Virus record (IMG/VR): IMGVR_UViG_2713896773_000025
Strand: one strand, 5' to 3'
DNA: 32,043 nucleotides
Source: a virus
Taxonomy: Duplodnaviria; Heunggongvirae; Uroviricota; Caudoviricetes
Part shown: one piece after another, positions 1 to 32,043 of the stretch
Numbering within the stretch: position 1 is the first letter of the stretch
Layout of the letters: each line of letters begins with the position of its first letter
Translations under genes and position numbers: made by a program
Notes under the pieces: model-generated
Told to the model about the DNA's origin: nothing
Seen by the model: the letters and a program-made list of their open reading frames with translations, nothing else
Databases searched by the model: none

Positions 1-228
1 ATGGAAAGAAATGAAGTACAGCGTGACTGGCATCGCATTGATATTGTCGCCGAGCTGCACAAGCGTGGCGTCACTATGCGCGGCCTTTCCGCCAGCGCGG
101 GACTAAAACCCGACACGCTGAAAAATGCGCTGGCACGCTCTTATCCAAAAGGAGAGCGCATTATTGCAAATGCTCTCAATTTAGAACCCGCCAGTATCTG
201 GCCAAGCCGTTACAACAAGGACCTGTGA
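1..228 (+). CDS. ner: Ner-like DNA-binding early regulator (75 aa)
   Basis: 75-aa product with RDWHR...L...GLS...A...G.....L.NAL.R.WPKGE.IIA.AL...P..IWPSRY pattern recalled from Mu Ner; sits immediately upstream of the transposase gene as in Mu. Confidence 0.8.
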   Translation: MERNEVQRDWHRIDIVAELHKRGVTMRGLSASAGLKPDTLKNALARSYPKGERIIANALNLEPASIWPSRYNKDL

Positions 229-229
229 C

Positions 230-2287
230 ATGTTCGTGACTGTTAACGAATTAGTTGGCGTCCCTGGACTGCCAACAACACAACAAGGACTGCGATACAG
301 CCTTAAAAAAAGTGCAGGCAACTCCCCTGAACTGGTTCGCAAACGTGCTGGCAGCAAAGCATTCGAGTACCACATCGACTGCCTGCCTGAACAGGCGCGT
401 GAAATAGTCAAAGCCCGGCATTATCGCGAGGTGCTGAAACAGTCTGATTGTTCATCAGCGCCGACTGCACCAAAGCGGGAAGTCACCACGACTCGCGATG
501 AACTGACGTTATTGCGGCAGTGCCCGGTATTGCTGGAGCGTGAGGTCTCTGACCTTACCGAACGCCAGAAACAGATCGCCGACGCCCGCGCATTATTAGC
601 CGCAGAGGTTGAGCGTCTTCGGGATATCGGTATGTCACGCGCATCGGCGGTTGAGTTCATCGCCAAAGAGTCACGCAAGGGCACGTTGCCGGAAAACATC
701 CAGGCTGCGGCTGATATTGCCAATGCGCGTAAAGGTTCCAGCCGTCGTGGCGTGGGCGAAAGAACACTTCAGGAATGGCTGTCTGTTTACCTTTCTACAC
801 GTCCAGGTATCGAACGCCTGGCTTTGCTGGCACCAGGCCATCTTAAAGCGCGTAAGCCTGAGCAGATTAAGTGGCTCCCTGATTTTCTCGCCCACTGGCG
901 GAAACTATCAGGCCCTTCTCTGGTGGATGCGTGGCGCTCATTCAAGACTGAATGGCAGGCTATTTATGCGGGACAGCCAGCGATGCTCGCCGTCTGTCCG
1001 TCTTATGATGCCGTGCGTCGGGCGATGGAAAAGCTACCAAAACGTGAACGCGCTCGCGGCCGTATCAGCGGTTCAGCGGCTCTGGCTTATGAGGTTTATC
1101 AGAAGCGTGACTGGTCACAAATGCCAGTAAATGGTTGCTGGATTGCGGATGGTAAATCGCTGGATATGAAAGTTGCTCATCCGGTCCATGGTCGTCCATT
1201 CACACCTGAACTGACGCTGGTTATCGATGGCCGCACCCGCTACCTGGTGGGCTGGAGCCTGGCGCTCTCAGAGAACGTCATCGCCGTAGCGGATGCCTAT
1301 CGCTACGCCATGAAATTCCACGGAAAACCTCTTTTTGTCTATTCGGATAACGGTGGCGGTGAAACCAATAAAACGCTGGATGCTGATATCACCGGTATTT
1401 TCACCCGCATGGGTATTGATCACCCGACCAGTATTCCGGGTCGACCGCAGTCACGCGGGATTATCGAACGACTGAACGCCGTAATACCGAGAGCGATTGC
1501 CAATAAATTTGATACTTACAATGGATTCGGGGCCGACCGTGAGCATGTGCGGATGACCGGTCGCGCTATCCAGTCAGCGATTAAGGCTCAGGAGAATGGG
1601 CGCGAACTCACGAGCGTACAGCGTAACGCGCTGCGTAAATTGCCGTCGTGGCAGATGCTGCTGGATACCATTGCTGAGGAAGTCGACAAATACAACAACC
1701 TGCATGAGCACAGCGAGCTACCAAAACGTAATGGTGTGCATATGACGCCAGCACAGTACCGCCGCGAGGTTCTGGCCACTGAGGGTGACGATATTGAATA
1801 TCTGACGGATATCGAGCTTCGTGAAGCCTTCATGCCGGAAATGTGCCGCACCGCCCAGCGGGGCTGGATTGACCTGATGAATAACCAGTATTTCAGCGCT
1901 GACCTGATACAGGTCGACGGTGAGGAAGTCCGGGTCGCCTATGACATTCACGACCCTGCTGCCGTCATCGTTCGTCGCATGGACGGTACTTATGTCTGCA
2001 CCGCCATCTGGAACGGCAATAAGCGTGCCGCGCTGCCAACCAGCATGATGGATATCGCCGTTGAGAAACGCCGCCAGCGTCGTCTGAAGCGCATCGACGA
2101 ACAACGGGAAGAGATTGAAGCAGAGGCAAGAGGTCTGCTTCCTGAAAGCGATATGTACCCTGATTTCGGCGCATTAATACCATCGGACGCAGAGCGTATT
2201 AATGATGCTCGGGAACATGTGTTCCTGTTCGAATCAGAGCGTGAAGAATGGCTGAAAAGTCAGGGCAATAAAAAAGCGGCCTTCTGA
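230..2287 (+). CDS. A: MuA-family DDE transposase (685 aa)
   Basis: Long ORF directly after ner; N-terminal region resembles the Mu A DNA-binding domain; size and position fit MuA. Confidence 0.9.
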   Translation: MFVTVNELVGVPGLPTTQQGLRYSLKKSAGNSPELVRKRAGSKAFEYHIDCLPEQAREIVKARHYREVLKQSDCSSAPTAPKREVTTTRDELTLLRQCPVLLEREVSDLTERQKQIADARALLAAEVERLRDIGMSRASAVEFIAKESRKGTLPENIQAAADIANARKGSSRRGVGERTLQEWLSVYLSTRPGIERLALLAPGHLKARKPEQIKWLPDFLAHWRKLSGPSLVDAWRSFKTEWQAIYAGQPAMLAVCPSYDAVRRAMEKLPKRERARGRISGSAALAYEVYQKRDWSQMPVNGCWIADGKSLDMKVAHPVHGRPFTPELTLVIDGRTRYLVGWSLALSENVIAVADAYRYAMKFHGKPLFVYSDNGGGETNKTLDADITGIFTRMGIDHPTSIPGRPQSRGIIERLNAVIPRAIANKFDTYNGFGADREHVRMTGRAIQSAIKAQENGRELTSVQRNALRKLPSWQMLLDTIAEEVDKYNNLHEHSELPKRNGVHMTPAQYRREVLATEGDDIEYLTDIELREAFMPEMCRTAQRGWIDLMNNQYFSADLIQVDGEEVRVAYDIHDPAAVIVRRMDGTYVCTAIWNGNKRAALPTSMMDIAVEKRRQRRLKRIDEQREEIEAEARGLLPESDMYPDFGALIPSDAERINDAREHVFLFESEREEWLKSQGNKKAAF

Positions 2288-2332
2288 CTGGACATCACAG
2301 GCCGCTGATTTACTAAAACAGAGGAAGTAATT

Positions 2333-3226
2333 ATGTCAGCTAAAAATGAACTTGTCGAACTGATGAAAGCAAAAGGTCTTAACCAGACACAGGTCGCCCG
2401 CGCCATTGGTAAGAGCTCGGCCGTAATCAGCCAGTATCTGAATAATAAATACGACGGCGATATTGTATCGCTGGAAAACGATATTCGTAGCTTTATCGAT
2501 CGTCAGCATGAAAAAGAACGTTCGGCACGTATCAGCGTCAAATTTGTTGATACCCCAACAACGCGCAAAGCCGTTGATGTTATACGCATGGCACACGTCG
2601 AAGGTGATATCAACGTGCTCTACGGCGAAGCCGGTCTGGGCAAGACGATGATTTGCAAAGCCTACGTCTCCAAATACCGGGATGCGTTGCTGATTGAGGC
2701 AGACCCTGGCTACACCGCACGGGTAGTCCTGGAAGAGCTCTGTAACCTGCTGGGGCTCAGTACGCGCGGCAATATGCACGAACTCAGCGAGGCCTGCATC
2801 AACAAGCTGCGCGACTCCGGACGCGTGCTGATTATTGATGAAGCCGAGAACCTCCCTCTGCGTGCGCTGGAATCTATCCGCCGCATCCATGACAAAACGG
2901 GGATCGGCATCGTCCTGGTTGGTATGCCTCGCCTGATTCTGAACCTCAAGGGCAAACGCGGTGAGCTCGTACAGCTCTATAGCCGTGTCGGTTTCGCCCT
3001 CAACCTCGGGCATAGCCTGCCGGGTGCTGATATTGACGTCATCGCCAGCAGCGTTCTCCCGGATGGCCTGAATGAAGACCTGAGCAAAGCGCTGTTCAAT
3101 GCGTCAAAAGGTAACGCCCGCCGATTGTTCAAGCTGCTGCGCGGTGCGGTCCGCACCAGCGCGATGAATGATGTTCCGGTCAGCGGTCATATCGTCAACC
3201 AGATAGCTGAAATGCTGATCCATTAA
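2333..3226 (+). CDS. B: MuB-like AAA+ ATPase, transposition target DNA activator (297 aa)
   Basis: Walker A GEAGLGKT and Walker B-like LIIDEAE; N-terminal HTH-like segment; GAGGAAG RBS 7 nt upstream; position immediately after A. Confidence 0.88.
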   Translation: MSAKNELVELMKAKGLNQTQVARAIGKSSAVISQYLNNKYDGDIVSLENDIRSFIDRQHEKERSARISVKFVDTPTTRKAVDVIRMAHVEGDINVLYGEAGLGKTMICKAYVSKYRDALLIEADPGYTARVVLEELCNLLGLSTRGNMHELSEACINKLRDSGRVLIIDEAENLPLRALESIRRIHDKTGIGIVLVGMPRLILNLKGKRGELVQLYSRVGFALNLGHSLPGADIDVIASSVLPDGLNEDLSKALFNASKGNARRLFKLLRGAVRTSAMNDVPVSGHIVNQIAEMLIH

Positions 3227-3246
3227 TCCGGATTTAAGGAGGTTTT

Positions 3247-3525
3247 ATGCTGACTTTAACATCAGATAACTCGCTGGTTTCAGCGCTGTATCGTACCGAA
3301 GCTGTCGTCGTTTCCCTCCAGGCCCGTGGCGTGGAAGTGAAAGGTATCGTGGTTCGGGAAGGTCAGCCGGTCATTCGTATTCAGCGCCATGACATGTGTG
3401 ATTACCTGCTCACCAGCGGTAAAGCCAGCTACATCGAATATGGCCAGGGGAAATCGGGGAAATACCGCCAGGGCCTTTTCATCCAGGACGGCTGTCGTGT
3501 CGTATGGTCAGAATCTATTCATTGA
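3247..3525 (+). CDS. hypothetical early protein (92 aa)
   Basis: Strong RBS AAGGAGG before ATG; first gene of the semi-essential early region; no family recognised. Confidence 0.55.
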   Translation: MLTLTSDNSLVSALYRTEAVVVSLQARGVEVKGIVVREGQPVIRIQRHDMCDYLLTSGKASYIEYGQGKSGKYRQGLFIQDGCRVVWSESIH

Positions 3526-3537
3526 AGGAGAAAATAA

Positions 3538-3729
3538 GTGGCAAAAGTCGTAATCAGCATAACCGATGCACCGCGCGGTATCCGTGTGGAGTGCCAGGTT
3601 GTTCCGGATGACAAAGACAGTGAACTGACTCAGAAAGTCGCAGCCACTGTGGGATATGGCCTGGCTGGCCATGTTAACGAAAAAATCCGTCATGCAATTC
3701 AGAAAAAGGGGAAGTCCAATGTCCACTGA
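3538..3729 (+). CDS. hypothetical small early protein (63 aa, GTG start)
   Basis: AGGAG RBS before GTG; overlaps the next gene by 11 nt, consistent with coupling. Confidence 0.45.
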   Translation: MAKVVISITDAPRGIRVECQVVPDDKDSELTQKVAATVGYGLAGHVNEKIRHAIQKKGKSNVH

Positions 3730-4369
3730 AAACACCATCAAACAATACACTACCACCCAGGCACCAGAGGGATACTGGACTGATGCTCGCGGCGTTCTGA
3801 CGCCTGTCAGTCTGATTAAAGAAATCGACCGCGACCGCGACCAGCTCGTTGGCGAACTCGTTACGCAGGCGATTATCGTTTCCTCTGCCCTGAGTGAGCT
3901 GAAATCACGCGCCTTTGCTGATATTCAGGCATTTATCGACCTTTCAGCGGAGAAATACGGGGCCATCAAAGGCGGTAAAAAAGGTAATGTCACGCTCTAC
4001 AGCTTTGATGGCCGTTTCAAAATCCAGCGAGCCATGCAGGACCGAATCGCCCTGGACGAGCGGATTCAGACTGCAAAGGCGCTTATTGATACCTGCCTCG
4101 CTGACTGGACAGAAGGTGCCCGTCCTGAGCTGAAGGCGCTGGTCAATGAGGCGTTTGATACTGACAAAGAAGGCAATATCAATACCGGGCGTGTCCTGGC
4201 ACTCCGTCGTCTGGAAATTGATGATGATCGCTGGCAGCAAGCCATGCAGGCCATCGGTGAGGCTGTGCAGGTCGTCGGTAGCCGTTCTTATATCCGCGTG
4301 TATGAGCGTGTTGGTGATTCGGATGAATATCGTCCGATTGCCCTCGATATTGCAGGTGCAGGGGTGTGA
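3719..4369 (+). CDS. Mu-family early protein, DUF3164-like (216 aa)
   Basis: ATG at 3719 preceded by GGGGA RBS (track ORF begins earlier at 3656); sequence type recalled from Mu-like prophage early regions; assignment unverified. Confidence 0.5.
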   Translation: MSTENTIKQYTTTQAPEGYWTDARGVLTPVSLIKEIDRDRDQLVGELVTQAIIVSSALSELKSRAFADIQAFIDLSAEKYGAIKGGKKGNVTLYSFDGRFKIQRAMQDRIALDERIQTAKALIDTCLADWTEGARPELKALVNEAFDTDKEGNINTGRVLALRRLEIDDDRWQQAMQAIGEAVQVVGSRSYIRVYERVGDSDEYRPIALDIAGAGV

Positions 4370-4370
4370 T

Positions 4371-4595
4371 ATGTCTGGAAAAATTAAAGAAAATTCAGCT
4401 CGCAACAACTACGGATGCTATGCCACCGGCGCGATTCGTGCCGAACGTAATGGCGAATATTCCAGGGCTGCTGAATTATGGGGTAAAGCGTTGATGTTTG
4501 CTCGTGGCACTTCCGGTCGATTCTGGGCCACTCGTCGACTGGAGTTCTGCGCGAACGCGGCTACTCGCGGCTGGGGGATTTCGGATGAAAGCTAA
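4371..4595 (+). CDS. small regulator-like protein, possibly ANR/PerC-like (74 aa)
   Basis: Internal ATG at 4371 two nt after the upstream stop; GEYSRAAELWGKAL...ARRLEFC motif reminiscent of ANR-family small regulators; family call is tentative. Confidence 0.4.
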   Translation: MSGKIKENSARNNYGCYATGAIRAERNGEYSRAAELWGKALMFARGTSGRFWATRRLEFCANAATRGWGISDES

Positions 4596-4776
4596 AGAGT
4601 TCAACCAAAAATATCCGGTTGGTAGCGTCTTTATTTATCAGCCGAATCCGGTTTTACGTGGTGGTAAGGTCGTCAGCACCGTTGATCTGGCTCGCGACTG
4701 CCGCGATGTATCGGTAGTTGAAATAAATCAGGAACCTTATTTCGCCAATATTAAATCGCTGATACCTGCTGGCTGA
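4585..4776 (+). CDS. small protein, paralog copy 1 (63 aa)
   Basis: N-terminal AKEFNQKYPVGSVFIY matches AKTFNQRFPVGSQFHY of the ORF at 7365..7574; internal ATG at 4585. Confidence 0.5.
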   Translation: MKAKEFNQKYPVGSVFIYQPNPVLRGGKVVSTVDLARDCRDVSVVEINQEPYFANIKSLIPAG

Positions 4777-4856
4777 AATAACTTTTAATTAAACCTGTTT
4801 TAAATATGGCGTAAACCTGCCGGGGGTGGCTTACGCCTGAATTAAGGAGTTCTGTA

Positions 4857-5576
4857 ATGGAAAATAAAGAGAAATATATCCAGAGAATTAAAAAGCTGCT
4901 CGCGATGGCGCGTAATAACTCCAGCGCCGAAGAAGCCGCACTTGCCCTTAGCCGCGCTCAGCGCCTGATGGAAACCCACAAACTGACTGAGGCTGATGCT
5001 GATTTGATGGATATCAATGAAGCTTCTACCCAGAAGGCCCCCTCTCATGCTGAGAAGATGCCGGAATATATGGCAATACTGGCAGAGATGGTCGCGCGCG
5101 TTTTTGGCGTGAAGTTTTACACCAGCCATGGCGCTGAGCAGTGGGGCAAGCCAGCAAAACGCACCATACACTATTACGGCCCCGACGAACGCCCTCAGAT
5201 AGCGGCATATTCATTCGAAGTTCTGGGTAAGCAACTGGCGAAAGCCCGCCGTGATTACCTCTCCACATTACGCAAGAACATCAAACAGGCCACAAAAGTT
5301 GCCCGCGCCGATACCTTCTGTTCCGCCTGGGTCAACGGTGCTTATGCCGTTGTCAGTGATTTCGCTGTTACGGAGGCGGAGACAACGCTGATGGAGTGTT
5401 ACCGCAGCAGGAAATTAAGCGAAGGCATGAAAAAGCTGGAACCGCGCAAACCCGGCAAAGCCAGGGGAACGGATAAGGCGGAAAACGAGGGATATCTGGC
5501 TGGCCGCAATGCGCAGCTGCATCACGCGGTAAGCAGTTCAGCTAATAAATGCGAACAGATTGGAGTGACAAAATGA
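4857..5576 (+). CDS. DUF2786-like phage protein (239 aa)
   Basis: AAGGAG RBS; N-terminal KYIQRIKKLLAMARNNSSAEEAALALSRAQRLM resembles the DUF2786 signature recalled from phage early regions. Confidence 0.6.
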   Translation: MENKEKYIQRIKKLLAMARNNSSAEEAALALSRAQRLMETHKLTEADADLMDINEASTQKAPSHAEKMPEYMAILAEMVARVFGVKFYTSHGAEQWGKPAKRTIHYYGPDERPQIAAYSFEVLGKQLAKARRDYLSTLRKNIKQATKVARADTFCSAWVNGAYAVVSDFAVTEAETTLMECYRSRKLSEGMKKLEPRKPGKARGTDKAENEGYLAGRNAQLHHAVSSSANKCEQIGVTK

Positions 5577-5926
5577 AAATCTCGCCTCAACTGGAAACTA
5601 CGCCAGTCAAAGAACTCGTAGCAGCCGGGCATGCGCTGGCGAAAGAACTACATTGCGCTGAGTGTGCCGCGCTGGTTCGCAATCTGGCAACAGCGCTTGA
5701 TGTCCAGTTTGCTCGTGCCAACGCGCTAACGGTTGTTGATGTTAGTGACCCTAATGTGCTGGCGCAGCTGGATGAGCTGGAAGCTGTGAACGAGCTGTTT
5801 TTACGTGCAAAGCAGCTGATGTATCAATCAGGAGGGGCACCAATCGAAAACTCATTGAATCCGATTGATGCATGGCTGTATGACGCAGAACGCGCTGCCG
5901 CTGCCGCTGCCGGTAAAGGAGAGTGA
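5573..5926 (+). CDS. hypothetical protein (117 aa)
   Basis: ATGA start/stop overlap with upstream gene; Ala-rich C-terminus; no family recognised. Confidence 0.5.
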   Translation: MKISPQLETTPVKELVAAGHALAKELHCAECAALVRNLATALDVQFARANALTVVDVSDPNVLAQLDELEAVNELFLRAKQLMYQSGGAPIENSLNPIDAWLYDAERAAAAAAGKGE

Positions 5927-5927
5927 T

Positions 5928-6173
5928 ATGGCTACCAACGAAATTCTCATAGTTAACAAAATTGGGCGCGCTGATGGTGATTACGGATGCTACTGCCCTC
6001 ACTGCGGAGAGCCGATGTTTTTCAGCGATGATGAACTGGAAGACATCCGAGGCTCTCAATACCAGCATTCTCGGGTGATAAATCTCAGAACCGGTGAACG
6101 GTGTGATGGATGGCTGGAAGTATCTCCCAATGCGGGTTACTCGCGAATCTTGTTCGACCAGGGAGATGAATAG
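5928..6173 (+). CDS. small Cys-containing protein, putative zinc ribbon (81 aa)
   Basis: CYCPHCGE followed by a downstream RCDGW segment suggests a Cys-based metal-binding knuckle; starts 2 nt after upstream stop. Confidence 0.45.
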   Translation: MATNEILIVNKIGRADGDYGCYCPHCGEPMFFSDDELEDIRGSQYQHSRVINLRTGERCDGWLEVSPNAGYSRILFDQGDE

Positions 6174-6178
6174 AGAAA

Positions 6179-6438
6179 TGACCATCACCGAAATTTTGAA
6201 TACCGGACTCGCCTTCATGGGTTGGCTATTCATCATGGTCCAGGCCGGTAAGTGGTTTACATCTGTTGTCCTGAAATCGTGGGATAAACACCGCAAGGCA
6301 TCACGTCGCCAGAAGGCTGTTGATGAGTTGTACGACGCTTTCGATCTGCAGAGCATTGAGCCCGGAACAACCGTTCGTCTTGCCACAAAGGGCGCTCTGA
6401 CAATCATGATGTTTCGCTCTGAGGCGGATGCCAAATGA
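6179..6438 (+). CDS. small membrane protein (86 aa)
   Basis: Hydrophobic segment LAFMGWLFIMVQAGKWF near the N-terminus, then a basic stretch. Confidence 0.45.
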
Positions 6439-6605
6439 CAAACCGCAAAGTAAGAAGACTGCTGCGCATGCCTTTCAAATTCAGTAACCGTAAAGCGATG
6501 ACAGGCTGGCCATCAACGATACCCCGGCCTGGCAACGAGTGGTGCGACAAGAAGAAACGCAGCGCTGCACAGAACCGCTGGAAAAATCATGTGAGGTTTC
6601 TCTGA
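6435..6605 (+). CDS. small basic ORF (56 aa), below the ORF-track length cutoff
   Basis: ATG at 6435 overlaps upstream stop (ATGA) and its TGA at 6603..6605 overlaps the next ATG (TGATG); coupling pattern suggests a real gene. Translation MTNRKVRRLLRMPFKFSNRKAMTGWPSTIPRPGNEWCDKKKRSAAQNRWKNHVRFL. Confidence 0.3.
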   Translation: MTNRKVRRLLRMPFKFSNRKAMTGWPSTIPRPGNEWCDKKKRSAAQNRWKNHVRFL

Positions 6606-6979
6606 TGAATATAAATAAACATTCTGAGCGTAAGCCAGTGGTTTTCATTGCCGGTCCAATGACCGGGTATCACAACTTTAACCGCGATGAATTCAACGCT
6701 GAGGCTCGCATCCTGGAAGAGCGCGGCTTCACCGTTCTCAACCCGGCCATTCTTCCAGACGGCCTGCAGCATGAGCAGTACCTGCAAATTACATTGTCCA
6801 TGCTTGAGCAGGCTGATGCGGTATTCCTGCTGAACGGGTGGGAAAAGAGCACCGGCGCTACCAGGGAGTTTGATCGCGCCTGTGAGCTAGGGCTGCTGTT
6901 CCTTTACCAGGACTGGGAAAGCGTGTCGATTGCGATCCACCGTAAGCGTCACCCATTAACGGAGGTGAGTTATGCATAG
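6605..6979 (+). CDS. DUF4406 / nucleoside 2-deoxyribosyltransferase-like protein (124 aa)
   Basis: VVFIAGPMTG near the N-terminus and overall pattern recalled from the DUF4406 family; ATG at 6605 chosen over the GTG at 6539 because of stop-start coupling. Confidence 0.55.
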   Translation: MNINKHSERKPVVFIAGPMTGYHNFNRDEFNAEARILEERGFTVLNPAILPDGLQHEQYLQITLSMLEQADAVFLLNGWEKSTGATREFDRACELGLLFLYQDWESVSIAIHRKRHPLTEVSYA

Positions 6980-7187
6980 CGTAACGGGCTGCCAGTTCCA
7001 GGATAACGGTAACCGCCGAATCTGGTTCTTCCGCGATAACAGCCAGGTTGTCGAGTTGCTGGCGGTGCCACTTAAGCTGCGGTTCAACTATTACGACGCC
7101 AGTAACCGTAAGGTACGCAATAAGGGGACTCAGGCTGATATGAAGAAGGCGATTGAATCTTTCAAGAAACTTCGGGGGATAAAGTGA
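6972..7187 (+). CDS. hypothetical small protein (71 aa)
   Basis: Overlaps upstream gene by 8 nt; no family recognised. Confidence 0.4.
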   Translation: MHSVTGCQFQDNGNRRIWFFRDNSQVVELLAVPLKLRFNYYDASNRKVRNKGTQADMKKAIESFKKLRGIK

Positions 7188-7405
7188 TGGATATAGCTTT
7201 CATTATCATATTGCTGGCGATGTATTTAACACTTGGCTGGTGTTGGGCATGCATCCTTGTCCGATTAGTGGGATTAGCTAATTTATCCCGACAGAATTGC
7301 TGGTTTGCCTTTCTCTTATGGCCTTTGAGCATTATCGCGACCGATGCGAATCTGGAGGAAAACGATGGGACATCTCCTGAGAAATCTGACAGCAAAGACC
7401 TTTAA
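7184..7405 (+). CDS. small membrane protein (about 72 aa)
   Basis: Two hydrophobic segments (IAFIIILLAMYLTLGWCWACILV and CWFAFLLWPLSIIA); GTG at 7184 or ATG at 7187. Confidence 0.4.
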   Translation: MMDIAFIIILLAMYLTLGWCWACILVRLVGLANLSRQNCWFAFLLWPLSIIATDANLEENDGTSPEKSDSKDL

Positions 7406-7574
7406 CCAGCGCTTCCCCGTTGGCTCACAGTTCCATTATTACCTGACACCTGGTGTATCGGAGCGGGAAACTGTAATAACCCGCCCGGCAGCCAGGCATA
7501 TGCGCAATGGTCGTCTGGTTGTCAGGGGCGAAGGGAAAATCGGTGGTATATCAGTCAGCAAAATGAAACCTTGA
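7365..7574 (+). CDS. small protein, paralog copy 2 (69 aa)
   Basis: GGAGG RBS before ATG at 7365; N-terminal motif shared with the ORF at 4585..4776. Confidence 0.5.
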   Translation: MGHLLRNLTAKTFNQRFPVGSQFHYYLTPGVSERETVITRPAARHMRNGRLVVRGEGKIGGISVSKMKP

Positions 7575-7580
7575 AAGTAA

Positions 7581-7622
7581 GTCATTACAGCAGGCACTTC
7601 ATAAAGTGCCTGCTGTAATGAC
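7581..7622. repeat. perfect 19-bp inverted repeat with 4-nt loop
   Basis: GTCATTACAGCAGGCACTT cata AAGTGCCTGCTGTAATGAC read directly from sequence; lies between the last early accessory ORF and the gemA RBS. Confidence 0.85.
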
Positions 7623-7641
7623 AACCAACAGGAGAAATATT

Positions 7642-8118
7642 ATGTCCACGCCAGCAAAACGAGGCCTTATAGGTGCAATTAAAGCCGGTCAGGCATATCT
7701 GGGGTGGGATGAGGTAACCTACCGTAGTGTTCTGTCTCGCTTATGCAACGGTAAAACATCATCCACTAAATGCACCCTCGACGAGCTGCAGGCTGTCAGG
7801 GAATATATGCATGACAAGGGTTTTCCTCGCTACTCAGCAAAACACGGTCGACGCCCAAAGGTTGCCAATACGCGCGAGTCAATTCTTTCTAAAATTAACG
7901 CATTACTTGCAGATGCAAAACGTCCGTGGAATTATGCCGAGAAAATGTGCGATCATATGTTTCACGTCAAATACATCGAGTGGTTGACGACTGAACAGTT
8001 AACCAAACTCATGCAGGCTCTCAGCATTGATGCGAGTCGGCGAAAAAAGCGGGAGCGTAATAATGAATCTGGAACAGGTAACGGAGCTGCTGCCATCAGC
8101 AGTGATTCAAATAGCTGA
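7642..8118 (+). CDS. gemA: GemA-like regulatory protein (158 aa)
   Basis: ATG at 7642 with AGGAG RBS; KRGLIGAIKAGQAYLGWDE...YRSVL pattern recalled from the Mu GemA/DUF1018 family; sits immediately before the Mor-like gene. Confidence 0.7.
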   Translation: MSTPAKRGLIGAIKAGQAYLGWDEVTYRSVLSRLCNGKTSSTKCTLDELQAVREYMHDKGFPRYSAKHGRRPKVANTRESILSKINALLADAKRPWNYAEKMCDHMFHVKYIEWLTTEQLTKLMQALSIDASRRKKRERNNESGTGNGAAAISSDSNS

Positions 8119-8497
8119 CCTGATAGGCTTCCCGGCGACCGAGCAGCTTCTTTCTGCTTTTGGTGGCACCACGTTCCCGATAGGTAAAGGCCTCCGCGCT
8201 ATGGGGGCCAGCCGCGCAGCCCTCCTGCGCAATACTATCGGCGATGATAAAACCCAATTACTCATCAAGAATTTCGGCGGAGAAGTTCTCTATTTACCGC
8301 GCTGTGATCGTGCCCTTCGTGAATTACGCAACCGCCGCTTTCTCGCCGAGTTCGCCGAAGTGCGTGAACAAGGTTCATCCTCTCTTATGGCCATGACCTT
8401 TCTTTGCCCTAAGTATGGATTCAGCGATCGTTTTGGATGGCAGTTACTAAGCCAGCACAGACAAAACACATCAATCAATCAACAAGAACTTTTTTAA
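8063..8497 (+). CDS. mor: Mor/C-family transcriptional activator (144 aa)
   Basis: GGEVLYLPR...LRELRNRRFLAEF...YGFSDR resembles the Mor/C core GG.VYIPR...L..DL.I...F.G.N..EL...YG; overlaps the gemA 3' end. Confidence 0.75.
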   Translation: MNLEQVTELLPSAVIQIADLIGFPATEQLLSAFGGTTFPIGKGLRAMGASRAALLRNTIGDDKTQLLIKNFGGEVLYLPRCDRALRELRNRRFLAEFAEVREQGSSSLMAMTFLCPKYGFSDRFGWQLLSQHRQNTSINQQELF

Positions 8498-8510
8498 AAA
8501 GGTAATATAC

Positions 8511-9011
8511 ATGGAGTTTTTAATTGCTTTAATTATATTCGGTGCTTCTGTTGCTGTTTACAAAGATGCTATCACCAATAACATTGCAAGACCTGCCCGT
8601 TGGGGGATTGGTTCAGCATTCATATTCTTCATTGTCATTCCATTGTATCTATTTAAAAGAAAAAAATTAATCGGAAGTGCATTATCAGACTCGGATGATG
8701 CCAGTAGTGTCCAGGGCGGAAAAAATGTTAGCCCCTTATCAGTTTATGTCCTGATGTTCATTTTAGCATTTATTGCCCCAGTGATTAATTTTTACAAAGG
8801 TGATTTACCTGGCTGTGATTCATCCGATGTCCATTCTGTTCTTACAGAGTTGCTGAATGGAGAAAAATTCTCTGAGCCCGCGCAAATGAGTTATGACCGG
8901 GTTAATGCAGTGAGACACTGTAACTTGACTGTTTCTGATAGAGTGTTTTCATATACAGTGAAATGGTACAGTGAAGAGAAAGATCAGTTTGTTGTACAGT
9001 TTGACAACTAA
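8511..9011 (+). CDS. AT-rich membrane protein, candidate moron (166 aa)
   Basis: Three hydrophobic helices plus a roughly 70-aa C-terminal soluble domain; gene is markedly more AT-rich than its neighbours. Confidence 0.6.
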   Translation: MEFLIALIIFGASVAVYKDAITNNIARPARWGIGSAFIFFIVIPLYLFKRKKLIGSALSDSDDASSVQGGKNVSPLSVYVLMFILAFIAPVINFYKGDLPGCDSSDVHSVLTELLNGEKFSEPAQMSYDRVNAVRHCNLTVSDRVFSYTVKWYSEEKDQFVVQFDN

Positions 9012-9013
9012 TT

Positions 9014-9091
9014 CCACTGAACCTCTTCACCTGATTATTCACCTAACCCGATGAAATACTGACGCCATCCCTTTTTAACCGGATGGCGTTA
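9014..9091 (+). promoter_or_regulatory. late-promoter-like element, copy 1: conserved motif CCACTGAACCTCTTCACC (9014..9031) plus hairpin 9060..9091 burying the endolysin start codon
   Basis: Motif is one of three near-identical copies; hairpin arms TGACGCCATCC / GGATGGCGTTA (one G-U pair) with a 10-nt loop; ATG at 9091. Confidence 0.55.
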
Positions 9092-9735
9092 TGCTTTTAA
9101 CACTCCCACAATTTCAGCGTGCAGCAGCTCTTTCGCCAGTGATGGCGCAACGATGGTTTGAACCATTCGGTAAAGCCACCGCTGAATTCGAAATTAATAC
9201 ACCCGCCAGACTTGCCGCCTTTATTGCTCAAACCGGCCATGAAAGCGCGGGTTTCAGTCGGCTCAGTGAAAATCTCTATTACTCTGATGCTGAGCGCGTG
9301 GCGCGTATTTTCCGCAGCGACTTCGATCTCAATAAGAATCGTATTATCGAGCCCTGCGAGATTGAATTTGCCCGACGCTATACCCGTAACCCTGAAAAAA
9401 TGGCGAATTATGTTTACGCAAATCAGGGGGGTAACGGTAATGAAGCATCAGGCGATGGCTGGCGCTTTCGCGGACGTGGCCTGATTCAGATTACCCTGCG
9501 CAATAATTACCGCCTTTGCGGTAAGGCGCTGGGCCTCGATCTCATCGCGAATCCCGATTTGTTACTGGAGTATCTCAACGCAGCCCGCAGCGCTGCCTGG
9601 TACTGGAAGGCAAATGGCTGCAACGAGCTGGCTGACAAAGGCAATTTTCTGGCCGTAACCCGGCGTATCAACCCTCCGGCTGAAGGTCAGGCTGACCGCG
9701 TGGCGCGGCTGAATGTCGCTAAGGCGGCGCTATGA
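9091..9735 (+). CDS. endolysin, glycoside hydrolase family 19 (chitinase-like) type (214 aa)
   Basis: AAFIAQTGHESAGF catalytic-region motif typical of GH19-type phage endolysins; first gene after the late-promoter-like element. Confidence 0.78.
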   Translation: MLLTLPQFQRAAALSPVMAQRWFEPFGKATAEFEINTPARLAAFIAQTGHESAGFSRLSENLYYSDAERVARIFRSDFDLNKNRIIEPCEIEFARRYTRNPEKMANYVYANQGGNGNEASGDGWRFRGRGLIQITLRNNYRLCGKALGLDLIANPDLLLEYLNAARSAAWYWKANGCNELADKGNFLAVTRRINPPAEGQADRVARLNVAKAAL

Positions 9736-9995
9736 AAATATCTCTGCGCGATCTGGTGACGAACCCGGCCACCGGTCGTCTCTCTACGTCAGACACCATC
9801 GTTTTTCTGGCCTTCCTGGTCAGTTCCTTCGTACTGGTCTGGCTCACCGTTACCCGCCCCGAAACTCCTGGTGAGCTGTATCTCACCTATCTGGGCGCGT
9901 GGGTGGCTCAGAGTCAGGCATCAAAACATATGTCCATCAAACGAGCCAGAGAGGTGCGCGATGTGGGAAGCAGCCCAGAAAATCCTGAGGGTTAG
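9732..9995 (+). CDS. single-TM lysis-associated protein, holin-like (87 aa)
   Basis: One hydrophobic helix IVFLAFLVSSFVLVWLTV; located between endolysin and spanin genes; role inferred from position only. Confidence 0.4.
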   Translation: MKISLRDLVTNPATGRLSTSDTIVFLAFLVSSFVLVWLTVTRPETPGELYLTYLGAWVAQSQASKHMSIKRAREVRDVGSSPENPEG

Positions 9996-10593
9996 CTGGA
10001 AACCGCTGCTCGTCGTCGTGGTTCTGGCAGGCTGCGGGATATGGTTCGGCACCTTCCTCACAGGCAACAAGCTGGACGCTCAGGCGCTGGCCTTCAGCCA
10101 GGAGAAGCAACGCCTGACTGATGGTTTCAGTGAAAAAGAACGGCAGTGGGATCAGGAGAGGCTCAGCGCTGCAAATCAGTATGCAGCTGACCTGAAGGCT
10201 GCACTTGATAAGCAGAACGCCTGGCAGCAGAAAGCGGATGCGCTGACCCGCGAGCTGGCTGAAAAGCAAAAGGCACATGACGAGACTGTTCGCGATCTTA
10301 AAAAGAGGCTTAAAGATGCACTTGATAAAGATGGTCCTGGTTATACCGGCATTGGCCCTGGCGGCCTGCAGCTCTTCCGTGAAGCCTTTGGCTACTCAGG
10401 ATCCGAAAGCCACCCCGCTGGTCAGCATCTGCCAGCCACCGCCAGCGGCGCTCCTGGTCATACCGGCCAGACCACAGGCACCGGTGGCGGACTCTCCCCC
10501 ACTGGAATAGTGTCGTTTTCAGCGGAATACGGCGCATGGTGCCAGCTCATTGAGGGCAGGCTGCAGGCAATAAATGAGTATTACAGGAAGTGA
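9961..10593 (+). CDS. i-spanin, Rz-like (210 aa)
   Basis: ATG at 9961 gives a short cytoplasmic N-terminus, a TM helix (PLLVVVVLAGCGIWFGTFL) and a long charged coiled-coil-like periplasmic region; contains an embedded lipoprotein ORF. Confidence 0.7.
   Translation: MWEAAQKILRVSWKPLLVVVVLAGCGIWFGTFLTGNKLDAQALAFSQEKQRLTDGFSEKERQWDQERLSAANQYAADLKAALDKQNAWQQKADALTRELAEKQKAHDETVRDLKKRLKDALDKDGPGYTGIGPGGLQLFREAFGYSGSESHPAGQHLPATASGAPGHTGQTTGTGGGLSPTGIVSFSAEYGAWCQLIEGRLQAINEYYRK
10316..10510 (+). CDS. o-spanin, Rz1-like lipoprotein embedded in +1 frame of the i-spanin (64 aa)
   Basis: MHLIKMVLVIPALALAAC with a lipobox-like LAAC, Pro-rich mature part and a C-terminal-proximal Cys; entirely inside 9961..10593 in another frame. 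Confidence 0.65.
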   Translation: MHLIKMVLVIPALALAACSSSVKPLATQDPKATPLVSICQPPPAALLVIPARPQAPVADSPPLE

Positions 10594-10844
10594 ACAACAT
10601 CATGACTCTTGATATGGCCTTTCAGATTGCGCTGGCGCTGGCTGCAACCTTCGGCACCATCTGGATACGCCGTCTGCAAAAAGACATTACCGACCTGGAA
10701 AAGGCGGTTGATCGCATCCGGGATGAATACCAGCGCCGTGAGGATGCGAAAAGTAACTACACCGCAATGATGGATGCGATGAGGGAGCTGCGAGCGGCTA
10801 TCGAGCGCATTGATAACAAACTGGACAGGAAACAGGACAAATGA
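10590..10844 (+). CDS. small membrane/coiled-coil protein, Mu-family (84 aa)
   Basis: N-terminal hydrophobic helix then charged helical region; ATGA-type overlap with the i-spanin stop. Confidence 0.5.
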   Translation: MNNIMTLDMAFQIALALAATFGTIWIRRLQKDITDLEKAVDRIRDEYQRREDAKSNYTAMMDAMRELRAAIERIDNKLDRKQDK

Positions 10845-11125
10845 AAGCCAGACATAAGCGCAGAACCCGCCGCGCGACAATCAGCCAGAGCGAGCAGGAA
10901 ACGCTGAGCCGGATTTCCGCTCAGCTCGAACGCCTGCAGGCCCCCGTCAGCCCGGACATTCTGGGCGGGATTAATGACAAGCTGAGCCGGATTGATGTTC
11001 GCCTCACGACCATCAGCGACGATGCGGCTCGCCGTGGTGCGTCTGCCGGTGCGATTACGGGTGGAATTGCAGGCGGTGTCATCACGGTGGCGATTCTGCT
11101 CATTCGCGCAAAACTGGAGCTGTGA
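10841..11125 (+). CDS. small protein with C-terminal TM helix (94 aa)
   Basis: Basic N-terminus, Gly/Ala-rich C-terminal hydrophobic segment AGAITGGIAGGVITVAILLI; start overlaps upstream stop. Confidence 0.5.
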   Translation: MKARHKRRTRRATISQSEQETLSRISAQLERLQAPVSPDILGGINDKLSRIDVRLTTISDDAARRGASAGAITGGIAGGVITVAILLIRAKLEL

Positions 11126-11126
11126 T

Positions 11127-11627
11127 ATGGCGCATCCGCAGGAAACACGGGAAAAACTGCGACGATCTTATATCTTCGGCCAGATGTCGCTTGAAATCGC
11201 ATCCGCTCAGGCTGGCGTGGCATTTGCGACAGCTCGCCGCTGGAAGAAGGAAGCCCAGGACGCAGGCGATGACTGGGATAAGTTACGCGCCGCACACCTT
11301 ATGGCCGGGAATGGGCTTGAAGAGATTGGCCGCGCCATTCTCACCGGGTTAATGACCCAGTATCAGACCACGCTGGAACTGCTCACAACCGAGTCTCAGC
11401 TCCCTCCGGGAGAGCGCGTCGAGCTTCTGGCAAGCCTTGCCGATGCATTTAACAAAGCCGTCGCAGCCAACAAGAAAATACTGCCGGAGGTGAGTCAGCT
11501 GGCGGTAGCGTTGGATGTTATCCAGAAGCTCAGCGCGTTTGTTGCAGAGCACTATCCGAAGCACCTGGCGGCATTCGTTGAGATCCTTGAACCATTCGGC
11601 AAGGAAATGGAACAACACTATGGCTGA
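11127..11627 (+). CDS. Mu gp27-like protein (DUF1804-like), putative small terminase component (166 aa)
   Basis: ATG at 11127 two nt after upstream stop; HTH-like N-terminus; position immediately upstream of the large terminase. Confidence 0.55.
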   Translation: MAHPQETREKLRRSYIFGQMSLEIASAQAGVAFATARRWKKEAQDAGDDWDKLRAAHLMAGNGLEEIGRAILTGLMTQYQTTLELLTTESQLPPGERVELLASLADAFNKAVAANKKILPEVSQLAVALDVIQKLSAFVAEHYPKHLAAFVEILEPFGKEMEQHYG

Positions 11628-11826
11628 CCAGTTAATCCGGGTTAACAGTGAAATTTTTGTGATGGCCAGTGACGTGCTGGGGATCCGGTTCGCGGGCGGT
11701 AGAAACGTAACCGTCGCGACGTCGACAGGCTGCTACAGCCTCGACGTTGAACGAGATAAAACCGGCATCGAGTCGATGAACCGCTTTATCAGCGAGGTTA
11801 ATAAAGCCCTCCGTAATCACCATTAA
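11620..11826 (+). CDS. hypothetical small protein (68 aa)
   Basis: ATG at 11620 overlapping upstream gene; no family recognised. Confidence 0.4.
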   Translation: MADQLIRVNSEIFVMASDVLGIRFAGGRNVTVATSTGCYSLDVERDKTGIESMNRFISEVNKALRNHH

Positions 11827-11850
11827 CAGGCTGTTAAGGGCAAATTAATC

Positions 11851-13500
11851 ATGGCCAGAACTAAGTTATCCAGCAAAGATTTTCTTGCCGAACTGGCGGA
11901 ACTTTCCGCCAGTCTTCGTCGCACCATTGAAGCGGAAGATGTGGGCTTTGACCCCTCTGCTGCTGCTGTCGCTGCGCGTCGTGGCCTTGTCGCTGACCCT
12001 GTAACGGGGTTTGAGTACTTTGTGCAGCATTATTTTCCGCACTATGTCCGCCATGCTGCCCGCAGCGAACTGCATAACTATCTCTACAAGCGCCTGCCTG
12101 AAATCATCCAGGCCACGGGGAGCCAGAACGATGCAATAGCGGCTCCCCGTGGTGAAGCCAAATCCACCATCGTGAGTCAGCTTTTTGTCATCTGGTGCAT
12201 TGTGCTGGCGCTCAAGCATTACCCGGTCATCATTATGGACTCCATCGACCAGGCCTATCCGATGCTGGAGGCGATAAAGGCGGAACTGCAGTTTAACCCC
12301 CGTCTGCTGATGGACTTTCCTGAAGCGACGGGCGGTGGCCGCGTCTGGCAGGCCGGGACAATTCTCACCCGCAACGACATTAAGGTGCAGGTCGCCGGTA
12401 GTGGAAAAAAGCTGCGTGGCCTGCGCCATGGCCCGTATCGTCCTGACCTGGCTGTGCTCGATGATATCGAGAACGACGAGCTGGTGCGTAACCCTGAGCA
12501 GCGTGACAAGCTCGATAACTGGCTCAAAAAAACCGTCCTGCCGCTCGGTGGTGCGGGGGCCAAGTTCGATGTGGTGTATATCGGGACAATCCTGCACTAC
12601 GATTCCGTGCTTTCCCGCACCCTTAAAAATCCGCTATGGACGCGGGCCCGGTTCAAAGCGCTCATCAGCTGGCCGCACAATATGTCGCTGTGGGATAAAT
12701 GGGAAGAGATCCTGCGCAACAACGATGAAGATGGTCAGGTTCTGGCGCAGGCATATTACCGTGAGCATCAGGCTGAGATGGATGAAGGAGCTGTTGTTTC
12801 ATGGGCTGCGCGTCCGCTTTATGCATTGATGCTCATCCGCGCCCGTGATGGCCACAGTACCTTTGATGCGGAATATCAGAACGATCCCGTCAGCGGCGAA
12901 GATGCGCCATTTACCGGCTGCATTAACTTCTGGGTCAACCGCCTTAACGAGTGGCGCTTCTATGGCGCATGTGACCCCAGCCTGGGTAAACACGGTAACA
13001 GCCGCGACCCTTCCGCATTACTGGTCGGTGGCTTCAACCGCTTCACCGGCATTCTGGATGTGGTCGAAGCGCGTATCCGTAAGCGTGTGCCGGACAAAAT
13101 TATCTCTGACGTTATCGAGCTGCAGCGGGAATATAACTGTCTGGTCTGGGCGGTCGAGTCCGTCCAGTTCCAGGAGTTCCTGCGCACCGAACTGGTGAAG
13201 CGCTCCGCTGCGATGGGTATCCCCGTTCCTGCCAGGGCCGTCACGCCTTCGGTTGATAAGCTCCTGCGCATTGAGTCACTGCAGCCACATATGGCCAACG
13301 GCCTGATACGACTGCACCCTTCCCAGACAACACTTATCGACCAGCTCCGGCATTTCCCCAAAGCTGACCATGATGACGGGCCAGATGCCCTGCATATGCT
13401 CTGGATGCTGGCCGTTTCCGGCGCTGGTAATTTTGAATTTAAAGCTGTTCCCCGTCGTGGCCATAGCGGAGACAGGTTCGGTCCTTCAGGAGGATTTTGA
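11851..13500 (+). CDS. terminase large subunit, Mu gp28-like (549 aa)
   Basis: Size, position before the portal and a Walker B-like LAVLDDIEND segment followed by a nuclease-like C-terminal half. Confidence 0.88.
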   Translation: MARTKLSSKDFLAELAELSASLRRTIEAEDVGFDPSAAAVAARRGLVADPVTGFEYFVQHYFPHYVRHAARSELHNYLYKRLPEIIQATGSQNDAIAAPRGEAKSTIVSQLFVIWCIVLALKHYPVIIMDSIDQAYPMLEAIKAELQFNPRLLMDFPEATGGGRVWQAGTILTRNDIKVQVAGSGKKLRGLRHGPYRPDLAVLDDIENDELVRNPEQRDKLDNWLKKTVLPLGGAGAKFDVVYIGTILHYDSVLSRTLKNPLWTRARFKALISWPHNMSLWDKWEEILRNNDEDGQVLAQAYYREHQAEMDEGAVVSWAARPLYALMLIRARDGHSTFDAEYQNDPVSGEDAPFTGCINFWVNRLNEWRFYGACDPSLGKHGNSRDPSALLVGGFNRFTGILDVVEARIRKRVPDKIISDVIELQREYNCLVWAVESVQFQEFLRTELVKRSAAMGIPVPARAVTPSVDKLLRIESLQPHMANGLIRLHPSQTTLIDQLRHFPKADHDDGPDALHMLWMLAVSGAGNFEFKAVPRRGHSGDRFGPSGGF

Positions 13501-13502
13501 TA

Positions 13503-15071
13503 ATGGTTCAGATTCTTGACCAGTATGGTCGCCCGCTTAATAAAGAGGTGCTTAAAGCCCCCCAGACCTCCCGCACGTTCGAGCTTCAGCGCGACTGGCC
13601 AACTCACCCCTCGCGGGGTATGACCATTGCCCGTCTTCCTCGTTTGCTTGAAGCGGCTGAGCGCGGCGATCTGGCGGCTCAGGCTGACCTCTTCGAAGAT
13701 ATGGTTGAGCGGGACGGGCATATTTTTTCCGAAATGGCCAAGCGCAAGAATGCGCTGCTTACTCTGGACTGGAGCATCGAGCCACCGCCGAACGCGACGG
13801 CGGAAGAAAAGCAGATCGCCGCGATGGTGGCCAGCTGGTTCGCTGACCTTCAGGAAATGGAAGATATTACCCTGAACGCGGCGGAAGCTATCGGGCATGG
13901 TTTTTCTGCTCAGGAGATTGAAAAGTGGGAACTTGACGGCAATCTGTGGTTGCCCGTCAAAATCAAACTGCGTCCGCATCGCTGGTTCTGTACCACGCCG
14001 GAAGCCGGGGACGAGGTGCGTCTTAACACCGGCACGCTGGGTGGAGAAGAGCTCTGGCCGTTTGGCTGGCTGGTGCATACGCACAACGCCAAGTCAGGTT
14101 ATATCGCGCAGTCAGGGTTATACCGCGTGCTGGTCTGGCCGTATCTGTTTAAAAACTACAGCGTTCGAGATCTCGCTGAGTTCCTTGAAATCTACGGACT
14201 GCCGCCGCGTATCGGGTCGTATATGTCCGGGGCCAGCCAGGATGAGCAGGATAAACTCATGGAAGCGCTGGTCAGTATCGGTCATAACGCATCGGGGATT
14301 ATTCCTGACAACACCAAAATCGAATTTAAGGATGCCGCCGAGGGGCAGTCTGATCCTTTCATGGCGATGATTAACTGGTGCGAGCGTACCGAATCAAAGG
14401 TCATTCTCGGCGGCACGCTGACGTCACAGGCGGACGGTAAGTCCTCAACAAACGCCCTTGGTAATGTGCATAACGAAGTCCGTCACGATCTCCTGACCGC
14501 TGATGCCCGACAGCTGGAAGGGTTTTATCGAGGTTTCATTCGTATGTTACTGGCCATTAATGGTTATAACGTCAGCCCGCGCCGTCAGCCGCGTCTGGTA
14601 TTTGATACCCGCGAGCTGGAGAGCATTGAAACCTTCGCCAATGGTGTTTCCGCACTGGTACGCGCCGGGATGGACACTATCCCGACCTCATGGATACACA
14701 AAAAGGTCGGGATTCCGGTACCAAAAGATAACGAAGCTGTGCTGACGCCGCCTGCTGCACCCTCTCCGGTGGGGCTGAGCACCACGCCGGTATTCCGCCA
14801 TTTCACGGCACTCAGCACCACGGGTGAGGTTATTGACCCTGCGCAGGATGCGCTGGACAGCGCCACATCGCCAGGGGAGAGCATCGCGGTGGCCATGGAT
14901 AAGCTGATTGCGCCGCTGGTCTCGGCTCTGAGCAAGGGGCAAAGCCCTGATGAGGCACTGGATATCATTGCTGCGAGTTATCCTCAGCTGGATGATGCGC
15001 AGCTGCAACAGCTGATAAAGCAGGCGCTGTTTGTCAGCGAGGTCTGGGGGCGACTCAATGCCGAAAGCTGA
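13503..15071 (+). CDS. portal protein, Mu H/gp29-like (DUF935 family) (522 aa)
   Basis: ATG at 13503 just after the terminase stop (track uses a TTG at 13497); size and position match the Mu portal. Confidence 0.85.
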   Translation: MVQILDQYGRPLNKEVLKAPQTSRTFELQRDWPTHPSRGMTIARLPRLLEAAERGDLAAQADLFEDMVERDGHIFSEMAKRKNALLTLDWSIEPPPNATAEEKQIAAMVASWFADLQEMEDITLNAAEAIGHGFSAQEIEKWELDGNLWLPVKIKLRPHRWFCTTPEAGDEVRLNTGTLGGEELWPFGWLVHTHNAKSGYIAQSGLYRVLVWPYLFKNYSVRDLAEFLEIYGLPPRIGSYMSGASQDEQDKLMEALVSIGHNASGIIPDNTKIEFKDAAEGQSDPFMAMINWCERTESKVILGGTLTSQADGKSSTNALGNVHNEVRHDLLTADARQLEGFYRGFIRMLLAINGYNVSPRRQPRLVFDTRELESIETFANGVSALVRAGMDTIPTSWIHKKVGIPVPKDNEAVLTPPAAPSPVGLSTTPVFRHFTALSTTGEVIDPAQDALDSATSPGESIAVAMDKLIAPLVSALSKGQSPDEALDIIAASYPQLDDAQLQQLIKQALFVSEVWGRLNAES

Positions 15072-16317
15072 TGTTGATCTGGGGTACGCCATCGGGTTAA
15101 AGCCCGAAGAAGCGATAGCCTACTTTGAGTCGAAGGGCTACACCACCGGCTTTAACTGGCACGATGTTGAAGCCCGCGCCCACGCCACCAGTTTCACCGT
15201 GGCGGGCGTCCTTAAACAGGATGTGCTTGAGGATATTCATCAATCGCTGCGCGAGCATATTGTTAACGGCGGCACGCTCCGGGACTTCGAACGGCAGATT
15301 ACCCCAACGTTGATCCGTAAGGGCTGGCTTGCCGACCGTGCCAGGCTGGTCGCCGATGAAGATGGTGTACTGGAGGGTAAACAACTTACGCCACGCCGTC
15401 TGCGCACCATCTTTGAAACCAATATGCAGGCGGCGTATGGTGCCGGTCGCTATGCGGAGCAGATGGCCAACGCGGAGTTTCGCCCCATATGGGAACGCGT
15501 GGCCGTCATGGATATGCACACCCGGCCACTCCACGCCAGGCTCAATGGTTTCACTGCCCGCTATGACGATCCTGTGTGGCAGTTCATGTACCCGCCTGAC
15601 GGATACCACTGCCGGTGCCGCATTCGCGCCAGAACCCAGGCGGATGCTGACCGCATGGGGATTGAGGTCAAATCGTGGGAGCAGGACATTGTCACGGTAC
15701 AACAGGCATGGGGACCAAAAGAAACCCGTGACGTTAAGGCGTTACGCTTCAACGGCGAGCTTTACACGCCTGATGCCGGATTCGGGCACAATCCGGGTCA
15801 GGGCTGGCTCTCTTCTCTCGGACAGCGCCTTATGAATAAATCTGCAACCACCACGCCCCGGATTGCCTCTCAGGCCATCCATGAAACACTGTCTGAACCT
15901 GCAGTGCTGGATGCCGTCAGTGATGATGTGCGTCGCTGGGTCGACACCGTCAGCGTGCGGCAGAAGACCCGTGGCGACCTGAGGCGCGTTGGCGGTATCC
16001 AGCCTGAGCTGCTGAATCGCCTCGAAGAGCGTGGTGTTAACGGTGCGATCACATTAAGCATTCACGAAGAGGATGTCCGGCTGGCTCCAGGCCCGATGTG
16101 GTCAGAGCTTCCCGTTCTGCTACGTCAGCCAGCGGGTGTCTGGCTTGATGATGATGCTCTGGTGTGGCTCCTCTCCGGGCAGAACGGTATCCGCGCGGTG
16201 CGTGGTGTGCAGTCTGACAATGGCTGGCGTCTGTCGCTGATGAACGCCGGTGCCACCGTCACTCCTGGTGATGTGTTATCTGAACGCGCGACGCAGCTGC
16301 TGGAGCTGAAATCATGA
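15058..16317 (+). CDS. Mu F-like head morphogenesis / minor head protein (419 aa)
   Basis: Follows the portal with overlapping start (ATG at 15058); size fits the Mu F family. Confidence 0.78.
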   Translation: MPKADVDLGYAIGLKPEEAIAYFESKGYTTGFNWHDVEARAHATSFTVAGVLKQDVLEDIHQSLREHIVNGGTLRDFERQITPTLIRKGWLADRARLVADEDGVLEGKQLTPRRLRTIFETNMQAAYGAGRYAEQMANAEFRPIWERVAVMDMHTRPLHARLNGFTARYDDPVWQFMYPPDGYHCRCRIRARTQADADRMGIEVKSWEQDIVTVQQAWGPKETRDVKALRFNGELYTPDAGFGHNPGQGWLSSLGQRLMNKSATTTPRIASQAIHETLSEPAVLDAVSDDVRRWVDTVSVRQKTRGDLRRVGGIQPELLNRLEERGVNGAITLSIHEEDVRLAPGPMWSELPVLLRQPAGVWLDDDALVWLLSGQNGIRAVRGVQSDNGWRLSLMNAGATVTPGDVLSERATQLLELKS

Positions 16318-16856
16318 GTTACGCCATCAGGTATGACATTGGTGACTTTGAGCGTTCACTCGGTGAACTCATTAAAAAGCTGGAAAACCGCGCCCCCCTG
16401 ATGCGCGAGATGGCCGCTGCCATGGGCGATGCCGTCGAAGAAAACTTCGCGCAACAGGGGCGCCCCGCATGGATGGGCTGGAGCCCGGCATACGCCCGTC
16501 AGCGCCGGGGCGGTAAAATTCTCCAGAAGAGCGGTCGACTGGCGGCAAGTATCACCCAGTACAGCACGAATGATGAAGCGACGGTCGGGACCAATGTGAA
16601 ATACGCCCGCATCCACCAGGAAGGCGGGGAAATCAGCATTCCGGCCCGCAGTCAGAAAGCCTGGTACCGCCAGAAAAAGGATGGTTCAGTGGGTAACCGG
16701 TTCGTTAAAAAATCCCGCTCCAACTTTGAGCAGTGGAACACTATCGGGGCGTATAAAATTAGGATGCCCGCGCGTCCTTTCCTGCATCTCACCGAAGATG
16801 ACGTGGAGAAGATGGAGAATACGGCTGAGCAGTATCTGAAACGTATTTTAGACTGA
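16314..16856 (+). CDS. Mu G-like virion morphogenesis protein (180 aa)
   Basis: ATGA overlap with F-like gene; size and position match Mu G. Confidence 0.72.
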   Translation: MSYAIRYDIGDFERSLGELIKKLENRAPLMREMAAAMGDAVEENFAQQGRPAWMGWSPAYARQRRGGKILQKSGRLAASITQYSTNDEATVGTNVKYARIHQEGGEISIPARSQKAWYRQKKDGSVGNRFVKKSRSNFEQWNTIGAYKIRMPARPFLHLTEDDVEKMENTAEQYLKRILD

Positions 16857-16972
16857 GGGCAAATTCGTCCTGTAACGCGCTGTGACGCGTTCAGCCTGAT
16901 TGTGCTAGAGTGATTCGCCAAAGAGGTGTTCAGACGTTTTTAAAAGCGGTTTAAAAAGGCCTGGGCTCATAA

Positions 16973-17191
16973 ATGCATTACGGGAGCGGGCAACTGTACA
17001 CATTCAAAGCTTTCCTTGATTATTTCACCCCGCAGCAGTGGGTTTTCATTGGCATCTTAGGGGGGCTGGTTATAAAAGTTGCTGAGTGGTTCACTGACCG
17101 ATACTTTGCCCGCAGGCGTCAGTCTGCTAAACCCGATAAGCCGACAACCAAAGCGATCCTCAGCGATAATCCACTGAACCTCTTCATCTGA
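16973..17191 (+). CDS. doubtful 72-aa ORF in the G-I intergenic region
   Basis: Weak RBS; one hydrophobic helix; its 3' end overlaps the conserved late-promoter motif, so it may be spurious. Confidence 0.25.
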   Translation: MHYGSGQLYTFKAFLDYFTPQQWVFIGILGGLVIKVAEWFTDRYFARRRQSAKPDKPTTKAILSDNPLNLFI

Positions 17192-17227
17192 ACCTCCCCG
17201 CAGTGGTGCCGTATCGTCGGCACCATG
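17171..17227 (+). promoter_or_regulatory. late-promoter-like element, copy 2: motif CCACTGAACCTCTTCATC (17171..17188) plus hairpin 17204..17225 ending in the I-gene start codon
   Basis: Stem GGTGCCG / CGGCACC (17205..17211 / 17218..17224) extendable by a T-A pair that uses the A of the ATG at 17225; loop TATCGT. Confidence 0.55.
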
Positions 17228-18340
17228 AAAAAGACACTCATCGCTTCACTCACCCAGGAAATTAACACCGCTACTCCCGGTGTCATTCAGCTCTTTCCGG
17301 CTGGTGAATTCCGCGCCCGTGATGGTCGCCCGACCGAATGCGCCGCCTGGCTGATGACGCGGGAAATTGCAGAGCGCCTTATTGCCGCTGCTGATGCCCG
17401 CGCCACCCCCTATGTCCTTGACTACGAACACCAGACCCTTCGGGCCGCTAAAAACGGTTTGCCTGCGCCTGCAGCTGCATTCTTCAAAAAGCTGGAGTGG
17501 CGGGATGGCGAGGGTTTGTTCGCCATCGATGTCGAGTGGACAGCCGCTGCGGCTGCAATGGTCGAGGCGAAAGAGTATCGCTTTATTTCCCCCGTATTTT
17601 CTTACGACAAAACCGGTCAGGTGCTGGAGTTGCTTAACGCCGCGCTGACCAATACACCAGCGGTGGACGGGATGGAGGAAGTGTTACTTGCTGCCGCCTC
17701 CCTGATGGCCGCGCATTTAACCACAGAGGGTCAGACCGAAATGGATGAAGAATTTCTCAATGAGCTACTGAGCAACCTGCGCTGGATGCTCAATCTGCCA
17801 ACCGCCTCAACGAAAGAAGAGATTATGGCTGAGCTGCAAAAAATCATCACCATGATTTCCAATGGCCAGGGGACTGCAGCGGCGTCGGTCAGTCTGCTGG
17901 ATATCCTGAACCAGAACGCGCAGAGCATCGCCGACCTGTCAGCGAAACTCGACACGCCTGACCCGGCTAAGTGGGTTTCGGTGGAGGTCATGCATTCAGC
18001 CGTTCAGCAGGCAACAGAGCGTGCAGGTGCGGGTAATACCGCCGCACTCGCCACGCAACAGGCTGAAGCGTTGATTACGGTTGCCCTCGGCGACGGTCGT
18101 CTGCTTCCGGCACAGCAGGCATGGGCTGCGTCACTGGCGAAATCCGATCCGGCCAGTCTTACCGCCTTTATCGAAAAAGCGCCAAAGATTGCCGCACTGA
18201 CGACCAGTCAGACTCAGGGGCAACCGCCTGCAGGCCTTCCGTCACACCCGTCACAGGGTGCTGAAGATGATGCGATTGACCCGGCCATCTGCTCCATGAT
18301 GGGCAATGACCCGGAAAGCGTCGCGAAATACCTCAAATAA
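17225..18340 (+). CDS. Mu I-like head protease/scaffold protein (371 aa)
   Basis: Position between G-like and major capsid genes; Ala-rich scaffold-like C-terminal half. Confidence 0.78.
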   Translation: MKKTLIASLTQEINTATPGVIQLFPAGEFRARDGRPTECAAWLMTREIAERLIAAADARATPYVLDYEHQTLRAAKNGLPAPAAAFFKKLEWRDGEGLFAIDVEWTAAAAAMVEAKEYRFISPVFSYDKTGQVLELLNAALTNTPAVDGMEEVLLAAASLMAAHLTTEGQTEMDEEFLNELLSNLRWMLNLPTASTKEEIMAELQKIITMISNGQGTAAASVSLLDILNQNAQSIADLSAKLDTPDPAKWVSVEVMHSAVQQATERAGAGNTAALATQQAEALITVALGDGRLLPAQQAWAASLAKSDPASLTAFIEKAPKIAALTTSQTQGQPPAGLPSHPSQGAEDDAIDPAICSMMGNDPESVAKYLK

Positions 18341-18351
18341 AGGAGAGCGAA

Positions 18352-18744
18352 ATGGATCGTCATACCCCTTATCGCGACGGCCAGCTGTTTGCCGTCCCGG
18401 TTGCGGCAGCCACTGAACTCTTTGGCGGCCACATTATTGCGGCCAACGCAGCGGGCTTTGCTGTACCAGGCAGCGCCACTGCAGCCAATACCACCCTCGG
18501 CATCTGTGATGGCTGGGTGGATAACTCTGCAGGTGCAGCCGGTGATGCGAGCGTGCTGGTTCGTCGTGGTAAAGCCTGGTTCCTGGCCAACAGCACTGCT
18601 GACGCGGTCACGCAGACGCAGATTGGCAAAGATTGCTACGTGGTGGACAGCCAGACAGTGGCTAAAACCAGTGATACCAACGCCCGCCCGGTCGCCGGAA
18701 AGGTGCTGGGTCTTGAGAATGATGGCGTCTGGGTTCTGATTTAA
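18352..18744 (+). CDS. putative head decoration/cement protein, DUF2190-like (130 aa)
   Basis: AGGAG RBS; Gly/Ala-rich beta-type sequence resembling DUF2190 proteins; sits just upstream of the major capsid gene. Confidence 0.5.
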   Translation: MDRHTPYRDGQLFAVPVAAATELFGGHIIAANAAGFAVPGSATAANTTLGICDGWVDNSAGAAGDASVLVRRGKAWFLANSTADAVTQTQIGKDCYVVDSQTVAKTSDTNARPVAGKVLGLENDGVWVLI

Positions 18745-18757
18745 TAAGGAGAGAACC

Positions 18758-19666
18758 GTGTTAATTAACGTAAAAAATGTGCGTCAGATTTTCATTAATC
18801 TGAAAGCGACCTTCCAGAACGCCTTTGATCAGACGCCGTCCGACTGGCAGAAGATTGCGATGGTGGTACCGTCGACCGGGAAAGAGAACGACTACAGCTG
18901 GCTGAGCCGTTTCCCGAAAATGCGTGAGTGGATTGGCGACAAGGTTATTAAAGCGTTCGCCGCGTTCAACTACACCATTCGCAATAAAGACTGGGAAGCG
19001 ACGGTTGAAGTTGAGCGTAACGATATCGAAGACGATCAGATTATGGGCTATGCCCTGCAGGCTAAAGGTGCGGGCCAGTCCGCTGCCGAACTGCCAGCCG
19101 ATATCGTCTTTGCACTCCTGAACAACGGCTTCACCAACCTTTGCTACGATGGTCAGCCCTTCTTTGATACCGACCACCTTTCCGGTGGCAAGTCGGTCTC
19201 TAACAAAGGCACGAAAAAGCTTGCCGTCACCTCGCTTGCCGCAGCAAAAGCAAGTTACGGCGCTGCACGAACCGCCATGCGCAGCCTGAAGGATGATGAA
19301 GGCGCATCCCTGAAAATTCGCCCGACCATCCTGGTTGTGCCTCCGGCTCTTGAAGATGATGCCAACTACCTGATGACGGCTGACCGCTTCCCGGACAATA
19401 CGCCAAACCCTTACAAGGGGACGGCTGAGGTTATGGTTGTCCCTGAGCTGACGTCTGATACCGCCTGGTTCCTTCTGGATAACACCAAGCCCGTGAAGCC
19501 CCTGATTTACCAGGAGCGTAAGAAACCAGTCTTTGTTGAGCAGACCGACTACAACTCTGACAACGTGATGATGCGTAAGAAGTTTCTCTTCGGTGCTGAA
19601 GCACGTGCAAACGGTGGCTACGGCTTCTGGCAGATGGCGTATGGCTCTACCGGGGAGGACGCATAA
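18758..19666 (+). CDS. major capsid protein, Mu T-like (302 aa, GTG start)
   Basis: AAGGAGAG RBS before GTG; size and position match the Mu major head subunit T. Confidence 0.85.
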   Translation: MLINVKNVRQIFINLKATFQNAFDQTPSDWQKIAMVVPSTGKENDYSWLSRFPKMREWIGDKVIKAFAAFNYTIRNKDWEATVEVERNDIEDDQIMGYALQAKGAGQSAAELPADIVFALLNNGFTNLCYDGQPFFDTDHLSGGKSVSNKGTKKLAVTSLAAAKASYGAARTAMRSLKDDEGASLKIRPTILVVPPALEDDANYLMTADRFPDNTPNPYKGTAEVMVVPELTSDTAWFLLDNTKPVKPLIYQERKKPVFVEQTDYNSDNVMMRKKFLFGAEARANGGYGFWQMAYGSTGEDA

Positions 19667-20073
19667 TGCCGATTCAAATCACTGCCCGCCGTAACGGTTT
19701 TCGCCGTCTCGGCATCGCCCACAGCGCGAATACTGTCACCTGGCCGGATGACCAGTTCAGCGACAGCGAACTCCAGATTCTGGAAAACGATCCCAATCTG
19801 ATTGTGGTCCGCCTGCAGGATGTGCCTGAAATCTCAGGGGGTGATGATGCTGTTTCCGCCCTGATCGCTGAGCGTGACGGCCTTAAGGTACGCATCAGCG
19901 AACTGGAGGCGACGGTTCTGCAGCTCAATCAGGATGGTGATGCACTTAAGCAGCAGCTAACCAGTGCAAACAGCACCATCGCAGAACTGGAAACTGAACG
20001 CAATGCACTGCGTCAGGAGCTGGATTCGCTGAAGGCCGGTTCGCAAACCCCGGACAAAAAGGCGAAGGGGTAA
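19666..20073 (+). CDS. Mu gp35-like head-associated protein (135 aa)
   Basis: Follows the major capsid gene with overlapping start; coiled-coil C-terminal half. Confidence 0.5.
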   Translation: MPIQITARRNGFRRLGIAHSANTVTWPDDQFSDSELQILENDPNLIVVRLQDVPEISGGDDAVSALIAERDGLKVRISELEATVLQLNQDGDALKQQLTSANSTIAELETERNALRQELDSLKAGSQTPDKKAKG

Positions 20074-20076
20074 GCC

Positions 20077-20505
20077 ATGTACGCGAACCGTGAGGACATG
20101 GTCAGGGCGTTTGGTGAGCGTGAGTGCGTGTCGCTCACCGACCGCAGCTATACCGGGCAGATTGACGATGATGTGCTGAACGGCGCACTCATTCAGGCCA
20201 GCGCTGAAATCGACGGTTATCTCTGCGGTCGCTATCCGGTGCCCTGGGCTGATGAGCCCCGTGTTCTCGTCGGTCGCTGCTGCAACATCGCCCGCTACCT
20301 TCTGTGCGGCTCTGAGACCCAGATGACAGATGAAATCCGCGAGCGGTATGAAGACACCGTTCGTTACCTGGAAAAAGTTGCATCCGGGCGAATCAATCTG
20401 GGCCGCACGACGACGGGGGAAGTGGTGAAAAGCGGAACCGGTGCGCGGATGGTGTCTGGTGGTCGCGTCTTCGGGCGTGACCAGACTGGTGGAGGAAGTT
20501 TCTGA
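20077..20505 (+). CDS. Mu gp36-like protein (DUF1320-like) (142 aa)
   Basis: Position and size in the head-tail joining block. Confidence 0.55.
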   Translation: MYANREDMVRAFGERECVSLTDRSYTGQIDDDVLNGALIQASAEIDGYLCGRYPVPWADEPRVLVGRCCNIARYLLCGSETQMTDEIRERYEDTVRYLEKVASGRINLGRTTTGEVVKSGTGARMVSGGRVFGRDQTGGGSF

Positions 20506-21164
20506 TGGTGATTACGGATATCGAAAAAGCCATCGTGGAGCGCCTTCGTAAAGGTATGGGGCGTATGGTGAAGAACGTGCGCTCCTACGGCGGCGAGCTG
20601 GACGGCGAACCTGCGGAGGTGCTGCGCCAGCTCCCTGCGGTCTGGGTGACCTTCGGCGGGGTACAAAAAACCGAGCCGTACAGCACAGCACGGCAACGGT
20701 TTGTCACCCACGGTCGCTTTGTCGTGGTGGTTGGCGAGCGCAGCCTGCGCAGTGAAGAAGCGGCCCGAATGGGGGGGCCGCATGTGCAGGAGGTGGGGAC
20801 GTATATTCTGGTCGCCGCCGTTCGTCGTCTGCTGTCGGGTCAGGATATGGCCGATACGGGTATCAAAATCGACCCGCTCAGCCCTGGTCGCGTGCGCACG
20901 CTCTTCAACACCCAGATAGAATCTCAGGCATTTTCCGTTTTTGCCTGTGAGTTCGACACAAAGTGGATTGAGTCGGCGCTGGAGAACGGGCGTTACCCGC
21001 TCACGGCTGCGCCGGAAGACCATGCTGACCATATGTTCCGGATTTATGGCGGTGCCACTACCGACGATGACCCGGCATGGCTGAGAACCCGACTCAGTTA
21101 CGATCTTAAGCAGCCTGATAAAGACAATGCAGCAGAGGACATTATCAGTCATGAGCAAAATTAA
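20505..21164 (+). CDS. Mu gp37-like protein (DUF1834-like) (219 aa)
   Basis: Position and size; start overlaps upstream stop. Confidence 0.6.
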   Translation: MVITDIEKAIVERLRKGMGRMVKNVRSYGGELDGEPAEVLRQLPAVWVTFGGVQKTEPYSTARQRFVTHGRFVVVVGERSLRSEEAARMGGPHVQEVGTYILVAAVRRLLSGQDMADTGIKIDPLSPGRVRTLFNTQIESQAFSVFACEFDTKWIESALENGRYPLTAAPEDHADHMFRIYGGATTDDDPAWLRTRLSYDLKQPDKDNAAEDIISHEQN

Positions 21165-21372
21165 AGTAAAAGCCGCCAGAGGGTTGAGCGTGCCGCGCGA
21201 AGATAATGCGCGCCGCTACATTACTGATGCGGAACCCCTTGAGGTGGAGAACACCGCTTATTACCAGCGTCAGGTAATGGCCGGTGATCTGATTATTGTC
21301 ACCAGCAGTGACAAGAACACCAAAAGCAAAAGCAGCGAGCCCAGCGCGGAGGTGAACGGTGAGCAGTCCTAA
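21151..21372 (+). CDS. Mu gp38-like small protein (DUF2635-like) (73 aa)
   Basis: Internal ATG at 21151 (MSKIKVK) overlapping the upstream gene end; precedes the sheath gene as in Mu. Confidence 0.5.
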   Translation: MSKIKVKAARGLSVPREDNARRYITDAEPLEVENTAYYQRQVMAGDLIIVTSSDKNTKSKSSEPSAEVNGEQS

Positions 21373-22777
21373 TATCAGCTTTGACACTATCGGTACGAAC
21401 CGCAAGCCGGGTCAGTATATTGAGTTCAACACCCGCCTGGCCGTTCGTACCCTGCCAGGTAACACCCAGAAGGTGCTGATGATTGCGCCAATGCTGGCCT
21501 CCGGTTTGTCTGCACCGCTTGTCATTCAGTCTGTTTTCTCTGATGAAGAAGCTGCGACGTACTTTGGCCGTGGCTCGCTGGCGCATCTGATGGCCACAGC
21601 GGCCATCGGTGCCTACCCCTATCTGCAGCTGCAGATCGTCGGGGTCAGCGATGCGGCCACTGCAACAGCCGCGACGGGCAAAATCGCCCTGACCGGCACA
21701 GCATCTTCCGGCGGGAAGCTGAGCGTGACCATTAATGGTACCCGTATTGATGTCGGTATTTCGGCAGCAGATACGGCGGAGACCATTGCGGCAGCGCTGA
21801 CGGAACTGATTACCCAGAAAGACGGGTTGCCAGTGACGGCAACGGCAAACGCGGGGGAAGTGACCCTGACCTGCCGCCATAAAGGGGCTGTTGGTAACGA
21901 CATTATTGTCTCTTCCGGCGTGACGGCAGCGGGTATCACAGCGGCGACCACCACGCTGGCAGGCGGCAATGTTGATCCGGATATTACGCCAGCGCTGGCA
22001 GCAGCGTTCTCAGCAGGTCATAACATTGTTGTTTGTCCGTTCTCCACCCAGGAGGCGATGACGGCGCTGCGTAACCATCTGACAAACGTCAGCAATGCGA
22101 TGGAACAGCGCGGCGCAATTGGTGTGGGTGGGTGGCGCAAGTCGCTTTCCACCGGCATTGCACTGGCAGCCTCACTTAATGACGGACGTATCACGCTGGG
22201 CTGGCATAGCGGTTCGGTAAAAACACCGGCGCAGATTGCCGCTGCCTATGCTGCTGTTATCGCCAGTGAAGAGGACCCGGCACGCCCGCTGAACACCCTT
22301 GCGATGAGCACGCTGGACGTGACTGCAGTAGAGAGTCAGCCTGGGCGAACTGAGCAGGAGAACGCCCTGCTGAATGGTCTTACGCCGTTTGAGATTGGCC
22401 CCGGTGACAAAGTGCAAATCGTTCGCGCGATCAGCACCTACACCAAAAACGCCCAGGGCGTGGATGATGTGGCGCTGCTGGATATCACCACCATCCGAAC
22501 GCTGGACTATGTGCGCAAGGCCTGCCGTGAACGCATCGCTCTGCGATTCCCGCGCGACAAGCTCAGCTCAAGAACACCTCCGAAGGTACGCAGTGAACTG
22601 CTTGATGTGCTTTACAAGCTGGAGGAGCTGGAGATTGTCGAGGAGGTGGATGCCAACAAAGACGGTCTTATTGTAGAGCGCGATCTGCAGGATGTTAACC
22701 AGCTGAACGGTCGCATCCCTGCGGATGTTGTGAATGGCCTGCACGTCTTTGCCGGTCGAATTGATTTGCTGCTCTGA
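21359..22777 (+). CDS. contractile tail sheath protein, Mu L-like (472 aa, GTG start)
   Basis: Size, Gly/Ala/Thr-rich middle region, and position directly before the tube and chaperone genes. Confidence 0.87.
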   Translation: MSSPNISFDTIGTNRKPGQYIEFNTRLAVRTLPGNTQKVLMIAPMLASGLSAPLVIQSVFSDEEAATYFGRGSLAHLMATAAIGAYPYLQLQIVGVSDAATATAATGKIALTGTASSGGKLSVTINGTRIDVGISAADTAETIAAALTELITQKDGLPVTATANAGEVTLTCRHKGAVGNDIIVSSGVTAAGITAATTTLAGGNVDPDITPALAAAFSAGHNIVVCPFSTQEAMTALRNHLTNVSNAMEQRGAIGVGGWRKSLSTGIALAASLNDGRITLGWHSGSVKTPAQIAAAYAAVIASEEDPARPLNTLAMSTLDVTAVESQPGRTEQENALLNGLTPFEIGPGDKVQIVRAISTYTKNAQGVDDVALLDITTIRTLDYVRKACRERIALRFPRDKLSSRTPPKVRSELLDVLYKLEELEIVEEVDANKDGLIVERDLQDVNQLNGRIPADVVNGLHVFAGRIDLLL

Positions 22778-22790
22778 GGAGTAAACCATA

Positions 22791-23165
22791 ATGGCTCTTG
22801 AAGAATATGTTGGCGCGATCGTCATGGAAGTCGACGGCCAGGAAATTGAAGTGACTGACCTCAAGGAAGATGTGACCACTGGACGCAAGCTGGTTAAGAC
22901 GATGAACAAAACGGGACGTGCCAAAGGTTTTTCCCGTGGCATTGAAGAGATCCAGCTGACCGTTACGGTAGTTATCCCGGAATCCGGCGACCTGAACTGG
23001 GGCGGTATTGAAGGTGCGAAAATCACCCAGTATCCACTTAACAGCAGCGGTAAACGTGTTTCTTACCTGGACTGTTTCAGCACTCAGGTCGGGGCTCAGT
23101 ATACCGTCGACAACGAAGCGAAGCGCGATATCACCATGAATGCGCTTCGTCGGGTGGAGGAATAA
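22791..23165 (+). CDS. tail tube protein, Mu M-like (124 aa)
   Basis: Immediately follows the sheath gene; size typical of tube proteins. Confidence 0.75.
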   Translation: MALEEYVGAIVMEVDGQEIEVTDLKEDVTTGRKLVKTMNKTGRAKGFSRGIEEIQLTVTVVIPESGDLNWGGIEGAKITQYPLNSSGKRVSYLDCFSTQVGAQYTVDNEAKRDITMNALRRVEE

Positions 23166-23549
23166 ATGGAAAAGCAGCAACTTTTATATGGCGTTAAATG
23201 CGGTGATAAAGTCCATTTTGACTTTGCCGTCAGGCTGCCTGTGGTGAGCGATACCATTGAAGCGCTGCGGGCAACCGATGAAGCCTGCGGCACTACCGAA
23301 GGTGCAGCCGCAAACATGTATTACCGCGTTGCGGTGATGGCGTGTGCAATTACTTCCCTCGGAGACCTGCAGAAGGAAGAAATCACGGCAGAGCTGTTAC
23401 TTAACGAACTGAATGATGATGATTTCGATCTCATCGATGCTCAGATTGAAGCCATTAAAAAAAAGCGGATGGATTTGAACAAAAGCTCACCGGGTACCGA
23501 ACCCTCGTCCTTGCCCTCGGGCGATACGGGATCAGTGAACAACAAATAG
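23166..23549 (+). CDS. tail assembly chaperone, short (in-frame) form (127 aa)
   Basis: Acidic small protein between tube and tape measure; contains A_AAA_AAG slippery heptamer near its 3' end. Confidence 0.7.
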   Translation: MEKQQLLYGVKCGDKVHFDFAVRLPVVSDTIEALRATDEACGTTEGAAANMYYRVAVMACAITSLGDLQKEEITAELLLNELNDDDFDLIDAQIEAIKKKRMDLNKSSPGTEPSSLPSGDTGSVNNK

Positions 23550-23689
23550 GAAGCATGACCCGAACGGAACTCGACGGCTACACCGAAGCGCTTGCCCGGT
23601 TACATGGAAAGAAAACCGGGCAAACCACCACCCGTACAACCCGCACTGTCAAATCGCAACGCCGGAAGAAAGTCGGCAAACGGAGATAA
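23166..23689 (+). CDS. tail assembly chaperone, -1 frameshift-extended form (about 175 aa)
   Basis: Fusion of frame-0 codons up to 23465 with the -1 frame 23465..23689; extension is basic (KKTGQTTTRTTRTVKSQRRKKVGKRR); matches the conserved G/GT-type arrangement upstream of tape-measure genes. Confidence 0.6.
23459..23465 (+). promoter_or_regulatory. -1 programmed ribosomal frameshift slippery heptamer A_AAA_AAG
   Basis: Heptamer is in the correct register of the chaperone frame; the -1 frame is open from here to a TAA at 23687..23689, four nt before the tape-measure ATG. Confidence 0.65.
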
Positions 23690-23692
23690 TCC

Positions 23693-25861
23693 ATGGCGCG
23701 TAACTTACAACTGGCGCTGCAGCTGCTTGCCCGTGATACCGGCTCTAAAGTGCTTAAGCAGGCACTGCAGGGCATCAGCCGTGATACCAAAGCGGCGCAA
23801 AAGACCGATGACGAGCTGGCGAAATCCCGCCAGCAGAACTCAACCACAGCGATTCGTGCCTCCCGTTCTCTGATTGAGGAATACCGTCGCGCCAGCTCGG
23901 CGCGATCTACCCTTGGTATTCGTTCTGAGCGCGATATTCAGCGTGAAATACAGCAGACCATGGCGGCCTACAACCGCCTTACCCGCACAGGCATGCTGTC
24001 CGCGAATGAGCAGAATCGGGCTTTCAGGGCCATGACTGACAGGGTCAAAACGCTGCGGACTGAACTTGGTGGCGTGAATGACTCAATGACGCGCATGCAG
24101 CGCTTTCGTGCTGCTGGTTCCAGCGTTGCTGCAGTTGCTGGCGGGATTGCTGCTGCAGGGGCCGTATTATCAACACCAGTATCTAAACAGATGGACTATC
24201 GCCAGCGACTTGCAATGATGGCCAATACTGCTTATGCCGATGAAGGGCTGCAAGGTCGCAGAAAAGGAATGGTGGAGATGGATTCGATGGTTCGCCAGGC
24301 TGTTCGTGCTGGCGGCGGAACAAAAGAATCAGCAGCTGATACCCTTGATACAATGCTGGCTTCAGGGGCTGTTGATATGCCGTCAGCAAAGGTGATGCTA
24401 CCTTTAATTCAAAAATATTCCACAGCCACTGGCGCAGCTCCAGAAGATTTGGCAAATATTGCCATAAAATTAAAACAATCGTTTGGCATAAAAGACGGTG
24501 AGCTTGAGTCTGCACTTAATATGGCAATTAGCGCTGGGCAAAGTGGCTCTTTTGAATTGAAAGATATGGCTAAGTGGCTTCCTAAGCAGCTTGCCAGTGC
24601 TGGCAATGTCGGTATGAAAGGTCTTGATGATTTTGCCGTCTTGCTTGGCTGGAACCAGGCGTCAGCTATTACATCAGGTTCACCGGACGAGGCCGGTAAT
24701 AACCTTAATAATTTATTGCTAAAGCTGAATAGTCAGGATGCTGCTAACGCTGCAGCACGGATTAAACTACCCAGCGGTAAAGGAATTGACCTCTCTGGAA
24801 GTCTTGCAAAAGCTGTTGGTAACGGTATAAATCCTCTAGAAGCTTTTAACACGATTGTTGATAAAATTGTGGCTTCAAATCCAGCATATAAAAAACTTGA
24901 AGATAAACTCAAAACAGCACCGGAAAGTGAACGTAAAAATATAATTAGTTCGCAAGCAAGGATTCTTGAAGGTTCTGGTATAGGTAAAATTATTGCTGAC
25001 CAGCAGGCGCTATTAGCTCTATTAGGGTATAGAGGGAATAAAAAATACACCCAAGACGTAATTTCAGGGGCGAATTCACAACGTAATTTACCAGTTGGTA
25101 ATACTGCCGGTAACATCAACTTTGCTTTAATGTCAGAACAGCCGGGATATAAAACTGGGCAGTTAAAAAACGAACAGGACTTTGCTGCAATGGATTCCAT
25201 TGCCCCTTTATCTGATGCACTGGGTGACATTTCAGAAAAATTAACCAAATATGCTGGTGAGTATCCGGGGCTAACCACTGCGATTGCAGGTGCCACCACT
25301 GGCATTAAAGCCATGACAGCAGCGGCTGTAGCTTTTGCCGGGCTCAATTTCCTGACGGGGGGCGGAATAAAAATGCCTGGTTCTCCTGCAGGGGGAGTTC
25401 CGTCTGCTGGCGGTACTGCTCTGGGGCGCACCTGGTCCGCTATCCGGGGTGGTGCAGGTAAAGTTCTGGGGCGCGTTGCTGCTCCGCTGGCACTCTACCA
25501 GGGCATGAAGGATGCGCCGCTCGTTCATGTTGAGCGAGGCGATGCTGATGCGCGTGCGAGACTCAAGGTCGACAATTATTCCAGTGAGTCAGCACGCATG
25601 CTGGATGCAGTAAAAGCCCGCCCCGGATTGCTGGATGCCGTGGATGAGATCAAATCATGGTGGAGTTCACCGGCCACTATGGGTCAAAACACACCAGCAA
25701 CCACAGGCGTACCGTCTTATCTGCTGCCCCAGCAGCAACAAAAATCACAACCAATTAACCTCACCACAAAGCTGGTATTAGACGGACGTGAAATTGCATC
25801 AGCTGTTAATGAATACAACGGCGAACAATCCGTTCGCGGCTCAACAGGAGGCCCGCAGTGA
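23693..25861 (+). CDS. tail tape measure protein (722 aa)
   Basis: Long Ala/Gly-rich helical protein after the chaperone pair; central portion is AT-rich relative to flanks. Confidence 0.88.
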   Translation: MARNLQLALQLLARDTGSKVLKQALQGISRDTKAAQKTDDELAKSRQQNSTTAIRASRSLIEEYRRASSARSTLGIRSERDIQREIQQTMAAYNRLTRTGMLSANEQNRAFRAMTDRVKTLRTELGGVNDSMTRMQRFRAAGSSVAAVAGGIAAAGAVLSTPVSKQMDYRQRLAMMANTAYADEGLQGRRKGMVEMDSMVRQAVRAGGGTKESAADTLDTMLASGAVDMPSAKVMLPLIQKYSTATGAAPEDLANIAIKLKQSFGIKDGELESALNMAISAGQSGSFELKDMAKWLPKQLASAGNVGMKGLDDFAVLLGWNQASAITSGSPDEAGNNLNNLLLKLNSQDAANAAARIKLPSGKGIDLSGSLAKAVGNGINPLEAFNTIVDKIVASNPAYKKLEDKLKTAPESERKNIISSQARILEGSGIGKIIADQQALLALLGYRGNKKYTQDVISGANSQRNLPVGNTAGNINFALMSEQPGYKTGQLKNEQDFAAMDSIAPLSDALGDISEKLTKYAGEYPGLTTAIAGATTGIKAMTAAAVAFAGLNFLTGGGIKMPGSPAGGVPSAGGTALGRTWSAIRGGAGKVLGRVAAPLALYQGMKDAPLVHVERGDADARARLKVDNYSSESARMLDAVKARPGLLDAVDEIKSWWSSPATMGQNTPATTGVPSYLLPQQQQKSQPINLTTKLVLDGREIASAVNEYNGEQSVRGSTGGPQ

Positions 25862-27189
25862 GCTGGGAAGATTCATTACAGGATGCCTCATTCAGGGGCG
25901 TCCGCTTTGATGTGGTTAATACCCGTGACAGCGCCAGTCGCGACATTGCGACGTATGAGTATCCCTATGTCGACGGTGGTGATGTTGATGATCTTGGCCG
26001 CAAGCCTCGTAACCTGCGGATGACAGTCCTTTTCTGGGGTGATGATTATGATGTGCGGCTGCAGGCGTTTCTGGCCGCACTGGATACTCGCGGTAGCGCA
26101 GAATTAATTCATCCCGTTTTCGGCTCCATGACGGGCATGCAGTGCATTGAGTATCAGGCATCGCATGAAGCGGAGAACGTTGATTACTGCGTTGTCGAAG
26201 TGGTCTTTATCCAGGGGGGACTTAATCTGCCTTTCTTTGGCAGCGATTTCCCGCTGTCGAAAGCTGATATCGTTTTCAACCAGGCGCAATCCGCTCTGGA
26301 GAAAGCCCAGACGGCCATCGACAATATTCTCTCGCCTCTGCGTACAGCGAAAAAGTGGATGAAAAAAGCGAAATCGCTGGCAACCACGACGCTGAATATG
26401 GTGACCGTGCTTAAGGGGGAACTGACGGGATTTGTCAGTACCACCTCGGATTTTGTTAATTACCCAAAATCGTTCATGAATGACCTGCAGAGTGCGCTGA
26501 GTCTGACGTCGTTTCAGTCCAAATCAAGTGTCAGTAATAATCCAGGAAGCTATTCACAGTCCTCAGACGTTTCCGGCACAGCAGGCATCGTGATGGCCGA
26601 CTGGAAGAATGGCCGTAACAATCTGCAGGATGTGGCCGCATTACCTCAGCAGATAGTGACCGGGAAAAAAACGGTTGCTGTTGCCGTTCCGGCAGGCTCA
26701 TCAACCTCGGATATTACCGAGCTGGTAACGGCGGTAAAAACTCAGGTTGCAATCCAGCTGGCACTTGATGCTTCCGACATACTCAGTGACAGCAGCATCA
26801 GCGATATTCTGTCTCCCGTTGATATTGAGCAGATCACCAACGACACCAGGACGGCCATTCAGGAGGCAATCGACCAGACGCGGGACACCTTTGCTGCTGA
26901 TACGCAAAACCTGAGTGCCGGTGAAACACCTGGTGGCGTGACCTGGCAACCCGTGGTTGAAGGTCTCAAGGATATCGCCCTGACCGTTCAGGAGCTGGGC
27001 TCAGCGGTTATTACCAGCAGACCACCACTGACTACGCGAGTGGTATTGTCCGACACAAACCTGCATTTGCTGGCCCACCTGTGGTATGAGGACTACACGC
27101 GCGCCGCCGAGTTGCTGCGTCTCAATCCGACACTACGTAATCCTAACAATATCAAAGCCGGTGACGTTCTGAATGCCTACTCAAGATAA
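25858..27189 (+). CDS. Mu N-like DNA circularisation protein (443 aa, GTG start)
   Basis: N-terminal ASFRGVRFDV...YEYPYVDGGDVDDLG resembles the DNA-circularisation N-terminal domain; follows the tape measure as in Mu. Confidence 0.72.
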   Translation: MSWEDSLQDASFRGVRFDVVNTRDSASRDIATYEYPYVDGGDVDDLGRKPRNLRMTVLFWGDDYDVRLQAFLAALDTRGSAELIHPVFGSMTGMQCIEYQASHEAENVDYCVVEVVFIQGGLNLPFFGSDFPLSKADIVFNQAQSALEKAQTAIDNILSPLRTAKKWMKKAKSLATTTLNMVTVLKGELTGFVSTTSDFVNYPKSFMNDLQSALSLTSFQSKSSVSNNPGSYSQSSDVSGTAGIVMADWKNGRNNLQDVAALPQQIVTGKKTVAVAVPAGSSTSDITELVTAVKTQVAIQLALDASDILSDSSISDILSPVDIEQITNDTRTAIQEAIDQTRDTFAADTQNLSAGETPGGVTWQPVVEGLKDIALTVQELGSAVITSRPPLTTRVVLSDTNLHLLAHLWYEDYTRAAELLRLNPTLRNPNNIKAGDVLNAYSR

Positions 27190-28390
27190 AGATTCGCAGA
27201 ATACAGTGAGCCTGGTTATTGATGGCAAAATCCATAGTGCATGGAGCCGCTATCAGATTGACTCCGATTTTCTGATCCCCTCCGATGCATGGAGCGTAAC
27301 GCTTGGGCTGCCTGATGGTATTTTCCCTCCGGCCATTAAACGTGGTGTGCCGGTGCTGGTCAGGGTGGGTAATGATGTTGTCATGTCCGGTCGGGTGGAT
27401 GTGGTTCAGCGCCGGGTATCCCGTCAGCAGGTTTCTTTATCTCTTTCCGGTCGCGATGGTGCAGCCGTGCTTGTTGACTGCGCTTCACCCGTTTTTACCT
27501 CCCGCCAGCTCAGTCTTGAAGAGGTGATCGCCCAGGTTGTCAGACCGCTGGGGATAACGAACATCCGCATCGAGGCTGAGTCATCCCTGCGTAATGACAA
27601 GGTCAGCGTGGAGCCCGGAGAACGTGCGTGGGATACCCTTGAGCGTGCAGCTGCTGCACGCGGGTTATGGCCATGGTTTGAGCCAGATGGCACGCTGGTA
27701 ATTGGAGGGCCGGATTACACAAAAGACCCTGTAGCCACGCTTGTTCTGAATCGTGACGGTCGGGGAAATAATGTCCTCGATCTCAGTGACCGGTCATCCA
27801 TTACCGGTGCGTTCTCTGAACTGACAATGCTGGCACAGGGACACGGCCAGGGGAAAAAGTCAGGAAGACTGGAAGTTATTGACGTTGATGATCAGAGCGC
27901 TGAGGCTGAAGACGATGATGATGCCGACGCAATTTATGACAGCACCGGCTCTGCAGAGAATGGCTTTCATGGCTTACGTAGTACCGTTCGCGACAGTACC
28001 GTACCTTTCTATCGTCCGCAGATTATGGTTGCTGGTGATGCTGATAATCAGGCGCAGGTTGATTATCGCGCGAGAAAGGCCATGGCTGACGCCCGTCTGA
28101 ACGGGTTTGATCTGACAGTAATTGTTAAAGGCCATCGCATGGAGAACGGTCAGTTATGGCAACCGGGCCAGCGTATTCGTGTCCGAAGCGAGCCACATGG
28201 CATTGATGACATTTACTTCCTCATGGGAAGAGAGTTTTCAGGTGGTCGTCCAGACAACACCATTACCACCCTGCGGCTCAAAGAGGATGGAATATGGATA
28301 CCGGATGCTTATCCGAAAAAACGCAAATCACGTAAGCGTCGCGCCAAAGTAAATAAAGAGCTGGAGATTATCGATGTGGAACAAAATTGA
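27173..28390 (+). CDS. baseplate hub / Mu P-like tail protein, gpD-like (405 aa)
   Basis: Position and size in the baseplate block. Confidence 0.7.
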   Translation: MPTQDKDSQNTVSLVIDGKIHSAWSRYQIDSDFLIPSDAWSVTLGLPDGIFPPAIKRGVPVLVRVGNDVVMSGRVDVVQRRVSRQQVSLSLSGRDGAAVLVDCASPVFTSRQLSLEEVIAQVVRPLGITNIRIEAESSLRNDKVSVEPGERAWDTLERAAAARGLWPWFEPDGTLVIGGPDYTKDPVATLVLNRDGRGNNVLDLSDRSSITGAFSELTMLAQGHGQGKKSGRLEVIDVDDQSAEAEDDDDADAIYDSTGSAENGFHGLRSTVRDSTVPFYRPQIMVAGDADNQAQVDYRARKAMADARLNGFDLTVIVKGHRMENGQLWQPGQRIRVRSEPHGIDDIYFLMGREFSGGRPDNTITTLRLKEDGIWIPDAYPKKRKSRKRRAKVNKELEIIDVEQN

Positions 28391-28979
28391 CTCTCGTATT
28401 AACACGGCGTTAAACCGTATAAGAAAGGCCTTCAGGGGCGTTTTAATAAGGGTTAACAGCGGTGGTGATATTCAGACCATTCAGGGTAAAGGTCTGGCCA
28501 CTGAGTCTTTGCAGGATGTGGAGATGTTTCAGCAGTACGGTTTTACATCCAACCCGCCCAGGGGGACTAAAGCCATTGTGCTCCCGCTTAACGGGCGCAC
28601 CAGTCATAGCGTGGTGATTGCCACGGAACACGCTGCATACAGGCTAAAGAGCCTGAAAAGTGGTGAGCTTGCCATTTATTCGGATGAAGGAAGCAACATT
28701 ATTCTGAAGCGCGGAAAAATAATTGAAGTAAACTGCGATGAATATATCGTTAATACTAAAAAGCACACGGTGAATACCGAACAACATATTGTTAATACCA
28801 AAACGTATAAAACCACAGCCTCAGAGCGGGCAGATTTTGATACACCATTGCTGAAAGGCAGTAATGAAGTCGCTGACGGCAAGTCTACGCTGAACACCAT
28901 GCGTGAGACTTATGACGGTCACGACCACGACCACGGCGGTGATGCAGGCACAACGCAGAAACCTAATCAGCAAATGTAA
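28374..28979 (+). CDS. baseplate spike protein, gpV-like (201 aa)
   Basis: Repeated YIVNTKKHTVNTEQHIVNTKTYK beta-helix-like repeats and C-terminal HDHDHGG metal-binding-like tip typical of spike proteins. Confidence 0.75.
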   Translation: MWNKIDSRINTALNRIRKAFRGVLIRVNSGGDIQTIQGKGLATESLQDVEMFQQYGFTSNPPRGTKAIVLPLNGRTSHSVVIATEHAAYRLKSLKSGELAIYSDEGSNIILKRGKIIEVNCDEYIVNTKKHTVNTEQHIVNTKTYKTTASERADFDTPLLKGSNEVADGKSTLNTMRETYDGHDHDHGGDAGTTQKPNQQM

Positions 28980-29015
28980 TTTGTGGTAACGTAAGTTCTC
29001 CTTCAAAAGCAATAC

Positions 29016-29077
29016 CCACTGAACCCCTTCACCGATAATTTAAATTTCCATGCCGGTAGTATTACGGCATGGAAATG
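29016..29077 (+). promoter_or_regulatory. late-promoter-like element, copy 3: motif CCACTGAACCCCTTCACC (29016..29033) plus 12-bp hairpin 29044..29076 covering both candidate start codons
   Basis: Stem ATTTCCATGCCG / CGGCATGGAAAT with loop GTAGTATTA; ATGs at 29069 and 29075 are inside the 3' arm. Confidence 0.55.
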
Positions 29078-29419
29078 TTGATTGATCCAACGACCGGCGA
29101 TTATACCGGCGACAGCTCAGACTCTTTAGCGAATGCCGTCTACTTACGGCTGATGACGCCCCTTGGCTCATGGTGGGCTGATCCAACTCTGGGCTCTCTT
29201 TTGCATACACTCCGCCGCGAAAAGGATGTGTCTCGCGTTCAACAACTCGCGGTGCAGTATTCGCGGCAGGCCCTGCAACCGATTATTGACGACGGTCGCG
29301 CCCAGTCCATTTCCGTTACTGCAGAGCACTGGCAAAAAGGCTGGATGCTGCTTCATATCACCGTCACGTCTGCGAGCGGAACGCCGCAGACCTGGAAATA
29401 TCCGGTTAAGGTCAGCTGA
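29069..29419 (+). CDS. baseplate protein, Mu gp46 / GP46-family (116 aa)
   Basis: Size and position before the baseplate J-like gene. Confidence 0.68.
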   Translation: MEMLIDPTTGDYTGDSSDSLANAVYLRLMTPLGSWWADPTLGSLLHTLRREKDVSRVQQLAVQYSRQALQPIIDDGRAQSISVTAEHWQKGWMLLHITVTSASGTPQTWKYPVKVS

Positions 29420-30486
29420 TGCCATTCATTACCAAAAATGCCGCGCAAATACGCACTGACATTCTGCGGGATATCAAAAATCTCCTGCAGTTGTCAGATG
29501 ATACGCTGGGCCCGGACAGCGACTGGTACATCCGGGCATCGAGTGTAGCCAGTGTTGCCGAGGGGCTTTATCAGCATCAGGGATGGATAGTCCGTCAGAT
29601 CTTTCCGGATACTGCTGATTCGGAATTCCTCTATCTGCACGCCCGTTTACGTGGTTTAAGCAAAAAAGCAGCCAACAGCGCCTCCGGGCCTGCCACGTTT
29701 ACCGGCGAACCAGGAGCGGTGGCCGCTGCCGGTCTTGTGTTCAAACGCGACAGTGTTTCGTGGACAACAACCGAAGATATTATTGTCGGGTCAGATGGAA
29801 AATCATCGGTAAACGCAGTGTCTTCTCTGGCCGGAACCACTGGTAACACCACTTCCGTCACATCGGCCACACTGACCACAACACCTGATGGGTTTGACAG
29901 CACAGTGACAGTAGGCCTGATGACTGGCGGAACAGATGAGGAAACGGATGCAGAGCTGCTTGCTCGTCTGCTTGAAATCATCCGCCGACCTCCTGCAGGC
30001 GGCAATAAATATGATTACAAACGCTGGGCGCTTGAGGTATCAGGCGTATCCGCCGCATATGTTTACCCTTTGCGGCGGGGGCCGGGTACCGTTGATGTTG
30101 TGATCACGTCTGCAGGTGGGCTGCCATCTCAGGATGTGATCGACAGGGTGCAGGCTCACATTGACGATGTCCGGCCTGTTACAGCAAAAAACACGCTGGT
30201 GCTCATACCTGTCATCCGTACATTTGACGTCCTCGTGAAGGTATCACTGGAGGGCATCACCCTCGCAGCAGCCAAACAGGCTGTCGCCGGAACGCTGGAG
30301 GACGATGACTCGCGCCGAGAGCCTGGAGTGGCTTTTATTCGCAGCCAGGCGGGGACATTGATTTCTCTAATTCCGGGTATTACCGACTATGACATCGTTA
30401 CACCATCGGCAAATATTCAACCGATAATCGATGCCACGAAAGTCGAATGGCTCAAATTAGGAAACGTTGAGGTAGAGCTGCTATGA
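29419..30486 (+). CDS. baseplate J-like protein, Mu gp47-like (355 aa)
   Basis: Size and position; start overlaps upstream stop. Confidence 0.78.
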   Translation: MPFITKNAAQIRTDILRDIKNLLQLSDDTLGPDSDWYIRASSVASVAEGLYQHQGWIVRQIFPDTADSEFLYLHARLRGLSKKAANSASGPATFTGEPGAVAAAGLVFKRDSVSWTTTEDIIVGSDGKSSVNAVSSLAGTTGNTTSVTSATLTTTPDGFDSTVTVGLMTGGTDEETDAELLARLLEIIRRPPAGGNKYDYKRWALEVSGVSAAYVYPLRRGPGTVDVVITSAGGLPSQDVIDRVQAHIDDVRPVTAKNTLVLIPVIRTFDVLVKVSLEGITLAAAKQAVAGTLEDDDSRREPGVAFIRSQAGTLISLIPGITDYDIVTPSANIQPIIDATKVEWLKLGNVEVELL

Positions 30487-31055
30487 GCTACTTCACGCTG
30501 TTAAATCGTCTGCTGCCACTTGTTTCGTACAGCCCGGGCCAGCCTCTGCTTGATGCATCATTGCGATCTGAATCAGGTGTTTTTGAGACTCTCGATGCGT
30601 CTGCAGGGCTTGTTGAAGGTGGAGTTACTCCATTTTATGCACGCAGCCTTTTGTATGACTGGGAACGCGTCCTGGACCTTACTCCTGCTGAAGGTGCGAC
30701 ATACCAGCAACGCCAGCAGCGTGTACTGGCTAAACTGGCTGAAGTCGGTGGTCTCAGTATTCCGTACTTTACTCAGTTGGCAAGCAACCTTGGCTACATC
30801 ATCACAATTGATGAACCGCAACCTTTCAGGGCGGGAGTTGGCCGCGCCGGTGATCGCCTCTGGGTTGAAGACATTATCTGGGTCTGGCGCGTCAATATTC
30901 AGAACTCAGGAACTCAATCCTATCGCTTTCGCTCAGGCAGTTCAGCTGCAGGTGAGCGCCTGACAACGTTTGGTGATCCGATTATTGAAGACGTCTTCCG
31001 TGATCTCAAACCAGCCCATACATTTTGCTACTTCGCATATCAGGAGAATGAATAA
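30483..31055 (+). CDS. tail protein, Mu gp48-like (DUF2313-like) (190 aa)
   Basis: Position between baseplate J-like gene and tail fibre; ATGA overlap. Confidence 0.68.
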
Positions 31056-31804
31056 TGCGGCCCTTAATGCCACCGGTGCAGACGCCGGATAATCTTTTCC
31101 ATGATGGTAATCCGCTCACAGGTGAGCTGGGGACCATTGTTGATGCTGAGCATCTGAATAACGTGCAGGGGGCTGTCAGAGATGCGCAGTCGGAGCTTAT
31201 TACTGTCCTGAACGCTGCCGGTATTAATGTTGATCCTTCTAAACAAAACCAGTTATTAACAGCACTAAAAGCGCTGTTACTGAGTCGCTCAAATCCGTTT
31301 GGCGATATCAAATCGGATGGCACCGTGAAAACGGCTCTCGAAAATCTTGGTTTGGGAGAAGGCTCAGCGTTACCCGTTGGTGTACCTGTTCCGTGGCCTT
31401 CAGCCACTCCGCCAACAGGCTGGCTGAAATGCAATGGTGCGCCTTTTTCTGCCGAAGAGTATCCGGAACTGGCAAAAGTTTATCCGACAAATGAATTGCC
31501 AGATTTACGTGGTGAGTTTATTCGTGGCTGGGATGATGGGCGAGGAGTTGATACGGGGCGCAGAATTCTGTCTGCTCAGGGGGATGCTATTAGAAATATT
31601 ACAGGCTGGTTTGGTGCGCACGCCACAGTGGTGGCTAAACCTCCGTTTGTTAAATTTTCTGCGCCGGAAATAGCAGAAAATGTCGGGGTTGGAGGGGGGA
31701 GTACGCGAGACGCTGTCAAACTTGATTTATCGTTATCGGTCCCCACGGCAAGCGAAAACCGCCCACGCAGTATCGCATTTAACTATATCGTGAGGGCTGC
31801 ATAA
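31055..31804 (+). CDS. short tail fibre protein with phage tail-collar-type domain (249 aa)
   Basis: [31 protein letters not shown]...[19 protein letters not shown] pattern characteristic of the tail-collar fibre domain. Confidence 0.75.
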
Positions 31805-32043
31805 TGACACAGGCAAAATTAAACAGTGAATTTATTGCCACAGTAGCGGGTGATATTACCGTCTATAACTATGACAACACGACACGGGAATACATTTCAT
31901 CATCAACAGAATATCTTGCCGTTGGCGTCGGTATCCCGGCATGTTCTTGTTTAGATGCACCAGTTACACATAAAGCTGGTTATGCAATCTGCCGTTCTGC
32001 AGATTTTAACTCATGGGAATATGTGCCAGACCATCGCGGTGAA
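31804..32043 (+). CDS. tail fibre assembly protein, Tfa-like, truncated by window end
   Basis: N-terminus VYNYDNTTREYI...GIPA...DAP...AGYAICRSADFNSWEYVPDHRG follows the pattern of lambdoid/Mu-type tail fibre assembly proteins; no stop codon before the window ends. Confidence 0.7.
   Translation, partial: MTQAKLNSEFIATVAGDITVYNYDNTTREYISSSTEYLAVGVGIPACSCLDAPVTHKAGYAICRSADFNSWEYVPDHRGE

What the first reader, a model, noticed from the sequence alone, without database searches (positions are those of the whole stretch)
9014..9091. Conserved 18-nt motif plus start-codon-burying hairpin upstream of the lysis operon (copy 1 of a three-member family)
CCACTGAACCTCTTCACC (9014..9031) recurs almost identically at 17171..17188 and 29016..29033 (16 of 18 positions invariant). 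Each copy is in a gap directly before the first gene of a late block (endolysin, I protease/scaffold, gp46-like baseplate). Each is followed 10 to 28 nt later by a perfect hairpin of unrelated sequence whose 3' arm ends in or covers the start codon; here the arms are TGACGCCATCC / GGATGGCGTTA and the 3' arm contains the only plausible SD (GGATGG). Established knowledge: Mu late transcripts (lys, I, P, mom) start near a shared conserved sequence and need activator C, so the motif is most simply the late-promoter/activator site of this phage. The structural but not sequence conservation of the hairpins is not explained by a promoter alone and suggests the late leaders are translationally gated, perhaps in the manner of Com opening the mom hairpin in Mu. 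The motif-to-ATG spacing (about 35 nt in copies 2 and 3) would leave almost no leader if the motif were a classic -35-region activator site, so the geometry is unresolved.
Basis: partly seen in the sequence, partly recalled or inferred. Interest (0 to 1): 0.72.

Follow-up and report, generated by a model that had tools for sequence, protein, structure and literature searches.

The report
Late promoters overlapping start-codon hairpins
The repeated 18-base motif is most likely the activator box of three late promoters of a Mu-like prophage, placed so that transcripts from each promoter start inside or after a conserved hairpin, which therefore hides the first gene's start signals only on read-through RNA; this has a phage T4 precedent.

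Summary
The motif occurs three times (0.01 expected by chance), each copy before the endolysin, I protease or gp46 gene, and each followed by a stable hairpin. The same layout recurs in over a dozen related Mu-like prophages and viral contigs.

A -10-like hexamer (yAnnnT) lies 23 bp after the motif in 47 of 50 distinct instances. This places the box at about -53 to -36, the geometry of Mu C-dependent late promoters.

At the I and gp46 sites the hexamer is in the hairpin loop. The start codon follows 6-7 nt later in all 34 distinct instances, with no Shine-Dalgarno sequence, so these mRNAs are predicted to be leaderless. At the endolysin site the predicted start falls inside the 5' arm.

Late-promoter transcripts would therefore lack the hairpin. 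Only read-through RNA from upstream would fold it, as at phage T4 gene e.

Hairpin pairing covaries between phages, including a compensated ATG-to-GTG change. No Com-like protein is encoded.

The promoter reading is supported and the Com-like gating is not. No transcript start has been mapped. I class this as a new variant of known kinds.

The parts
9010..9034 (+). Activator box, copy 1. The core 18-mer is 9014-9031; the conserved flanks are tAAy on the 5' side and TGA, a weak -35-like element, on the 3' side.
   Evidence: logo over 50 distinct instances.
9055..9060 (+). Predicted -10 hexamer AATACT of the endolysin promoter, 23 bp after the box.
   Evidence: The hexamer is AATACT or GATACT at this offset in all 8 distinct endolysin-site instances.
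9060..9091 (+). Hairpin with arms 9060-9070 and 9081-9091 and loop 9071-9080. The 3' arm holds the only Shine-Dalgarno-like run (GGATGG, 9081-9086) and the A of the ATG at 9091. It is followed by the moderately U-rich TTATGCTTTT.
   Evidence: -18.2 kcal/mol, z -5.0.
9065..9068 (+). Predicted late transcript start, 5-8 nt after the hexamer and inside the 5' arm. RNA starting at 9067 keeps only 4 nt of that arm.
   Evidence: Inferred from the sigma-70 spacing rule. RNA from 9067 folds at -4.5 kcal/mol, z -0.28.
17167..17191 (+). Activator box, copy 2 (core 17171-17188). It overlaps the last codons and the stop of the holin-like ORF 16973-17191.
17203..17226 (+). Hairpin with arms 17203-17211 and 17218-17226. 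The loop, 17212-17217, is exactly the predicted -10 hexamer TATCGT. The 3' arm ends in the AU of the start codon.
17225..17227 (+). ATG of the I protease/scaffold gene, 7 nt after the hexamer. The predicted transcript start is at 17224-17225, giving a leaderless mRNA.
   Evidence: the 5' end of this RNA is unstructured, -0.4 kcal/mol.
29012..29036 (+). Activator box, copy 3 (core 29016-29033).
29044..29076 (+). Hairpin with arms 29044-29055 and 29065-29076. The loop, 29056-29064, holds the predicted -10 hexamer TAGTAT (29057-29062). The start codon is inside the 3' arm.
   Evidence: Covariation.
29069..29071 (+). ATG of gp46, 6 nt after the hexamer. The predicted transcript start is at 29069, giving a leaderless mRNA.
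8063..8497 (+). Gene for the only Mor/C-family activator in the window; the candidate box-binding protein.
   Evidence: Pfam Mor, 34.9 bits against a cut-off of 24.9; conserved helix LCPKYGFSDRFGW in phages that carry the box.

Best explanation
The three motif copies are the activator boxes of three sigma-70-type late promoters of a Mu-like prophage. They are most likely bound by the phage's single Mor/C-family protein. Each box lies at about -53 to -36, next to a weak -35-like TGA, and a -10 hexamer (yAnnnT) follows 23 bp after the box. At the I and gp46 promoters the start codon begins 6-7 nt after the hexamer, so transcription should start at or one base before the AUG and give leaderless mRNAs. 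At the endolysin promoter the start falls inside the 5' arm of the hairpin. In all three cases the late-promoter transcript lacks the 5' arm, so its start codon is free, and at the endolysin site so is its Shine-Dalgarno sequence. Sense transcripts that read through from upstream carry both arms and fold a hairpin that hides the AUG or Shine-Dalgarno sequence; in some relatives this hairpin also terminates transcription. Expression of the first gene of each late block therefore depends on firing of its own promoter. The benefit is clearest at the endolysin, which early read-through would otherwise express too soon. Shown here: motif, hexamer, spacings, missing Shine-Dalgarno sequence, hairpins and their covariation. 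Inferred: activator binding, transcript starts, leaderless translation and the effect on read-through RNA.
For: The motif is non-random and recurs at the same three junctions in many relatives. In 50 distinct instances classified by their downstream gene, A at hexamer position 2 and T at position 6 occur in 47. The box-to-hexamer spacer is 23 nt in 39 of 42 instances and 22 or 24 in the other 3, and 24 different hexamers all fit yAnnnT. At the endolysin site the hexamer lies outside the hairpin, so its conservation is not a requirement of the loop. This geometry matches Mu C sites, which are centred at -43.5 with bases -52 to -34 required, a -10 present and no -35 (PMC2582627), and the roughly 26-bp occupancy of the C tetramer (bioRxiv 10.1101/2025.05.02.651988). 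All 34 distinct I and gp46 instances have 6 or 7 nt between hexamer and start codon, and this holds where the box-to-hexamer spacer changes by 1 nt. tblastn places protein residues 1-3 at that codon. In the close relative L001, gp46 has the second-weakest Shine-Dalgarno pairing of 43 genes (-3.3 kcal/mol); I has -5.8, coming from a GGUG too far upstream, while most genes score -7 to -15. Every instance folds a hairpin. Own arms pair better than arms swapped between phages: 0 of 5000 permutations reached the observed mean. At the gp46 site 83% of cells pair against 32-53% when the partners are slid, and 6 pairs show changes on both sides. One of these compensates the ATG-to-GTG change. G.U outnumbers A.C 12 to 2 in the core stem, which points to pairing in sense-strand RNA. 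Read-through forms fold with z -5.0, -2.35 and -4.2, while RNAs from the predicted starts are unstructured. The Mor-family gene is present. The Klebsiella phage has a G at box position 9 at all three of its sites, together with changes in the Mor recognition helix. The mechanism has a documented precedent at T4 e, soc, 49 and I-TevI (PMC3014915).
Against: No transcript start has been mapped, and every start quoted here comes from the -10 spacing rule. The box has no real dyad symmetry (only TGAA/TTCA), unlike the Mu C and Mor sites. The window's Mor-family protein is only distantly related to Mu C (27% over 75 aa). Leaderless translation is rare and weak in enterobacteria, and 3 of 17 gp46 instances start with GTG, which leaderless mRNAs are reported to use poorly (from memory, not checked in a paper here). 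The I and gp46 operons and the operons upstream of them are all late, so the benefit of silencing read-through there is unclear; an internal AUG without a Shine-Dalgarno sequence would be weak anyway. At sites 2 and 3 the overlap of hairpin and start codon is partly forced by the tight packing.
Confidence: 0.6

Rival explanations
1. The late transcripts start soon after the motif and contain the whole hairpin, so the leaders are translationally closed. A trans-acting factor opens them, as Com opens the mom hairpin in Mu.
For: The hairpins cover the Shine-Dalgarno sequence or AUG and covary. Mu does use Com for mom.
Against: No CxxC...CxxC ORF of 35 aa or more that resembles Com is present in the window. 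tblastn with Mu Com finds nothing better than E = 1.2 in the window, the full prophage L001 plus L082, or the complete phage L083, and none is annotated there. This model does not explain the invariant A and T at fixed spacing from the box, nor why that hexamer lies outside the hairpin at the endolysin site. No -10-like element lies between the box and the hairpin at sites 2 and 3.
Confidence: 0.08
2. The hairpins mainly form or protect RNA 3' ends for the upstream operon, as terminators or as barriers to 3' exonucleases. They overlap the next promoter and start codon only because the short gaps leave the unconstrained spacer and discriminator as the only room.
For: Relatives carry canonical hairpin-plus-T-run terminators in the same place. 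These are L009 site 1 and L104, L111, L119, L163 and L196 just after the -10, L162 and L190 between the box and the -10, and L176 and L184 around the -10. Site 1 of the window is followed by TTATGCTTTT.
Against: Sites 2 and 3 of the window and most relatives have no U-tract after the stem (ATGAAAAAG, ATGGA...). The terminator scan found none on the + strand near site 1. In every endolysin-site instance where the gene follows directly, the 3' arm is the Shine-Dalgarno sequence, which a pure terminator would not need.
Confidence: 0.2
3. The inverted repeats act in DNA. They extrude as a hairpin or cruciform that presents the -10 hexamer single-stranded in the loop and so help promoter opening, perhaps coupled to replication.
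For: At sites 2 and 3 the hexamer is exactly in the loop. Mu late transcription is reported to use the replication clamp (PMC12867686, which does not mention hairpins).
Against: At the endolysin site the hairpin lies downstream of the hexamer, and in L162 and L190 it lies upstream, so its position relative to the -10 is not fixed. The 12-to-2 excess of G.U over A.C fits RNA rather than DNA. Stems of 7-12 bp extrude poorly.
Confidence: 0.05
4. The motif works as RNA, not DNA. It would be a protein-binding site or a C-rich Rho-loading site on read-through transcripts.
For: The motif and the sequence after it are C-rich and G-poor, and it is always in the sense orientation.
Against: Rho-loading sites are degenerate, whereas this is a near-invariant stretch of 18-26 nt. 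Its fixed 23-bp distance to a -10-like hexamer is a DNA promoter feature. No Rfam family matches.
Confidence: 0.04

Closest known systems
Phage Mu C-dependent late promoters (Plys, PI, PP, Pmom)
   Same: Both have a Mor/C-family activator gene just upstream of the lysis genes. Both have a conserved box centred near -44 next to or over the -35 region, a recognisable -10 and no proper -35. Both place promoters before lys and before I.
   Different: The box sequence is unrelated and essentially asymmetric; Mu has a 16-bp imperfect dyad, TTAT-N6-ATAA at mom. A scan of Mu with the box-plus-hexamer model gives no real hit. There is one activator here rather than the Mor-to-C cascade. The third promoter lies before gp46, where Mu has no intergenic gap between gp45 and gp46. 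From the Mu sequence, the lys and I start codons are preceded by Shine-Dalgarno sequences (GGGAAG, CAGGA); with the -10 assigned by eye, the leaders are about 24 nt. In Mu the terminator after C lies upstream of Plys rather than over its transcript start.
Phage T4 genes e, soc, 49 and I-TevI: late promoter inside an inhibitory hairpin
   Same: A hairpin sequesters the Shine-Dalgarno sequence and/or AUG on transcripts that come from upstream. The late promoter lies in the DNA that encodes the 5' strand, so late transcripts lack that strand and are translated (PMC3014915). In both phages a lysis enzyme is one of the controlled genes.
   Different: T4 uses gp55-dependent TATAAATA promoters, whereas this is an activator-dependent sigma-70 promoter. 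Here two of the three genes are predicted to be leaderless, with the -10 in the hairpin loop. The transcript starts here are predicted, not mapped.
Mu Com/mom translational activation
   Same: A hairpin covers the start region of a late gene in a Mu-type phage.
   Different: No Com homologue is present, and the regulated transcript is predicted not to contain the hairpin.
Leaderless mRNAs such as lambda cI from PRM (named from memory)
   Same: The start codon lies at the distance from the -10 at which transcription normally starts, and there is no Shine-Dalgarno sequence.
   Different: Here the leaderless genes would be late structural or assembly genes at the head of long operons. Three gp46 instances use GTG.

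Membership tests
Mor/C-dependent late promoter (Mu type) | The phage encodes a Mor/C-family activator. | tested here: met
   Pfam Mor PF08765, E 1.6e-8, 34.9 bits against a cut-off of 24.9. The relation to Mu C and Mor is distant and no solved homologue is found by sequence.
Mor/C-dependent late promoter (Mu type) | A conserved box centred near -43.5, a recognisable -10 and no consensus -35. | tested here: met
   The box ends 23 bp before a yAnnnT hexamer. This puts its centre at about -44.5 if transcription starts 7 nt after the hexamer. Only TGA remains of a -35. The transcript start itself is inferred.
Mor/C-dependent late promoter (Mu type) | The box is an imperfect dyad. | tested here: not met
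   By inspection of the logo, only the 4-bp arms TGAA and TTCA are symmetric, and TTCA is not conserved in all relatives.
Mor/C-dependent late promoter (Mu type) | The activator binds the box and transcription depends on it. | not testable with these tools
   There is only indirect support. The box varies together within a phage, and the Klebsiella phage combines a variant box with changes in the Mor recognition helix.
Com/mom translational activation | A Com-type zinc-ribbon RNA-binding protein is encoded. | tested here: not met
   No such ORF is found. tblastn with Mu Com gives a best E-value of 1.2. None is annotated in the full prophage or the complete related phage.
Com/mom translational activation | The transcript from the regulated promoter contains the inhibitory hairpin. 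| tested here: inconclusive
   The predicted starts lie in or after the 5' arm, but they have not been mapped.
T4 e-type control (late promoter inside an inhibitory hairpin) | A hairpin sequesters the Shine-Dalgarno sequence or AUG on transcripts from upstream. | tested here: met
T4 e-type control (late promoter inside an inhibitory hairpin) | The late transcript start lies within or after the 5' strand of the structure. | tested here: inconclusive
   This is met by prediction from the conserved hexamer and spacing at all three sites and in all relatives. No 5'-end data are available.
T4 e-type control (late promoter inside an inhibitory hairpin) | A T4-type late promoter (TATAAATA, gp55). | tested here: not met
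   The promoter type is different, so this is a functional analogue and not a member.
Leaderless mRNA | No Shine-Dalgarno sequence, and the start codon lies at the transcript start. | tested here: inconclusive
   The Shine-Dalgarno sequence is absent. There are 6-7 nt from the hexamer to the start codon in 34 of 34 instances. The start codon is ATG in 31 and GTG in 3. The transcript start has not been mapped.
Intrinsic terminator | A G+C-rich stem directly followed by a U-tract. | tested here: not met
   Window sites 2 and 3 have no U-tract and site 1 is weak; the scan found none on the + strand. The feature is met in some relatives: L009 and L104, L111, L119, L163, L176 and L184.

The most novel reading that the evidence does not exclude
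The covarying inverted repeat that brackets the -10 hexamer could be part of how the promoter fires rather than a device against read-through. Examples would be a hairpin formed on transiently single-stranded or replicating DNA that presents the -10 in its loop and couples late transcription to replication, or a signal that processes read-through RNA into leaderless mRNAs.
Probability: 0.07. Interest if true: 0.85.

Novelty: new variant of a known kind. Interest (0 to 1): 0.55.

Why it matters
The result gives a concrete, testable map of late gene control for a widespread group of Mu-like prophages of Enterobacterales and other Gammaproteobacteria. The map comprises a new asymmetric activator box for a Mor-family protein, three promoters, and predicted leaderless mRNAs for a head protease and a baseplate protein. 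If the transcript starts are confirmed, it would be a clear case outside T4 of a promoter placed within a hairpin so that only its own transcripts are translatable. It would also show leaderless translation used for late structural operons in enterobacterial phages, where it is rare. The box and hexamer rule could improve annotation of start codons and operons in such prophages.

Tried and rejected
- **Com-like factor.** I looked for a zinc-ribbon ORF and ran tblastn with Mu Com; both were negative.
- **Similarity to characterised phages.** A near-identity DNA search (megablast) of 8000-10000 against the phage collection found nothing. Only one record of the E. coli genome collection holds a close copy.
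- **Known RNA families.** Rfam gave no hit anywhere in the window.
- **Fourth promoter.** A scan with the box-plus-hexamer model found only the three sites in the window and in the full prophage L001, and nothing real in Mu.
- **Literature.** The motif string matched only unrelated primer sequences, and I found nothing on leaderless late genes in Mu-like phages.
- **Column-wise covariation at the I site.** I did not do this because the 5' arm sits in different registers in different phages. I used own-arm against swapped-arm duplex energies instead.
- **Dyad symmetry of the box.** Checked by eye; only a 4-bp TGAA/TTCA symmetry exists.
- **Motif as uptake signal or Rho-loading site.** Considered and dropped because of its fixed spacing to the hexamer.
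- **Internal scaffold start in I.** I looked for one like Mu Z. A candidate ATG at 17741 (codon 173) has GAGGG upstream, but this is suggestive only.

Full report
**Observation**

The 18-mer CCACTGAACCTCTTCACC lies at 9014-9031. One-mismatch copies lie at 17171-17188 and 29016-29033, all on the + strand. That is three matches against 0.01 expected, and none of 100 shuffles reached three.

The window is a Mu-like prophage. It carries a transposase A gene (230-2287), B (2333-3226) and GemA (7606-8118). A Mor-family gene lies at 8063-8497, a GH19 endolysin at 9091-9735 and the I protease at 17225-18340. The major head gene lies at 18758-19666 and GP46 at 29069-29419.

Each motif copy lies in the gap before the endolysin, I or gp46 gene. 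Each is followed 28, 14 or 10 nt later by a stable hairpin whose 3' arm reaches or covers the start codon. Folded as read-through RNA, the three regions give -18.2, -17.6 and -22.8 kcal/mol, with z-scores of -5.0, -2.35 and -4.2.

**Conservation**

A close copy of the prophage lies in one record of the E. coli genome collection and carries the same three sites. A search with the major head protein returned 80 loci.

The motif and a following hairpin occur at the same junctions in prophages of:
- Kosakonia, Trabulsiella and Pectobacterium;
- several Symbiopectobacterium and Serratia;
- a genome labelled Martelella alba.

They also occur at the I junction alone in Halothiobacillus and Azotobacter.

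An exact-pattern scan of viral contigs added many more real instances. It also returned dozens of chance matches, which serve as a control. Klebsiella phage ST405-OXA48phi1.1 has a Mor protein 74% identical to the window's. It carries the variant CCACTGAAGCCCnTCAAy at all three junctions.

**What the comparison adds: a -10 hexamer at fixed spacing**

I aligned 50 distinct instances by the motif. These had been classified independently, by the protein encoded downstream. The box extends to tAAy-CCACTGAACCyCTTCmnC-TGA. The next strongly conserved positions are an A at +25 and a T at +29 after the box, each in 47 of 50.

These are positions 2 and 6 of a hexamer yAnnnT. There are 24 different hexamers, including AATACT, TATCGT, TAGTAT, CATTCT and GATCAT. 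The box-to-hexamer spacer is 23 nt in 39 of 42 instances and 22 or 24 in the other three. Unclassified matches show the pattern in only 16 of 77, and most of those 16 are evident lysis-site variants.

At the endolysin site the hexamer (9055-9060) lies just 5' of the hairpin. At the I and gp46 sites it lies in the loop (17212-17217 and 29057-29062). Its conservation therefore follows the box and not the hairpin.

With transcription starting about 7 nt after the hexamer, the box spans about -53 to -36. Mu C sites are centred at -43.5, need bases -52 to -34, have a -10 and lack a -35 (PMC2582627). The C tetramer covers about 26 bp (bioRxiv 10.1101/2025.05.02.651988), which is similar to the extended box here.

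The window encodes one Mor-family protein. Its predicted DNA-binding helix, LCPKYGFSDRFGW, is conserved in phages that share the box. It is altered to SDRTGWHLL in the Klebsiella phage with the variant box. The promoter and activator-box reading is therefore well supported, although binding itself is inferred.

**Geometry resolved: predicted leaderless mRNAs**

In all 34 distinct I and gp46 instances the start codon begins 6 or 7 nt after the hexamer. This holds even where the box-to-hexamer spacer differs by one. tblastn aligns protein residues 1-3 to that codon.

In the RefSeq-annotated relative, most of the 43 prophage genes have Shine-Dalgarno pairing of -7 to -15 kcal/mol. gp46 has -3.3, the second weakest. 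I has -5.8, and that comes from a GGUG too far upstream to serve.

RNA beginning at the I start codon is essentially unstructured, at -0.4 kcal/mol. The simplest reading is that the I and gp46 operon transcripts start at the A of the AUG, or one base before it.

For the endolysin, the predicted start (9065-9068) lies inside the 5' arm. RNA from 9067 keeps only AUCC of that arm and folds no better than shuffled sequence (z -0.28). This would free the GGAUGG Shine-Dalgarno sequence.

**The hairpins are selected RNA structures**

- Every instance folds a hairpin at the corresponding place.
- Arms from the same phage pair much better than arms swapped between phages. Means are -13.3 against -10.2 kcal/mol at the I site and -19.4 against -15.9 at the gp46 site, and 0 of 5000 permutations reached the observed means.
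- In the ungapped gp46-site alignment, 83% of cells pair against 32-53% when the partners are slid. Six of 13 pairs show changes on both sides, and 0 of 500 shuffles reach the covariation score.
- Where the start codon is GTG instead of ATG, the opposing base changes from T to C.
- In the core stem G.U outnumbers A.C 12 to 2 in fixed columns. This favours pairing in sense-strand RNA over a DNA cruciform or antisense RNA.

Late-promoter transcripts should lack the 5' arm. The RNA that folds these hairpins must therefore come from upstream.

**Mechanism proposed**

The design matches that documented for T4 genes e, soc, 49 and I-TevI. There a hairpin hides the ribosome binding site on early read-through transcripts, and a late promoter lies within the DNA for its 5' strand, so late transcripts are translatable (PMC3014915).

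The benefit is clearest at the endolysin. No + strand terminator was found between the Mor gene and lys, so early transcripts would otherwise express a lysis enzyme.

In some relatives the same position holds a canonical terminator, a hairpin plus a T-run. It lies just after the -10, between the box and the -10, or around the -10. The common denominator is therefore an RNA hairpin that acts on read-through transcripts and that the local promoter's own transcripts escape. Whether the main effect is occlusion or 3'-end formation may differ between sites and lineages.

At the I and gp46 sites the benefit is less obvious, because the operons on both sides are late. Part of the overlap with the start codon is forced by the tight packing. 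I rate that part of the model as moderate.

**Why the Com-like model is not favoured**

No Com-like zinc-ribbon ORF is present in the window. tblastn with Mu Com finds nothing meaningful in the window, the complete close prophage or the complete Klebsiella phage, and none is annotated there.

Mu itself differs. From the Mu sequence, its lys and I start codons are preceded by Shine-Dalgarno sequences. With the -10 assigned by eye, its leaders are about 24 nt. Its terminator after C lies upstream of Plys. The box model finds no real site in Mu.

**Caveats**

- No 5' end has been mapped.
- The box is essentially asymmetric, unlike Mu's dyads.
- The activator is only distantly related to Mu C and Mor.
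- Three gp46 instances use GTG, which from memory is a poor leaderless start codon.
- Box positions 1-15 were fixed by the pattern used in the viral-contig scan, so their invariance there is partly by construction. The genome loci were found through a protein and still keep the core.

**Novelty and score**

Searches of the held literature found no description of this box or of leaderless late genes in Mu-like phages, and Rfam has no match. Each ingredient is known: Mor/C-type promoters, promoter-in-hairpin control and leaderless mRNAs. The combination, the new box and the -10 hexamer lying exactly in the loop of a covarying hairpin make it a new variant of known kinds. Interest is 0.55.

Noticed in passing
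window 16973-17191 (+): A 72-aa ORF matches Pfam Phage_holin_2_1, the P21 S-type holin family (E 2.4e-9). It is the last gene of the first late block, about 8 kb from the endolysin, and motif copy 2 overlaps its last codons. The RefSeq relative annotates a hypothetical gene on the opposite strand at this place (L001 28941-29174).
   Followed up: partly
L026-L036, L038, L061, L066, L075, L077, upstream of the I homologue: Mu-like prophages of Firmicutes carry a palindrome, GTTATAACGCGTTATAAC, 45-60 nt before the I-homologue start. Their leaders bear normal Shine-Dalgarno sequences. This is probably their own dyad-type late activator box.
   Followed up: no
L060 8491-8560 and 19755: A Thiomicrorhabdus prophage has a different, dyad-symmetric box (TATCAAGcCCTTGATA) at the same position. 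Its -10, TAAACT, lies in the loop of a CCTCC/GGAGG hairpin, and the I start codon follows 7 nt after the hexamer. A second copy of the box lies at 19755. The hairpin-plus-leaderless layout therefore extends beyond this motif family.
   Followed up: partly
L006 8453-8500: In Symbiopectobacterium sp. 'North America' a deletion just after the box removes the -10, the hairpin and the start of the I gene, which suggests prophage decay in a symbiont.
   Followed up: no
L083 9267, 18060, 29747: Klebsiella phage ST405-OXA48phi1.1 has G instead of C at box position 9 at all three of its sites. Its Mor recognition helix reads SDRTGWHLL instead of SDRFGWQLL. This is a candidate pair for mapping specificity.
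   Followed up: partly
L104, L119, L156, L163, L196: More distant relatives that keep the box CCACTGAACCCCTTCA encode two Mor-family paralogues, as Mu encodes Mor and C. The window has only one.
   Followed up: no
window 8511-9011 (+): The 166-aa ORF between the Mor gene and the endolysin promoter has no Pfam match. In the otherwise 95% identical E. coli prophage an unrelated ORF takes its place. This looks like a variable cargo slot at the end of the early region.
   Followed up: no
window 17741 (+): An in-frame ATG at codon 173 of the I gene has GAGGG upstream. Its position is similar to that of the internal Z scaffold start in Mu I. It may give an abundant scaffold protein, while the full-length protease is made at a low level from the leaderless start.
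   Followed up: partly

What the first reader, a model, noticed from the sequence alone, without database searches (positions are those of the whole stretch)
16857..17224. 368-bp G-I intergenic region: candidate central strong gyrase site and/or anti-defence insertion hotspot
In Mu the strong gyrase site needed for efficient replicative transposition lies near the genome centre, recalled as being in the G-I intergenic region; in Pseudomonas Mu-like phages the equivalent G-I junction is where anti-CRISPR genes are inserted. Here the region holds a short hairpin right after the G stop (AACGCG ctgtga CGCGTT, 16874..16891), an AT-rich stretch, a low-confidence 72-aa ORF with one hydrophobic helix, and late-promoter copy 2. 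What the region encodes cannot be decided from sequence alone.
Basis: partly seen in the sequence, partly recalled or inferred. Interest (0 to 1): 0.5.

Follow-up and report, generated by a model that had tools for sequence, protein, structure and literature searches.

The report
Mu-like G–I spacer: three-part mosaic
The gap between head genes G and I of this Mu-like prophage holds a conserved T/A-tract DNA element resembling the arm of phage Mu's strong gyrase site, an optional small membrane-protein gene descended from a pinholin, and the late promoter for gene I; none of it resembles an anti-defence gene.

Summary
Comparison of 87 related loci splits it into three modules.

1. A non-coding dyad, TTTTTAAA-N5-TTTAAAAA (16937-16957), lies in the G–I spacer of 86 of 86 relatives and almost nowhere else. 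Mu/SfMu (SGS right arm) and Haemophilus SuMu carry similar phased TnAn arrays at the same near-central position. It is the best SGS candidate. Gyrase action is inferred only, because my scoring surrogates failed Mu's positive control.

2. ORF72 (16973-17191) is a real accessory gene. It scores above Pfam's cut-off for P21 holin S but lacks TMD1 and the glycine zipper. It lies 7 kb from a soluble GH19 endolysin. Its small family sits between G and I in at least five prophage lineages and is under purifying selection. Most relatives lack it.

3. The late box (17171-17188, three exact copies) plus a covarying hairpin around a -10-like hexamer abuts the I start codon.

The post-G hairpin is no better than chance. 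I found no anti-defence similarity, but the junction does carry different cargo in different lineages. Overall this is a new variant of known kinds, of moderate interest.

The parts
16870..16894 (+). Post-G hairpin (CTG.AACGCG-ctgtga-CGCGTT.CAG). It is a weak positional counterpart of the terminator-like stem-loop found after G in other lineages, and it has no T-run.
   Evidence: dG -10.5 kcal/mol, z -1.56, not significant; uncompensated stem change in the 96-98%-identical relatives. L050-type lineages have an 11-bp stem (dG -14 to -17) running into a T-stretch, with compensatory changes between lineages.
16882..16917 (+). Lineage-specific conserved block GTGnTAGAGTGATTCG (16902-16917), always 25 bp from the first T|A junction of the dyad. 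Together with GTGACG (16882-16887) it reads as a weak sigma-70 promoter with an extended -10 (TGcTAGAGT, 18-nt spacer). Its function is unknown.
   Evidence: the block and the 25-bp spacing are conserved in lineages with G at least 79% identical and in L107, L110 and L111, while the 25 nt between block and dyad vary; unique in the window; not called by the consensus promoter scan (8 of 12 matches, threshold 9). The promoter reading is my inference.
16937..16957 (.). Dyad TTTTTAAA-AGCGG-TTTAAAAA: two TTTAAA-type palindromes with T|A junctions 11 bp apart (16941/42 and 16952/53). It is the best candidate for a Mu-SGS-type phased bending (gyrase-wrapping) element.
   Evidence: TTTAAA-N5-TTTAAA (at most 1 mismatch) in the G-I spacer of 86 of 86 loci, with 4 hits in 486 kb of flanks; the 23-mer is unique in the window. 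Mu and SfMu have T6A4, T5A3 and T3A2 in the SGS right arm; SuMu has four TnAn at 10, 11 and 10 bp; JBD24 has none.
16973..17191 (+). ORF72, a 72-aa homologue of the S21 (P21 holin S) family that lacks TMD1. The model shows helix 5-17, a break at T19-P20, a long helix 20-51 (hydrophobic core W23-I34, then K35, E38, D42), a basic juxtamembrane stretch and a disordered tail. Possible internal start: CTG 16994, preceded by GGGAG at 16982-16986.
   Evidence: PF04971, 37.5 bits against a cut-off of 26; hhalign 98.2%, E 5e-14, to S21 residues 21-65 only. TMD1 missing, charges in TMD2; family located between G and I in several lineages; dN/dS about 0.15-0.23 between lineages. AlphaFold2, pLDDT 85-90 over residues 11-40; start and stop anomalies.
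17060..17065 (+). G6 homopolymer run inside ORF72. One 99%-identical relative (L025) has G5 here, which frameshifts the ORF.
   Evidence: L025 spacer is 367 nt, and tblastn matches only the C-terminal part of the ORF.
17171..17188 (+). Late box copy 2, CCACTGAACCTCTTCATC, with internal dyad TGAA-N4-TTCA. Presumed binding site of the phage's Mor/C-family late activator; equivalent to Mu's PI.
   Evidence: three exact copies upstream of the lysis block, gene I and the gp46 block; 0 expected by chance; conserved at a fixed distance from the I ATG in 63 distinct sequences. Mor-family protein encoded at 8027-8497.
17203..17226 (+). Hairpin (core GGTGCCG / CGGCACC) enclosing the -10-like hexamer TATCGT (17212-17217) and ending at the I start codon (17225).
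   Evidence: dG -16.4 kcal/mol, z -4.0; the equivalent hairpins after copies 1 and 3 give z -6.3 and -6.0; covariation score 0.447 against 0.198 in shuffles (0 of 500 reach it) and 0.10-0.21 in slid registers; 6 pairs change on both sides; a TAnnnT hexamer fixed at -14 to -9 from the ATG.

Best explanation
The G-I spacer is a mosaic of three independent modules.

(1) Non-coding element. The left 100 nt carry the dyad TTTTTAAA-N5-TTTAAAAA, preceded in this lineage by a block at a fixed 25-bp distance. The dyad is conserved in every relative, at the position of Mu's strong gyrase site. I infer that it is the phased, anisotropically flexible DNA that wraps the GyrA C-terminal domain, like Mu's SGS right arm, and so makes this near-central locus a preferred gyrase site that helps prophage-end synapsis during replicative transposition.

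(2) Accessory gene. Between that element and the late promoter lies a gene for a small N-out/C-in membrane protein. It descends from the TMD2 half of an S21-type pinholin, with an amphipathic N-terminal helix in place of TMD1. It is dispensable for the core lysis module. It is most likely transcribed late, by read-through from G, because no convincing terminator intervenes. It most likely acts at the inner membrane, either by permeabilising it or by modulating lysis timing.

(3) Late promoter. The right 55 nt hold a dyad-symmetric activator box about 23 nt upstream of a -10-like hexamer. That hexamer sits in the loop of a covarying hairpin 7 nt before the I ATG, so I mRNA would be nearly leaderless.

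Shown: the anatomy, conservation, homology, purifying selection and repeat statistics. Inferred: gyrase binding, the expression route, the membrane activity and the transcription start.
For: Context: the window is a Mu-like prophage, and Mu's cut site is annotated between G and I.

Module 1: the dyad is in 86 of 86 spacers and in only 4 other places in 486 kb. It resembles Mu's TTTTTTAAAACGCG. SuMu has four phased TnAn elements in the same spacer. The dyad persists whether cargo is inserted to its right (ORF72 lineages) or to its left (L063), so it is not tied to the distance from G or from I. The location is near-central. The right arm is the essential arm of the Mu SGS (PMC13284261; PMC10052514).

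Module 2: PF04971 match above the curated cut-off; hhalign 98.2%; 22 clusters in the family; the G-I location recurs at 46-53% identity; pS is saturated while pN is 0.24-0.36; orthologues have good Shine-Dalgarno sequences; the ORF-less Klebsiella phage has the same lysis cassette; S21 TMD2 alone forms transient pores (bioRxiv 10.1101/2021.04.20.440580).

Module 3.
Against: There is no direct evidence for gyrase. The consensus-match, S/W-match and 10-11-bp periodicity scores give only z of about 1.9-3.1 in the spacer, and the same scores fail to single out Mu's own SGS. The window has only two TnAn elements against three in Mu and four in SuMu. The dyad lies about 80 nt from the G stop, whereas Mu's first element is about 38 nt from it, and no cleavage site can be assigned.

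For ORF72 in the window clade: ATG is replaced by CTG at the family's start position, and the upstream ATG has no clear Shine-Dalgarno. The C-terminal tail is frameshifted through the late box. One relative has a frameshift in the G6 run. Within-clade dN/dS is about 0.6. The glycine zipper is not conserved and charged residues sit in the hydrophobic helix. The endolysin is soluble, so a pinhole would not release it.

A transcription start at the ATG would leave the covarying hairpin untranscribed from PI, which is unexplained.
Confidence: 0.55

Rival explanations
1. The conserved T/A dyad is a binding site for a sequence-specific or architecture-specific protein rather than a gyrase site. Candidates are a nucleoid protein such as Fis, IHF, HU or H-NS, or a phage regulator that bends or loops DNA upstream of the late promoter.
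For: It is a perfect 8-bp inverted repeat with a fixed 5-nt spacer, the classic shape of a dimer site. In this lineage it sits at a fixed 25 bp from another conserved block. In basal spacers it lies about 140 nt upstream of the I ATG. Formation of the Mu prophage domain depends on IHF, Fis and HU as well as on the SGS (PMC3820752).
Against: By eye I found no IHF consensus and no Fis pattern (G at -7, C at +7) conserved across lineages. The dyad is kept when its distance to the promoter doubles (ORF72 lineages) and when its distance to G grows tenfold (L063). There are no further copies at the other late promoters. In Mu the equivalent elements lie inside the experimentally defined SGS right arm.
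Confidence: 0.2
2. ORF72 is a moron expressed from the lysogen through its own weak sigma-70 promoter (16882-16911). It would benefit the host or prophage, for example by superinfection exclusion or by co-assembling with and poisoning or prematurely triggering S21-type pinholins of competing lambdoid phages.
For: It is accessory and patchily distributed at a junction that carries other cargo elsewhere. A candidate extended -10 promoter lies upstream. It retains the TMD2 and juxtamembrane region through which S21 oligomerises, but with the zipper altered. A related member, P0012, sits antisense inside a lambdoid lysis cassette that has a true S21 holin.
Against: The promoter scores only 8 of 12 and was not called by the scan. 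The same block is present in ORF-less lineages. There is no PADLOC hit. There is no terminator after the ORF, which ends on or inside the late box.
Confidence: 0.2
3. In the window's own clade ORF72 is a decaying relic with no present function; only its orthologues in other lineages are functional.
For: The family's start codon is CTG here and the upstream ATG has no clear Shine-Dalgarno. A 4-nt deletion changes the tail and runs the ORF through the promoter box. L025 carries a frameshift in the G6 run. Within-clade dN/dS is about 0.6. PGAP did not call the ORF in E. coli FDAARGOS_1303.
Against: The reading frame stays open across both the 72-aa and the 69-aa variants and through a 9-nt in-frame indel. 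The GGGAG before the CTG is retained. The exact 72-aa protein cluster is listed in 193 blocks of the assembly index. C-terminal tails vary across the whole family anyway.
Confidence: 0.2
4. The spacer encodes an anti-CRISPR or other anti-defence protein, as at the equivalent junction of Pseudomonas Mu-like phages.
For: The junction is the same, and small genes are inserted there in JBD24. An anti-CRISPR locus lies in a region of genomic plasticity of D3112-type phages (PMC10155984).
Against: ORF72 is clearly homologous to holins. It is a membrane protein, it has no aca-like partner gene, and it matches nothing else in PHROGs, PADLOC or NCBIfam.
Confidence: 0.03

Closest known systems
Strong gyrase site (SGS) of phage Mu (Pato, Howe and Higgins 1990; Oram et al. 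2006)
   Same: Same slot: the G-I intergenic region, upstream of the late promoter PI and near the genome centre. Both have helically phased TnAn elements, and the window's first element, GTTTTTAAAAGCGG, is nearly identical to Mu's TTTTTTAAAACGCG.
   Different: The window has two elements 11 bp apart; Mu has three spread over 33 bp. The distance from the G stop is about 80 nt against about 38 nt in Mu. There is no recognisable similarity around Mu's cleavage site. No biochemical or genetic evidence exists here. According to the review PMC10052514, only the SGS of the closely related E. coli O157 Sakai prophage substituted for Mu's.
Phage 21 pinholin S21 68 / antiholin S21 71 (Pfam PF04971)
   Same: Clear homology over the end of TMD1, the SPxQW loop, TMD2 and the LTNLYF-basic juxtamembrane segment. 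The predicted N-out/C-in helix matches the activated topology of S21.
   Different: ORF72 lacks residues 1-20 (most of the SAR-type TMD1) and the Met-Lys-x-Met dual start. The glycine-zipper positions read G, G, K and are not conserved in the family. K35, E38 and D42 lie in the helix. The gene is not next to an endolysin, and the phage's endolysin is a soluble GH19 rather than a SAR enzyme.
C-dependent late promoters of Mu (Plys, PI, PP, Pmom)
   Same: A repeated box sits upstream of the lysis/head, I and baseplate blocks. The phage encodes a Mor/C-family protein. The box is dyad-symmetric and lies upstream of a -10-like hexamer with no -35 (Mu annotation).
   Different: The box sequence differs. 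There are three copies in the window, and no mom-type copy was seen. The -10-like hexamer lies only 7 nt from the start codons of I and gp46, inside a covarying hairpin, whereas Mu's I has an annotated ribosome-binding site and a short leader.
Anti-CRISPR locus (region of genomic plasticity) between G and the protease/scaffold gene of Pseudomonas D3112/JBD-type Mu-like phages
   Same: The same junction tolerates small accessory genes.
   Different: The cargo is unrelated: a holin-family membrane protein rather than a soluble Acr with an Aca regulator. The Pseudomonas junction has no T/A dyad.
Mu gp25 releasin (DUF2730), the holin-less lysis pathway of Mu
   Same: It is a small N-out/C-in single-pass membrane protein of transposable phages involved in lysis (PMC9239132).
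   Different: There is no sequence relationship. The releasin maps within the lysis cassette and acts on SAR endolysins. ORF72 maps 7 kb away, in a phage with a soluble endolysin.

Membership tests
Mu-type strong gyrase site | Lies in the G-I intergenic region, near the centre of the transposable prophage | tested here: met
   The spacer lies at about 52% of the 34.2-kb prophage in L001 (bounded by the split ydbL gene) and at about 51% of the 35.2-kb Klebsiella phage genome. Mu's cut site is at 48.7%.
Mu-type strong gyrase site | One arm carries an extended set of phased anisotropic bending signals (the right arm is essential) | tested here: inconclusive
   Two TnAn elements 11 bp apart are conserved in 86 of 86 relatives. 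The 10-11-bp W-periodicity is only z 2.2-3.1 in the spacer, and the same measure ranks Mu's SGS only 162-387 of 36.6k positions.
Mu-type strong gyrase site | High score with the Topo-seq gyrase motif (Mu SGS 14.3, the top site in the Mu genome) | tested here: inconclusive
   The PWM table DS10 is cut off in the held supplement. Surrogates built from the published consensus rank Mu's SGS only 211-231 of 36,585 positions, so they are not valid tests.
Mu-type strong gyrase site | Strong, site-specific quinolone-induced gyrase cleavage and processive supercoiling | not testable with these tools
   Needs biochemistry or Topo-seq.
Mu-type strong gyrase site | Deletion delays replicative transposition; function depends on the central position | not testable with these tools
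   Needs genetics.
S21-type pinholin (PF04971) | Sequence membership in PF04971 | tested here: met
   37.5 bits against a gathering score of 26. hhalign against true S21-type holins: 98.2%, E 4.7e-14.
S21-type pinholin (PF04971) | Two TMDs, the first a weakly hydrophobic SAR-type TMD1 that exits the membrane | tested here: not met
   The alignment starts at S21 residue 21. The N-terminal segment carries K12 and D16 (plus E6 and D9 in the 69-aa variants). There is only one hydrophobic stretch.
S21-type pinholin (PF04971) | Glycine zipper (G-x3-S-x3-G) in TMD2 | tested here: not met
   The aligned positions are G27, G31 and K35 in the window, and G/R/W, G/A/R, Y/M/A and S/A/W in other lineages. 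The zipper's role is cited from PMC9025707.
S21-type pinholin (PF04971) | Gene adjacent to a SAR endolysin within the lysis cassette | tested here: not met
   The endolysin (9091-9735) is a GH19 enzyme with no N-terminal hydrophobic segment and lies 7.2 kb away. Lambdoid homologues do sit next to the endolysin.
S21-type pinholin (PF04971) | Dual-start motif giving holin and antiholin | tested here: not met
   There is no Met-Lys-x-Met. Orthologues have a single start. The window clade has an ATG (no Shine-Dalgarno) and, 7 codons later, a CTG preceded by a Shine-Dalgarno.
S21-type pinholin (PF04971) | Lethal hole formation that can be triggered by depolarisation | not testable with these tools
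   Needs an expression and DNP-triggering assay, as in PMC9239132.
Anti-CRISPR / anti-defence locus of Mu-like phages | Located at the G-I junction | tested here: met
Anti-CRISPR / anti-defence locus of Mu-like phages | Similarity to a known Acr or anti-defence family, or a linked aca-type HTH gene | tested here: not met
   PHROGs returns only holin families and one family of unknown function. PADLOC and NCBIfam return nothing. No second gene lies in the spacer. No dedicated Acr HMM library was available.
Activator-dependent late promoter of Mu-like phages | A conserved box repeated upstream of the late operons, with a Mor/C-family activator encoded by the phage | tested here: met
   Three exact copies, 0 expected by chance. 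The positions match the lysis, I and baseplate blocks. PF08765 protein at 8027-8497.
Activator-dependent late promoter of Mu-like phages | Activator-dependent transcription start downstream of the box | not testable with these tools
   Only the geometry is shown: the box ends 23 nt before a TAnnnT hexamer fixed at -14 to -9 from the ATG.

The most novel reading that the evidence does not exclude
Two linked novelties remain possible. (a) The dyad TTTTTAAA-N5-TTTAAAAA, and more generally a phased TnAn array in the G-I spacer, could be a portable, sequence-definable signature of the functional arm of strong gyrase sites across enterobacterial and Pasteurellaceae transposable phages. (b) The TMD1-less S21-like proteins could be a dedicated class of G-I-junction accessory proteins. 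They might act as a minimal, untimed pore or lysis trigger for Mu-like phages that have no recognised holin, or as decoys that co-assemble with the pinholins of competing lambdoid phages.
Probability: 0.15. Interest if true: 0.65.

Novelty: new variant of a known kind. Interest (0 to 1): 0.42.

Why it matters
The Mu SGS is the strongest natural gyrase site known, yet its sequence determinants are still described only as 'phased bending signals'. A short element that is invariant across some 70 diverged spacers, and recognisable in Mu, SfMu and SuMu, gives a concrete mutable target. It could be used to ask what makes a gyrase site 'strong' and whether all transposable phages of Enterobacterales use one.

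Separately, Mu was recently shown to lyse without a holin, and how Mu-like phages with soluble endolysins breach the membrane is an open question. A pinholin-derived, TMD2-only protein family that lives at the G-I junction is a natural experiment on the minimal pore-forming unit of S21. It is also a candidate accessory lysis factor or inter-phage competition factor.

If neither idea holds, the region is still a well-resolved example of a moron slot between a structural DNA element and a late promoter.

Tried and rejected
1. Gyrase-motif scan. The real PWM (Sutormin et al. 2019, table DS10) is cut off in the held supplement. Surrogates built from the published 133-bp consensus (base match and S/W match) rank Mu's true SGS only 211-231 of 36,585 positions, so they were rejected as tests.

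2. Periodicity. Mu's SGS reaches only z 3.2-3.9 in 10-11-bp A/T periodicity (rank 162-387), so the measure does not discriminate. The window's spacer reaches z 2.2-3.1.

3. The primary Oram and Pato papers (PMC438558, PMC1347280) are not held.

5. The dyad as an RNA hairpin: z -0.87.

6. Rfam: only one chance-level hit below the gathering score.

7. The consensus sigma-70 and terminator scan of the spacer found nothing relevant. My own terminator scan was too permissive; only the L050-type hairpins are convincing.

8. A remnant of ORF72 in the nearest ORF-less spacers: L034 gives p of about 0.01, but its sisters give 0.24-0.33 and I ran 13 tests. This is not robust, so whether the ORF was gained or lost stays open.

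9. PADLOC and NCBIfam give no hits for ORF72 or for the L063 cargo.

10. The minus-strand 77-aa gene that PGAP calls in E. coli FDAARGOS_1303 is broken in the window and was rejected as the coding strand.

11. A second dyad-like hit at 4788 is an unrelated AT-rich intergenic stretch with one mismatch.
Full report
**What is there**

The window is a Mu-like transposable prophage. Identified genes include:
- transposase A and B;
- GemA and a Mor-family activator;
- a GH19 endolysin;
- terminase and portal;
- F, G and the I protease;
- the T capsid protein and Mu-type tail and baseplate genes.

G (PF05069) ends at 16856 and I (PF10123) starts at 17225, so the 368-nt spacer is real. The hairpin is at 16874-16891, the AT-rich dip is mild (GC 0.45-0.46), and the 72-aa ORF is at 16973-17191. 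The promoter-like box has exactly three copies in the window and none in 100 shuffles.

**Relatives**

The region is rare in sequenced E. coli: 1 of 5,426 complete genomes, a prophage that splits ydbL. The closest isolated phage is Klebsiella phage ST405-OXA48phi1.1.

Using G as a probe I collected 87 loci that contain both G and I. They give 71 distinct spacers, with G identity from 100% down to 54%, plus Mu itself. Most spacers are 206-248 nt long, and Mu's is 196 nt. The longer ones are:

| Spacer length | Loci | Content |
|---|---|---|
| 367-381 nt | the window's clade | ORF72 |
| about 400-420 nt | L037, L038, L105, L107, L110, L111 | diverged ORF72 homologues |
| 1036 nt | L063 | unrelated cargo |

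The apparent 391-nt spacer of L015 and L042 reflects a mis-assigned I start in my script, judged by reading the sequence.

**Module 1: the SGS question**

Mu's GenBank record places the gyrase cut site 20 nt after the G stop, followed by a terminator and the late promoter PI.

Mu's right arm is the arm whose removal abolishes SGS activity (PMC13284261; PMC10052514). It reads TTTTTTAAAACGCGCC-ACGGGATTTTTAAACCGG-TATTTAAC, with T|A junctions at 0, +21 and +33 bp.

In the window the best-conserved sequence of the whole spacer is TTTTTAAA-AGCGG-TTTAAAAA (16937-16957). It is a perfect inverted repeat whose two T|A junctions are 11 bp apart. The evidence around it is as follows.
- **Conservation.** The pattern TTTAAA-N5-TTTAAA (at most one mismatch) is in the G-I spacer of all 86 relatives, with only 4 hits in 486 kb of flanking DNA.
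- **Other phages.** Haemophilus phage SuMu has four such elements at 10, 11 and 10-bp intervals in its G-I spacer. SfMu is identical to Mu. GC-rich Pseudomonas JBD24 has none.
- **Independence from its neighbours.** The dyad stays put whether cargo is inserted to its right (ORF72) or to its left (L063). Its role therefore does not depend on its distance from G or from the promoter.
- **Central position.** The locus lies at about 51-52% of two complete relatives.
- **A companion block.** In the window's wider lineage a second block, GTGnTAGAGTGATTCG, sits exactly 25 bp upstream of the dyad, with variable sequence in between.

I infer that this module is the counterpart of the Mu SGS arm. That remains an inference. 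The Topo-seq PWM was not available. Two surrogate scores and a periodicity measure all failed to single out Mu's own SGS, so they cannot count for or against. It looks like a degenerate version of the terminator-like stem-loop that follows G in other lineages.

**Module 2: ORF72**

*Homology.* The product exceeds Pfam's gathering score for the P21 holin S family (37.5 against 26 bits). A profile-profile comparison with true S21-type holins gives 98.2% probability. The homology covers only S21 residues 21-65: the last turn of TMD1, the SPxQW loop, TMD2 and the basic juxtamembrane segment.

*Differences from a pinholin.* The N-terminal 20 residues of S21, which form most of the SAR-type TMD1, are absent. 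A conserved amphipathic helix (METFKAFLDYFT) takes their place. The hydrophobic helix carries K35, E38 and D42, and the glycine-zipper positions read G, G, K. AlphaFold2 gives helix 5-17, a break at T19-P20, helix 20-51 and a disordered tail.

*Family.* The family is small: 6 hits among 1.84 billion representative proteins and 22 clusters with a profile search. Its location is consistent. Members at 46-53% identity from four other Mu-like prophage lineages are all encoded between G and I. One outlier, P0012, lies antisense inside a lambdoid lysis cassette that also has a true S21 holin.

*Selection.* Between lineages, synonymous sites are saturated while pN is 0.24-0.36. This gives dN/dS of about 0.15-0.23 where it can be estimated, so this is a real protein under constraint.

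*Not part of core lysis.* It is not part of the core lysis module, for three reasons:
- the endolysin is a soluble GH19 with no SAR segment;
- the cassette has its own membrane proteins and an embedded spanin pair;
- the ORF-less Klebsiella phage has the same cassette.

*Oddities of the window clade.*
- The family's ATG or GTG start is CTG here. The GGGAG Shine-Dalgarno is retained 7 nt upstream, and the ORF is opened by an upstream ATG with no obvious Shine-Dalgarno.
- A 4-nt deletion shifts the tail, so the ORF no longer stops at the TAA abutting the late box and reads through the box instead.
- One relative has a frameshift in the G6 run.
- Within-clade dN/dS is about 0.6.

*Likely function.* Published work shows that S21 TMD2 alone is necessary and sufficient for transient pores, and that N-terminally truncated forms act without the normal timing (bioRxiv 10.1101/2021.04.20.440580). 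The most economical reading is therefore a small membrane-active accessory protein. The altered zipper and the buried charges make a classical heptameric pinhole doubtful.

**Module 3: the late promoter**

The box CCACTGAACCYCTTCAYC contains the dyad TGAA-N4-TTCA. It lies upstream of the lysis block (9014), gene I (17171) and the gp46 baseplate block (29016). This parallels Mu's Plys, PI and PP.

In 63 distinct relatives the box, a TAnnnT hexamer at -14 to -9, and the I ATG align without a single gap. The hexamer sits in the loop of a hairpin that is thermodynamically unusual (z -4.0; -6.3 and -6.0 for the hairpins after copies 1 and 3). The hairpin also covaries across lineages (score 0.447 against 0.198 in shuffles, 0 of 500 reaching it; slid registers 0.10-0.21). 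If the hexamer is the -10 element, I mRNA is essentially leaderless. Why a hairpin should then be conserved around the -10 is unexplained.

**Hotspot and anti-defence**

The junction is variable. It is empty in most relatives, holds the ORF72 family in several lineages, and holds a 247-aa multi-pass membrane ORF on the reverse strand in L063. JBD24 has four small genes there, consistent with the documented anti-CRISPR region of D3112-type phages (PMC10155984). Nothing in the window resembles an anti-defence gene.

**Verdict**

The region is a mosaic of a probable SGS-arm element, an optional pinholin-derived gene and the late promoter PI. Each part belongs to a known kind. The universal dyad and the TMD1-less holin subfamily resident at the G-I junction are new variants worth a modest experimental follow-up.

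Noticed in passing
window 9014-9093, 17171-17227, 29016-29075: Each of the three late boxes is followed by a strong hairpin (z -6.3, -4.0, -6.0) that ends at or overlaps the start codon. For I and gp46 a TAnnnT hexamer lies 6-7 nt before the ATG, which implies nearly leaderless late mRNAs. For the lysis gene the spacing is 23 nt longer.
   Followed up: partly
L063 3022-3765 (minus strand): A related prophage carries a 247-aa, AT-rich, multi-pass membrane ORF on the opposite strand between G and the T/A dyad. It has no Pfam or PADLOC match and is a different cargo at the same junction.
   Followed up: partly
L109 3001-3213 (Salmonella contig): P0012, a distant TMD1-less member of the ORF72 family, lies antisense between the lysozyme and Rz genes of a lambdoid lysis cassette that also encodes a true two-TMD S21-type holin.
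   Followed up: no
L001 18111-18344 (E. coli FDAARGOS_1303, WP_233098473.1): PGAP annotates a 77-aa hypothetical gene on the minus strand of this spacer. That frame is broken in the window, while the plus-strand holin-like ORF is conserved, so the annotation is probably on the wrong strand.
   Followed up: yes
L025 (IMG/VR 2563366840_000011), equivalent of window 17060-17065: A 99%-identical relative has G5 instead of G6 inside ORF72, which frameshifts it. This could be a sequencing error, decay or slippage.
   Followed up: no
window 8511-9011: A 166-aa ORF with three hydrophobic segments and no Pfam, PADLOC or NCBIfam match sits between the Mor-family gene and the lysis late box. Mu has the membrane proteins gp19 and gp20 and the activator C at that position. 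Only one Mor/C-family gene was found in the window.
   Followed up: no
window 9091-11125: The lysis block comprises a GH19 endolysin without a SAR or TMD segment, a DUF2644 membrane protein, an embedded spanin pair (i-spanin within 9871-10593; o-spanin 10277-10510 with lipobox LAAC), and two further single-TMD proteins. No recognised holin or DUF2730 releasin was detected by Pfam.
   Followed up: partly
L114 1205-1443 (Haemophilus phage SuMu G-I spacer): Four consecutive TnAn elements (T6A4, T3A4, T4A4, T4A4) with junctions 10, 11 and 10 bp apart, preceded by a terminator-like hairpin after G. This is the clearest phased array seen in any of the spacers.
   Followed up: partly
P0014 (E. coli, 100 aa): Another family member reads through the late box into a long tail, like the window's 72-aa form. 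Loss of the TAA that abuts the box has therefore happened more than once.
   Followed up: no

What the first reader, a model, noticed from the sequence alone, without database searches (positions are those of the whole stretch)
17171..17227. Copy 2 of the motif-hairpin element; motif overlaps the 3' end of a doubtful ORF and the hairpin uses the A of the I-gene ATG
Motif CCACTGAACCTCTTCATC at 17171..17188, then stem GGTGCCG / CGGCACC with loop TATCGT, extendable by a T-A pair using the A of the ATG at 17225. No convincing SD lies outside the stem. Because the motif falls within the last codons of the 72-aa ORF at 16973..17191, either that ORF is not real or the regulatory element is embedded in coding sequence.
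Basis: seen in the sequence. Interest (0 to 1): 0.62.

Follow-up and report, generated by a model that had tools for sequence, protein, structure and literature searches.

The report
Mu-type late promoter, leaderless, hairpin-wrapped
The "motif plus hairpin" in front of the head-protease gene of this Mu-like prophage is an activator-dependent late promoter whose -10 box sits in the hairpin loop, so transcription should start on the ATG itself, and the hairpin can form only in RNA that reads in from upstream, an arrangement kept in many related phages but not seen in phage Mu.

Summary
The motif is at 17171-17188, one of three copies against 0.03 expected. The stem-loop spans 17203-17226 (-16.4 kcal/mol). 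There is no Shine-Dalgarno sequence, and the motif overlaps the 72-aa ORF.

The window is a Mu-like prophage. The three motif copies precede the endolysin, I (head protease) and gp46 (baseplate) operons, where Mu has Plys, PI and PP.

In 57 distinct related promoters, the only conserved positions downstream of the motif are an A and a T. They define an nAnnnT hexamer 41-42 nt from the motif start in 57/57. Here that hexamer is TATCGT, the hairpin loop.

Reading it as the -10 box puts the motif's TGAA-N4-TTCA dyad at -43.5, where Mu's Mor/C activators bind. It puts the transcription start at 17224/17225, the A of the ATG, which predicts a leaderless mRNA.

The hairpin's 5' arm lies upstream of that start, so only read-through RNA can fold it, and the fold buries the AUG. 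Stems covary. The layout recurs in I genes from Enterobacterales, Burkholderia, Chromobacterium, Pseudomonas and others.

The 72-aa ORF is real and holin-like. A 4-nt deletion makes it run into the motif here.

The start site and the hairpin's role are inferred, not measured.

The parts
17171..17188 (+). Binding site for the phage's Mor/C-family late activator. It holds the dyad TGAA (17175-17178) N4 TTCA (17183-17186), centred between 17180 and 17181. That is -43.5 or -44.5 from a start at 17224 or 17225.
   Evidence: 3 copies in the window against 0.03 expected. The same 3 copies are in E. coli prophage L001. The motif is conserved upstream of I, gp46 and lys homologues in IMG/VR contigs. 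The Mu C site is a dyad centred at -43.5 (PMC2582627).
17189..17194 (+). Weak hexamer at the -35 position (TGAACC), 17 bp before the -10. It is part of a degenerate second copy of the motif (CATCTGAACCTCC, 17185-17197).
   Evidence: Sequence reading. The consensus scan finds no sigma-70 promoter at this site; its only hit in 16700-17400 is an unrelated 9-of-12 match at 17141-17170, as expected for an activator-dependent promoter lacking a good -35. Related promoters carry T.A.T-type bases here (consensus line).
17212..17217 (+). Predicted -10 hexamer TATCGT. It is also the hairpin loop.
   Evidence: nAnnnT lies at offset 41 or 42 from the motif start in 57/57 unique related promoters. A at offset 42 and T at offset 46 are the only conserved positions outside the motif. 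In I and gp46 promoters, 38/39 have the hexamer 6-7 nt before the start codon. The same holds for 61/69 I genes chosen by protein homology alone.
17224..17225 (+). Predicted transcription start (C17224 or, more likely, A17225, the A of the I ATG), giving a leaderless I mRNA.
   Evidence: Inferred from the -10 position. The motif-to-start-codon distance clusters tightly at 53-54 nt in I- and gp46-type relatives (33 of 39 unique; the rest 55-57). C at -1 in 38/39 and no SD. The predicted 5' end is unstructured at -0.4 kcal/mol. Not measured.
17203..17226 (+). Inverted repeat: arms 17203-17211 and 17218-17226, loop 17212-17217. The 5' arm lies upstream of the predicted start, so the hairpin exists only in RNA transcribed from upstream, or in single-stranded DNA. 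It pairs the A and U of the AUG.
   Evidence: RNA -16.4 kcal/mol, z -4.4; DNA -9.6. Hairpins with different sequences sit at the same place in relatives, mean z -4.6. Covariation is shown for the gp46 copies. 96 of 104 unique starts have a hairpin enclosing the -10, and 81 of those pair at least 1 nt of the start codon.
17225..18340 (+). Gene I (Mu-like head protease/scaffold), first gene of the head operon.
   Evidence: Pfam PF10123, E 6.9e-93. The N-terminus MKK..IA.L is conserved with relatives and with Mu I.
16973..17191 (+). Real small membrane-protein gene (holin-like, 72 aa). Here its last 7 codons run through the activator site because of a 4-nt deletion.
   Evidence: Pfam PF04971, 37.5 bits (cut-off 26). 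PHROG 9876 holin, 2.2e-6. Conserved in L010/L011/L082, where it stops at TAA just before the motif. The minus-strand ORF that PGAP annotates in L001 is not intact in the window.
8027..8497 (+). Gene for the Mor/C-family late transcriptional activator, presumed to bind the motif.
   Evidence: PHROG 836 'late transcriptional activator', 1.7e-39. Pfam Mor, 34.8 bits (cut-off 24.9). 27% identity to Mu C over 75 aa, with the C-terminus QQELF aligned to Mu C QPDLF.
9014..9093 (+). Copy 1 (Plys equivalent): motif 9014-9031, -10 AATACT 9055-9060, predicted start about 9067, hairpin 9060-9070 / 9081-9091 ending in the A of the endolysin ATG (9091).
   Evidence: The full hairpin is -17.6 kcal/mol. RNA starting at the predicted start keeps only -2.9 kcal/mol.
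29016..29076 (+). Copy 3 (baseplate operon): motif 29016-29033, -10 TAGTAT 29057-29062, predicted start at A29069 (the conserved gp46 start codon), hairpin 29044-29055 / 29065-29076.
   Evidence: (-19.7 kcal/mol, z -6.2).

Best explanation
This is the PI-equivalent late promoter of a Mu-like prophage.

Proposed mechanism:
- The 18-nt motif is the binding site of the phage's own Mor/C-family activator (gene 8027-8497). Its TGAA-N4-TTCA dyad lies about 43.5 bp upstream of the start.
- The hairpin loop TATCGT is the sigma-70 -10 hexamer. There is no good -35, so the promoter should be silent without the activator.
- RNA polymerase should start at C17224 or A17225. The I mRNA would then be leaderless (5'-AUG), which is why there is no Shine-Dalgarno sequence.
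- The inverted repeat flanks the -10 and ends inside the AUG. Its 5' arm lies upstream of the start, so RNA made from this promoter cannot form the hairpin.
- RNA reading through from the upstream operon (G, then the holin-like gene) can form it, and the A and U of the AUG are then paired.
- The most likely role is therefore to keep read-through transcripts from being translated at I. I would be expressed only from its own activator-dependent promoter. This is the logic known as fold-back inhibition in IS10 and IS50.

Shown here: the anatomy, the conservation and covariation, and the family of the activator.
Inferred: the start site, dependence on the activator, and what the hairpin does.

My sub-confidences: late promoter of the Mor/C type 0.9; -10 assignment 0.85; start on or next to the A of the ATG 0.7; hairpin acts in read-through RNA to block translation 0.45.
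For: Context
- The window is a Mu-like prophage, and the three motif copies precede the lys, I and gp46 operons.
- The prophage encodes a Mor/C activator.

The -10 assignment
- In 57 unique motif-anchored promoters, the only conserved positions beyond the searched motif are A at offset 42 (86%) and T at offset 46 (82%).
- nAnnnT lies at offset 41 or 42 in 57/57. At the rival position (offset 19) it occurs in only 16/57.

Geometry
- With that hexamer as -12..-7, the dyad centre is at -43.5. This matches the published position of the Mu C site (PMC2582627).
- The Mu C footprint spans -30 to -55.

Leaderless reading
- Motif-to-start-codon distance clusters at 53-54 nt (33 of 39 unique; the rest 55-57).
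- The hexamer ends 6-7 nt before the start codon in 38/39. C at -1 in 38/39. ATG in 37/39.
- No SD, whereas most other genes of the prophage have one.
- The predicted 5' end is unstructured.
- An independent sample of 69 I genes chosen by protein homology only gave: 61 with the hexamer, 63 with C at -1, and 3 with an SD.
- That sample spans Pectobacterium, Serratia, Morganella, Burkholderia, Chromobacterium, Pseudomonas and Nitrosomonas.
- Pseudomonas phage MP22 has the same geometry.

Hairpin
- In L001, the three motif-led genes rank 1-3 of 47 for structure around the start codon.
- Hairpins occur in 96/104 unique starts. All 5' arms lie upstream of -11, and the start codon is paired in 81.
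- Mean z against shuffles is -4.6.
- The gp46 helix is 78% paired against 69% in shuffles (0/500), with 20 double changes against 5.4 expected.
- That helix includes a compensating C wherever the start codon is GTG.
- In lys-type copies, the predicted start falls inside the 5' arm. The full hairpin is -14 to -20 kcal/mol, but the promoter's own RNA keeps only -0.4 to -5.
- The consensus scan finds no terminator between the end of the preceding gene and any of the three promoters; its two weak hits in 16700-17400 (one inside ORF72 at 17029-17042) do not exceed the shuffle expectation of 1.0. Read-through is therefore plausible.

Experimental anchor in Mu
- At Plys, an inverted repeat (GCCATCA / TGATGGC) has its 5' arm ending at the S1-mapped start, and its 3' arm covers the lys ATG.
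- PI has a similar repeat around its mapped start.
Against: - No transcript 5' end has been measured for this phage or any close relative. The start site is inferred from a hexamer.
- Mu itself has a 22-nt leader on I, and an AGGA ends 2 nt before that ATG, too close for a typical Shine-Dalgarno spacing. Leaderless expression is therefore not a family rule.
- Two gp46 homologues start with GTG, which is poor for leaderless translation in E. coli.
- The sense and antisense strands fold equally well (mean difference -0.55 kcal/mol, p = 0.12; 95 against 90 G-U pairs). This test cannot tell an RNA structure from a DNA palindrome.
- In the window's I copy, only 2 nt of the AUG are paired.
- An internal AUG without an SD would be poorly translated anyway, so the need for a block is not obvious.
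- Read-through from the lys operon into I would occur at the same late time, so the selective benefit is unproven.
- RNAalifold finds no consensus helix for the I-type set, because the stem register shifts between lineages.
- The Mu Plys and PI repeats are only modestly better than shuffles (z -2.05 and -2.84).
Confidence: 0.6

Rival explanations
1. The promoter and the leaderless start are as in the best explanation. The hairpin, however, serves the upstream transcript. It would act as a 3' stem-loop that protects the lys-G-holin mRNA from 3' exonucleases, or as a weak non-canonical terminator or pause that ends the upstream operon. It overlaps the promoter only because the spacer and discriminator are the only free bases in a 35-80 nt intergenic gap.
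For: - Hairpins are strong and GC-rich.
- No canonical terminator is found between the end of the preceding gene and the promoters.
- Mu places a terminator-like hairpin with a T-run upstream of PI.
- Some relatives (L073, L094, L119) carry a hairpin plus T-run between the motif and the -10. They then have an SD-bearing leader and no start-codon hairpin.
Against: - There is no T-run after the I or gp46 hairpins.
- The 3' arm is tied to the start codon. The 3'-most paired base lies between -4 and +8 in 95/96, and the start codon is paired in 81/96.
- Pairing extends into codon 2 with covariation, and a GTG start is compensated in the 5' arm. A 3'-end protector would not require either.
Confidence: 0.2
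2. The palindrome works at the DNA level. One version: it extrudes as a cruciform or hairpin under supercoiling or during replicative transposition, which would hide or expose the -10. Another version: it simply provides GC clamps on both sides of the -10 that keep the promoter shut until the activator, helped by the sliding clamp, opens it.
For: - In I and gp46 promoters the palindrome is centred on the -10.
- It folds equally well on both strands and as DNA.
- Mu C acts on DNA unwinding and open-complex formation (PMC4461284).
- Mu C needs the replication clamp (PMC12867686).
- The discriminator is very GC-rich: G at -2 in 35/39 and C at -1 in 38/39.
Against: - In lys-type promoters the palindrome is not centred on the -10. 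It lies downstream, with 10-11 nt loops that disfavour cruciforms, yet it still ends at the start codon.
- What stays constant is the relation to the start codon and the transcription start, not to the -10.
- In the fixed-register gp46 helix, sense-strand wobble pairs (G-U/U-G, about 17-18 cells) outnumber A-C/C-A cells (about 6).
- Arms differ between promoters of one phage (e.g. L036/L068, L011/L081), which argues against a shared palindrome-binding protein.
Confidence: 0.12
3. Motif and hairpin form one RNA-level unit. Transcription starts upstream of the hairpin, using a -10 right after the motif (GAACCT 17190-17195). The hairpin is a 5'-UTR structure that masks the AUG until a factor opens it, as Com does for mom. 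Alternatively, it is an antitermination or processing signal.
For: - Copies 1 and 3 have -10-like GATTAT and GATAAT directly after the motif.
- Mu has a precedent for a translational hairpin opened by a protein (Com-mom; established knowledge).
Against: - nAnnnT directly after the motif occurs in only 16/57 related promoters, against 57/57 at offset 41-42.
- This reading would put the activator dyad at about -21, which is incompatible with Mor/C geometry.
- It does not explain why the loop keeps A and T at fixed positions, nor why the distance to the ATG is so tightly clustered.
- No Rfam family matches.
Confidence: 0.05

Closest known systems
Phage Mu C-dependent late promoters (Plys, PI, PP, Pmom)
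   Same: - Same genome positions: in front of the lysis, head and tail/baseplate operons.
- A Mor/C-family activator is encoded just upstream of the lysis promoter.
- There is a recognizable -10 and no good -35.
- The dyad site lies about 43.5 bp upstream of the start.
- The box resembles the Mu box (TGAACCCC here, ATAACCCC in Mu).
   Different: - The box sequence and its dyad (TGAA-N4-TTCA) differ.
- The activator is only 27% identical to Mu C over 75 aa.
- In Mu, I has a 22-nt leader carrying an AGGA just before the ATG, and PP lies about 340 nt upstream of P inside gene N.
- Here the I and gp46 start codons coincide with the predicted start, and a strong palindrome wraps the -10, the start site and the AUG.
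- The third promoter precedes gp46 rather than P.
Fold-back inhibition of read-through transcripts in IS10 and IS50 transposase genes (Davis, Simons and Kleckner 1985; Krebs and Reznikoff 1986; recalled from memory, not retrieved here)
   Same: An inverted repeat has its 5' arm upstream of the element's own transcription start and its 3' arm covering the translation start. Only transcripts entering from outside fold and are silenced.
   Different: - Those are transposase genes with SD-led mRNAs at the ends of insertion sequences.
- Here the arrangement sits at internal late operons of a transposable phage and is combined with a leaderless start.
- Function is untested here.
Leaderless phage mRNAs such as lambda cI from PRM (established knowledge)
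   Same: The transcript starts at the A of the AUG, there is no SD, and the 5' end is unstructured.
   Different: - Known cases are mostly repressor genes.
- Here the leaderless genes would be the first genes of late structural operons driven by an activator.
- The start site is only predicted.
Mu Com-mom translational control (established knowledge)
   Same: Same phage family, and a hairpin masks a start codon.
   Different: In mom, the hairpin is inside the promoter's own transcript and is opened by the Com protein. Here the promoter's own transcript should lack the 5' arm, so no opener is needed.
Intrinsic (Rho-independent) terminators
   Same: GC-rich stem-loop at the end of an operon.
   Different: No T-run follows the I and gp46 hairpins. 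The simple scan finds none at these sites.

Membership tests
Mor/C-dependent late promoter (Mu Plys/PI/PP/Pmom class) | A Mor/C-family activator is encoded by the same phage | tested here: met
   8027-8497: Pfam Mor 34.8 bits (cut-off 24.9). PHROG 836 'late transcriptional activator' 1.7e-39.
Mor/C-dependent late promoter (Mu Plys/PI/PP/Pmom class) | Recognizable -10 hexamer but no typical -35 | tested here: met
   TATCGT at 17212-17217. nAnnnT at the same offset in 57/57 relatives. No consensus sigma-70 promoter is found by the scan at these sites.
Mor/C-dependent late promoter (Mu Plys/PI/PP/Pmom class) | [quoted passage not shown] | tested here: met
   The TGAA-N4-TTCA centre lies 31.5 nt before the hexamer, which is -43.5 if the hexamer is -12..-7. 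Published value from PMC2582627. This is measured relative to a predicted start, not a mapped one.
Mor/C-dependent late promoter (Mu Plys/PI/PP/Pmom class) | Located in front of the late (lysis, head, tail) operons | tested here: met
   Copies lie before GH19 endolysin, I protease and gp46. The same holds in relatives.
Mor/C-dependent late promoter (Mu Plys/PI/PP/Pmom class) | Transcription depends on the activator, and the activator footprints on the site | not testable with these tools
   Needs reporter assays, EMSA or footprinting.
Leaderless mRNA | The primary 5' end coincides with the A of the start codon | not testable with these tools
   Predicted only: the hexamer ends 6-7 nt before the start codon in 38/39 and 61/69.
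Leaderless mRNA | No Shine-Dalgarno sequence, AUG start codon, unstructured 5' end | tested here: met
   No SD run of 4 or more bases. ATG in 37/39, with 2 GTG exceptions. The first 39 nt fold at -0.4 kcal/mol, z +1.4.
Fold-back inhibition of read-through transcripts (IS10/IS50 type) | Inverted repeat whose 5' arm lies upstream of the gene's own transcription start | tested here: met
   All 96 hairpins have their 5' arm upstream of -11 relative to the start codon, which is the predicted start. In lys-type copies the predicted start falls inside the 5' arm. In Mu Plys the arm ends at the S1-mapped start. Outside Mu, this is relative to predicted starts.
Fold-back inhibition of read-through transcripts (IS10/IS50 type) | The 3' arm covers the translation initiation region | tested here: met
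   The start codon is paired in 81/96. In the window, A17225 and U17226 are paired. A compensatory change accompanies GTG starts.
Fold-back inhibition of read-through transcripts (IS10/IS50 type) | Read-through transcripts exist and are translated less than promoter-initiated ones | not testable with these tools
   Only indirect: the upstream genes are co-oriented and no terminator is predicted between the preceding gene and the promoters.
Intrinsic terminator | GC-rich hairpin followed directly by a T-run | tested here: not met
   The hairpin is followed by ATGAAAAAGACA. The scan reports no terminator at 17203-17240.
Any curated RNA family (Rfam 15) | Match at the family's gathering score | tested here: not met
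   0 matches in the whole window. Only chance-level sub-threshold hits locally.

The most novel reading that the evidence does not exclude
A large clade of Mu-like transposable phages in Gamma- and Betaproteobacteria starts its head (I) and baseplate (gp46) operons exactly on the AUG from Mor/C-activated promoters. That clade includes the laboratory Pseudomonas phages of the D3112/MP22/DMS3 group. Each promoter wraps the -10, the start site and the AUG in a covarying palindrome. Only promoter-initiated, leaderless RNA would then be translatable, and any RNA reading in from upstream would be mute. This would be a 'transcript-origin gate' on phage late genes.
Probability: 0.4. Interest if true: 0.7.

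Novelty: new variant of a known kind. Interest (0 to 1): 0.55.

Why it matters
- It turns an unexplained repeat into a concrete, testable promoter model for a widespread group of Mu-like prophages.
- It predicts that late structural operons, which need high expression, begin with leaderless mRNAs in Proteobacteria, where such mRNAs are considered rare and weak.
- It suggests that the read-through protection known from insertion sequences is also used inside transposable phages.
- It has practical value for annotation:
  - Gene finders that expect an SD misplace these starts. MP22 orf33 is annotated 124 nt too far downstream.
  - They also miss or mis-strand the small holin-like gene.
- The conserved box plus a fixed-offset -10 gives a simple way to locate late operons in Mu-like prophages.

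Tried and rejected
- **Megablast of the region against the phage collection:** no match. Relatives had to be found through protein patterns and the motif.
- **Chance:** rejected, by 0/100 shuffles for the motif and 0/200 for the hairpin.
- **A -10 directly after the motif:** this was my first reading of copies 1 and 3. I rejected it because only 16/57 relatives keep it.
- **Intrinsic terminator:** no T-run.
- **Known RNA family:** none.
- **Shared palindrome-binding protein:** unlikely, because the arms differ between promoters of the same phage.
- **RNAalifold on the I-type set:** gave no helix, because stem registers differ between lineages. Per-sequence folding and the gp46 alignment were used instead.
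- **Sense against antisense folding, to separate RNA from DNA function:** inconclusive.
- **PDB sequence search with the activator:** no hit.
- **Literature searches:** looked for leaderless or hairpin-wrapped late promoters in Mu-like phages, and for the IS10 fold-back papers. Nothing in the held library describes this arrangement. The Mahillon and Chandler review is not held, so the IS10/IS50 comparison rests on my own knowledge.
- **The minus-strand ORF annotated by PGAP in L001 opposite the 72-aa ORF:** not intact in the window.
Full report
**1. What is in the sequence**

- CCACTGAACCTCTTCATC lies at 17171-17188. Two near-copies on the same strand lie at 9014 and 29016. That is 3 matches against 0.03 expected, with no shuffle reaching 3.
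- After a 14-nt gap comes GGTGCCG / TATCGT / CGGCACC, followed directly by the ATG at 17225.
- As RNA, the stem extends by U17204-A17225 and G17203-U17226 to nine pairs: -16.4 kcal/mol, z -4.4, 0/200 shuffles as stable.
- No Shine-Dalgarno-like run precedes the ATG (computed on the relative L001, which is identical in this stretch).
- The 72-aa ORF 16973-17191 overlaps the motif with its last seven codons.

**2. Context**

The window is a Mu-like prophage. Its gene order is:
- transposase A and B
- a Mor/C-family activator (8027-8497)
- an unassigned 166-aa ORF
- GH19 endolysin (9091)
- terminase, portal, F and G
- the 72-aa ORF
- I protease (17225)
- major head protein T
- tail genes
- gp45, gp46 (29069) and gp47

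A 95%-identical prophage sits in E. coli FDAARGOS_1303 (L001) and carries the same three motif copies.

The copies precede the lysis, head and baseplate operons. [quoted passage not shown]

**3. The loop is the -10 box**

Two scans of IMG/VR supplied the comparison set. One used the I protein as query, the other the motif itself. After confirming the downstream gene by tblastn, they gave 57 distinct promoters: 18 I-type, 24 gp46-type and 15 lys-type.
- Anchored on the motif, the only conserved positions outside the searched pattern are A at offset 42 (86%) and T at offset 46 (82%).
- An nAnnnT hexamer lies at offset 41 (47 cases) or 42 (10 cases), which is 57/57.
- At the position I first favoured, directly after the motif, it occurs in only 16/57.
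- A and T at hexamer positions 2 and 6 are the key bases of a sigma-70 -10 element.
- In the window the hexamers are TATCGT (17212-17217), TAGTAT (29057-29062) and AATACT (9055-9060).

**4. Geometry matches Mor/C promoters**

The motif contains the dyad TGAA-N4-TTCA, centred 31.5 nt before the hexamer. If the hexamer is -12..-7, the dyad centre is at -43.5.

The literature gives the following for Mu C:
- Its footprint runs from about -30 to -55.
- Late promoters have a -10 but no typical -35 (PMC2582627; PMC4461284).

The Mu boxes (CCATAACCCC in PP, GCATAACCCC in PI, CCATAATCCC in Plys) resemble the TGAACCCC core found here.

The activator gene matches PHROG 836 'late transcriptional activator' at 1.7e-39. 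It is 27% identical to Mu C over 75 aa. Its C-terminal QQELF aligns with Mu C's QPDLF. A recent paper reports a C-terminal clamp-binding motif in Mu C (PMC12867686); which residues form it was not checked.

**5. The start codon coincides with the predicted start**

In I- and gp46-type promoters the motif-to-start-codon distance is 53 or 54 nt in 33 of 39 (the rest 55-57), across protein identities down to about 45%.
- The hexamer ends 6 or 7 nt before the first base of the start codon in 38/39.
- The base before the start codon is C in 38/39.
- The codon is ATG in 37/39.
- For gp46 the conserved start is the first ATG (29069), not the second.

RNA polymerase normally starts 7-8 nt after the -10, at a purine preceded by a pyrimidine. 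The predicted start is therefore A17225 (or C17224), which gives a leaderless mRNA. That accounts for the missing SD. Most other genes of the prophage have an SD. The first 39 nt of the predicted mRNA are unstructured at -0.4 kcal/mol.

An independent sample avoided selection on the motif. It comprised 80 genome loci found with an I-protein alignment, of which 69 upstream sequences were unique. The hosts include Pectobacterium, Serratia, Klebsiella, Morganella, Photorhabdus, Chromobacterium, Burkholderia, Cupriavidus, Pseudomonas and Nitrosomonas. In this sample:
- 61/69 have the hexamer 6-7 nt before the ATG.
- 63/69 have C at -1.
- Only 3/69 have an SD.

This holds even where the upstream box differs.

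Pseudomonas phage MP22 (Casadabanvirus) has GTTGAACCCCTTCC ... GTCGCC ACCATT GGCGGC ATG. Its TGAACC-to-ATG distance is the same 50 nt as in the window. Its annotated orf33 start lies 124 nt too far downstream.

Mu itself differs. I has a 22-nt leader with an AGGA just before the ATG, and PP lies about 340 nt upstream of P.

**6. The hairpin**

In L001, the three motif-led genes rank first, second and third of 47 genes for predicted structure across -30..+9. Their values are -19.7, -16.4 and -16.3 kcal/mol, against a median of -5.9.

Across 104 unique I and gp46 starts:
- 96 have a hairpin of -8 kcal/mol or better enclosing the -10.
- Every 5' arm lies upstream of -11, and so upstream of the predicted start.
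- The 3'-most paired base lies between -4 and +8 in 95.
- At least one base of the start codon is paired in 81, and all three bases in 46.

Stem sequences are unrelated between lineages, and often between promoters of one phage. Yet each folds, with mean z -4.6.

For the gp46 set, which keeps one register:
- 78% of cells pair, against 69% in shuffles (0/500) and 29-57% with slid partners.
- There are 20 double-change cells against 5.4 expected.
- The two homologues that start with GTG have C instead of T opposite the first base.

In lys-type promoters the hairpin is not centred on the -10.
- Its 5' arm begins in or just after the hexamer, and the predicted start falls inside that arm.
- Its 3' arm ends at the ATG.
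- The full hairpin is -14 to -20 kcal/mol, but RNA starting at the predicted start keeps only -0.4 to -5.

The constant features across all three promoter types are these. The 5' arm lies upstream of, or across, the transcription start. The 3' arm lies at or over the start codon.

The consensus scan reports no terminator between the end of the preceding gene and any of the three promoters. Its two weak hits in 16700-17400, one of them inside ORF72, match the shuffle expectation.

**7. Mechanism proposed**

RNA made from the promoter itself lacks the 5' arm and has a free 5'-AUG. RNA arriving from the upstream operon contains both arms and folds over the AUG. This is the logic of fold-back inhibition described for IS10 and IS50 transposase genes. 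I recall that from memory and could not retrieve those papers.

Mu supplies an experimental anchor.
- The published oligonucleotides carry 20 nt downstream of the S1-mapped starts.
- Placed this way, the Plys repeat GCCATCA (L022 1451-1457) / TGATGGC (1479-1485) has its 5' arm ending at the mapped start (1457/1458), and its 3' arm covers the lys ATG (1481).
- PI has CTGCTCA / TGAGCAG around its mapped start.
- These two repeats are only modestly better than shuffles (z -2.05 and -2.84).

Relatives that instead carry a hairpin plus T-run between the motif and the -10 (L073, L094, L119, all in front of endolysin genes) have an SD-bearing leader and no start-codon hairpin. This fits two alternative ways of insulating a late promoter from incoming transcription, but it rests on three cases.

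**8. What is not settled**

- No 5' end has been measured.
- The sense and antisense strands fold equally well (p = 0.12). That test therefore does not distinguish an RNA hairpin from a DNA palindrome.
- Two observations favour RNA, but neither is proof. One is the displaced hairpin with large loops in lys-type promoters. The other is the roughly 3:1 excess of sense-strand wobble pairs over A-C cells in the gp46 helix.
- A role as a 3'-end protector or weak terminator for the upstream operon remains possible.
- Two GTG starts sit badly with leaderless translation in E. coli.

**9. The 72-aa ORF**

The ORF scores above the Pfam cut-off for P21 holin S and hits a PHROG holin family. It has one hydrophobic segment and a basic tail.

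It is conserved at 41-47% identity in L010, L011 and L082, with 20 invariant positions. In most relatives it ends at a TAA immediately before the motif.

Against L001 the window lacks 9 nt (in frame) and 4 nt (frame-shifting) near the 3' end. The reading frame therefore continues across the motif to the TGA at 17189.

The gene is real. The overlap with the promoter box is a recent accident.

**10. Verdict**

This is a homologue, in function and position, of Mu's PI late promoter. It differs in three ways:
- It has a different activator box.
- Its predicted start falls on the ATG.
- A covarying palindrome wraps the -10, the start site and the AUG.

I found no description of this arrangement in the literature available to me. 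It is widespread among Mu-like prophages. I rate it a new variant of a known kind and of moderate interest. The promoter identity is well supported. The leaderless start and the role of the hairpin still need experiments.

Noticed in passing
window 16925-16958 (between G and the 72-aa ORF); L224 443-478; Mu L022 8868-8945: A non-coding block, GGTGTTCAGACGTTTTTAAAAGCGGTTTAAAAA, is almost identical in a Klebsiella phage whose I protein is only 57% identical. It resembles the T/A-rich sequence around Mu's strong gyrase site, which lies in the same G-I gap. It may be a gyrase site homologue.
   Followed up: partly
window 16973-17191; L001 18668-18901; L003: The small holin-like gene between G and I is missed by PGAP in the E. 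coli relative, which instead annotates a minus-strand ORF that is not intact in the window. L003 carries a frameshift inside the gene. The C-terminal tail varies through 9-nt and 4-nt indels.
   Followed up: partly
window 8465-8497 (C-terminus of the activator): The Mor/C-family activator ends in QQELF, which aligns with QPDLF at the end of Mu C. A 2026 paper reports a C-terminal sliding-clamp-binding motif in Mu C needed for late transcription; I did not check which residues form it (PMC12867686).
   Followed up: no
window 8511-9011: A 166-aa ORF lies between the activator gene and the lysis promoter. It has no Pfam or PHROG match, and its stop codon abuts motif copy 1.
   Followed up: no
L041, L044, L074, L037 (IMG/VR contigs): In these relatives the same box plus an AATACT -10 precedes the Mor/C activator gene itself. 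A GC hairpin and T-run follow directly after the predicted start. This looks like autoregulation with a leader terminator or attenuator.
   Followed up: partly
L073, L094, L119: This is a lysis-promoter variant. A terminator-like hairpin with a T-run sits between the box and the -10. It is followed by a leader of about 13-20 nt (a G-run is visible before the ATG in L073) in front of amidase- or peptidase-type endolysins, and there is no start-codon hairpin.
   Followed up: partly
L223 (Pseudomonas phage MP22) 523 against the annotated 649: The annotated start of orf33 (protease/scaffold) is 124 nt downstream of the conserved, SD-less ATG that follows the hairpin. Similar mis-annotation is likely in other Casadabanvirus records.
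   Followed up: partly
Mu L022 1451-1485 and 9027-9049: Mu's own Plys and PI carry weaker inverted repeats whose 5' arms end at the S1-mapped starts. The Plys repeat covers the lys ATG.
   Followed up: partly
window 17185-17197: A degenerate second copy of the box (CATCTGAACCTCC) directly follows the first, 14 bp out of phase. Its TGAACC sits at the -35 position. Relatives keep CA(C/T)CTGA here. This may be relevant to the tetrameric binding reported for Mor/C (bioRxiv 10.1101/2025.05.02.651988).
   Followed up: no
L038, L058: gp46 homologues with a GTG start at the predicted transcription start, with a compensating T-to-C change in the 5' arm of the hairpin.
   Followed up: yes

What the first reader, a model, noticed from the sequence alone, without database searches (positions are those of the whole stretch)
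23459..23689. Programmed -1 frameshift at A_AAA_AAG in the tail assembly chaperone
The heptamer at 23459..23465 is in the correct register of the chaperone frame, and the -1 frame is open from it to a TAA at 23687..23689, four nt before the tape-measure start. The predicted extension is strongly basic. This is the conserved two-product chaperone arrangement of long-tailed phages. The ORF track misses it because the extension is under 60 aa as a separate ORF.
Basis: partly seen in the sequence, partly recalled or inferred. Interest (0 to 1): 0.4.

Follow-up and report, generated by a model that had tools for sequence, protein, structure and literature searches.

The report
Tail chaperone -1 frameshift site
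A Mu-like prophage makes a short and a long form of its tail-assembly chaperone from one gene, most likely by ribosomes slipping back one base at a conserved A_AAA_AAG; this is a well-supported but ordinary example of a recoding trick known in long-tailed phages since the 1990s.

Summary
A_AAA_AAG at 23459-23465 is in register with the 127-codon chaperone ORF (23166-23549). That ORF lies between the tail tube gene and the tape-measure gene of a Mu-like prophage. The -1 frame opens exactly at the heptamer, after a TAA at 23456-23458. It has no start-like codon for 30 codons and runs 74 codons to TAA 23687-23689, 3 nt before the tape-measure ATG. The heptamer alone is not unusual: AAAAAAG occurs 9 times against 5.7 expected, and 3 copies are in register. 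Conservation makes the case. Of 77 sequences, 73 (59 distinct) keep exactly A8+G in register with a 68-85 codon -1 ORF. The extension protein is as conserved as the chaperone domain, and its third codon positions vary most even before its first Met (p=1e-4). The fold matches the HK97 tail assembly chaperone and the Mu frameshift product FS-gp41. No stimulatory RNA structure or upstream Shine-Dalgarno-like sequence is conserved. Best reading: programmed -1 ribosomal frameshifting gives an acidic 127-aa product and a 174-aa fusion with a basic tail, as in lambda G/GT. Transcriptional slippage on the A8 run would give the same protein and cannot be excluded. This is a new member of a known kind, and interest is low.

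The parts
23166..23549 (+). Zero-frame chaperone ORF (127 aa, acidic, pI 4.5), the G-like product. Residues 1-100 form the conserved chaperone domain. Residues 101-127 form a poorly conserved S/P/T-rich tail.
23456..23458 (+). TAA in the -1 frame directly upstream of the heptamer. It closes the -1 frame, so only a shift at the heptamer gives the long product.
   Evidence: One search shows this for the window. The same stop is in the same place in 54 of 59 distinct relatives.
23457..23464 (+). A8 homopolymer run that contains the heptamer's six A residues (three Lys codons, AAA AAA AAG).
   Evidence: The run is seen. It is exactly 8 A followed by G in all 59 distinct relatives, whereas upstream Lys codons use AAA:AAG at 107:76.
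23459..23465 (+). Slippery heptamer A_AAA_AAG, in register with the chaperone frame. The next base, C at 23466, is invariant.
   Evidence: The register was read. The heptamer is conserved in register in 73 of 77 sequences. The 3' base is C in 59 of 59 distinct sequences. A_AAA_AAG is the most shift-prone heptamer in E. coli and is the dnaX site (PMC5009743).
23465..23689 (+). -1 frame extension (74 codons plus TAA), the T-like part. The predicted fusion is join(23166..23465, 23465..23689), 174 aa with pI 8.4. It has a helical segment followed by a disordered Lys/Arg-rich tail.
   Evidence: Translation is. The frame has no stop in 59 of 59 distinct relatives, while the other two frames carry 2.5-2.8 stops each and are never open. 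Mean pairwise identity is 0.51. Third positions are the most variable ([0.31,0.31,0.47] for codons 1-28 and [0.29,0.23,0.57] for codons 29-50), with phase-permutation p=1e-4. The AF2 helix at residues 84-119 spans the junction and residues 150-174 are disordered.
23555..23557 (+). First start-like codon in the -1 frame, corresponding to Met 31 of the extension. It is invariant in relatives and would give a 44-aa stand-alone ORF, which some records annotate as a separate gene.
   Evidence: The ORF matches phrog_11893 and is annotated as a separate hypothetical protein in MK388859. The preceding Shine-Dalgarno-like sequence is not conserved, and the zero-frame stop overlaps this codon (ATGA) in only 24 of 59 relatives.
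23693..25861 (+). Tape measure protein gene (722 aa), the presumed client of the chaperone.
   Evidence: It matches Pfam PhageMin_Tail at E 7e-22 and phrog_794 at E 1e-206. In relatives the -1 ORF stop lies from -1 to 3 nt from this start.
22791..23165 (+). Tail tube gene (124 aa) immediately upstream. Its stop abuts the chaperone ATG.
   Evidence: It matches phrog_185 'tail tube protein' at E 4e-33.
21359..22777 (+). Tail sheath gene (472 aa). It shows that the tail is contractile.
   Evidence: It matches the Pfam Phage_sheath_1 and Phage_sheath_1C domains and phrog_165 at E 5e-171.

Best explanation
This is the G/GT-type recoding site of the tail assembly chaperone of a Mu-like, contractile-tailed prophage.

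Most ribosomes read 23166-23549 and release an acidic 127-aa chaperone. A minority reach codons AAA-AAG of A_AAA_AAG (23459-23465). There the two Lys-tRNAs slip back one base and re-pair on AAA-AAA. Translation continues in the -1 frame to TAA 23687-23689. The result is a 174-aa fusion: the chaperone domain (residues 1-100) joined through a continuous helix to a 74-aa extension with a Lys/Arg-rich tail.

By analogy with lambda gpG/gpGT, the shared domain would coat the tape-measure protein made from the next gene. The extension would recruit the tail tube subunit. The slip rate would fix the ratio of the two forms.

The shift appears to depend on the heptamer itself, because no conserved RNA structure or upstream Shine-Dalgarno-like stimulator was found.

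What is shown: the anatomy, the conservation, the coding signature of the -1 frame and the chaperone fold. What is inferred: the ribosomal nature of the slip, its efficiency, and the roles of the two products.
For: 1. Anatomy. The heptamer is in register. The -1 frame opens at the heptamer after a TAA and has no start-like codon for 30 codons. It ends 3 nt before the tape-measure ATG.

2. Conservation. Of 77 sequences, 73 have A_AAA_AAG in register with a 68-85 codon -1 ORF. These include relatives from Citrobacter, Trabulsiella, Kosakonia, Pectobacterium, Serratia, Erwinia, Morganella, a Klebsiella phage and IMG/VR contigs, with chaperone identity down to about 40%. All 59 distinct sequences have exactly A8+G+C, although Lys codons elsewhere in the gene vary (107 AAA, 76 AAG).

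3. The -1 frame codes for protein.
- It has no stops in 59 of 59 sequences, while the other two frames are never open.
- Extension identity is 0.51, against 0.56 for the chaperone domain and 0.32 for the zero-frame tail.
- The third position of the -1 frame is the most variable even in the 30 codons upstream of the first Met (phase-permutation p=1e-4, bootstrap CI 0.07-0.25).

5. Published background. A_AAA_AAG is the most shift-prone heptamer in E. coli. The conserved chaperone frameshift uses -1, -2 or +1 in different phages, and Mu uses -2 (PMC5009743; PMC2628397).

6. Natural A9 alleles (L020 and L078/P0001) encode exactly the predicted 174-aa fusion as one ORF.
Against: There is no experimental evidence for either product.

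No stimulatory element was found. The downstream fold is no better than shuffles (z +1.1). The alignment fold gives -1.1 kcal/mol with no covarying pairs. There is no Rfam hit. No Shine-Dalgarno-like motif appears in the conserved upstream context. Efficiency therefore cannot be argued from the sequence.

The heptamer lies in an A8 run, so insertion of one A by RNA polymerase would give the identical protein.

An invariant Met inside the extension often overlaps the zero-frame stop as ATGA. This leaves room for an extra, separately initiated 44-aa product.

Sequence-level membership in Pfam Gp41_Mu is below threshold, and hhalign against Mu gp41 is not significant.
Confidence: 0.85

Rival explanations
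1. The two products are the same, but they arise by transcriptional slippage. RNA polymerase stutters on the A8 template run (23457-23464) and adds one A to a fraction of transcripts. On those transcripts the chaperone domain and the extension are in one frame.
For: The run is exactly 8 A in all 59 distinct relatives. A9 DNA alleles give exactly the predicted fusion. Slippage on runs of 9 A is well documented in bacteria, and runs of 8 A appear productive in some IS elements (PMC1088944). The first Lys codon, whose first two A residues are not part of the heptamer, is also invariant.
Against: Selection against slippage-prone runs generally becomes evident at 9 nt rather than 8 (PMC1088944). 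In slippage-using IS elements the run length varies between 8 and 9. Here the length, the register, the following G and the 3' C are all fixed, which is what a ribosomal heptamer requires. The invariant first Lys can be explained as a protein constraint. A_AAA_AAG alone is highly shift-prone in enterobacteria (PMC5009743).
Confidence: 0.08
2. There is no recoding. The downstream ORF is a separate small gene (44 aa, ATG 23555 to TAA 23689), translated on its own or by coupling to the chaperone stop. Some genome records annotate it this way.
For: The Met is invariant. The zero-frame stop overlaps it as ATGA in 24 of 59 relatives. The window has an AGGA a few nt upstream. MK388859 annotates a separate hypothetical protein there, and a PHROG family (phrog_11893) exists for the fragment.
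Against: The 30 codons between the heptamer and this Met are conserved as protein in the -1 frame (LALGRYG motif). They show the -1-frame wobble pattern at p=1e-4. They contain no stop in 59 of 59 sequences, yet no start codon could express them. The Shine-Dalgarno-like sequence is not conserved, and the zero-frame stop lies 23-59 nt upstream of the Met in 16 of 59 relatives. This reading also does not explain the invariance of the heptamer at synonymous sites.
Confidence: 0.04
3. It is a chance coincidence: an ordinary Lys-Lys-Lys stretch next to an accidentally open alternative frame.
For: AAAAAAG is not enriched in the window (9 against 5.65 expected). Two other in-register copies (8043 and 12405) are evidently silent, with -1 ORFs of 3 and 11 codons.
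Against: Conservation of the site, the register, the frame openness and the protein sequence across 59 distinct relatives argues against chance. So do the position between the tube and tape-measure genes and the chaperone fold.
Confidence: 0.01

Closest known systems
Phage lambda gpG / gpGT tail assembly chaperone frameshift (Levin, Hendrix and Casjens 1993; Xu, Hendrix and Duda 2004, 2013, 2014; as summarised in PMC5009743)
   Same: The gene sits directly upstream of the tape-measure gene. A -1 shift at a heptamer ending in AAG occurs late in the chaperone ORF. The extension ORF has no start codon of its own and ends at the tape-measure start. No stimulatory RNA structure is evident here. The design gives one abundant short product and one rarer fusion.
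   Different: The heptamer is A_AAA_AAG rather than lambda's G_GGA_AAG (from my own knowledge). This phage has a contractile tail, so the extension's partner would be a tube protein that polymerises inside a sheath. The extension is short (74 aa) with a very basic disordered tail. There is no detectable sequence similarity to G or T.
Phage Mu gp41 / FS-gp41 (UniProt P0DJY4)
   Same: The gene order is the same: sheath, tube, chaperone, a gap of about 140 nt, then tape measure. The predicted fusion's best viral fold match is FS-gp41 (E 1.1e-3). There is a weak Pfam Gp41_Mu match. The rest of the window is Mu-like.
   Different: Mu's extension lies in the +1 frame, reached by a -2 shift at a G-rich site (...CGG GGG CGA...; -2 according to PMC5009743 and PMC2628397). 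Here it is a -1 shift at A_AAA_AAG. The extension sequences are unrelated by eye. The chaperone domains are not significantly similar by profile comparison (hhalign probability 3.7%).
E. coli dnaX tau/gamma frameshift cassette
   Same: The slippery heptamer A_AAA_AAG is identical and is decoded by the single enterobacterial tRNA-Lys (PMC5009743).
   Different: dnaX has an upstream Shine-Dalgarno-like stimulator and a downstream stem-loop and shifts at about 50% (from my own knowledge, with the general description in PMC5009743). Neither element is found or conserved here. In dnaX the shifted frame stops almost at once and gives a shorter product. Here the shifted frame gives a longer one.
HK97 tail assembly chaperone (PDB 2ob9) and B. 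subtilis prophage protein YqbN (PDB 3klu)
   Different: Sequence identity is 5-8%. The similarity is at fold level only, and the model itself is a prediction.

Membership tests
G/GT-type tail assembly chaperone frameshift of long-tailed phages (Xu et al. 2004) | The gene pair lies between the major tail (tube) gene and the tape-measure gene, on the same strand. | tested here: met
   The tube gene is at 22791-23165 (phrog_185), the chaperone at 23166-23549 and the tape-measure gene at 23693-25861 (PhageMin_Tail, phrog_794).
G/GT-type tail assembly chaperone frameshift of long-tailed phages (Xu et al. 2004) | The second ORF overlaps the 3' part of the first in another frame, lacks its own initiation signals over its conserved part, and ends at the tape-measure gene. 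| tested here: met
   The -1 frame opens at 23459 after a TAA. The first start-like codon is at 23555. The stop at 23687-23689 is 3 nt before the ATG at 23693. In relatives the distance to the tape-measure start is -1 to 3 nt.
G/GT-type tail assembly chaperone frameshift of long-tailed phages (Xu et al. 2004) | A slippery sequence lies in the correct register within the overlap. | tested here: met
   A_AAA_AAG at 23459-23465 has zero-frame codons AAA AAG.
G/GT-type tail assembly chaperone frameshift of long-tailed phages (Xu et al. 2004) | The site and the shifted-frame coding capacity are conserved in relatives. | tested here: met
   The arrangement is present in 73 of 77 sequences (59 of 59 distinct). 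The -1 frame wobble signature and the extension identity of 0.51 support coding.
G/GT-type tail assembly chaperone frameshift of long-tailed phages (Xu et al. 2004) | The first ORF has the tail assembly chaperone fold or family. | tested here: met
G/GT-type tail assembly chaperone frameshift of long-tailed phages (Xu et al. 2004) | Two products are made in a fixed ratio, both are needed for tail assembly, and neither is present in the virion. | not testable with these tools
   This needs proteomics or genetics of the induced prophage.
Pfam PF23746 Gp41_Mu | The score reaches the family's gathering threshold (27 bits). | tested here: not met
   The score is 24.0 bits at E 4e-5, covering residues 8-99 against profile positions 3-96 of 107. 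hhalign of the family alignment against Mu gp41 gives probability 3.7%. Only a fold-level link to FS-gp41 exists. It is therefore not filed as a Gp41_Mu member on sequence grounds.
dnaX-type A_AAA_AAG cassette | The A_AAA_AAG shift site is present. | tested here: met
dnaX-type A_AAA_AAG cassette | An upstream Shine-Dalgarno-like stimulator and a downstream stem-loop are present. | tested here: not met
   No Shine-Dalgarno-like motif appears in the 12 nt upstream contexts. The downstream MFE has z +1.1. The consensus structure gives -1.1 kcal/mol, 4 pairs and no covariation. There is no Rfam hit. Pseudoknots were not searched.
Programmed transcriptional slippage sites (T. thermophilus dnaX and IS-element type) | There is a homopolymer run long enough for RNA polymerase slippage (usually 9 or more) whose length, not register, is what is conserved. 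| tested here: inconclusive
   The run is 8 A in 59 of 59 relatives, at the lower edge of what has been reported as productive (PMC1088944). Register and the flanking G and C are conserved too, which favours but does not prove a ribosomal mechanism.

The most novel reading that the evidence does not exclude
The A8 tract may be more than a ribosomal slip site. It could act on three levels at once. First, it could support ribosomal -1 frameshifting. Second, it could support RNA polymerase stuttering. Third, it could be a mutable DNA homopolymer. Its A9 alleles, seen in two different lineages (L020 and L078/P0001), hard-wire the fusion. An A7 allele (L008) abolishes it. Prophage populations would then carry heritable variants with different short-to-long chaperone ratios. 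In addition, the invariant Met with its frequent ATGA overlap could give a third product, a free 44-aa basic peptide.
Probability: 0.1. Interest if true: 0.4.

Novelty: new member of a known kind. Interest (0 to 1): 0.22.

Why it matters
The main value is for annotation. In the closest RefSeq genome (NZ_CP070045) the chaperone is called 'hypothetical protein' and the 134 nt that carry the extension are left unannotated. In Klebsiella phage ST405-OXA48phi1.1 the two parts are annotated as separate hypothetical proteins. The correct feature is join(23166..23465, 23465..23689) with ribosomal_slippage.

The case also shows that within Mu-like contractile-tailed phages the same two-product design is reached by different slips. 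This enterobacterial clade uses -1 at A_AAA_AAG. Mu itself uses -2 at a G-rich site, and at least one distant relative (L076) also uses the +1/-2 frame.

The site appears to work without a conserved stimulatory structure. That makes it a compact natural test case for heptamer-only frameshifting in enterobacteria. None of this would surprise a specialist.

Tried and rejected
- **Downstream stimulatory RNA.** The single-sequence folds of 23466-23560 and 23430-23530 are no more stable than shuffles (z +1.1 and +0.4). RNAalifold on 17 diverse relatives gives 4 pairs, -1.1 kcal/mol and no compensatory changes. Rfam gives nothing relevant. I rejected a conserved hairpin. Pseudoknots were not tested.
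- **Upstream Shine-Dalgarno-like stimulator.** None is visible in the aligned upstream contexts.
- **Close phage relatives for annotation transfer.** Searches of the phage collection found only a Klebsiella phage at 53% protein identity, with no frameshift annotated.
- **Sequence search of solved structures.** There was nothing significant.
- **NCBIfam.** There was no family for the chaperone or the fusion.
- **Profile comparison with Mu gp41.** It was not significant, so I do not claim sequence-family membership.
- **Promoter and terminator scan.** There is nothing on the + strand that would separate the two ORFs.
- **Antisense coding as the source of the periodicity.** No minus-strand ORF spans 23465-23689; the longest are 33-35 aa and one of 89 aa covering only the 3' part.
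- **Other heptamers in the window.** This includes a G7 at 20771 with a 57-codon -1 ORF. They are not conserved or have short -1 ORFs.
- **Not run.** I ran no further search on the extension alone, because the DNA loci had already answered the question.

Full report
**What is in the sequence**

The window carries a Mu-like transposable prophage. All of its late genes are on the + strand. Around the finding the gene order is:
- tail sheath, 21359-22777 (Pfam Phage_sheath_1 and 1C; phrog_165);
- tail tube, 22791-23165 (phrog_185);
- a 127-codon ORF, 23166-23549 (phrog_508 'tail assembly chaperone', E 2e-37; Pfam Gp41_Mu at 24 bits, just under the 27-bit cut-off);
- a 143-nt stretch with no ORF of 60 aa or more;
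- the tape-measure gene, 23693-25861 (PhageMin_Tail; phrog_794);
- Mu N-, P- and gp45-like baseplate genes.

The sequence at the site reads ...GCC ATT AAA AAA AAG CGG ATG... in the chaperone frame. A_AAA_AAG at 23459-23465 is therefore in the canonical X_XXY_YYZ register. It lies inside an A8 run (23457-23464).

After a -1 slip the reading continues GCG GAT GGA... for 74 codons to TAA 23687-23689. A 3-nt spacer (TCC) separates this stop from the tape-measure ATG.

The -1 frame is closed by TAA 23456-23458 immediately before the heptamer. It contains no ATG, GTG or TTG until 23555. The predicted fusion is 174 aa. The zero-frame product is acidic (pI 4.5). The extension is very basic (pI 11.0, 17 K/R against 6 D/E), with 12 K/R and no acidic residue in its last 28 positions.

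**Is it more than chance?**

The heptamer alone is not. AAAAAAG occurs 9 times in the window against 5.65 +/- 2.19 in shuffles. There are 28 in-register XXXYYYZ heptamers in the + strand genes, and three of them are AAAAAAG (8043, 12405 and 23459). Only the one at 23459 is followed by a long -1 ORF. The median open length in the -1 frame is 8 codons, and 1.9% of positions reach 74. It is also the only one whose -1 ORF runs beyond the gene's own stop up to the next gene. The decisive evidence is comparative.

**Comparative evidence**

I collected 76 related loci:
- one E. coli chromosome;
- ten species-representative genomes from Citrobacter, Trabulsiella, Kosakonia, Pectobacterium, Serratia, Symbiopectobacterium, Erwinia and Morganella;
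- Klebsiella phage ST405-OXA48phi1.1;
- 64 IMG/VR contigs.

Counting the window, 73 of 77 sequences have A_AAA_AAG in register, followed by a -1 ORF of 68-85 codons. The four exceptions are explicable:
- L050 ends at a contig edge.
- L076 is a 26%-identical relative whose homologous extension sits in the +1/-2 frame, as in Mu.
- L020 has A9, which fuses the two parts into one 174-aa ORF.
- L008 (a Symbiopectobacterium MAG) has A7 plus a second frame break and looks like a pseudogene.

Among the 59 distinct nucleotide sequences:
- The run is always exactly A8, followed by G and then C. Lys codons elsewhere in the same gene are 107 AAA to 76 AAG, so the synonymous sites of the three Lys codons are under selection.
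- The -1 frame has no stop in 59 of 59. The zero and +1 frames carry on average 2.5 and 2.8 stops over the same span and are never open.
- In 54 of 59 a -1-frame TAA sits immediately upstream of the heptamer.
- The -1 stop lies between -1 and 3 nt from the tape-measure start.

The extension protein is nearly as conserved as the chaperone domain. Mean pairwise identity is 0.51 against 0.56, with invariant positions in an L-x-LG-x-x-G...M...EL...L-x-G...KS-x-R pattern. The zero-frame tail is poorly conserved (0.32) and varies from 10 to 30 residues.

Nucleotide diversity by codon position of the -1 frame is [0.31, 0.31, 0.47] for codons 1-28 and [0.29, 0.23, 0.57] for codons 29-50. The chaperone domain in its own frame gives [0.34, 0.23, 0.58]. 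In the overlap, the most variable position is the second position of the zero frame. That is the opposite of what a coding zero frame would show.

For the 30 codons that precede the first Met of the extension, the excess at -1-frame third positions is 0.16 (bootstrap 95% CI 0.07-0.25). A phase permutation gives p=1e-4. This stretch is therefore translated in the -1 frame, yet it has no start codon. Only a frame change from the chaperone ORF can express it.

**Identity of the protein**

No relative with a solved structure is found by sequence. I modelled P0001, a natural A9 allele that encodes the fusion as one ORF at 90% identity to the predicted window product, using a 45-sequence alignment. 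Mean pLDDT is 80.7, and it is above 90 for residues 1-100. One long helix (84-119) runs straight through the junction. Two short helices follow, and the basic tail (150-174) is disordered.

**Mechanism**

The best-supported mechanism is tandem -1 slippage of the two Lys-tRNAs on A_AAA_AAG. [quoted passage not shown] The reason is that the single tRNA-Lys pairs better with AAA than with AAG. It is also the natural dnaX site (PMC5009743). The same review notes that a 3' C tends to favour shifting, and the base after the heptamer is C in all 59 sequences.

Unlike dnaX, no stimulators are evident. The downstream region folds no better than shuffles. No structure is conserved or supported by covariation. 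No Rfam family matches. No Shine-Dalgarno-like motif is conserved upstream. The tail-chaperone frameshift is known to run at a low level: the lambda G:GT ratio is about 30:1 (PMC5009743). A stimulator-free site is therefore plausible.

The functional model is inferred from lambda and was not tested here. The shared domain would bind the tape-measure protein. The extension would recruit the tube subunit. Both would leave the finished tail.

**Rivals**

*Transcriptional slippage on the A8 run* would produce the identical protein, and sequence analysis cannot exclude it. Three points weigh against it as the main route. Selection against slippage-prone runs usually appears at 9 nt (PMC1088944). 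In IS elements that use it the run length drifts between 8 and 9. Here the register and the flanking bases are fixed as well.

*A separately initiated 44-aa ORF from the invariant Met (23555)* is how some records annotate the region (phrog_11893). In 24 of 59 relatives the zero-frame stop overlaps that ATG as ATGA. This reading fails on three counts. It does not explain the coding signature of the 30 upstream codons. It does not explain the invariant heptamer. It does not explain the 16 of 59 relatives whose zero-frame stop lies 23-59 nt upstream, with no conserved Shine-Dalgarno-like sequence. It could exist as an additional minor product.

*Pure chance* is excluded by the conservation.

**Comparison with what is known**

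This is the conserved two-product tail-chaperone arrangement described for lambda G/GT. Xu, Hendrix and Duda (2004) generalised it to most long-tailed phages, including Mu, FluMu and P2 (as cited in PMC2628397, and PMC5009743).

The Mu genome has the same layout: gp41, a 144-nt gap and then the tape-measure gene. Its extension, however, is in the +1 frame downstream of a CGG GGG CGA site. This is consistent with the published -2 shift, and the Mu extension is unrelated in sequence to the one here. The present clade therefore reaches the same design with a different slip (-1) and the dnaX-type heptamer.

I found no paper describing this particular clade's site. Current annotations miss it.

**Verdict**

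The finding is a new, currently unannotated member of a well-known kind of recoding site.
- Confidence that a conserved frame change yields a chaperone-extension fusion: about 0.93.
- Confidence that it is ribosomal -1 frameshifting at A_AAA_AAG: about 0.85.
- Interest: low (0.22).

Noticed in passing
L020:2794-2803; L078:1791-1800 (protein P0001); L008:2785-2792: The homopolymer varies at the DNA level. Two different lineages carry A9, which encodes the whole 174-aa fusion as a single ORF. P0001 is seen on 3 contigs. A Symbiopectobacterium MAG carries A7 plus a second frame break. These may be real alleles or homopolymer assembly errors; the reads were not available.
   Followed up: partly
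window 23555-23558 and the same position in relatives: The Met at extension residue 31 is invariant in all 59 distinct relatives. In 24 of them its ATG overlaps the zero-frame stop as ATGA, a typical translational-coupling arrangement. The window itself stops 9 nt earlier at TAG 23547-23549. A free 44-aa basic peptide might be a third product.
   Followed up: partly
L076:2492-3000: In the most distant relative (26% identity) the segment homologous to the extension (IVGLLKLGVDY...MAMPDGEADNLLEAW) lies in the +1/-2 frame of the chaperone ORF, as in Mu, not in the -1 frame. The direction of the slip has therefore changed within this chaperone family. The slip site itself was not identified.
   Followed up: partly
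window 8043-8049 and 12405-12411: Two more A_AAA_AAG heptamers lie in register inside + strand ORFs (7606-8118 and 11851-13500). Their -1 frames stop after 3 and 11 codons, so a slip there would only truncate the protein. They are probably tolerated background shiftiness.
   Followed up: no
window 20771-20777: A G7 run lies in register in the DUF1834/gp37-like gene (20505-21164) and is followed by a 57-codon open -1 frame. The run is present as G7 in only 2 of the 76 related loci, so it is most likely fortuitous.
   Followed up: yes
L001:6769-6902 (NZ_CP070045) and L012:2878-2994 (MK388859): Public annotations miss the recoding. PGAP leaves the extension unannotated and calls the chaperone and the tube 'hypothetical protein'. 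The Klebsiella phage record annotates the 3' part as a separate 38-aa hypothetical protein.
   Followed up: yes
window 20666-26046; whole window: This part of the window is 99.7% identical to IMG/VR contig IMGVR_UViG_2778261231_000009 (L013). The exact 127-aa chaperone (P0004) is recorded from Salmonella enterica on 203 contigs. Only 1 of 5426 complete E. coli genomes carries a close copy (93% nt). The element is a Mu-like transposable prophage, with a 685-aa transposase-like ORF at 230-2287 and a 297-aa ORF at 2333-3226 in the position of Mu B that has weak ATPase-family matches.
   Followed up: partly
window 23466-23468 and relatives: The zero-frame codon after the heptamer is CGG in 52 of 59 distinct relatives (CGA, CGC or CTG in the rest). 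From my own knowledge CGG is a rare Arg codon in enterobacteria. The -1-frame Ala (GCN) at the same place is invariant. The data cannot say whether the constraint is on the Ala, on the 3' context of the slip site, or on both.
   Followed up: no

What the first reader, a model, noticed from the sequence alone, without database searches (positions are those of the whole stretch)
29016..29077. Copy 3 of the motif-hairpin element, inside the baseplate block, with the longest stem (12 bp) covering two candidate start codons
Motif CCACTGAACCCCTTCACC at 29016..29033, then ATTTCCATGCCG gtagtatta CGGCATGGAAAT. Both in-frame ATGs (29069, 29075) of the gp46-like gene lie in the 3' arm. The 89-bp gap between the spike gene and gp46-like gene is otherwise unexplained in a tightly packed operon. 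The element sits between the Q-like and V-like genes rather than before the P-like gene, so late-operon boundaries here may differ from canonical Mu.
Basis: seen in the sequence. Interest (0 to 1): 0.62.

Follow-up and report, generated by a model that had tools for sequence, protein, structure and literature searches.

The report
Leaderless late promoter inside a hairpin
This is the third activator-dependent late promoter of a Mu-like prophage; it seems to start the baseplate-wedge mRNA exactly at its start codon, and it lies inside a conserved hairpin that could only fold in RNA read through from upstream.

Summary

The element is a Mor/C-type late promoter. The motif contains a dyad, TGAA-N4-TTCA, centred 31 nt before a -10 hexamer (TAGTAT, 29057-29062). 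That places the dyad at -43.5, the geometry of phage Mu's C- and Mor-dependent promoters. The box sequence differs from Mu's. A Mor-family activator gene lies at 8027-8497.

The -10 sits in the hairpin loop. Its A(-11) and T(-7) are invariant in 22 distinct relatives. The gp46 start codon lies exactly 6 nt after the hexamer, at the predicted +1, so the mRNA is probably leaderless. gp46 also has the weakest Shine-Dalgarno match of 23 gene starts checked.

The stem is kept by compensatory changes; one pair tracks ATG versus GTG starts. Its 5' arm lies upstream of the predicted start site, so it could fold only in read-through RNA, where it buries the start codon. The other two copies follow the same logic.

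The promoter call is well supported. Leaderless initiation and translational insulation are inferences. No prior description was found in the searchable papers. I rate it a new variant of a known kind, of moderate interest.

The parts
8027..8497 (+). Gene for the Mor/C-family late transcription activator, the presumed reader of the motif. It lies just after a GemA-like gene (7606-8118).
   Evidence: PF08765 Mor, E = 1.8e-8, 34.8 bits against a cut-off of 24.9. phrog_836 'late transcriptional activator', E = 1.7e-39. Weak direct similarity to Mu C: 27% over 75 aa.
28374..28979 (+). gp45-like baseplate spike gene. It is the last gene of the upstream transcription unit, and transcripts from upstream read out of it into the element.
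   Evidence: PF06890, E = 1.7e-27. No convincing + strand terminator lies between 17225 and 28979.
29016..29033 (+). Conserved 18-nt activator box, at -53 to -36 relative to the predicted start site.
   Evidence: Three copies in the window, 0 of 100 shuffles. Invariant across 22 distinct relatives apart from the positions left free in the search pattern.
29020..29031 (.). Dyad TGAA-CCCC-TTCA inside the box. Its centre is at 29025.5, which is -43.5.
   Evidence: There are 31 nt from the dyad centre to the first base of the -10. Mu Pmom has the same 31 nt from the centre of TTAT-N6-ATAA to TAAGAT. Mu C binds a dyad centred at -43.5 (PMC2582627).
29044..29055 (+). 5' arm of the hairpin, at -25 to -14. 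It lies in the promoter spacer, upstream of the predicted start site.
   Evidence: It co-varies with the 3' arm.
29057..29062 (+). -10 hexamer TAGTAT, inside the hairpin loop.
   Evidence: A hexamer of the form xAxxxT begins exactly 23 nt after the box in all three window copies. Positions 2 (A) and 6 (T) are invariant in 22 of 22 distinct gp46-type relatives, while the other loop positions vary.
29065..29076 (+). 3' arm of the hairpin, at -4 to +8. It contains the gp46 start codon.
29069..29071 (+). gp46 start codon. It is also the predicted transcription start (+1 = A29069), which would make the mRNA leaderless.
   Evidence: It lies 6 nt after the -10, as do 36 of the 78 elements with an xAxxxT hexamer at 23 nt. 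Its anti-SD complementarity is the weakest of the 23 gene starts checked. PGAP and GenBank annotators chose the equivalent start in relatives. Homology to Mu gp46 begins at residue 16.
29069..29419 (+). gp46-like baseplate wedge gene, the first of a chain of overlapping genes (29419, 30483, 31055).
   Evidence: PF07409, E = 7e-20.
9014..9091 (+). Copy 1, the lys-type late promoter. Box 9014-9031, -10 AATACT 9055-9060, hairpin 9060-9070 with 9081-9091. The 3' arm holds the SD-like GGATGG and the A of the endolysin ATG (9091). The predicted start, about 9067, falls inside the 5' arm.
   Evidence: -19.6 kcal/mol (z = -3.7) when folded from upstream, against -6.7 from the predicted start. A compensatory G-C to A-U change is seen in Trabulsiella.
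17171..17227 (+). Copy 2, the I-type late promoter. Box 17171-17188, -10 TATCGT 17212-17217, which is exactly the loop. Arms at 17203-17211 and 17218-17226. The ATG of the I protease gene is at 17225, 7 nt after the -10.

Best explanation
The element is the third late promoter of a Mu-like prophage.

How the promoter works. A dimer (or higher oligomer) of the phage's Mor/C-family activator (gene 8027-8497) binds the box at 29016-29033. The dyad TGAA-N4-TTCA in that box is centred at -43.5. The activator recruits sigma-70 RNA polymerase to a promoter that has a -10 (TAGTAT, 29057-29062) but no usable -35. Transcription starts at or within a nucleotide of A29069. That is the A of the gp46 start codon, so the wedge and tail-fibre operon begins with a leaderless mRNA.

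What the hairpin does. The 12-bp inverted repeat is not part of that mRNA, because its 5' arm lies at -25 to -14. It can fold only in RNA that arrives from upstream, such as read-through from the I-type promoter at 17171. In that RNA it buries the SD-less start codon. Translation of gp46, and probably of the overlapping genes coupled to it, would then depend on transcription having begun at this promoter.

Shown versus inferred.
- Shown from sequence and comparison: the box, the dyad geometry, the conserved -10, the fixed -10-to-start-codon spacing, the lack of an SD, and stem covariation.
- Inferred: which protein binds the box, the exact 5' end, leaderless translation, and the insulating role of the hairpin.
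For: 1. Three copies lie in front of lys, I and gp46, the first two at the positions of Mu's Plys and PI. Chance is excluded.
2. The hexamer is xAxxxT exactly 23 nt after the box in all three copies. A(-11) and T(-7) are invariant in 22 distinct gp46-type relatives, which were chosen by the downstream peptide and not by the hexamer.
3. Dyad centre to -10 is 31 nt, identical to Mu Pmom and matching the published -43.5 (PMC2582627). SuMu has a different dyad, GGAAG-N2-CTTCC, at the same distance.
4. A Mor-family activator gene is present. The box changes as the activator diverges: Klebsiella phage ST405-OXA48phi1.1, 72% identical activator, box CCACTGAAGCCCnTCAAC; SuMu, 37% identical, GGAA/TTCC half-sites.
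5. None of the three sites is picked up by a -35/-10 consensus scan, which fits activator dependence.
6. The start codon is 6 nt after the -10 in 36 unique elements and 7 nt after it in 11 I-type elements. This spans lineages from AT-rich to GC-rich and includes SuMu gp46 (TATCCT + 6 nt + ATG).
7. gp46 has the weakest anti-SD match of 23 starts checked, at -3.3 kcal/mol. The 5' end of the predicted leaderless RNA is unstructured, z = 0.0.
8. Stem covariation: the core pairs (alignment columns 38-45 with 55-62) are about 100% paired. There are double changes at 5 pairs within columns 38-46, and U-A to C-G tracks ATG to GTG starts. The covariation score was reached by 0 of 500 shuffles. Slid controls give 31-49% paired cells against 79% observed. 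All 31 distinct gp46-type elements fold with z < -2, median -4.8.
9. The same logic holds at copy 1: the 3' arm covers the SD and the AUG, the predicted start lies inside the 5' arm, and the fold is -19.6 against -6.7 kcal/mol. At copy 2 the loop is exactly the -10.
10. The hairpin is always tied to the -10 and start-codon region, although 36 nt of free intergenic DNA lie upstream of the box.
Against: - No transcript 5' ends are available, so +1 is inferred from the -10 alone.
- Five lineages start gp46 with GTG. From my own knowledge of the E. coli literature, not checked here, leaderless GUG mRNAs are poorly translated.
- The I gene product and the downstream scaffold are needed in quantity, and a leaderless first cistron is a weak way to express them.
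- Strand-specific support for an RNA hairpin is only suggestive. G-U outnumbers A-C by 30 to 4 cells, but that is roughly 11 to 4 independent events. Sense and antisense folding energies are about equal (17 to 16).
- The I-type stem is short and shows little covariation.
- In one lineage of lys-type elements (box ending CTTCAAC) the hairpin is followed by a U-run, and 6-7 nt of its 5' arm might remain in the late transcript. 'Read-through only' is therefore not clean there.
- It is not obvious why blocking an SD-less codon would need a 12-bp stem.
Confidence: 0.6

Rival explanations
1. The hairpin is an RNA element serving the upstream operon. It would act as a 3'-end stabiliser, an exonuclease barrier, or a weak U-less terminator or pause for the head-tail transcript. 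Its overlap with the promoter would be incidental.
For: It is a GC-rich, stable stem at the end of a long transcription unit. In related phages the hairpin at the lys position is a genuine terminator with a U-run, as in SuMu and the lineage whose box ends CTTCAAC.
Against: No U-tract follows it here, and the terminator scan does not call it. A stabiliser could sit anywhere in the gap, including the 36 free nt before the box. Yet in every lineage the stem is locked to the -10 and start-codon region, and its 3' arm tracks the start codon.
Confidence: 0.13
2. The inverted repeat works at the DNA level. It could be an operator for a dimeric protein over the -10. It could be a cruciform or a non-template-strand hairpin that tunes promoter opening, perhaps tied to replication-coupled late transcription.
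For: The repeat is centred on the -10 hexamer in all 22 aligned Enterobacterales-type gp46 elements, at copy 2, and at the MP38 orf19a element. Sense and antisense folding energies are similar. Mu late transcription is stimulated by the beta-clamp and needs a nick in the non-template strand (PMC12867686).
Against: The arms co-vary instead of being conserved, and they differ between copies 2 and 3 of the same phage. That argues against one protein operator. The lys-type repeat is not centred on the -10 but downstream of it, over the SD and AUG. In SuMu gp46 the repeat is centred well downstream of the -10. G-T wobbles persist in several lineages, whereas A-C mismatches are singletons.
Confidence: 0.12
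3. Transcription starts upstream of the hairpin, for instance from GATAAT at 29034-29039. The hairpin would then be a 5'-UTR structure of the late mRNA itself, acting as a 5' stabiliser or a regulated translational switch over the start codon, like the mom translation-inhibition structure opened by Com.
For: In this window GATAAT directly follows the box. Start-codon sequestration resembles Mu mom/com.
Against: That hexamer is not conserved. Relatives have TGAATC, GCGAAT, TTATCC, TCTTCA or CTGTCC at that position. It would also put the dyad at about -20, unlike any Mor/C promoter. The loop hexamer, by contrast, keeps A(-11) and T(-7) invariant. No com-like gene is annotated at the right end of the near-identical E. 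coli prophage.
Confidence: 0.08
4. The hairpin is a chance palindrome or a relic with no function of its own.
For: None specific.
Against: z = -5.0. All 31 distinct relatives fold with z < -2. Compensatory changes occur at five pairs.
Confidence: 0.02

Closest known systems
[quoted passage not shown]
   Same: A Mor/C-family activator is encoded just upstream of the lysis genes. The promoters have a -10 but no -35. An imperfect dyad is centred at -43.5, with the same 31 nt to the -10 as in Pmom. There are several copies heading the lysis, head and tail/baseplate operons (PMC2582627, PMC12867686).
   Different: The box sequence is unrelated: TGAA-N4-TTCA within CCACTGAACCYCTTCAYC, against TTAT-N5-6-ATAA. 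Only one Mor/C-family gene was found among the ORFs tested, which covered only part of the window. The third promoter sits between gp45 and gp46, not inside N. Going by the annotated promoter features, Mu's lys and I transcripts appear to have leaders of roughly 20 nt, and ribosome-binding sites are annotated before both genes. Here the I and gp46 start codons sit at the predicted +1.
Leaderless mRNAs of temperate-phage genes, such as lambda cI from PRM (from my own knowledge, not checked here)
   Same: The start codon is at the transcription start, there is no Shine-Dalgarno sequence, and the 5' end is unstructured.
   Different: The classic cases are repressor genes from lysogenic promoters. 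Here the candidates are the first genes of late structural operons driven by an activator-dependent promoter. The 5' end is not mapped.
Mu mom translation-inhibition structure relieved by Com
   Same: A stem sequesters the start codon of a late gene in its mRNA.
   Different: No Com-like protein or Com-binding hairpin is evident. Relief here would come from where transcription starts (the 5' arm is left out), not from a protein.
Intrinsic terminators that insulate late genes from early transcription, such as the annotated terminators before Mu Plys and PI
   Same: The hairpin sits at the boundary between two transcription units. In SuMu and the lineage whose box ends CTTCAAC, the equivalent lys hairpin carries a U-run.
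   Different: Copy 3 has no U-tract and is not called a terminator. It overlaps the promoter's -10 and start site instead of preceding the activator box.

Membership tests
Mor/C-dependent promoter (phage Mu type) | A Mor/C-family activator is encoded by the same phage | tested here: met
   Window 8027-8497: PF08765 at 34.8 bits (cut-off 24.9) and phrog_836 at E = 1.7e-39.
Mor/C-dependent promoter (phage Mu type) | A recognisable -10 hexamer without a typical -35 | tested here: met
   TAGTAT at 29057-29062. A and T at hexamer positions 2 and 6 are invariant in 22 relatives. At -35 the sequence is CCGATA, and the consensus scan calls no promoter there.
Mor/C-dependent promoter (phage Mu type) | An imperfect dyad-symmetry element centred at -43.5 | tested here: met
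   The centre of TGAA-N4-TTCA is at 29025.5, 31 nt before the -10. Mu Pmom has the same spacing (PMC2582627). This depends on the inferred +1.
Mor/C-dependent promoter (phage Mu type) | The Mu C box consensus TTAT-N5-6-ATAA | tested here: not met
   The box is CCACTGAACCCCTTCACC and has no TTAT/ATAA dyad (PMC12867686). This is not a Mu C site but a site for a different member of the family.
Mor/C-dependent promoter (phage Mu type) | Transcription depends on the activator and on sigma-70 | not testable with these tools
   Needs in vivo reporter assays or in vitro transcription.
Mor/C-dependent promoter (phage Mu type) | Location at the canonical Mu positions (before lys, before I, inside N before P, before com/mom) | tested here: inconclusive
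   The lys and I positions match. The third copy is between gp45 and gp46, not inside N. The com/mom position lies beyond the window.
Leaderless mRNA | The transcript's 5' end coincides with the start codon | not testable with these tools
   Inferred only. The start codon is 6 nt after the -10 here and in 36 unique elements, and 7 nt after it in 11 I-type elements.
Leaderless mRNA | No Shine-Dalgarno sequence, and AUG preferred as the start | tested here: met
   The anti-SD duplex of -3.3 kcal/mol is the weakest of the 23 gene starts checked. The start is ATG in the window. Five related lineages use GTG, which is unfavourable for leaderless initiation in E. coli.
Intrinsic (Rho-independent) terminator | A GC-rich hairpin followed directly by a U-tract | tested here: not met
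   The hairpin is present, but the tail is GTTGATTGATCC, and the scan does not list it.
Known structured RNA family (Rfam) | A match at the gathering score | tested here: not met
   There are no Rfam hits in the window. The best sub-threshold hit over the element is 17.6 bits against a gathering score of 41.5.

The most novel reading that the evidence does not exclude
A design principle may be shared by a large group of Mu-like phages: Enterobacterales prophages, Haemophilus phage SuMu, and possibly Pseudomonas D3112-like phages. In it, Mor-family activators fire promoters placed so that the first late gene is expressed from a leaderless or truncated-leader mRNA. Each promoter is embedded in a hairpin whose 5' arm lies upstream of the start site. 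The hairpin then forms only in RNA that began elsewhere, and there it blocks translation or terminates transcription. Where transcription began would decide whether the operon's first gene is translated. That would insulate lysis and virion genes from early, middle or host read-through, which is a real hazard for phages that insert at random into host genes.
Probability: 0.35. Interest if true: 0.7.

Novelty: new variant of a known kind. Interest (0 to 1): 0.55.

Why it matters
If correct, four things follow.

- It defines the recognition box ([T/G]GAA-N4-TTC[A/C] at -43.5) and the late regulon for a widespread, unstudied branch of the Mor/C activator family. That lets late operons be annotated in hundreds of Mu-like prophages.
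- It moves the third late-operon boundary to the gp45/gp46 junction. The baseplate hub and spike would then belong to one unit, and the wedge and fibres to another.
- It predicts leaderless late structural mRNAs in enterobacteria, which is unusual.
- It suggests a compact way of tying translation to promoter choice without any extra protein. This is directly testable with 5'-end mapping and a few reporter constructs.

Tried and rejected
- Megablast of 27000-31000 against the phage collection found nothing. The nearest isolated phages were found only by protein search.
- Most of the 68 genome-contig hits to the 18-mer are chance matches in unrelated taxa. About 280 are expected by my own estimate from the size of the collection. 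Only Enterobacterales-type contigs with Mu-like context were used.
- GATAAT at 29034-29039 was rejected as the -10 because it is not conserved.
- An ECF-sigma-like reading of TGAACC as a -35 was considered and dropped. No consistent downstream element was seen on reading the three copies.
- Terminator reading: there is no U-tract.
- Rfam: no family matches.
I-type elements gave only a 5-bp core.
- Comparing sense and antisense folding energies did not discriminate RNA from DNA.
- My first stem-finder missed the window's 9-nt loop, so the stem was counted by fixed register instead.
- Literature searches for the motif string, for leaderless Mu-like late genes, and for Mor-homologue binding sites returned nothing relevant. 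Margolin et al. 1989 (PMC209851) is not held.

Full report
**1.

The window is a Mu-like prophage. Pfam hits cover GemA, a Mor-family protein, a GH19 endolysin, the Mu G-like and I-protease genes, and gp44, gp45, gp46, gp47 and gp48 homologues. A stretch spanning the element is 96% identical to a prophage in E. coli FDAARGOS_1303.

At the reported coordinates the sequence is as described:
- CCACTGAACCCCTTCACC at 29016-29033
- ATTTCCATGCCG at 29044-29055
- a 9-nt loop
- CGGCATGGAAAT at 29065-29076
- in-frame ATGs at 29069 and 29075

The gap after the gp45-like stop codon is 89 bp. The motif has three copies, at 9014, 17171 and 29016, against 0.02 expected. The hairpin folds at -22.4 kcal/mol with z = -5.0.

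**2.

In each copy a hexamer of the form xAxxxT begins exactly 23 nt after the motif: AATACT, TATCGT and TAGTAT. The composite pattern TGAA-N4-TTCA, then 26 nt, then A-N3-T, matches only these three sites in 32 kb. Chance expects 0.01.

The motif contains the dyad TGAA-N4-TTCA. If the hexamer is taken as -12 to -7, the dyad centre falls at -43.5. Mu's C and Mor proteins bind imperfect dyads centred at -43.5, in promoters that have a -10 but no -35 (PMC2582627). In the Mu sequence itself, the centre of the Pmom dyad TTAT-N6-ATAA lies the same 31 nt before its -10.

A Mor-family gene lies at 8027-8497, directly after a GemA-like gene as in Mu. A -35/-10 consensus scan calls none of the three sites, as expected for activator-dependent promoters.

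The box sequence is unrelated to Mu C's TTAT-N5-6-ATAA (PMC12867686). This is a different specificity within the same mechanism.

**3. Relatives**

Scanning species-representative genomes and IMG/VR for the 18-mer gave 142 unique instances.
- 64 are mostly chance hits in unrelated taxa.
- 78 carry xAxxxT at 23 nt and lie mostly in Mu-like contexts: Trabulsiella, Kosakonia, Serratia, Erwinia, Yersinia and many viral contigs of widely differing base composition. A handful of these could still be chance matches.
- Of the 78, 36 have an ATG or GTG exactly 6 nt after the hexamer; those examined open a gp46-like protein (MEMLIDP..., VDNLLDP..., MADALLD...).
- 11 have ATG 7 nt after the hexamer; those listed are I-protease starts (MKK...).
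- 31 are lys-type with a short leader.

An ungapped alignment of 22 distinct gp46-type elements, chosen by the peptide and not by the hexamer, shows hexamer positions 2 (A) and 6 (T) invariant while the other loop positions vary. Those are the two bases that sigma-70 reads most stringently.

The Klebsiella phage ST405-OXA48phi1.1 has an activator 72% identical. It carries a variant box, CCACTGAAGCCCnTCAAC, three times with identical geometry. Its annotated gp46 and I starts fall on the predicted +1.

Haemophilus phage SuMu has an activator 37% identical. It uses GGAAG-N2-CTTCC, again 31 nt from a -10. Its gp46 gene is TATCCT, then 6 nt, then ATG.

So the box changes as the activator diverges, while the geometry stays fixed.

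**4. The start codon sits at the predicted start site**

A -10 hexamer followed by 6 nt puts +1 on the A of ATG 29069. For gene I, 7 nt puts it at 17224 or 17225.

Several observations fit a leaderless mRNA:
- There is no room for a Shine-Dalgarno sequence. gp46 has the weakest anti-SD complementarity of the 23 gene starts checked in the window (-3.3 kcal/mol), and I is also low.
- The first start, 29069, is the conserved one. Lineages with GTG there have AAT or AGA where the window has its second ATG.
- Homology to Mu gp46 and Mu I begins at residues 16-19, which leaves no alternative start.
- The predicted leaderless 5' ends are unstructured.

Mu itself is different. Ribosome-binding sites are annotated before lys and I, and from the annotated promoter features the leaders appear to be roughly 20 nt. 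Mu's PP lies inside gene N.

I therefore infer, but cannot show, that the I and gp46 operons here begin with leaderless mRNAs. The GTG starts in five lineages count against this, because leaderless GUG is inefficient in E. coli (my own knowledge, not checked here).

**5. The hairpin**

Fixing the register from the window's stem, the core pairs (alignment columns 38-45 with 55-62) are essentially always paired in 22 distinct sequences.
- Changes on both sides occur at five pairs within columns 38-46.
- One pair switches from U-A to C-G exactly where the start codon switches from ATG to GTG.
- The covariation score and the percentage paired exceed all 500 shuffles.
- Sliding the partner columns drops pairing from 79% to 31-49%.

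All 31 distinct gp46-type elements fold with z < -2, median -4.8. The stem is therefore selected as a structure, not as a conserved sequence. That argues against a protein operator.

Non-Watson-Crick cells are mostly G-U (30) and rarely A-C (4). The G-U variants are shared by several sequences, while the A-C ones are singletons. That amounts to only about 11 versus 4 independent events, and sense and antisense folding energies are equal overall. Strand-specific support for an RNA hairpin is suggestive, not decisive.

**6. Why I read it as a read-through-only structure**

With +1 at 29069, the 5' arm lies at -25 to -14 and is not transcribed from this promoter. Only the 3' arm (-4 to +8) lies at or next to the 5' end of the mRNA.

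The same holds at the other two copies.
- Copy 2: the loop is exactly the -10, the arms are 17203-17211 and 17218-17226, and the ATG is at 17225.
- Copy 1: the hairpin is not centred on the -10. The 5' arm (9060-9070) straddles the predicted start at about 9067. The 3' arm (9081-9091) holds the SD-like GGATGG and the A of the endolysin ATG. Folded from upstream it is -19.6 kcal/mol (z = -3.7). Folded from the predicted start it is -6.7.

The common denominator across the three copies is not 'centred on the -10'. It is that the 3' arm covers the translation start region and the 5' arm lies mostly upstream of the start site.

In SuMu the lys hairpin is a textbook terminator. Its 5' arm begins immediately after the -10.

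No convincing + strand terminator separates the I-type promoter from the element, so read-through RNA is expected. In that RNA the hairpin would hide the SD-less gp46 start. The next three gene starts (29419, 30483, 31055) overlap the preceding stops, so blocking gp46 could damp the whole chain.

The stem is always locked to the promoter and start-codon region, even though 36 free nt precede the box. That speaks against a simple mRNA 3' stabiliser.

**7. Rivals**

I keep the following at low weight:
- a stabiliser, pause or weak terminator for the upstream operon
- a DNA-level role at the -10; the clamp and nick dependence of Mu late transcription in PMC12867686 makes a non-template-strand structure conceivable
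- an upstream start that would put the hairpin in the 5' UTR

Rfam has nothing matching.

**8. What is known, and novelty**

Mechanistically this is a Mor/C-type late promoter. It meets the family's architectural criteria and fails only the Mu C box sequence. It is therefore a site for another family member, not a Mu C site.

Full-text searches found no earlier description of any of the following:
- the box
- the gp45/gp46 promoter position
- the fixed spacing from the -10 to the start codon
- the promoter-embedded hairpin

Much of the older Mu literature is not in the searchable library.

**9. Verdict**

New variant of a known kind. The promoter assignment is well supported (about 0.85). Leaderless initiation is likely (about 0.6). 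The insulating role of the hairpin is plausible (about 0.4). Interest is moderate: ordinary as 'a late promoter', but with an unusual and directly testable architecture that appears widespread among Mu-like phages.

Noticed in passing
window 16973-17191 (+): A 72-aa ORF resembling the P21 holin S (PF04971, E = 2.4e-9) sits between the G-like gene and gene I, far from the endolysin cluster. Motif copy 2 overlaps its last codons. In the near-identical E. coli prophage, PGAP instead calls a minus-strand hypothetical gene there. A terminator-like hairpin lies inside it at 17029-17042.
   Followed up: partly
window 8511-9011 (+): A 166-aa ORF with no Pfam or PHROG hit lies between the Mor-family gene and the lys promoter. 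An ORF of similar size sits at the same place in Klebsiella phage ST405-OXA48phi1.1, but there is none at that place in SuMu.
   Followed up: partly
L190 about 9020-9056 (phage Mu PI, record 18019-18055): Mu's own PI region has an inverted repeat, CTGCTCA...TGAGCAG, that straddles the annotated start region. Its 3' arm runs into the SD of gene I. This may be the same read-through-only logic in Mu itself.
   Followed up: no
L192 about 10040-10120 (Haemophilus phage SuMu, upstream of the amidase gene): The -10 TAAAGT is followed at once by CTCTTTAAG-tatca-CTTAAAGAG-GCTTTTTTT and then ATG. This is a textbook terminator whose 5' arm would be left out of a transcript started at this promoter. The SD-like AGAGG lies in its 3' arm.
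   Followed up: partly
L193 about 10700-10760 (Pseudomonas phage MP38, upstream of orf19a): GCCGCCA-cga-TGGCGGC lies directly before ATG, with CACGAT as a possible -10 six nt before the start codon. This is the same hairpin and leaderless geometry in a D3112-like siphovirus whose activator is about 30% identical. The upstream box was not identified.
   Followed up: no
L081, L083, L092, L149 and similar IMG/VR loci (lys-type elements whose box ends CTTCAAC): In this lineage the hairpin after AATACTGAA is followed by a U-run and then a strong GGGGGA SD. It looks like a terminator in the leader of the late lysis operon. Whether late transcripts escape it depends on the exact start site.
   Followed up: no
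L004 and L068 (contig NZ_SZPQ01000001.1, labelled Martelella alba BGMRC 2031): A genome labelled as an alphaproteobacterium carries this Enterobacterales-type Mu-like prophage with exact motif copies. This may be a taxonomic mislabel or a surprising host range.
   Followed up: no
window 9018-9060, 17175-17217, 29020-29062: The bases right after the box are often TGA(A/T)T. With the last box base they read CTGAAT, a weak -35-like TTGACA remnant 18 nt from the -10. Copy 3 of the window lacks it and has GATAAT instead.
   Followed up: partly

What the first reader, a model, noticed from the sequence alone, without database searches (positions are those of the whole stretch)
31055..32043. Short tail-collar fibre plus Tfa at the window edge
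The fibre gene is only 249 aa and is followed by a Tfa-like gene cut by the window end. In Mu the fibre genes sit next to the invertible G segment, so a host-range switching module may lie just beyond this window.
Basis: partly seen in the sequence, partly recalled or inferred. Interest (0 to 1): 0.22.

Follow-up and report, generated by a model that had tools for sequence, protein, structure and literature searches.

The report
Invertible tail-fibre switch, cut by contig end
The short tail-fibre gene and truncated chaperone gene at the window edge are the left half of an ordinary Mu/e14-type DNA-inversion switch that lets an E. coli Mu-like prophage alternate between two fibre tips. The other half cannot be seen because the source contig ends exactly where the window ends.

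Summary
ORF 31055-31804 encodes a 249-aa fibre with a Tail Collar domain. It is followed by the first 80 codons of a 200-aa-type Tfa chaperone, which the window end cuts off.

New here: the fibre gene contains a 26-bp Gin/Pin-type crossover site at 31335-31360 (CTCTCGAAAATC-TT-GGTTTGGGAGAA). This includes an exact copy of the published e14 P-segment inverted repeat, TTGGTTTGGGAGAAGG. So the switch starts inside the window: residues 1-98 are the constant part, and residues 99-249 plus Tfa already lie in the invertible cassette.

The window end is also the end of the source contig (E. coli LDYI01000145.1), so the true downstream sequence could not be read.

Sister prophages support the prediction. 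In all 10 long contigs encoding an identical gp48 (backbone 99.4-99.98% identical), an inverted Tfa and/or fibre tip and a Gin-like invertase follow. Nine of the ten share one inverted outer half-site, and host DNA comes next.

The same cassette (97-99% identical) also occurs next to invertase genes in e14-like and P2-like prophages.

This is a new member of a well-known kind, and interest is low.

One side observation: whole segments appear to be swapped between near-identical backbones, with the breakpoints at the central dinucleotide of the crossover sites.

The parts
30483..31055 (+). Mu gp48 / YmfQ-like baseplate gene. It is context only: the last backbone gene before the fibre.
   Evidence: Pfam PF10076 Phage_Mu_Gp48, E 1.2e-27. 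The identical protein is encoded in the sister prophages L093-L102.
31055..31804 (+). Tail fibre gene, 249 aa. It is a fusion of a constant part and a variable part.
   Evidence: ORF. Pfam Collar at residues 109-156, E 1.8e-14. Residues 103-247 match PDB 9cuy_c 'Short tail fiber' (E 5e-27), and residues 91-182 match T4 gp37 2xgf (E 5.5e-17).
31055..31348 (+). Constant fibre part (Sc equivalent, residues 1-98), lying outside the invertible segment.
   Evidence: Window 27173-31360 is 100.000% identical to L007 and 99.4-99.98% identical to L093-L102. The identity stops inside the crossover site.
31335..31360 (+). 26-bp DNA-invertase crossover site (left inverted repeat): CTCTCGAAAATC | TT | GGTTTGGGAGAA. 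The central dinucleotide is at 31347-31348, in codon Leu98.
   Evidence: One match in the window against 0.00 expected, and no second or inverted copy in the window. Bases 31347-31362 equal the e14 P-segment inverted repeat TTGGTTTGGGAGAAGG (PMC12529663). 17 of 26 bases are identical to Mu gix. The same site ends Sc in sister loci, where an inverted partner lies upstream of the invertase gene.
31349..31804 (+). Variable fibre tip (Sv equivalent, residues 99-249, collar type), inside the invertible segment and here in the expressed orientation.
   Evidence: Window 31361-32043 is 99.1% identical to the cassette that lies inverted beside pinE in E. coli EH10-18-47 (L002). A 97.9% identical copy is fused to a P2 H-like fibre in L103, and a 97.6% identical copy lies next to a recombinase gene in L104.
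31804..32043 (+). First 80 codons of the cassette's tail fibre assembly (Tfa) gene. It is cut by the window end, which is also the contig end.
   Evidence: 79/80 identical to tfaE, a 200-aa protein, in L002. Precomputed Pfam label Caudo_TAP_N. Contig LDYI01000145.1 ends at this base.

Best explanation
The fibre gene is the expressed fusion product of a Gin/Pin-type invertible tail-fibre segment in an uncharacterised Mu-like transposable prophage of E. coli.

What the window shows:
- Residues 1-98 are a fixed N-terminal part that presumably anchors the fibre to the baseplate.
- A 26-bp crossover site at 31335-31360 sits in codons 94-102.
- Everything to its right (fibre tip residues 99-249 and the Tfa chaperone) belongs to a segment of about 1.5-2.4 kb.

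What is inferred for the DNA beyond the contig end:
- the rest of Tfa;
- a convergent second Tfa and a second, promoter-less fibre tip in the opposite orientation;
- an inverted copy of the crossover site;
- about 107 nt further on, a gene for a small serine DNA invertase of about 186 aa;
- then the prophage right end.

Inferred mechanism, taken from the family: the invertase cuts both sites at the central TT and rotates the segment. This joins the alternative tip in frame to the constant part and places its own chaperone downstream. A lysogen population would then release virions with two receptor specificities.

Shown here: the genes, the left site, the identity of the cassette, and the complete architecture in near-identical sister prophages.

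Inferred, not shown: that this particular copy still has its right half and still inverts, and what the two tips bind.
For: - Site: there is one match in the window against 0 expected. It contains the experimentally defined e14 P-segment repeat (PMC12529663) and fits the 26-bp architecture described for Mu, P1, e14, p15B and for E. coli prophages (PMC4134206).
- Alignment of seven sites shows an invariant TTGGTTT.GGAGAAG. Flanks are constant on the outer side and cassette-specific on the inner side.
- Sister prophages L004/L009, L005/L008/L097 and L007 have a 99.6-100% identical backbone. They carry the order Sc | Sv-Tfa | Tfa'-Sv' | invertase.
- 10 of 10 long-contig places with an identical gp48 have an inverted Tfa and/or tip ORF plus a Resolvase-family gene, followed by host genes. 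Nine of the ten share one inverted outer half-site plus TT.
- Of 43 IMG/VR relatives with at least 2.8 kb of downstream sequence, 38 have an invertase, 40 an inverted Tfa, and 37 both.
- Pfam gives Resolvase (+HTH_7) for the invertases tested (L004, L005, L001), Caudo_TAP for both Tfa types, and Collar versus Gp53-like_C for the two tip types.
- The best solved relative of the sister invertase is Mu Gin, over its full length (E 2e-55).
- The gene order is collinear with the annotated Mu G region.
Against: - The right half was not seen for this genome. The contig ends 683 nt after the site. No inverted partner site exists in the window.
- This exact Sc-Sv junction was found nowhere else: 0 hits in viral, genome and metagenome collections, and 1 contig for the exact protein.
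- Some relatives lack an invertase (L016, L076) or have one that looks frameshifted (L004/L009, L103). A locked copy is therefore possible.
- No read-level evidence of both orientations was available.
- The Fis enhancer was not examined.
Confidence: 0.82

Rival explanations
1. Locked or vestigial switch. The crossover site is a relic. In this strain the partner site, the alternative cassette or the invertase has been lost or inactivated, so the prophage makes only the collar-type fibre.
For: - Relatives without a detectable invertase exist: L016 and L076, each with 5 kb of downstream sequence.
- The invertase in L004/L009, the sister in the same orientation as the window, appears as two pieces and gives a 154-aa ORF lacking the HTH.
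- The P2-like prophage L103 carries this same cassette fused in the expressed orientation, next to a frameshifted recombinase gene.
Against: - All 10 long-contig sisters with an identical gp48 have a full-length 186-193-aa invertase ORF.
- Pin-family invertases act in trans on such sites: PinE, PinQ and PinR all invert e14 P (PMC12529663), and a truncated invertase is complemented in EC958 (PMC4134206). Loss of the prophage's own enzyme alone would therefore not lock the segment.
- The site in the window has no mutations relative to active e14 repeats.
Confidence: 0.08
2. The junction is not a native G-like segment of this prophage. Either the assembler joined the Mu-like Sc to a cassette from a co-resident e14-like or P2-like prophage, or a real invertase-mediated recombination between sites of two different prophages (a large chromosomal rearrangement) made the join. 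In that case what lies downstream is the other prophage.
For: - The 683 nt after the site are 97-99% identical to cassettes of e14-like and P2-like prophages.
- L007 has a 100.000% identical 4.2-kb backbone, but a different cassette follows its site.
- The full-length 249-aa protein occurs on one contig only. All other members of its cluster are 146-165-aa proteins, of which the one looked up (P0003) is a stand-alone tip ORF in a P2-like prophage.
- The exact junction is absent from three collections.
Against: - The sequence shared between a Mu-like left site and an e14-type invertase-side site is only about 15-17 nt. That is too short for an assembler to bridge.
- The window keeps the lineage-specific T in the left half-site (AAAATC) right up to the core.
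- Every sister prophage has a different cassette behind the same left half-site, so a unique combination is what one expects.
- An inverted cassette would still follow even under this scenario.
Confidence: 0.05
3. The switch mainly serves the lysogen rather than the virion. Inversion would produce a chimeric fibre-tip protein that blocks adsorption of other phages, as reported for e14 StfE2.
For: PMC12529663 reports that inversion of the e14 P segment, which has the same inverted repeat, creates StfE2, a protein with a gp53-like C-terminal domain that blocks T2 adsorption. Sister prophages carry gp53-like_C tips as the alternative cassette.
Against: - Unlike cryptic e14, this element has a complete set of Mu-like transposition, head, tail and baseplate genes.
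- Two assemblies hold two copies at different chromosomal sites, which suggests an active phage that needs functional fibres.
- Nothing was tested here for defence. This explanation is not exclusive of host-range switching.
Confidence: 0.05

Closest known systems
Phage Mu invertible G segment with Gin (S/U versus S'/U')
   Same: - The gene order is the same: gp48, fibre constant part, boundary inside the fibre gene, Sv, Tfa(U), inverted U' and S', boundary, invertase (Mu annotation; sisters).
- The backbone is Mu-like: MuA/MuB, Mor, GemA and gp44-48.
- The site has the same 12-2-12 layout, and 17 of 26 bases are identical to gix.
   Different: - The constant part is 98 aa here against about 170 aa in Mu. 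The fibre is 249 aa against 504 aa. The segment is about 1.5-2.4 kb in sisters against 3 kb.
- The central dinucleotide is TT here and TC in Mu.
- The usual sister invertase is only 49% identical to Gin.
- In the sisters, host DNA follows the invertase, with no com/mom genes called.
- gp48 is 24% identical, and the fibre aligns only over 82 residues at 35%.
- No DNA-level match to Mu or any phage record covers the backbone.
e14 invertible P segment with PinE (stfP/tfaP versus stfE/tfaE) and e14-like prophages
   Same: - The 16-nt inverted repeat TTGGTTTGGGAGAAGG is exact (against window 31347-31362).
- The fibres are short, with a conserved ...ALENLGLGE junction.
- Collar-type and gp53-like tips alternate, paired with 200-aa and 146-aa Tfa types.
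- The window's tip plus Tfa is 99.1% identical to the cassette beside pinE in E. coli EH10-18-47.
   Different: - The backbone differs: gp48 is about 26% identical and Sc 56%.
- The left half-site has T where e14-like elements have C.
- In the sisters, the outer half-site on the invertase side is ATCCACAAAAGG, not TTTTCATAAACG, and the invertase is 52% identical to PinE.
- This element is a transposable Mu-like prophage, not the cryptic e14 element.
Invertible tail-fibre segments of P2-like E. coli prophages (for example EC958 Phi1, Phi2 and Phi4)
   Same: - They have 26-bp crossover sites with TT/GGTTT cores inside the fibre gene. EC958 Phi2 has TCCTCAATTACC-TT-GGTTTAGGAGAA (PMC4134206).
- The same cassette as in the window occurs in the P2-like prophages L103 and L104 at 97.6-97.9% identity.
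- Such loci break or duplicate contigs in assemblies.
   Different: The constant part there is a long P2 H-like fibre (427 aa in L103), and the backbone is P2-like, not Mu-like.
P1 C segment/Cin, p15B Min and Shigella boydii B segment/PinB (the Din family)
   Same: The family of small serine invertases and the crossover-site consensus are the same (consensus cited in PMC4134206 from Sandmeier 1994). The remainder of this comparison rests on my own knowledge of the family.
   Different: These were not compared at sequence level here. Min mediates multiple inversions among six sites. Nothing in the sisters suggests more than two sites, apart from a tandem arrangement in L056.

Membership tests
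Gin/Pin/Cin/Hin (Din) invertase-controlled invertible tail-fibre segment | A 26-bp crossover site (two imperfect 12-bp half-sites around a 2-bp core) located inside the fibre gene at the constant/variable boundary. | tested here: met
   Window 31335-31360. It is unique in the window against 0 expected. It contains the exact e14 repeat. 17 of 26 bases are identical to Mu gix. Backbone identity to the sisters ends inside it.
Gin/Pin/Cin/Hin (Din) invertase-controlled invertible tail-fibre segment | A second crossover site in inverted orientation, 1-4 kb away. | not testable with these tools
   There is none in the window, and the contig ends 683 nt after the first site. Partner sites are present in sisters and relatives about 1.5-2.4 kb downstream. 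In the 9 sisters that share the 186-aa invertase, the central TT lies about 107 nt upstream of the invertase ATG.
Gin/Pin/Cin/Hin (Din) invertase-controlled invertible tail-fibre segment | An adjacent gene for a small serine recombinase of the DNA-invertase subfamily. | not testable with these tools
   It is not in the window. It is present in 10 of 10 sisters with an identical gp48. Pfam gives Resolvase+HTH_7. The best PDB match is Gin 3uj3/4m6f, E 2e-55, against 3e-21 for resolvases. Identity to Gin/PinE is 49-52%, or 70% for the L100 variant.
Gin/Pin/Cin/Hin (Din) invertase-controlled invertible tail-fibre segment | An alternative fibre tip plus its own Tfa, encoded in the opposite orientation inside the segment. 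| not testable with these tools
   The window holds only the expressed tip and 80 codons of its Tfa. The sisters have an inverted Tfa and/or tip ORF. 40 of 43 relatives with enough sequence have an inverted Tfa.
Gin/Pin/Cin/Hin (Din) invertase-controlled invertible tail-fibre segment | Both orientations are observed for the same segment. | tested here: inconclusive
   The window's cassette is expressed here and in L103, but lies inverted next to the invertase gene in L002 and L104. L005's expressed cassette lies inverted in L054 at 97-99% amino-acid identity. These cases are on different backbones, and no read-level data exist for this strain.
Gin/Pin/Cin/Hin (Din) invertase-controlled invertible tail-fibre segment | A Fis-dependent recombinational enhancer in cis, usually in the 5' part of the invertase gene. 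| not tested
   No reliable sequence test was available. The requirement is known from Hin/Gin work (title and abstract of PMC3798978, listed).
Tail fibre assembly protein (Tfa, Caudo_TAP) | A Caudo_TAP chaperone domain encoded immediately downstream of the fibre tip. | tested here: inconclusive
   Only the N-terminal 80 aa are in the window. They are 99% identical to a 200-aa tfaE. In the 200-203-aa Tfa types of the sisters L004 and L005, residues 78-202 are PF02413. The local Pfam scan of the fragment found no hit. The precomputed label is Caudo_TAP_N.
Mu-like transposable myovirus prophage | MuA/MuB-type transposition genes plus the Mu gp44-gp48 baseplate module. | tested here: met
   Pfam finds Mu-transpos_C, an AAA_22/TniB-like MuB equivalent, Mor and GemA in identical copies. 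gp44, gp45, gp46, Baseplate_J and gp48 are in the window. Copies lie at many different chromosomal sites.

The most novel reading that the evidence does not exclude
The invertible segment behaves as a plug-in cassette that is exchanged whole between unrelated co-resident prophages (Mu-like, e14-like, P2-like) by recombination at the invertase crossover sites themselves. That would be a natural form of recombinase-mediated cassette exchange.

The evidence is as follows. Sister backbones that are 98-100% identical on both sides carry unrelated 1.5-2.4-kb segments. Identity is lost immediately inside the central TT of both sites. The window looks like a recent product: its backbone is 100.000% identical to L007 up to the site, and the sequence after the site is 99% identical to a cassette from an e14-like prophage.

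If trans-acting Pin enzymes catalyse this, prophage invertases would drive horizontal host-range evolution as well as phase variation.
Probability: 0.3. Interest if true: 0.45.

Novelty: new member of a known kind. Interest (0 to 1): 0.2.

Why it matters
As annotation, this turns a 'short phage tail protein' (UniProt even names it 'Integrase') and a truncated ORF into a defined half of a host-range switch. It also explains why the contig stops there. This is a routine but useful warning: draft assemblies systematically break in these segments, so the fibre repertoires of prophages are under-counted.

Biologically it is one more instance of a mechanism known since Mu, P1 and e14, now in an uncharacterised but widespread Mu-like E. 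coli prophage lineage. The only aspect that might repay further work is the sharp, site-bounded swapping of whole segments among otherwise near-identical prophages.

Tried and rejected
Attempts to read the true downstream DNA all failed.
- An exact-protein look-up returned only the source contig, which ends at the window end.
- Exact searches for the Sc-Sv junction found nothing in IMG/VR, the GTDB species genomes or the JGI metagenomes.
- A cluster mate from the same submission batch (KPO14375.1, P0003) was looked up, but the place shown came from another assembly, GCA_049929955.1.

L007 was tested as the same prophage simply flipped, and this was rejected. Its inverted Tfa is only 84.8% identical to the window's Tfa.

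An assembly chimera was considered and judged unlikely, because the sequence shared at the would-be join is only about 15-17 nt.

Searches that added nothing:
- NCBIfam gave only below-cutoff hits for the invertases and none for the fibre or Tfa.
- No solved structure matched the Tfa by sequence.
- The phage collection holds no close relative of the backbone. The best hit covers 9% at 75% identity.

Not attempted: structure prediction (it would not change the conclusion) and a search for Fis enhancer sites (there is no reliable test).
Full report
**1. The observation**

ORF 31055..31804 (+) encodes 249 aa. Its ATG overlaps the stop codon of the preceding gene in a TAATG motif. It matches Pfam PF07484 (Phage Tail Collar) at residues 109-156 with E 1.8e-14.

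Residues 103-247 match a solved 'Short tail fiber' (9cuy_c, E 5e-27). Residues 91-182 match the T4 gp37 fibre fragment (2xgf, E 5.5e-17).

A second ORF starts at ATG 31804, again with a TAATG overlap, and is cut after 80 codons by the window end. Those 80 residues are 79/80 identical to the N-terminus of an annotated 200-aa tfaE. The collection's precomputed Pfam label for the fragment is Caudo_TAP_N. The local Pfam scan of the fragment alone found nothing.

Upstream lie homologues of Mu gp44, gp45, gp46, gp47 (Baseplate_J) and gp48. MuA- and MuB-like genes lie at the left end of the window. The element is therefore a Mu-like transposable prophage.

NCBI holds the fibre as WP_054623578.1/KPO06850.1 from Escherichia coli.

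**2. The window end is a contig end**

The exact fibre protein is on record on a single contig, LDYI01000145.1 of assembly GCA_001309485.1 (317,424 bp). That contig stops 240 nt after the fibre stop codon, at the last base of the window.

Exact searches for the junction sequence in IMG/VR, the GTDB species genomes and the JGI metagenomes found no other copy.

**3. A recombination site inside the fibre gene**

A megablast of 30483-32043 against 5,426 complete E. coli genomes gave a split result. The left part (gp48 and the first ~100 nt of the fibre gene) matched one related prophage. The right part, starting at window 31336-31347, matched 'phage tail protein + tail fiber assembly protein' pairs at 97-99% identity in the best-matching genomes.

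At the split lies CTCTCGAAAATC-TT-GGTTTGGGAGAA (31335-31360). It occurs once in the window even with 3 mismatches allowed, against 0.00 expected. No second or inverted copy of its right half exists in the window.

Bases 31347-31362 are an exact copy of the inverted repeat TTGGTTTGGGAGAAGG, which flanks the 1,797-bp P segment of prophage e14. PinE, PinQ and PinR recombine at that repeat (PMC12529663).

The layout is 12-bp half-site, 2-bp core, 12-bp half-site. This is the layout described for invertase-mediated 'phage tail switching' in Mu, P1, e14, p15B and in E. coli EC958 prophages (PMC4134206). 17 of 26 bases are identical to Mu gix, TTATCCAAAACC-TC-GGTTTACAGGAA, taken from the Mu record.

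The central TT falls in codon Leu98. Residues 1-98 are therefore the constant part. Residues 99-249 plus Tfa already belong to the invertible segment.

**4. What follows in sister prophages**

*Three IMG/VR contigs.* A 35-nt exact pattern from the constant part retrieved three IMG/VR contigs.
- L005 reads: gp47, gp48 (identical), a 214-aa fibre with the same N-terminus but a Gp53-like_C tip, a 146-aa Tfa, an inverted 203-aa Tfa, an inverted collar-type tip ORF, then a 186-aa Resolvase+HTH_7 protein and a host gene.
- L004 has the collar tip expressed, as in the window. Its order is: a 200-aa Tfa, an inverted 146-aa Tfa, an inverted gp53-like tip and an invertase.

*Crossover sites.* An alignment of the sites shows an invariant TTGGTTT.GGAGAAG. 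The flanks are backbone-specific on the outer side and cassette-specific on the inner side.

*Ten long contigs.* A look-up of the exact gp48 protein returned ten places on contigs of 0.2-5.2 Mb, each inserted at a different host locus.
- All ten have a fibre, a Tfa, an inverted Tfa and/or tip ORF, and a 186-193-aa Resolvase-family gene followed by host genes.
- Their backbones are 99.4-99.98% identical to window 27173-31360.

*Eighty IMG/VR relatives of the constant part.* 43 have at least 2.8 kb of downstream sequence. Of these, 38 have an invertase, 40 an inverted Tfa, and 37 both.

*The invertase.* The sister invertase matches Mu Gin (3uj3, 4m6f) over its full length at E 2e-55, against about 1e-21 for resolvases. 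It is a divergent member of the family:
- 49% identical to Gin and 52% to PinE;
- for comparison, PinE and Gin are 77% identical to each other.

*Gene order.* It is collinear with the annotated Mu G region: gp48, S with an internal G-segment boundary, U, U', S', boundary, gin.

**5. The cassette is shared among unrelated prophages**

The 683 nt after the site are related to cassettes on three other backbones:
- 99.1% identical to the cassette lying inverted beside pinE in an e14-like prophage of E. coli EH10-18-47;
- 97.9% identical to a copy fused in the expressed orientation to a 427-aa P2 H-like fibre, in L103, which has a frameshifted recombinase gene;
- 97.6% identical to a copy lying next to a recombinase gene in another P2-like prophage, L104.

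All other members of the fibre's 90% cluster are 146-165-aa proteins, much shorter than the 249-aa fusion. The one looked up, P0003, is a stand-alone 150-aa collar ORF followed by a Tfa in a P2-like prophage.

**6. Mechanism**

Best explanation: a Gin/Pin-type inversion switch. The invertase cuts both inverted sites at the central TT and rotates the segment. This fuses the alternative tip in frame to residues 1-98 and places that tip's own Tfa downstream, so the phage alternates between two receptor-binding tips.

This is shown for the family (Mu G and P1 C alter host range; summarised in PMC12529663, and PMC4272514). For this copy it is inferred. I put about 0.82 on the real genome having the inverted partner site and an invertase gene downstream. 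I put somewhat less on the switch being active.

Rivals:
- A locked or vestigial copy. Some relatives lack the invertase or have a broken one. However, trans-acting Pin enzymes are documented.
- An assembly chimera or inter-prophage rearrangement. The join is unique. However, only about 15-17 nt are shared at the would-be junction.
- A defence role like e14 StfE2. This was not tested and is not exclusive of host-range switching.

**7. Why the contig stops there**

In the 200-203-aa Tfa types of the sisters L004 and L005, the Caudo_TAP domain starts at residue 78-81. The window stops at residue 80.

The Tfa 3' part just beyond that point, taken from L002, is at least 90% identical in 2,346 of 2,668 matching E. 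coli records, with up to 7 places per genome. The 5' part inside the window reaches 90% in only 70 of 1,648 records. The contig therefore ends where a widely repeated sequence begins.

This is typical. 19 of the 80 IMG/VR contigs end within 400 nt after the site, and 30 end within 2 kb. The contig carrying P0003 also ends inside the segment. PMC4134206 reports that such segments generate extra contigs even in PacBio assemblies.

**8. Side observation on cassette exchange**

In the ten sisters, the left half-site plus TT is constant, and the right half-site differs with the cassette. On the other side, the outer half-site ATCCACAAAAGG plus TT is constant in nine of them.

For those nine, there are no mismatches to L097 in the first ~110 nt upstream of the invertase ATG. 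Mismatches begin just inside the central TT. The segments in between (1,531-2,431 nt) share at most 343 alignable nt at 72-80% identity.

L007 is 100.000% identical to the window over 4,188 nt up to the site, then differs. Its inverted Tfa is only 84.8% identical to the window's, so the window is not a simple flip of L007.

Whole segments are thus exchanged with breakpoints at the crossover points. Whether the invertases catalyse this exchange is open.

**9. Verdict**

This is a new member of a well-known kind, in a Mu-like E. coli prophage lineage that has no close relative among deposited phage genomes. Only one related copy was found among 5,426 complete E. coli genomes. Interest is low (0.2).

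Noticed in passing
window 32043 (= end of contig LDYI01000145.1); L007-L086; L105: The window end is the true end of a 317-kb contig. 19 of 80 related IMG/VR contigs stop within 400 nt after the crossover site, and 30 stop within 2 kb. The break in the window coincides with the start of the widely repeated Caudo_TAP domain of Tfa. Draft assemblies systematically lose this module.
   Followed up: partly
window 31335-31360; L093-L102 around 6853-6878 and about 95-120 nt upstream of the invertase genes: Near-identical sister backbones (98-100% on both flanks) carry unrelated 1.5-2.4-kb segments. Identity is lost immediately inside the central TT of both crossover sites. This suggests whole-segment exchange at the recombination sites themselves. 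L007 is 100.000% identical to the window for 4,188 nt and then diverges after the site.
   Followed up: partly
L099/L100 (GCA_050191705.1) and L101/L102 (GCA_040813435.1): Two assemblies each hold two copies of this Mu-like prophage at distant chromosomal positions. All copies retrieved sit at different host loci. This is consistent with an active transposable phage. L099 and L100 differ in their invertase (186 aa against a 193-aa protein 70% identical to Gin) and in the inverted tip ORF.
   Followed up: no
L097:8845-9405 and equivalents in L093-L099, L101, L102: The usual invertase of this lineage is a divergent member of the family. It is 49% identical to Mu Gin and 52% to PinE, whereas PinE and Gin are 77% identical. 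It has its own outer half-site, ATCCACAAAAGG. The HTH_7 match is below the Pfam cut-off (23.1 bits against 23.8).
   Followed up: partly
L001:9573-11634 (E. coli FDAARGOS_1303); L012, L022, L023, L024: Related prophages (gp48 94-96% identical) have only one fibre tip and one Tfa before the invertase, with no alternative cassette. In L001, a 17-nt inverted repeat (10068-10084 / 11066-11082) brackets the fibre C-terminus and Tfa, and it overlaps the invertase start codon. This could be an on/off switch, a relic or chance.
   Followed up: no
L004:117-581 (= L009 7177-7724): In the sister whose segment has the same orientation as the window, the invertase reads as a 154-aa ORF without the HTH, and tblastn finds it in two pieces. 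It is either frameshifted (locked orientation) or a metagenome assembly error.
   Followed up: no
window 31055-31804: UniRef/UniProt names this fibre 'Integrase' (A0A0P7LX76_ECOLX), which is a misannotation. NCBI calls it 'phage tail protein'.
   Followed up: no
whole window (1-31360): The prophage backbone has no close relative among 50,697 deposited phage genomes. The best hit is a Klebsiella phage covering 9% at 75% identity. Only one related copy (94%) was found in 5,426 complete E. coli genomes. Yet identical gp48 and MuA proteins are indexed in hundreds of blocks of the assembly collection, so this is a common but uncharacterised Mu-like phage.
   Followed up: partly
L056:5238-10249: One e14-like relative shows a tandem duplication: cassette, invertase, then a second Tfa / inverted Tfa / inverted collar tip / invertase set, with three crossover sites. 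This might allow multiple inversions or might be an assembly duplication of alternative alleles.
   Followed up: no
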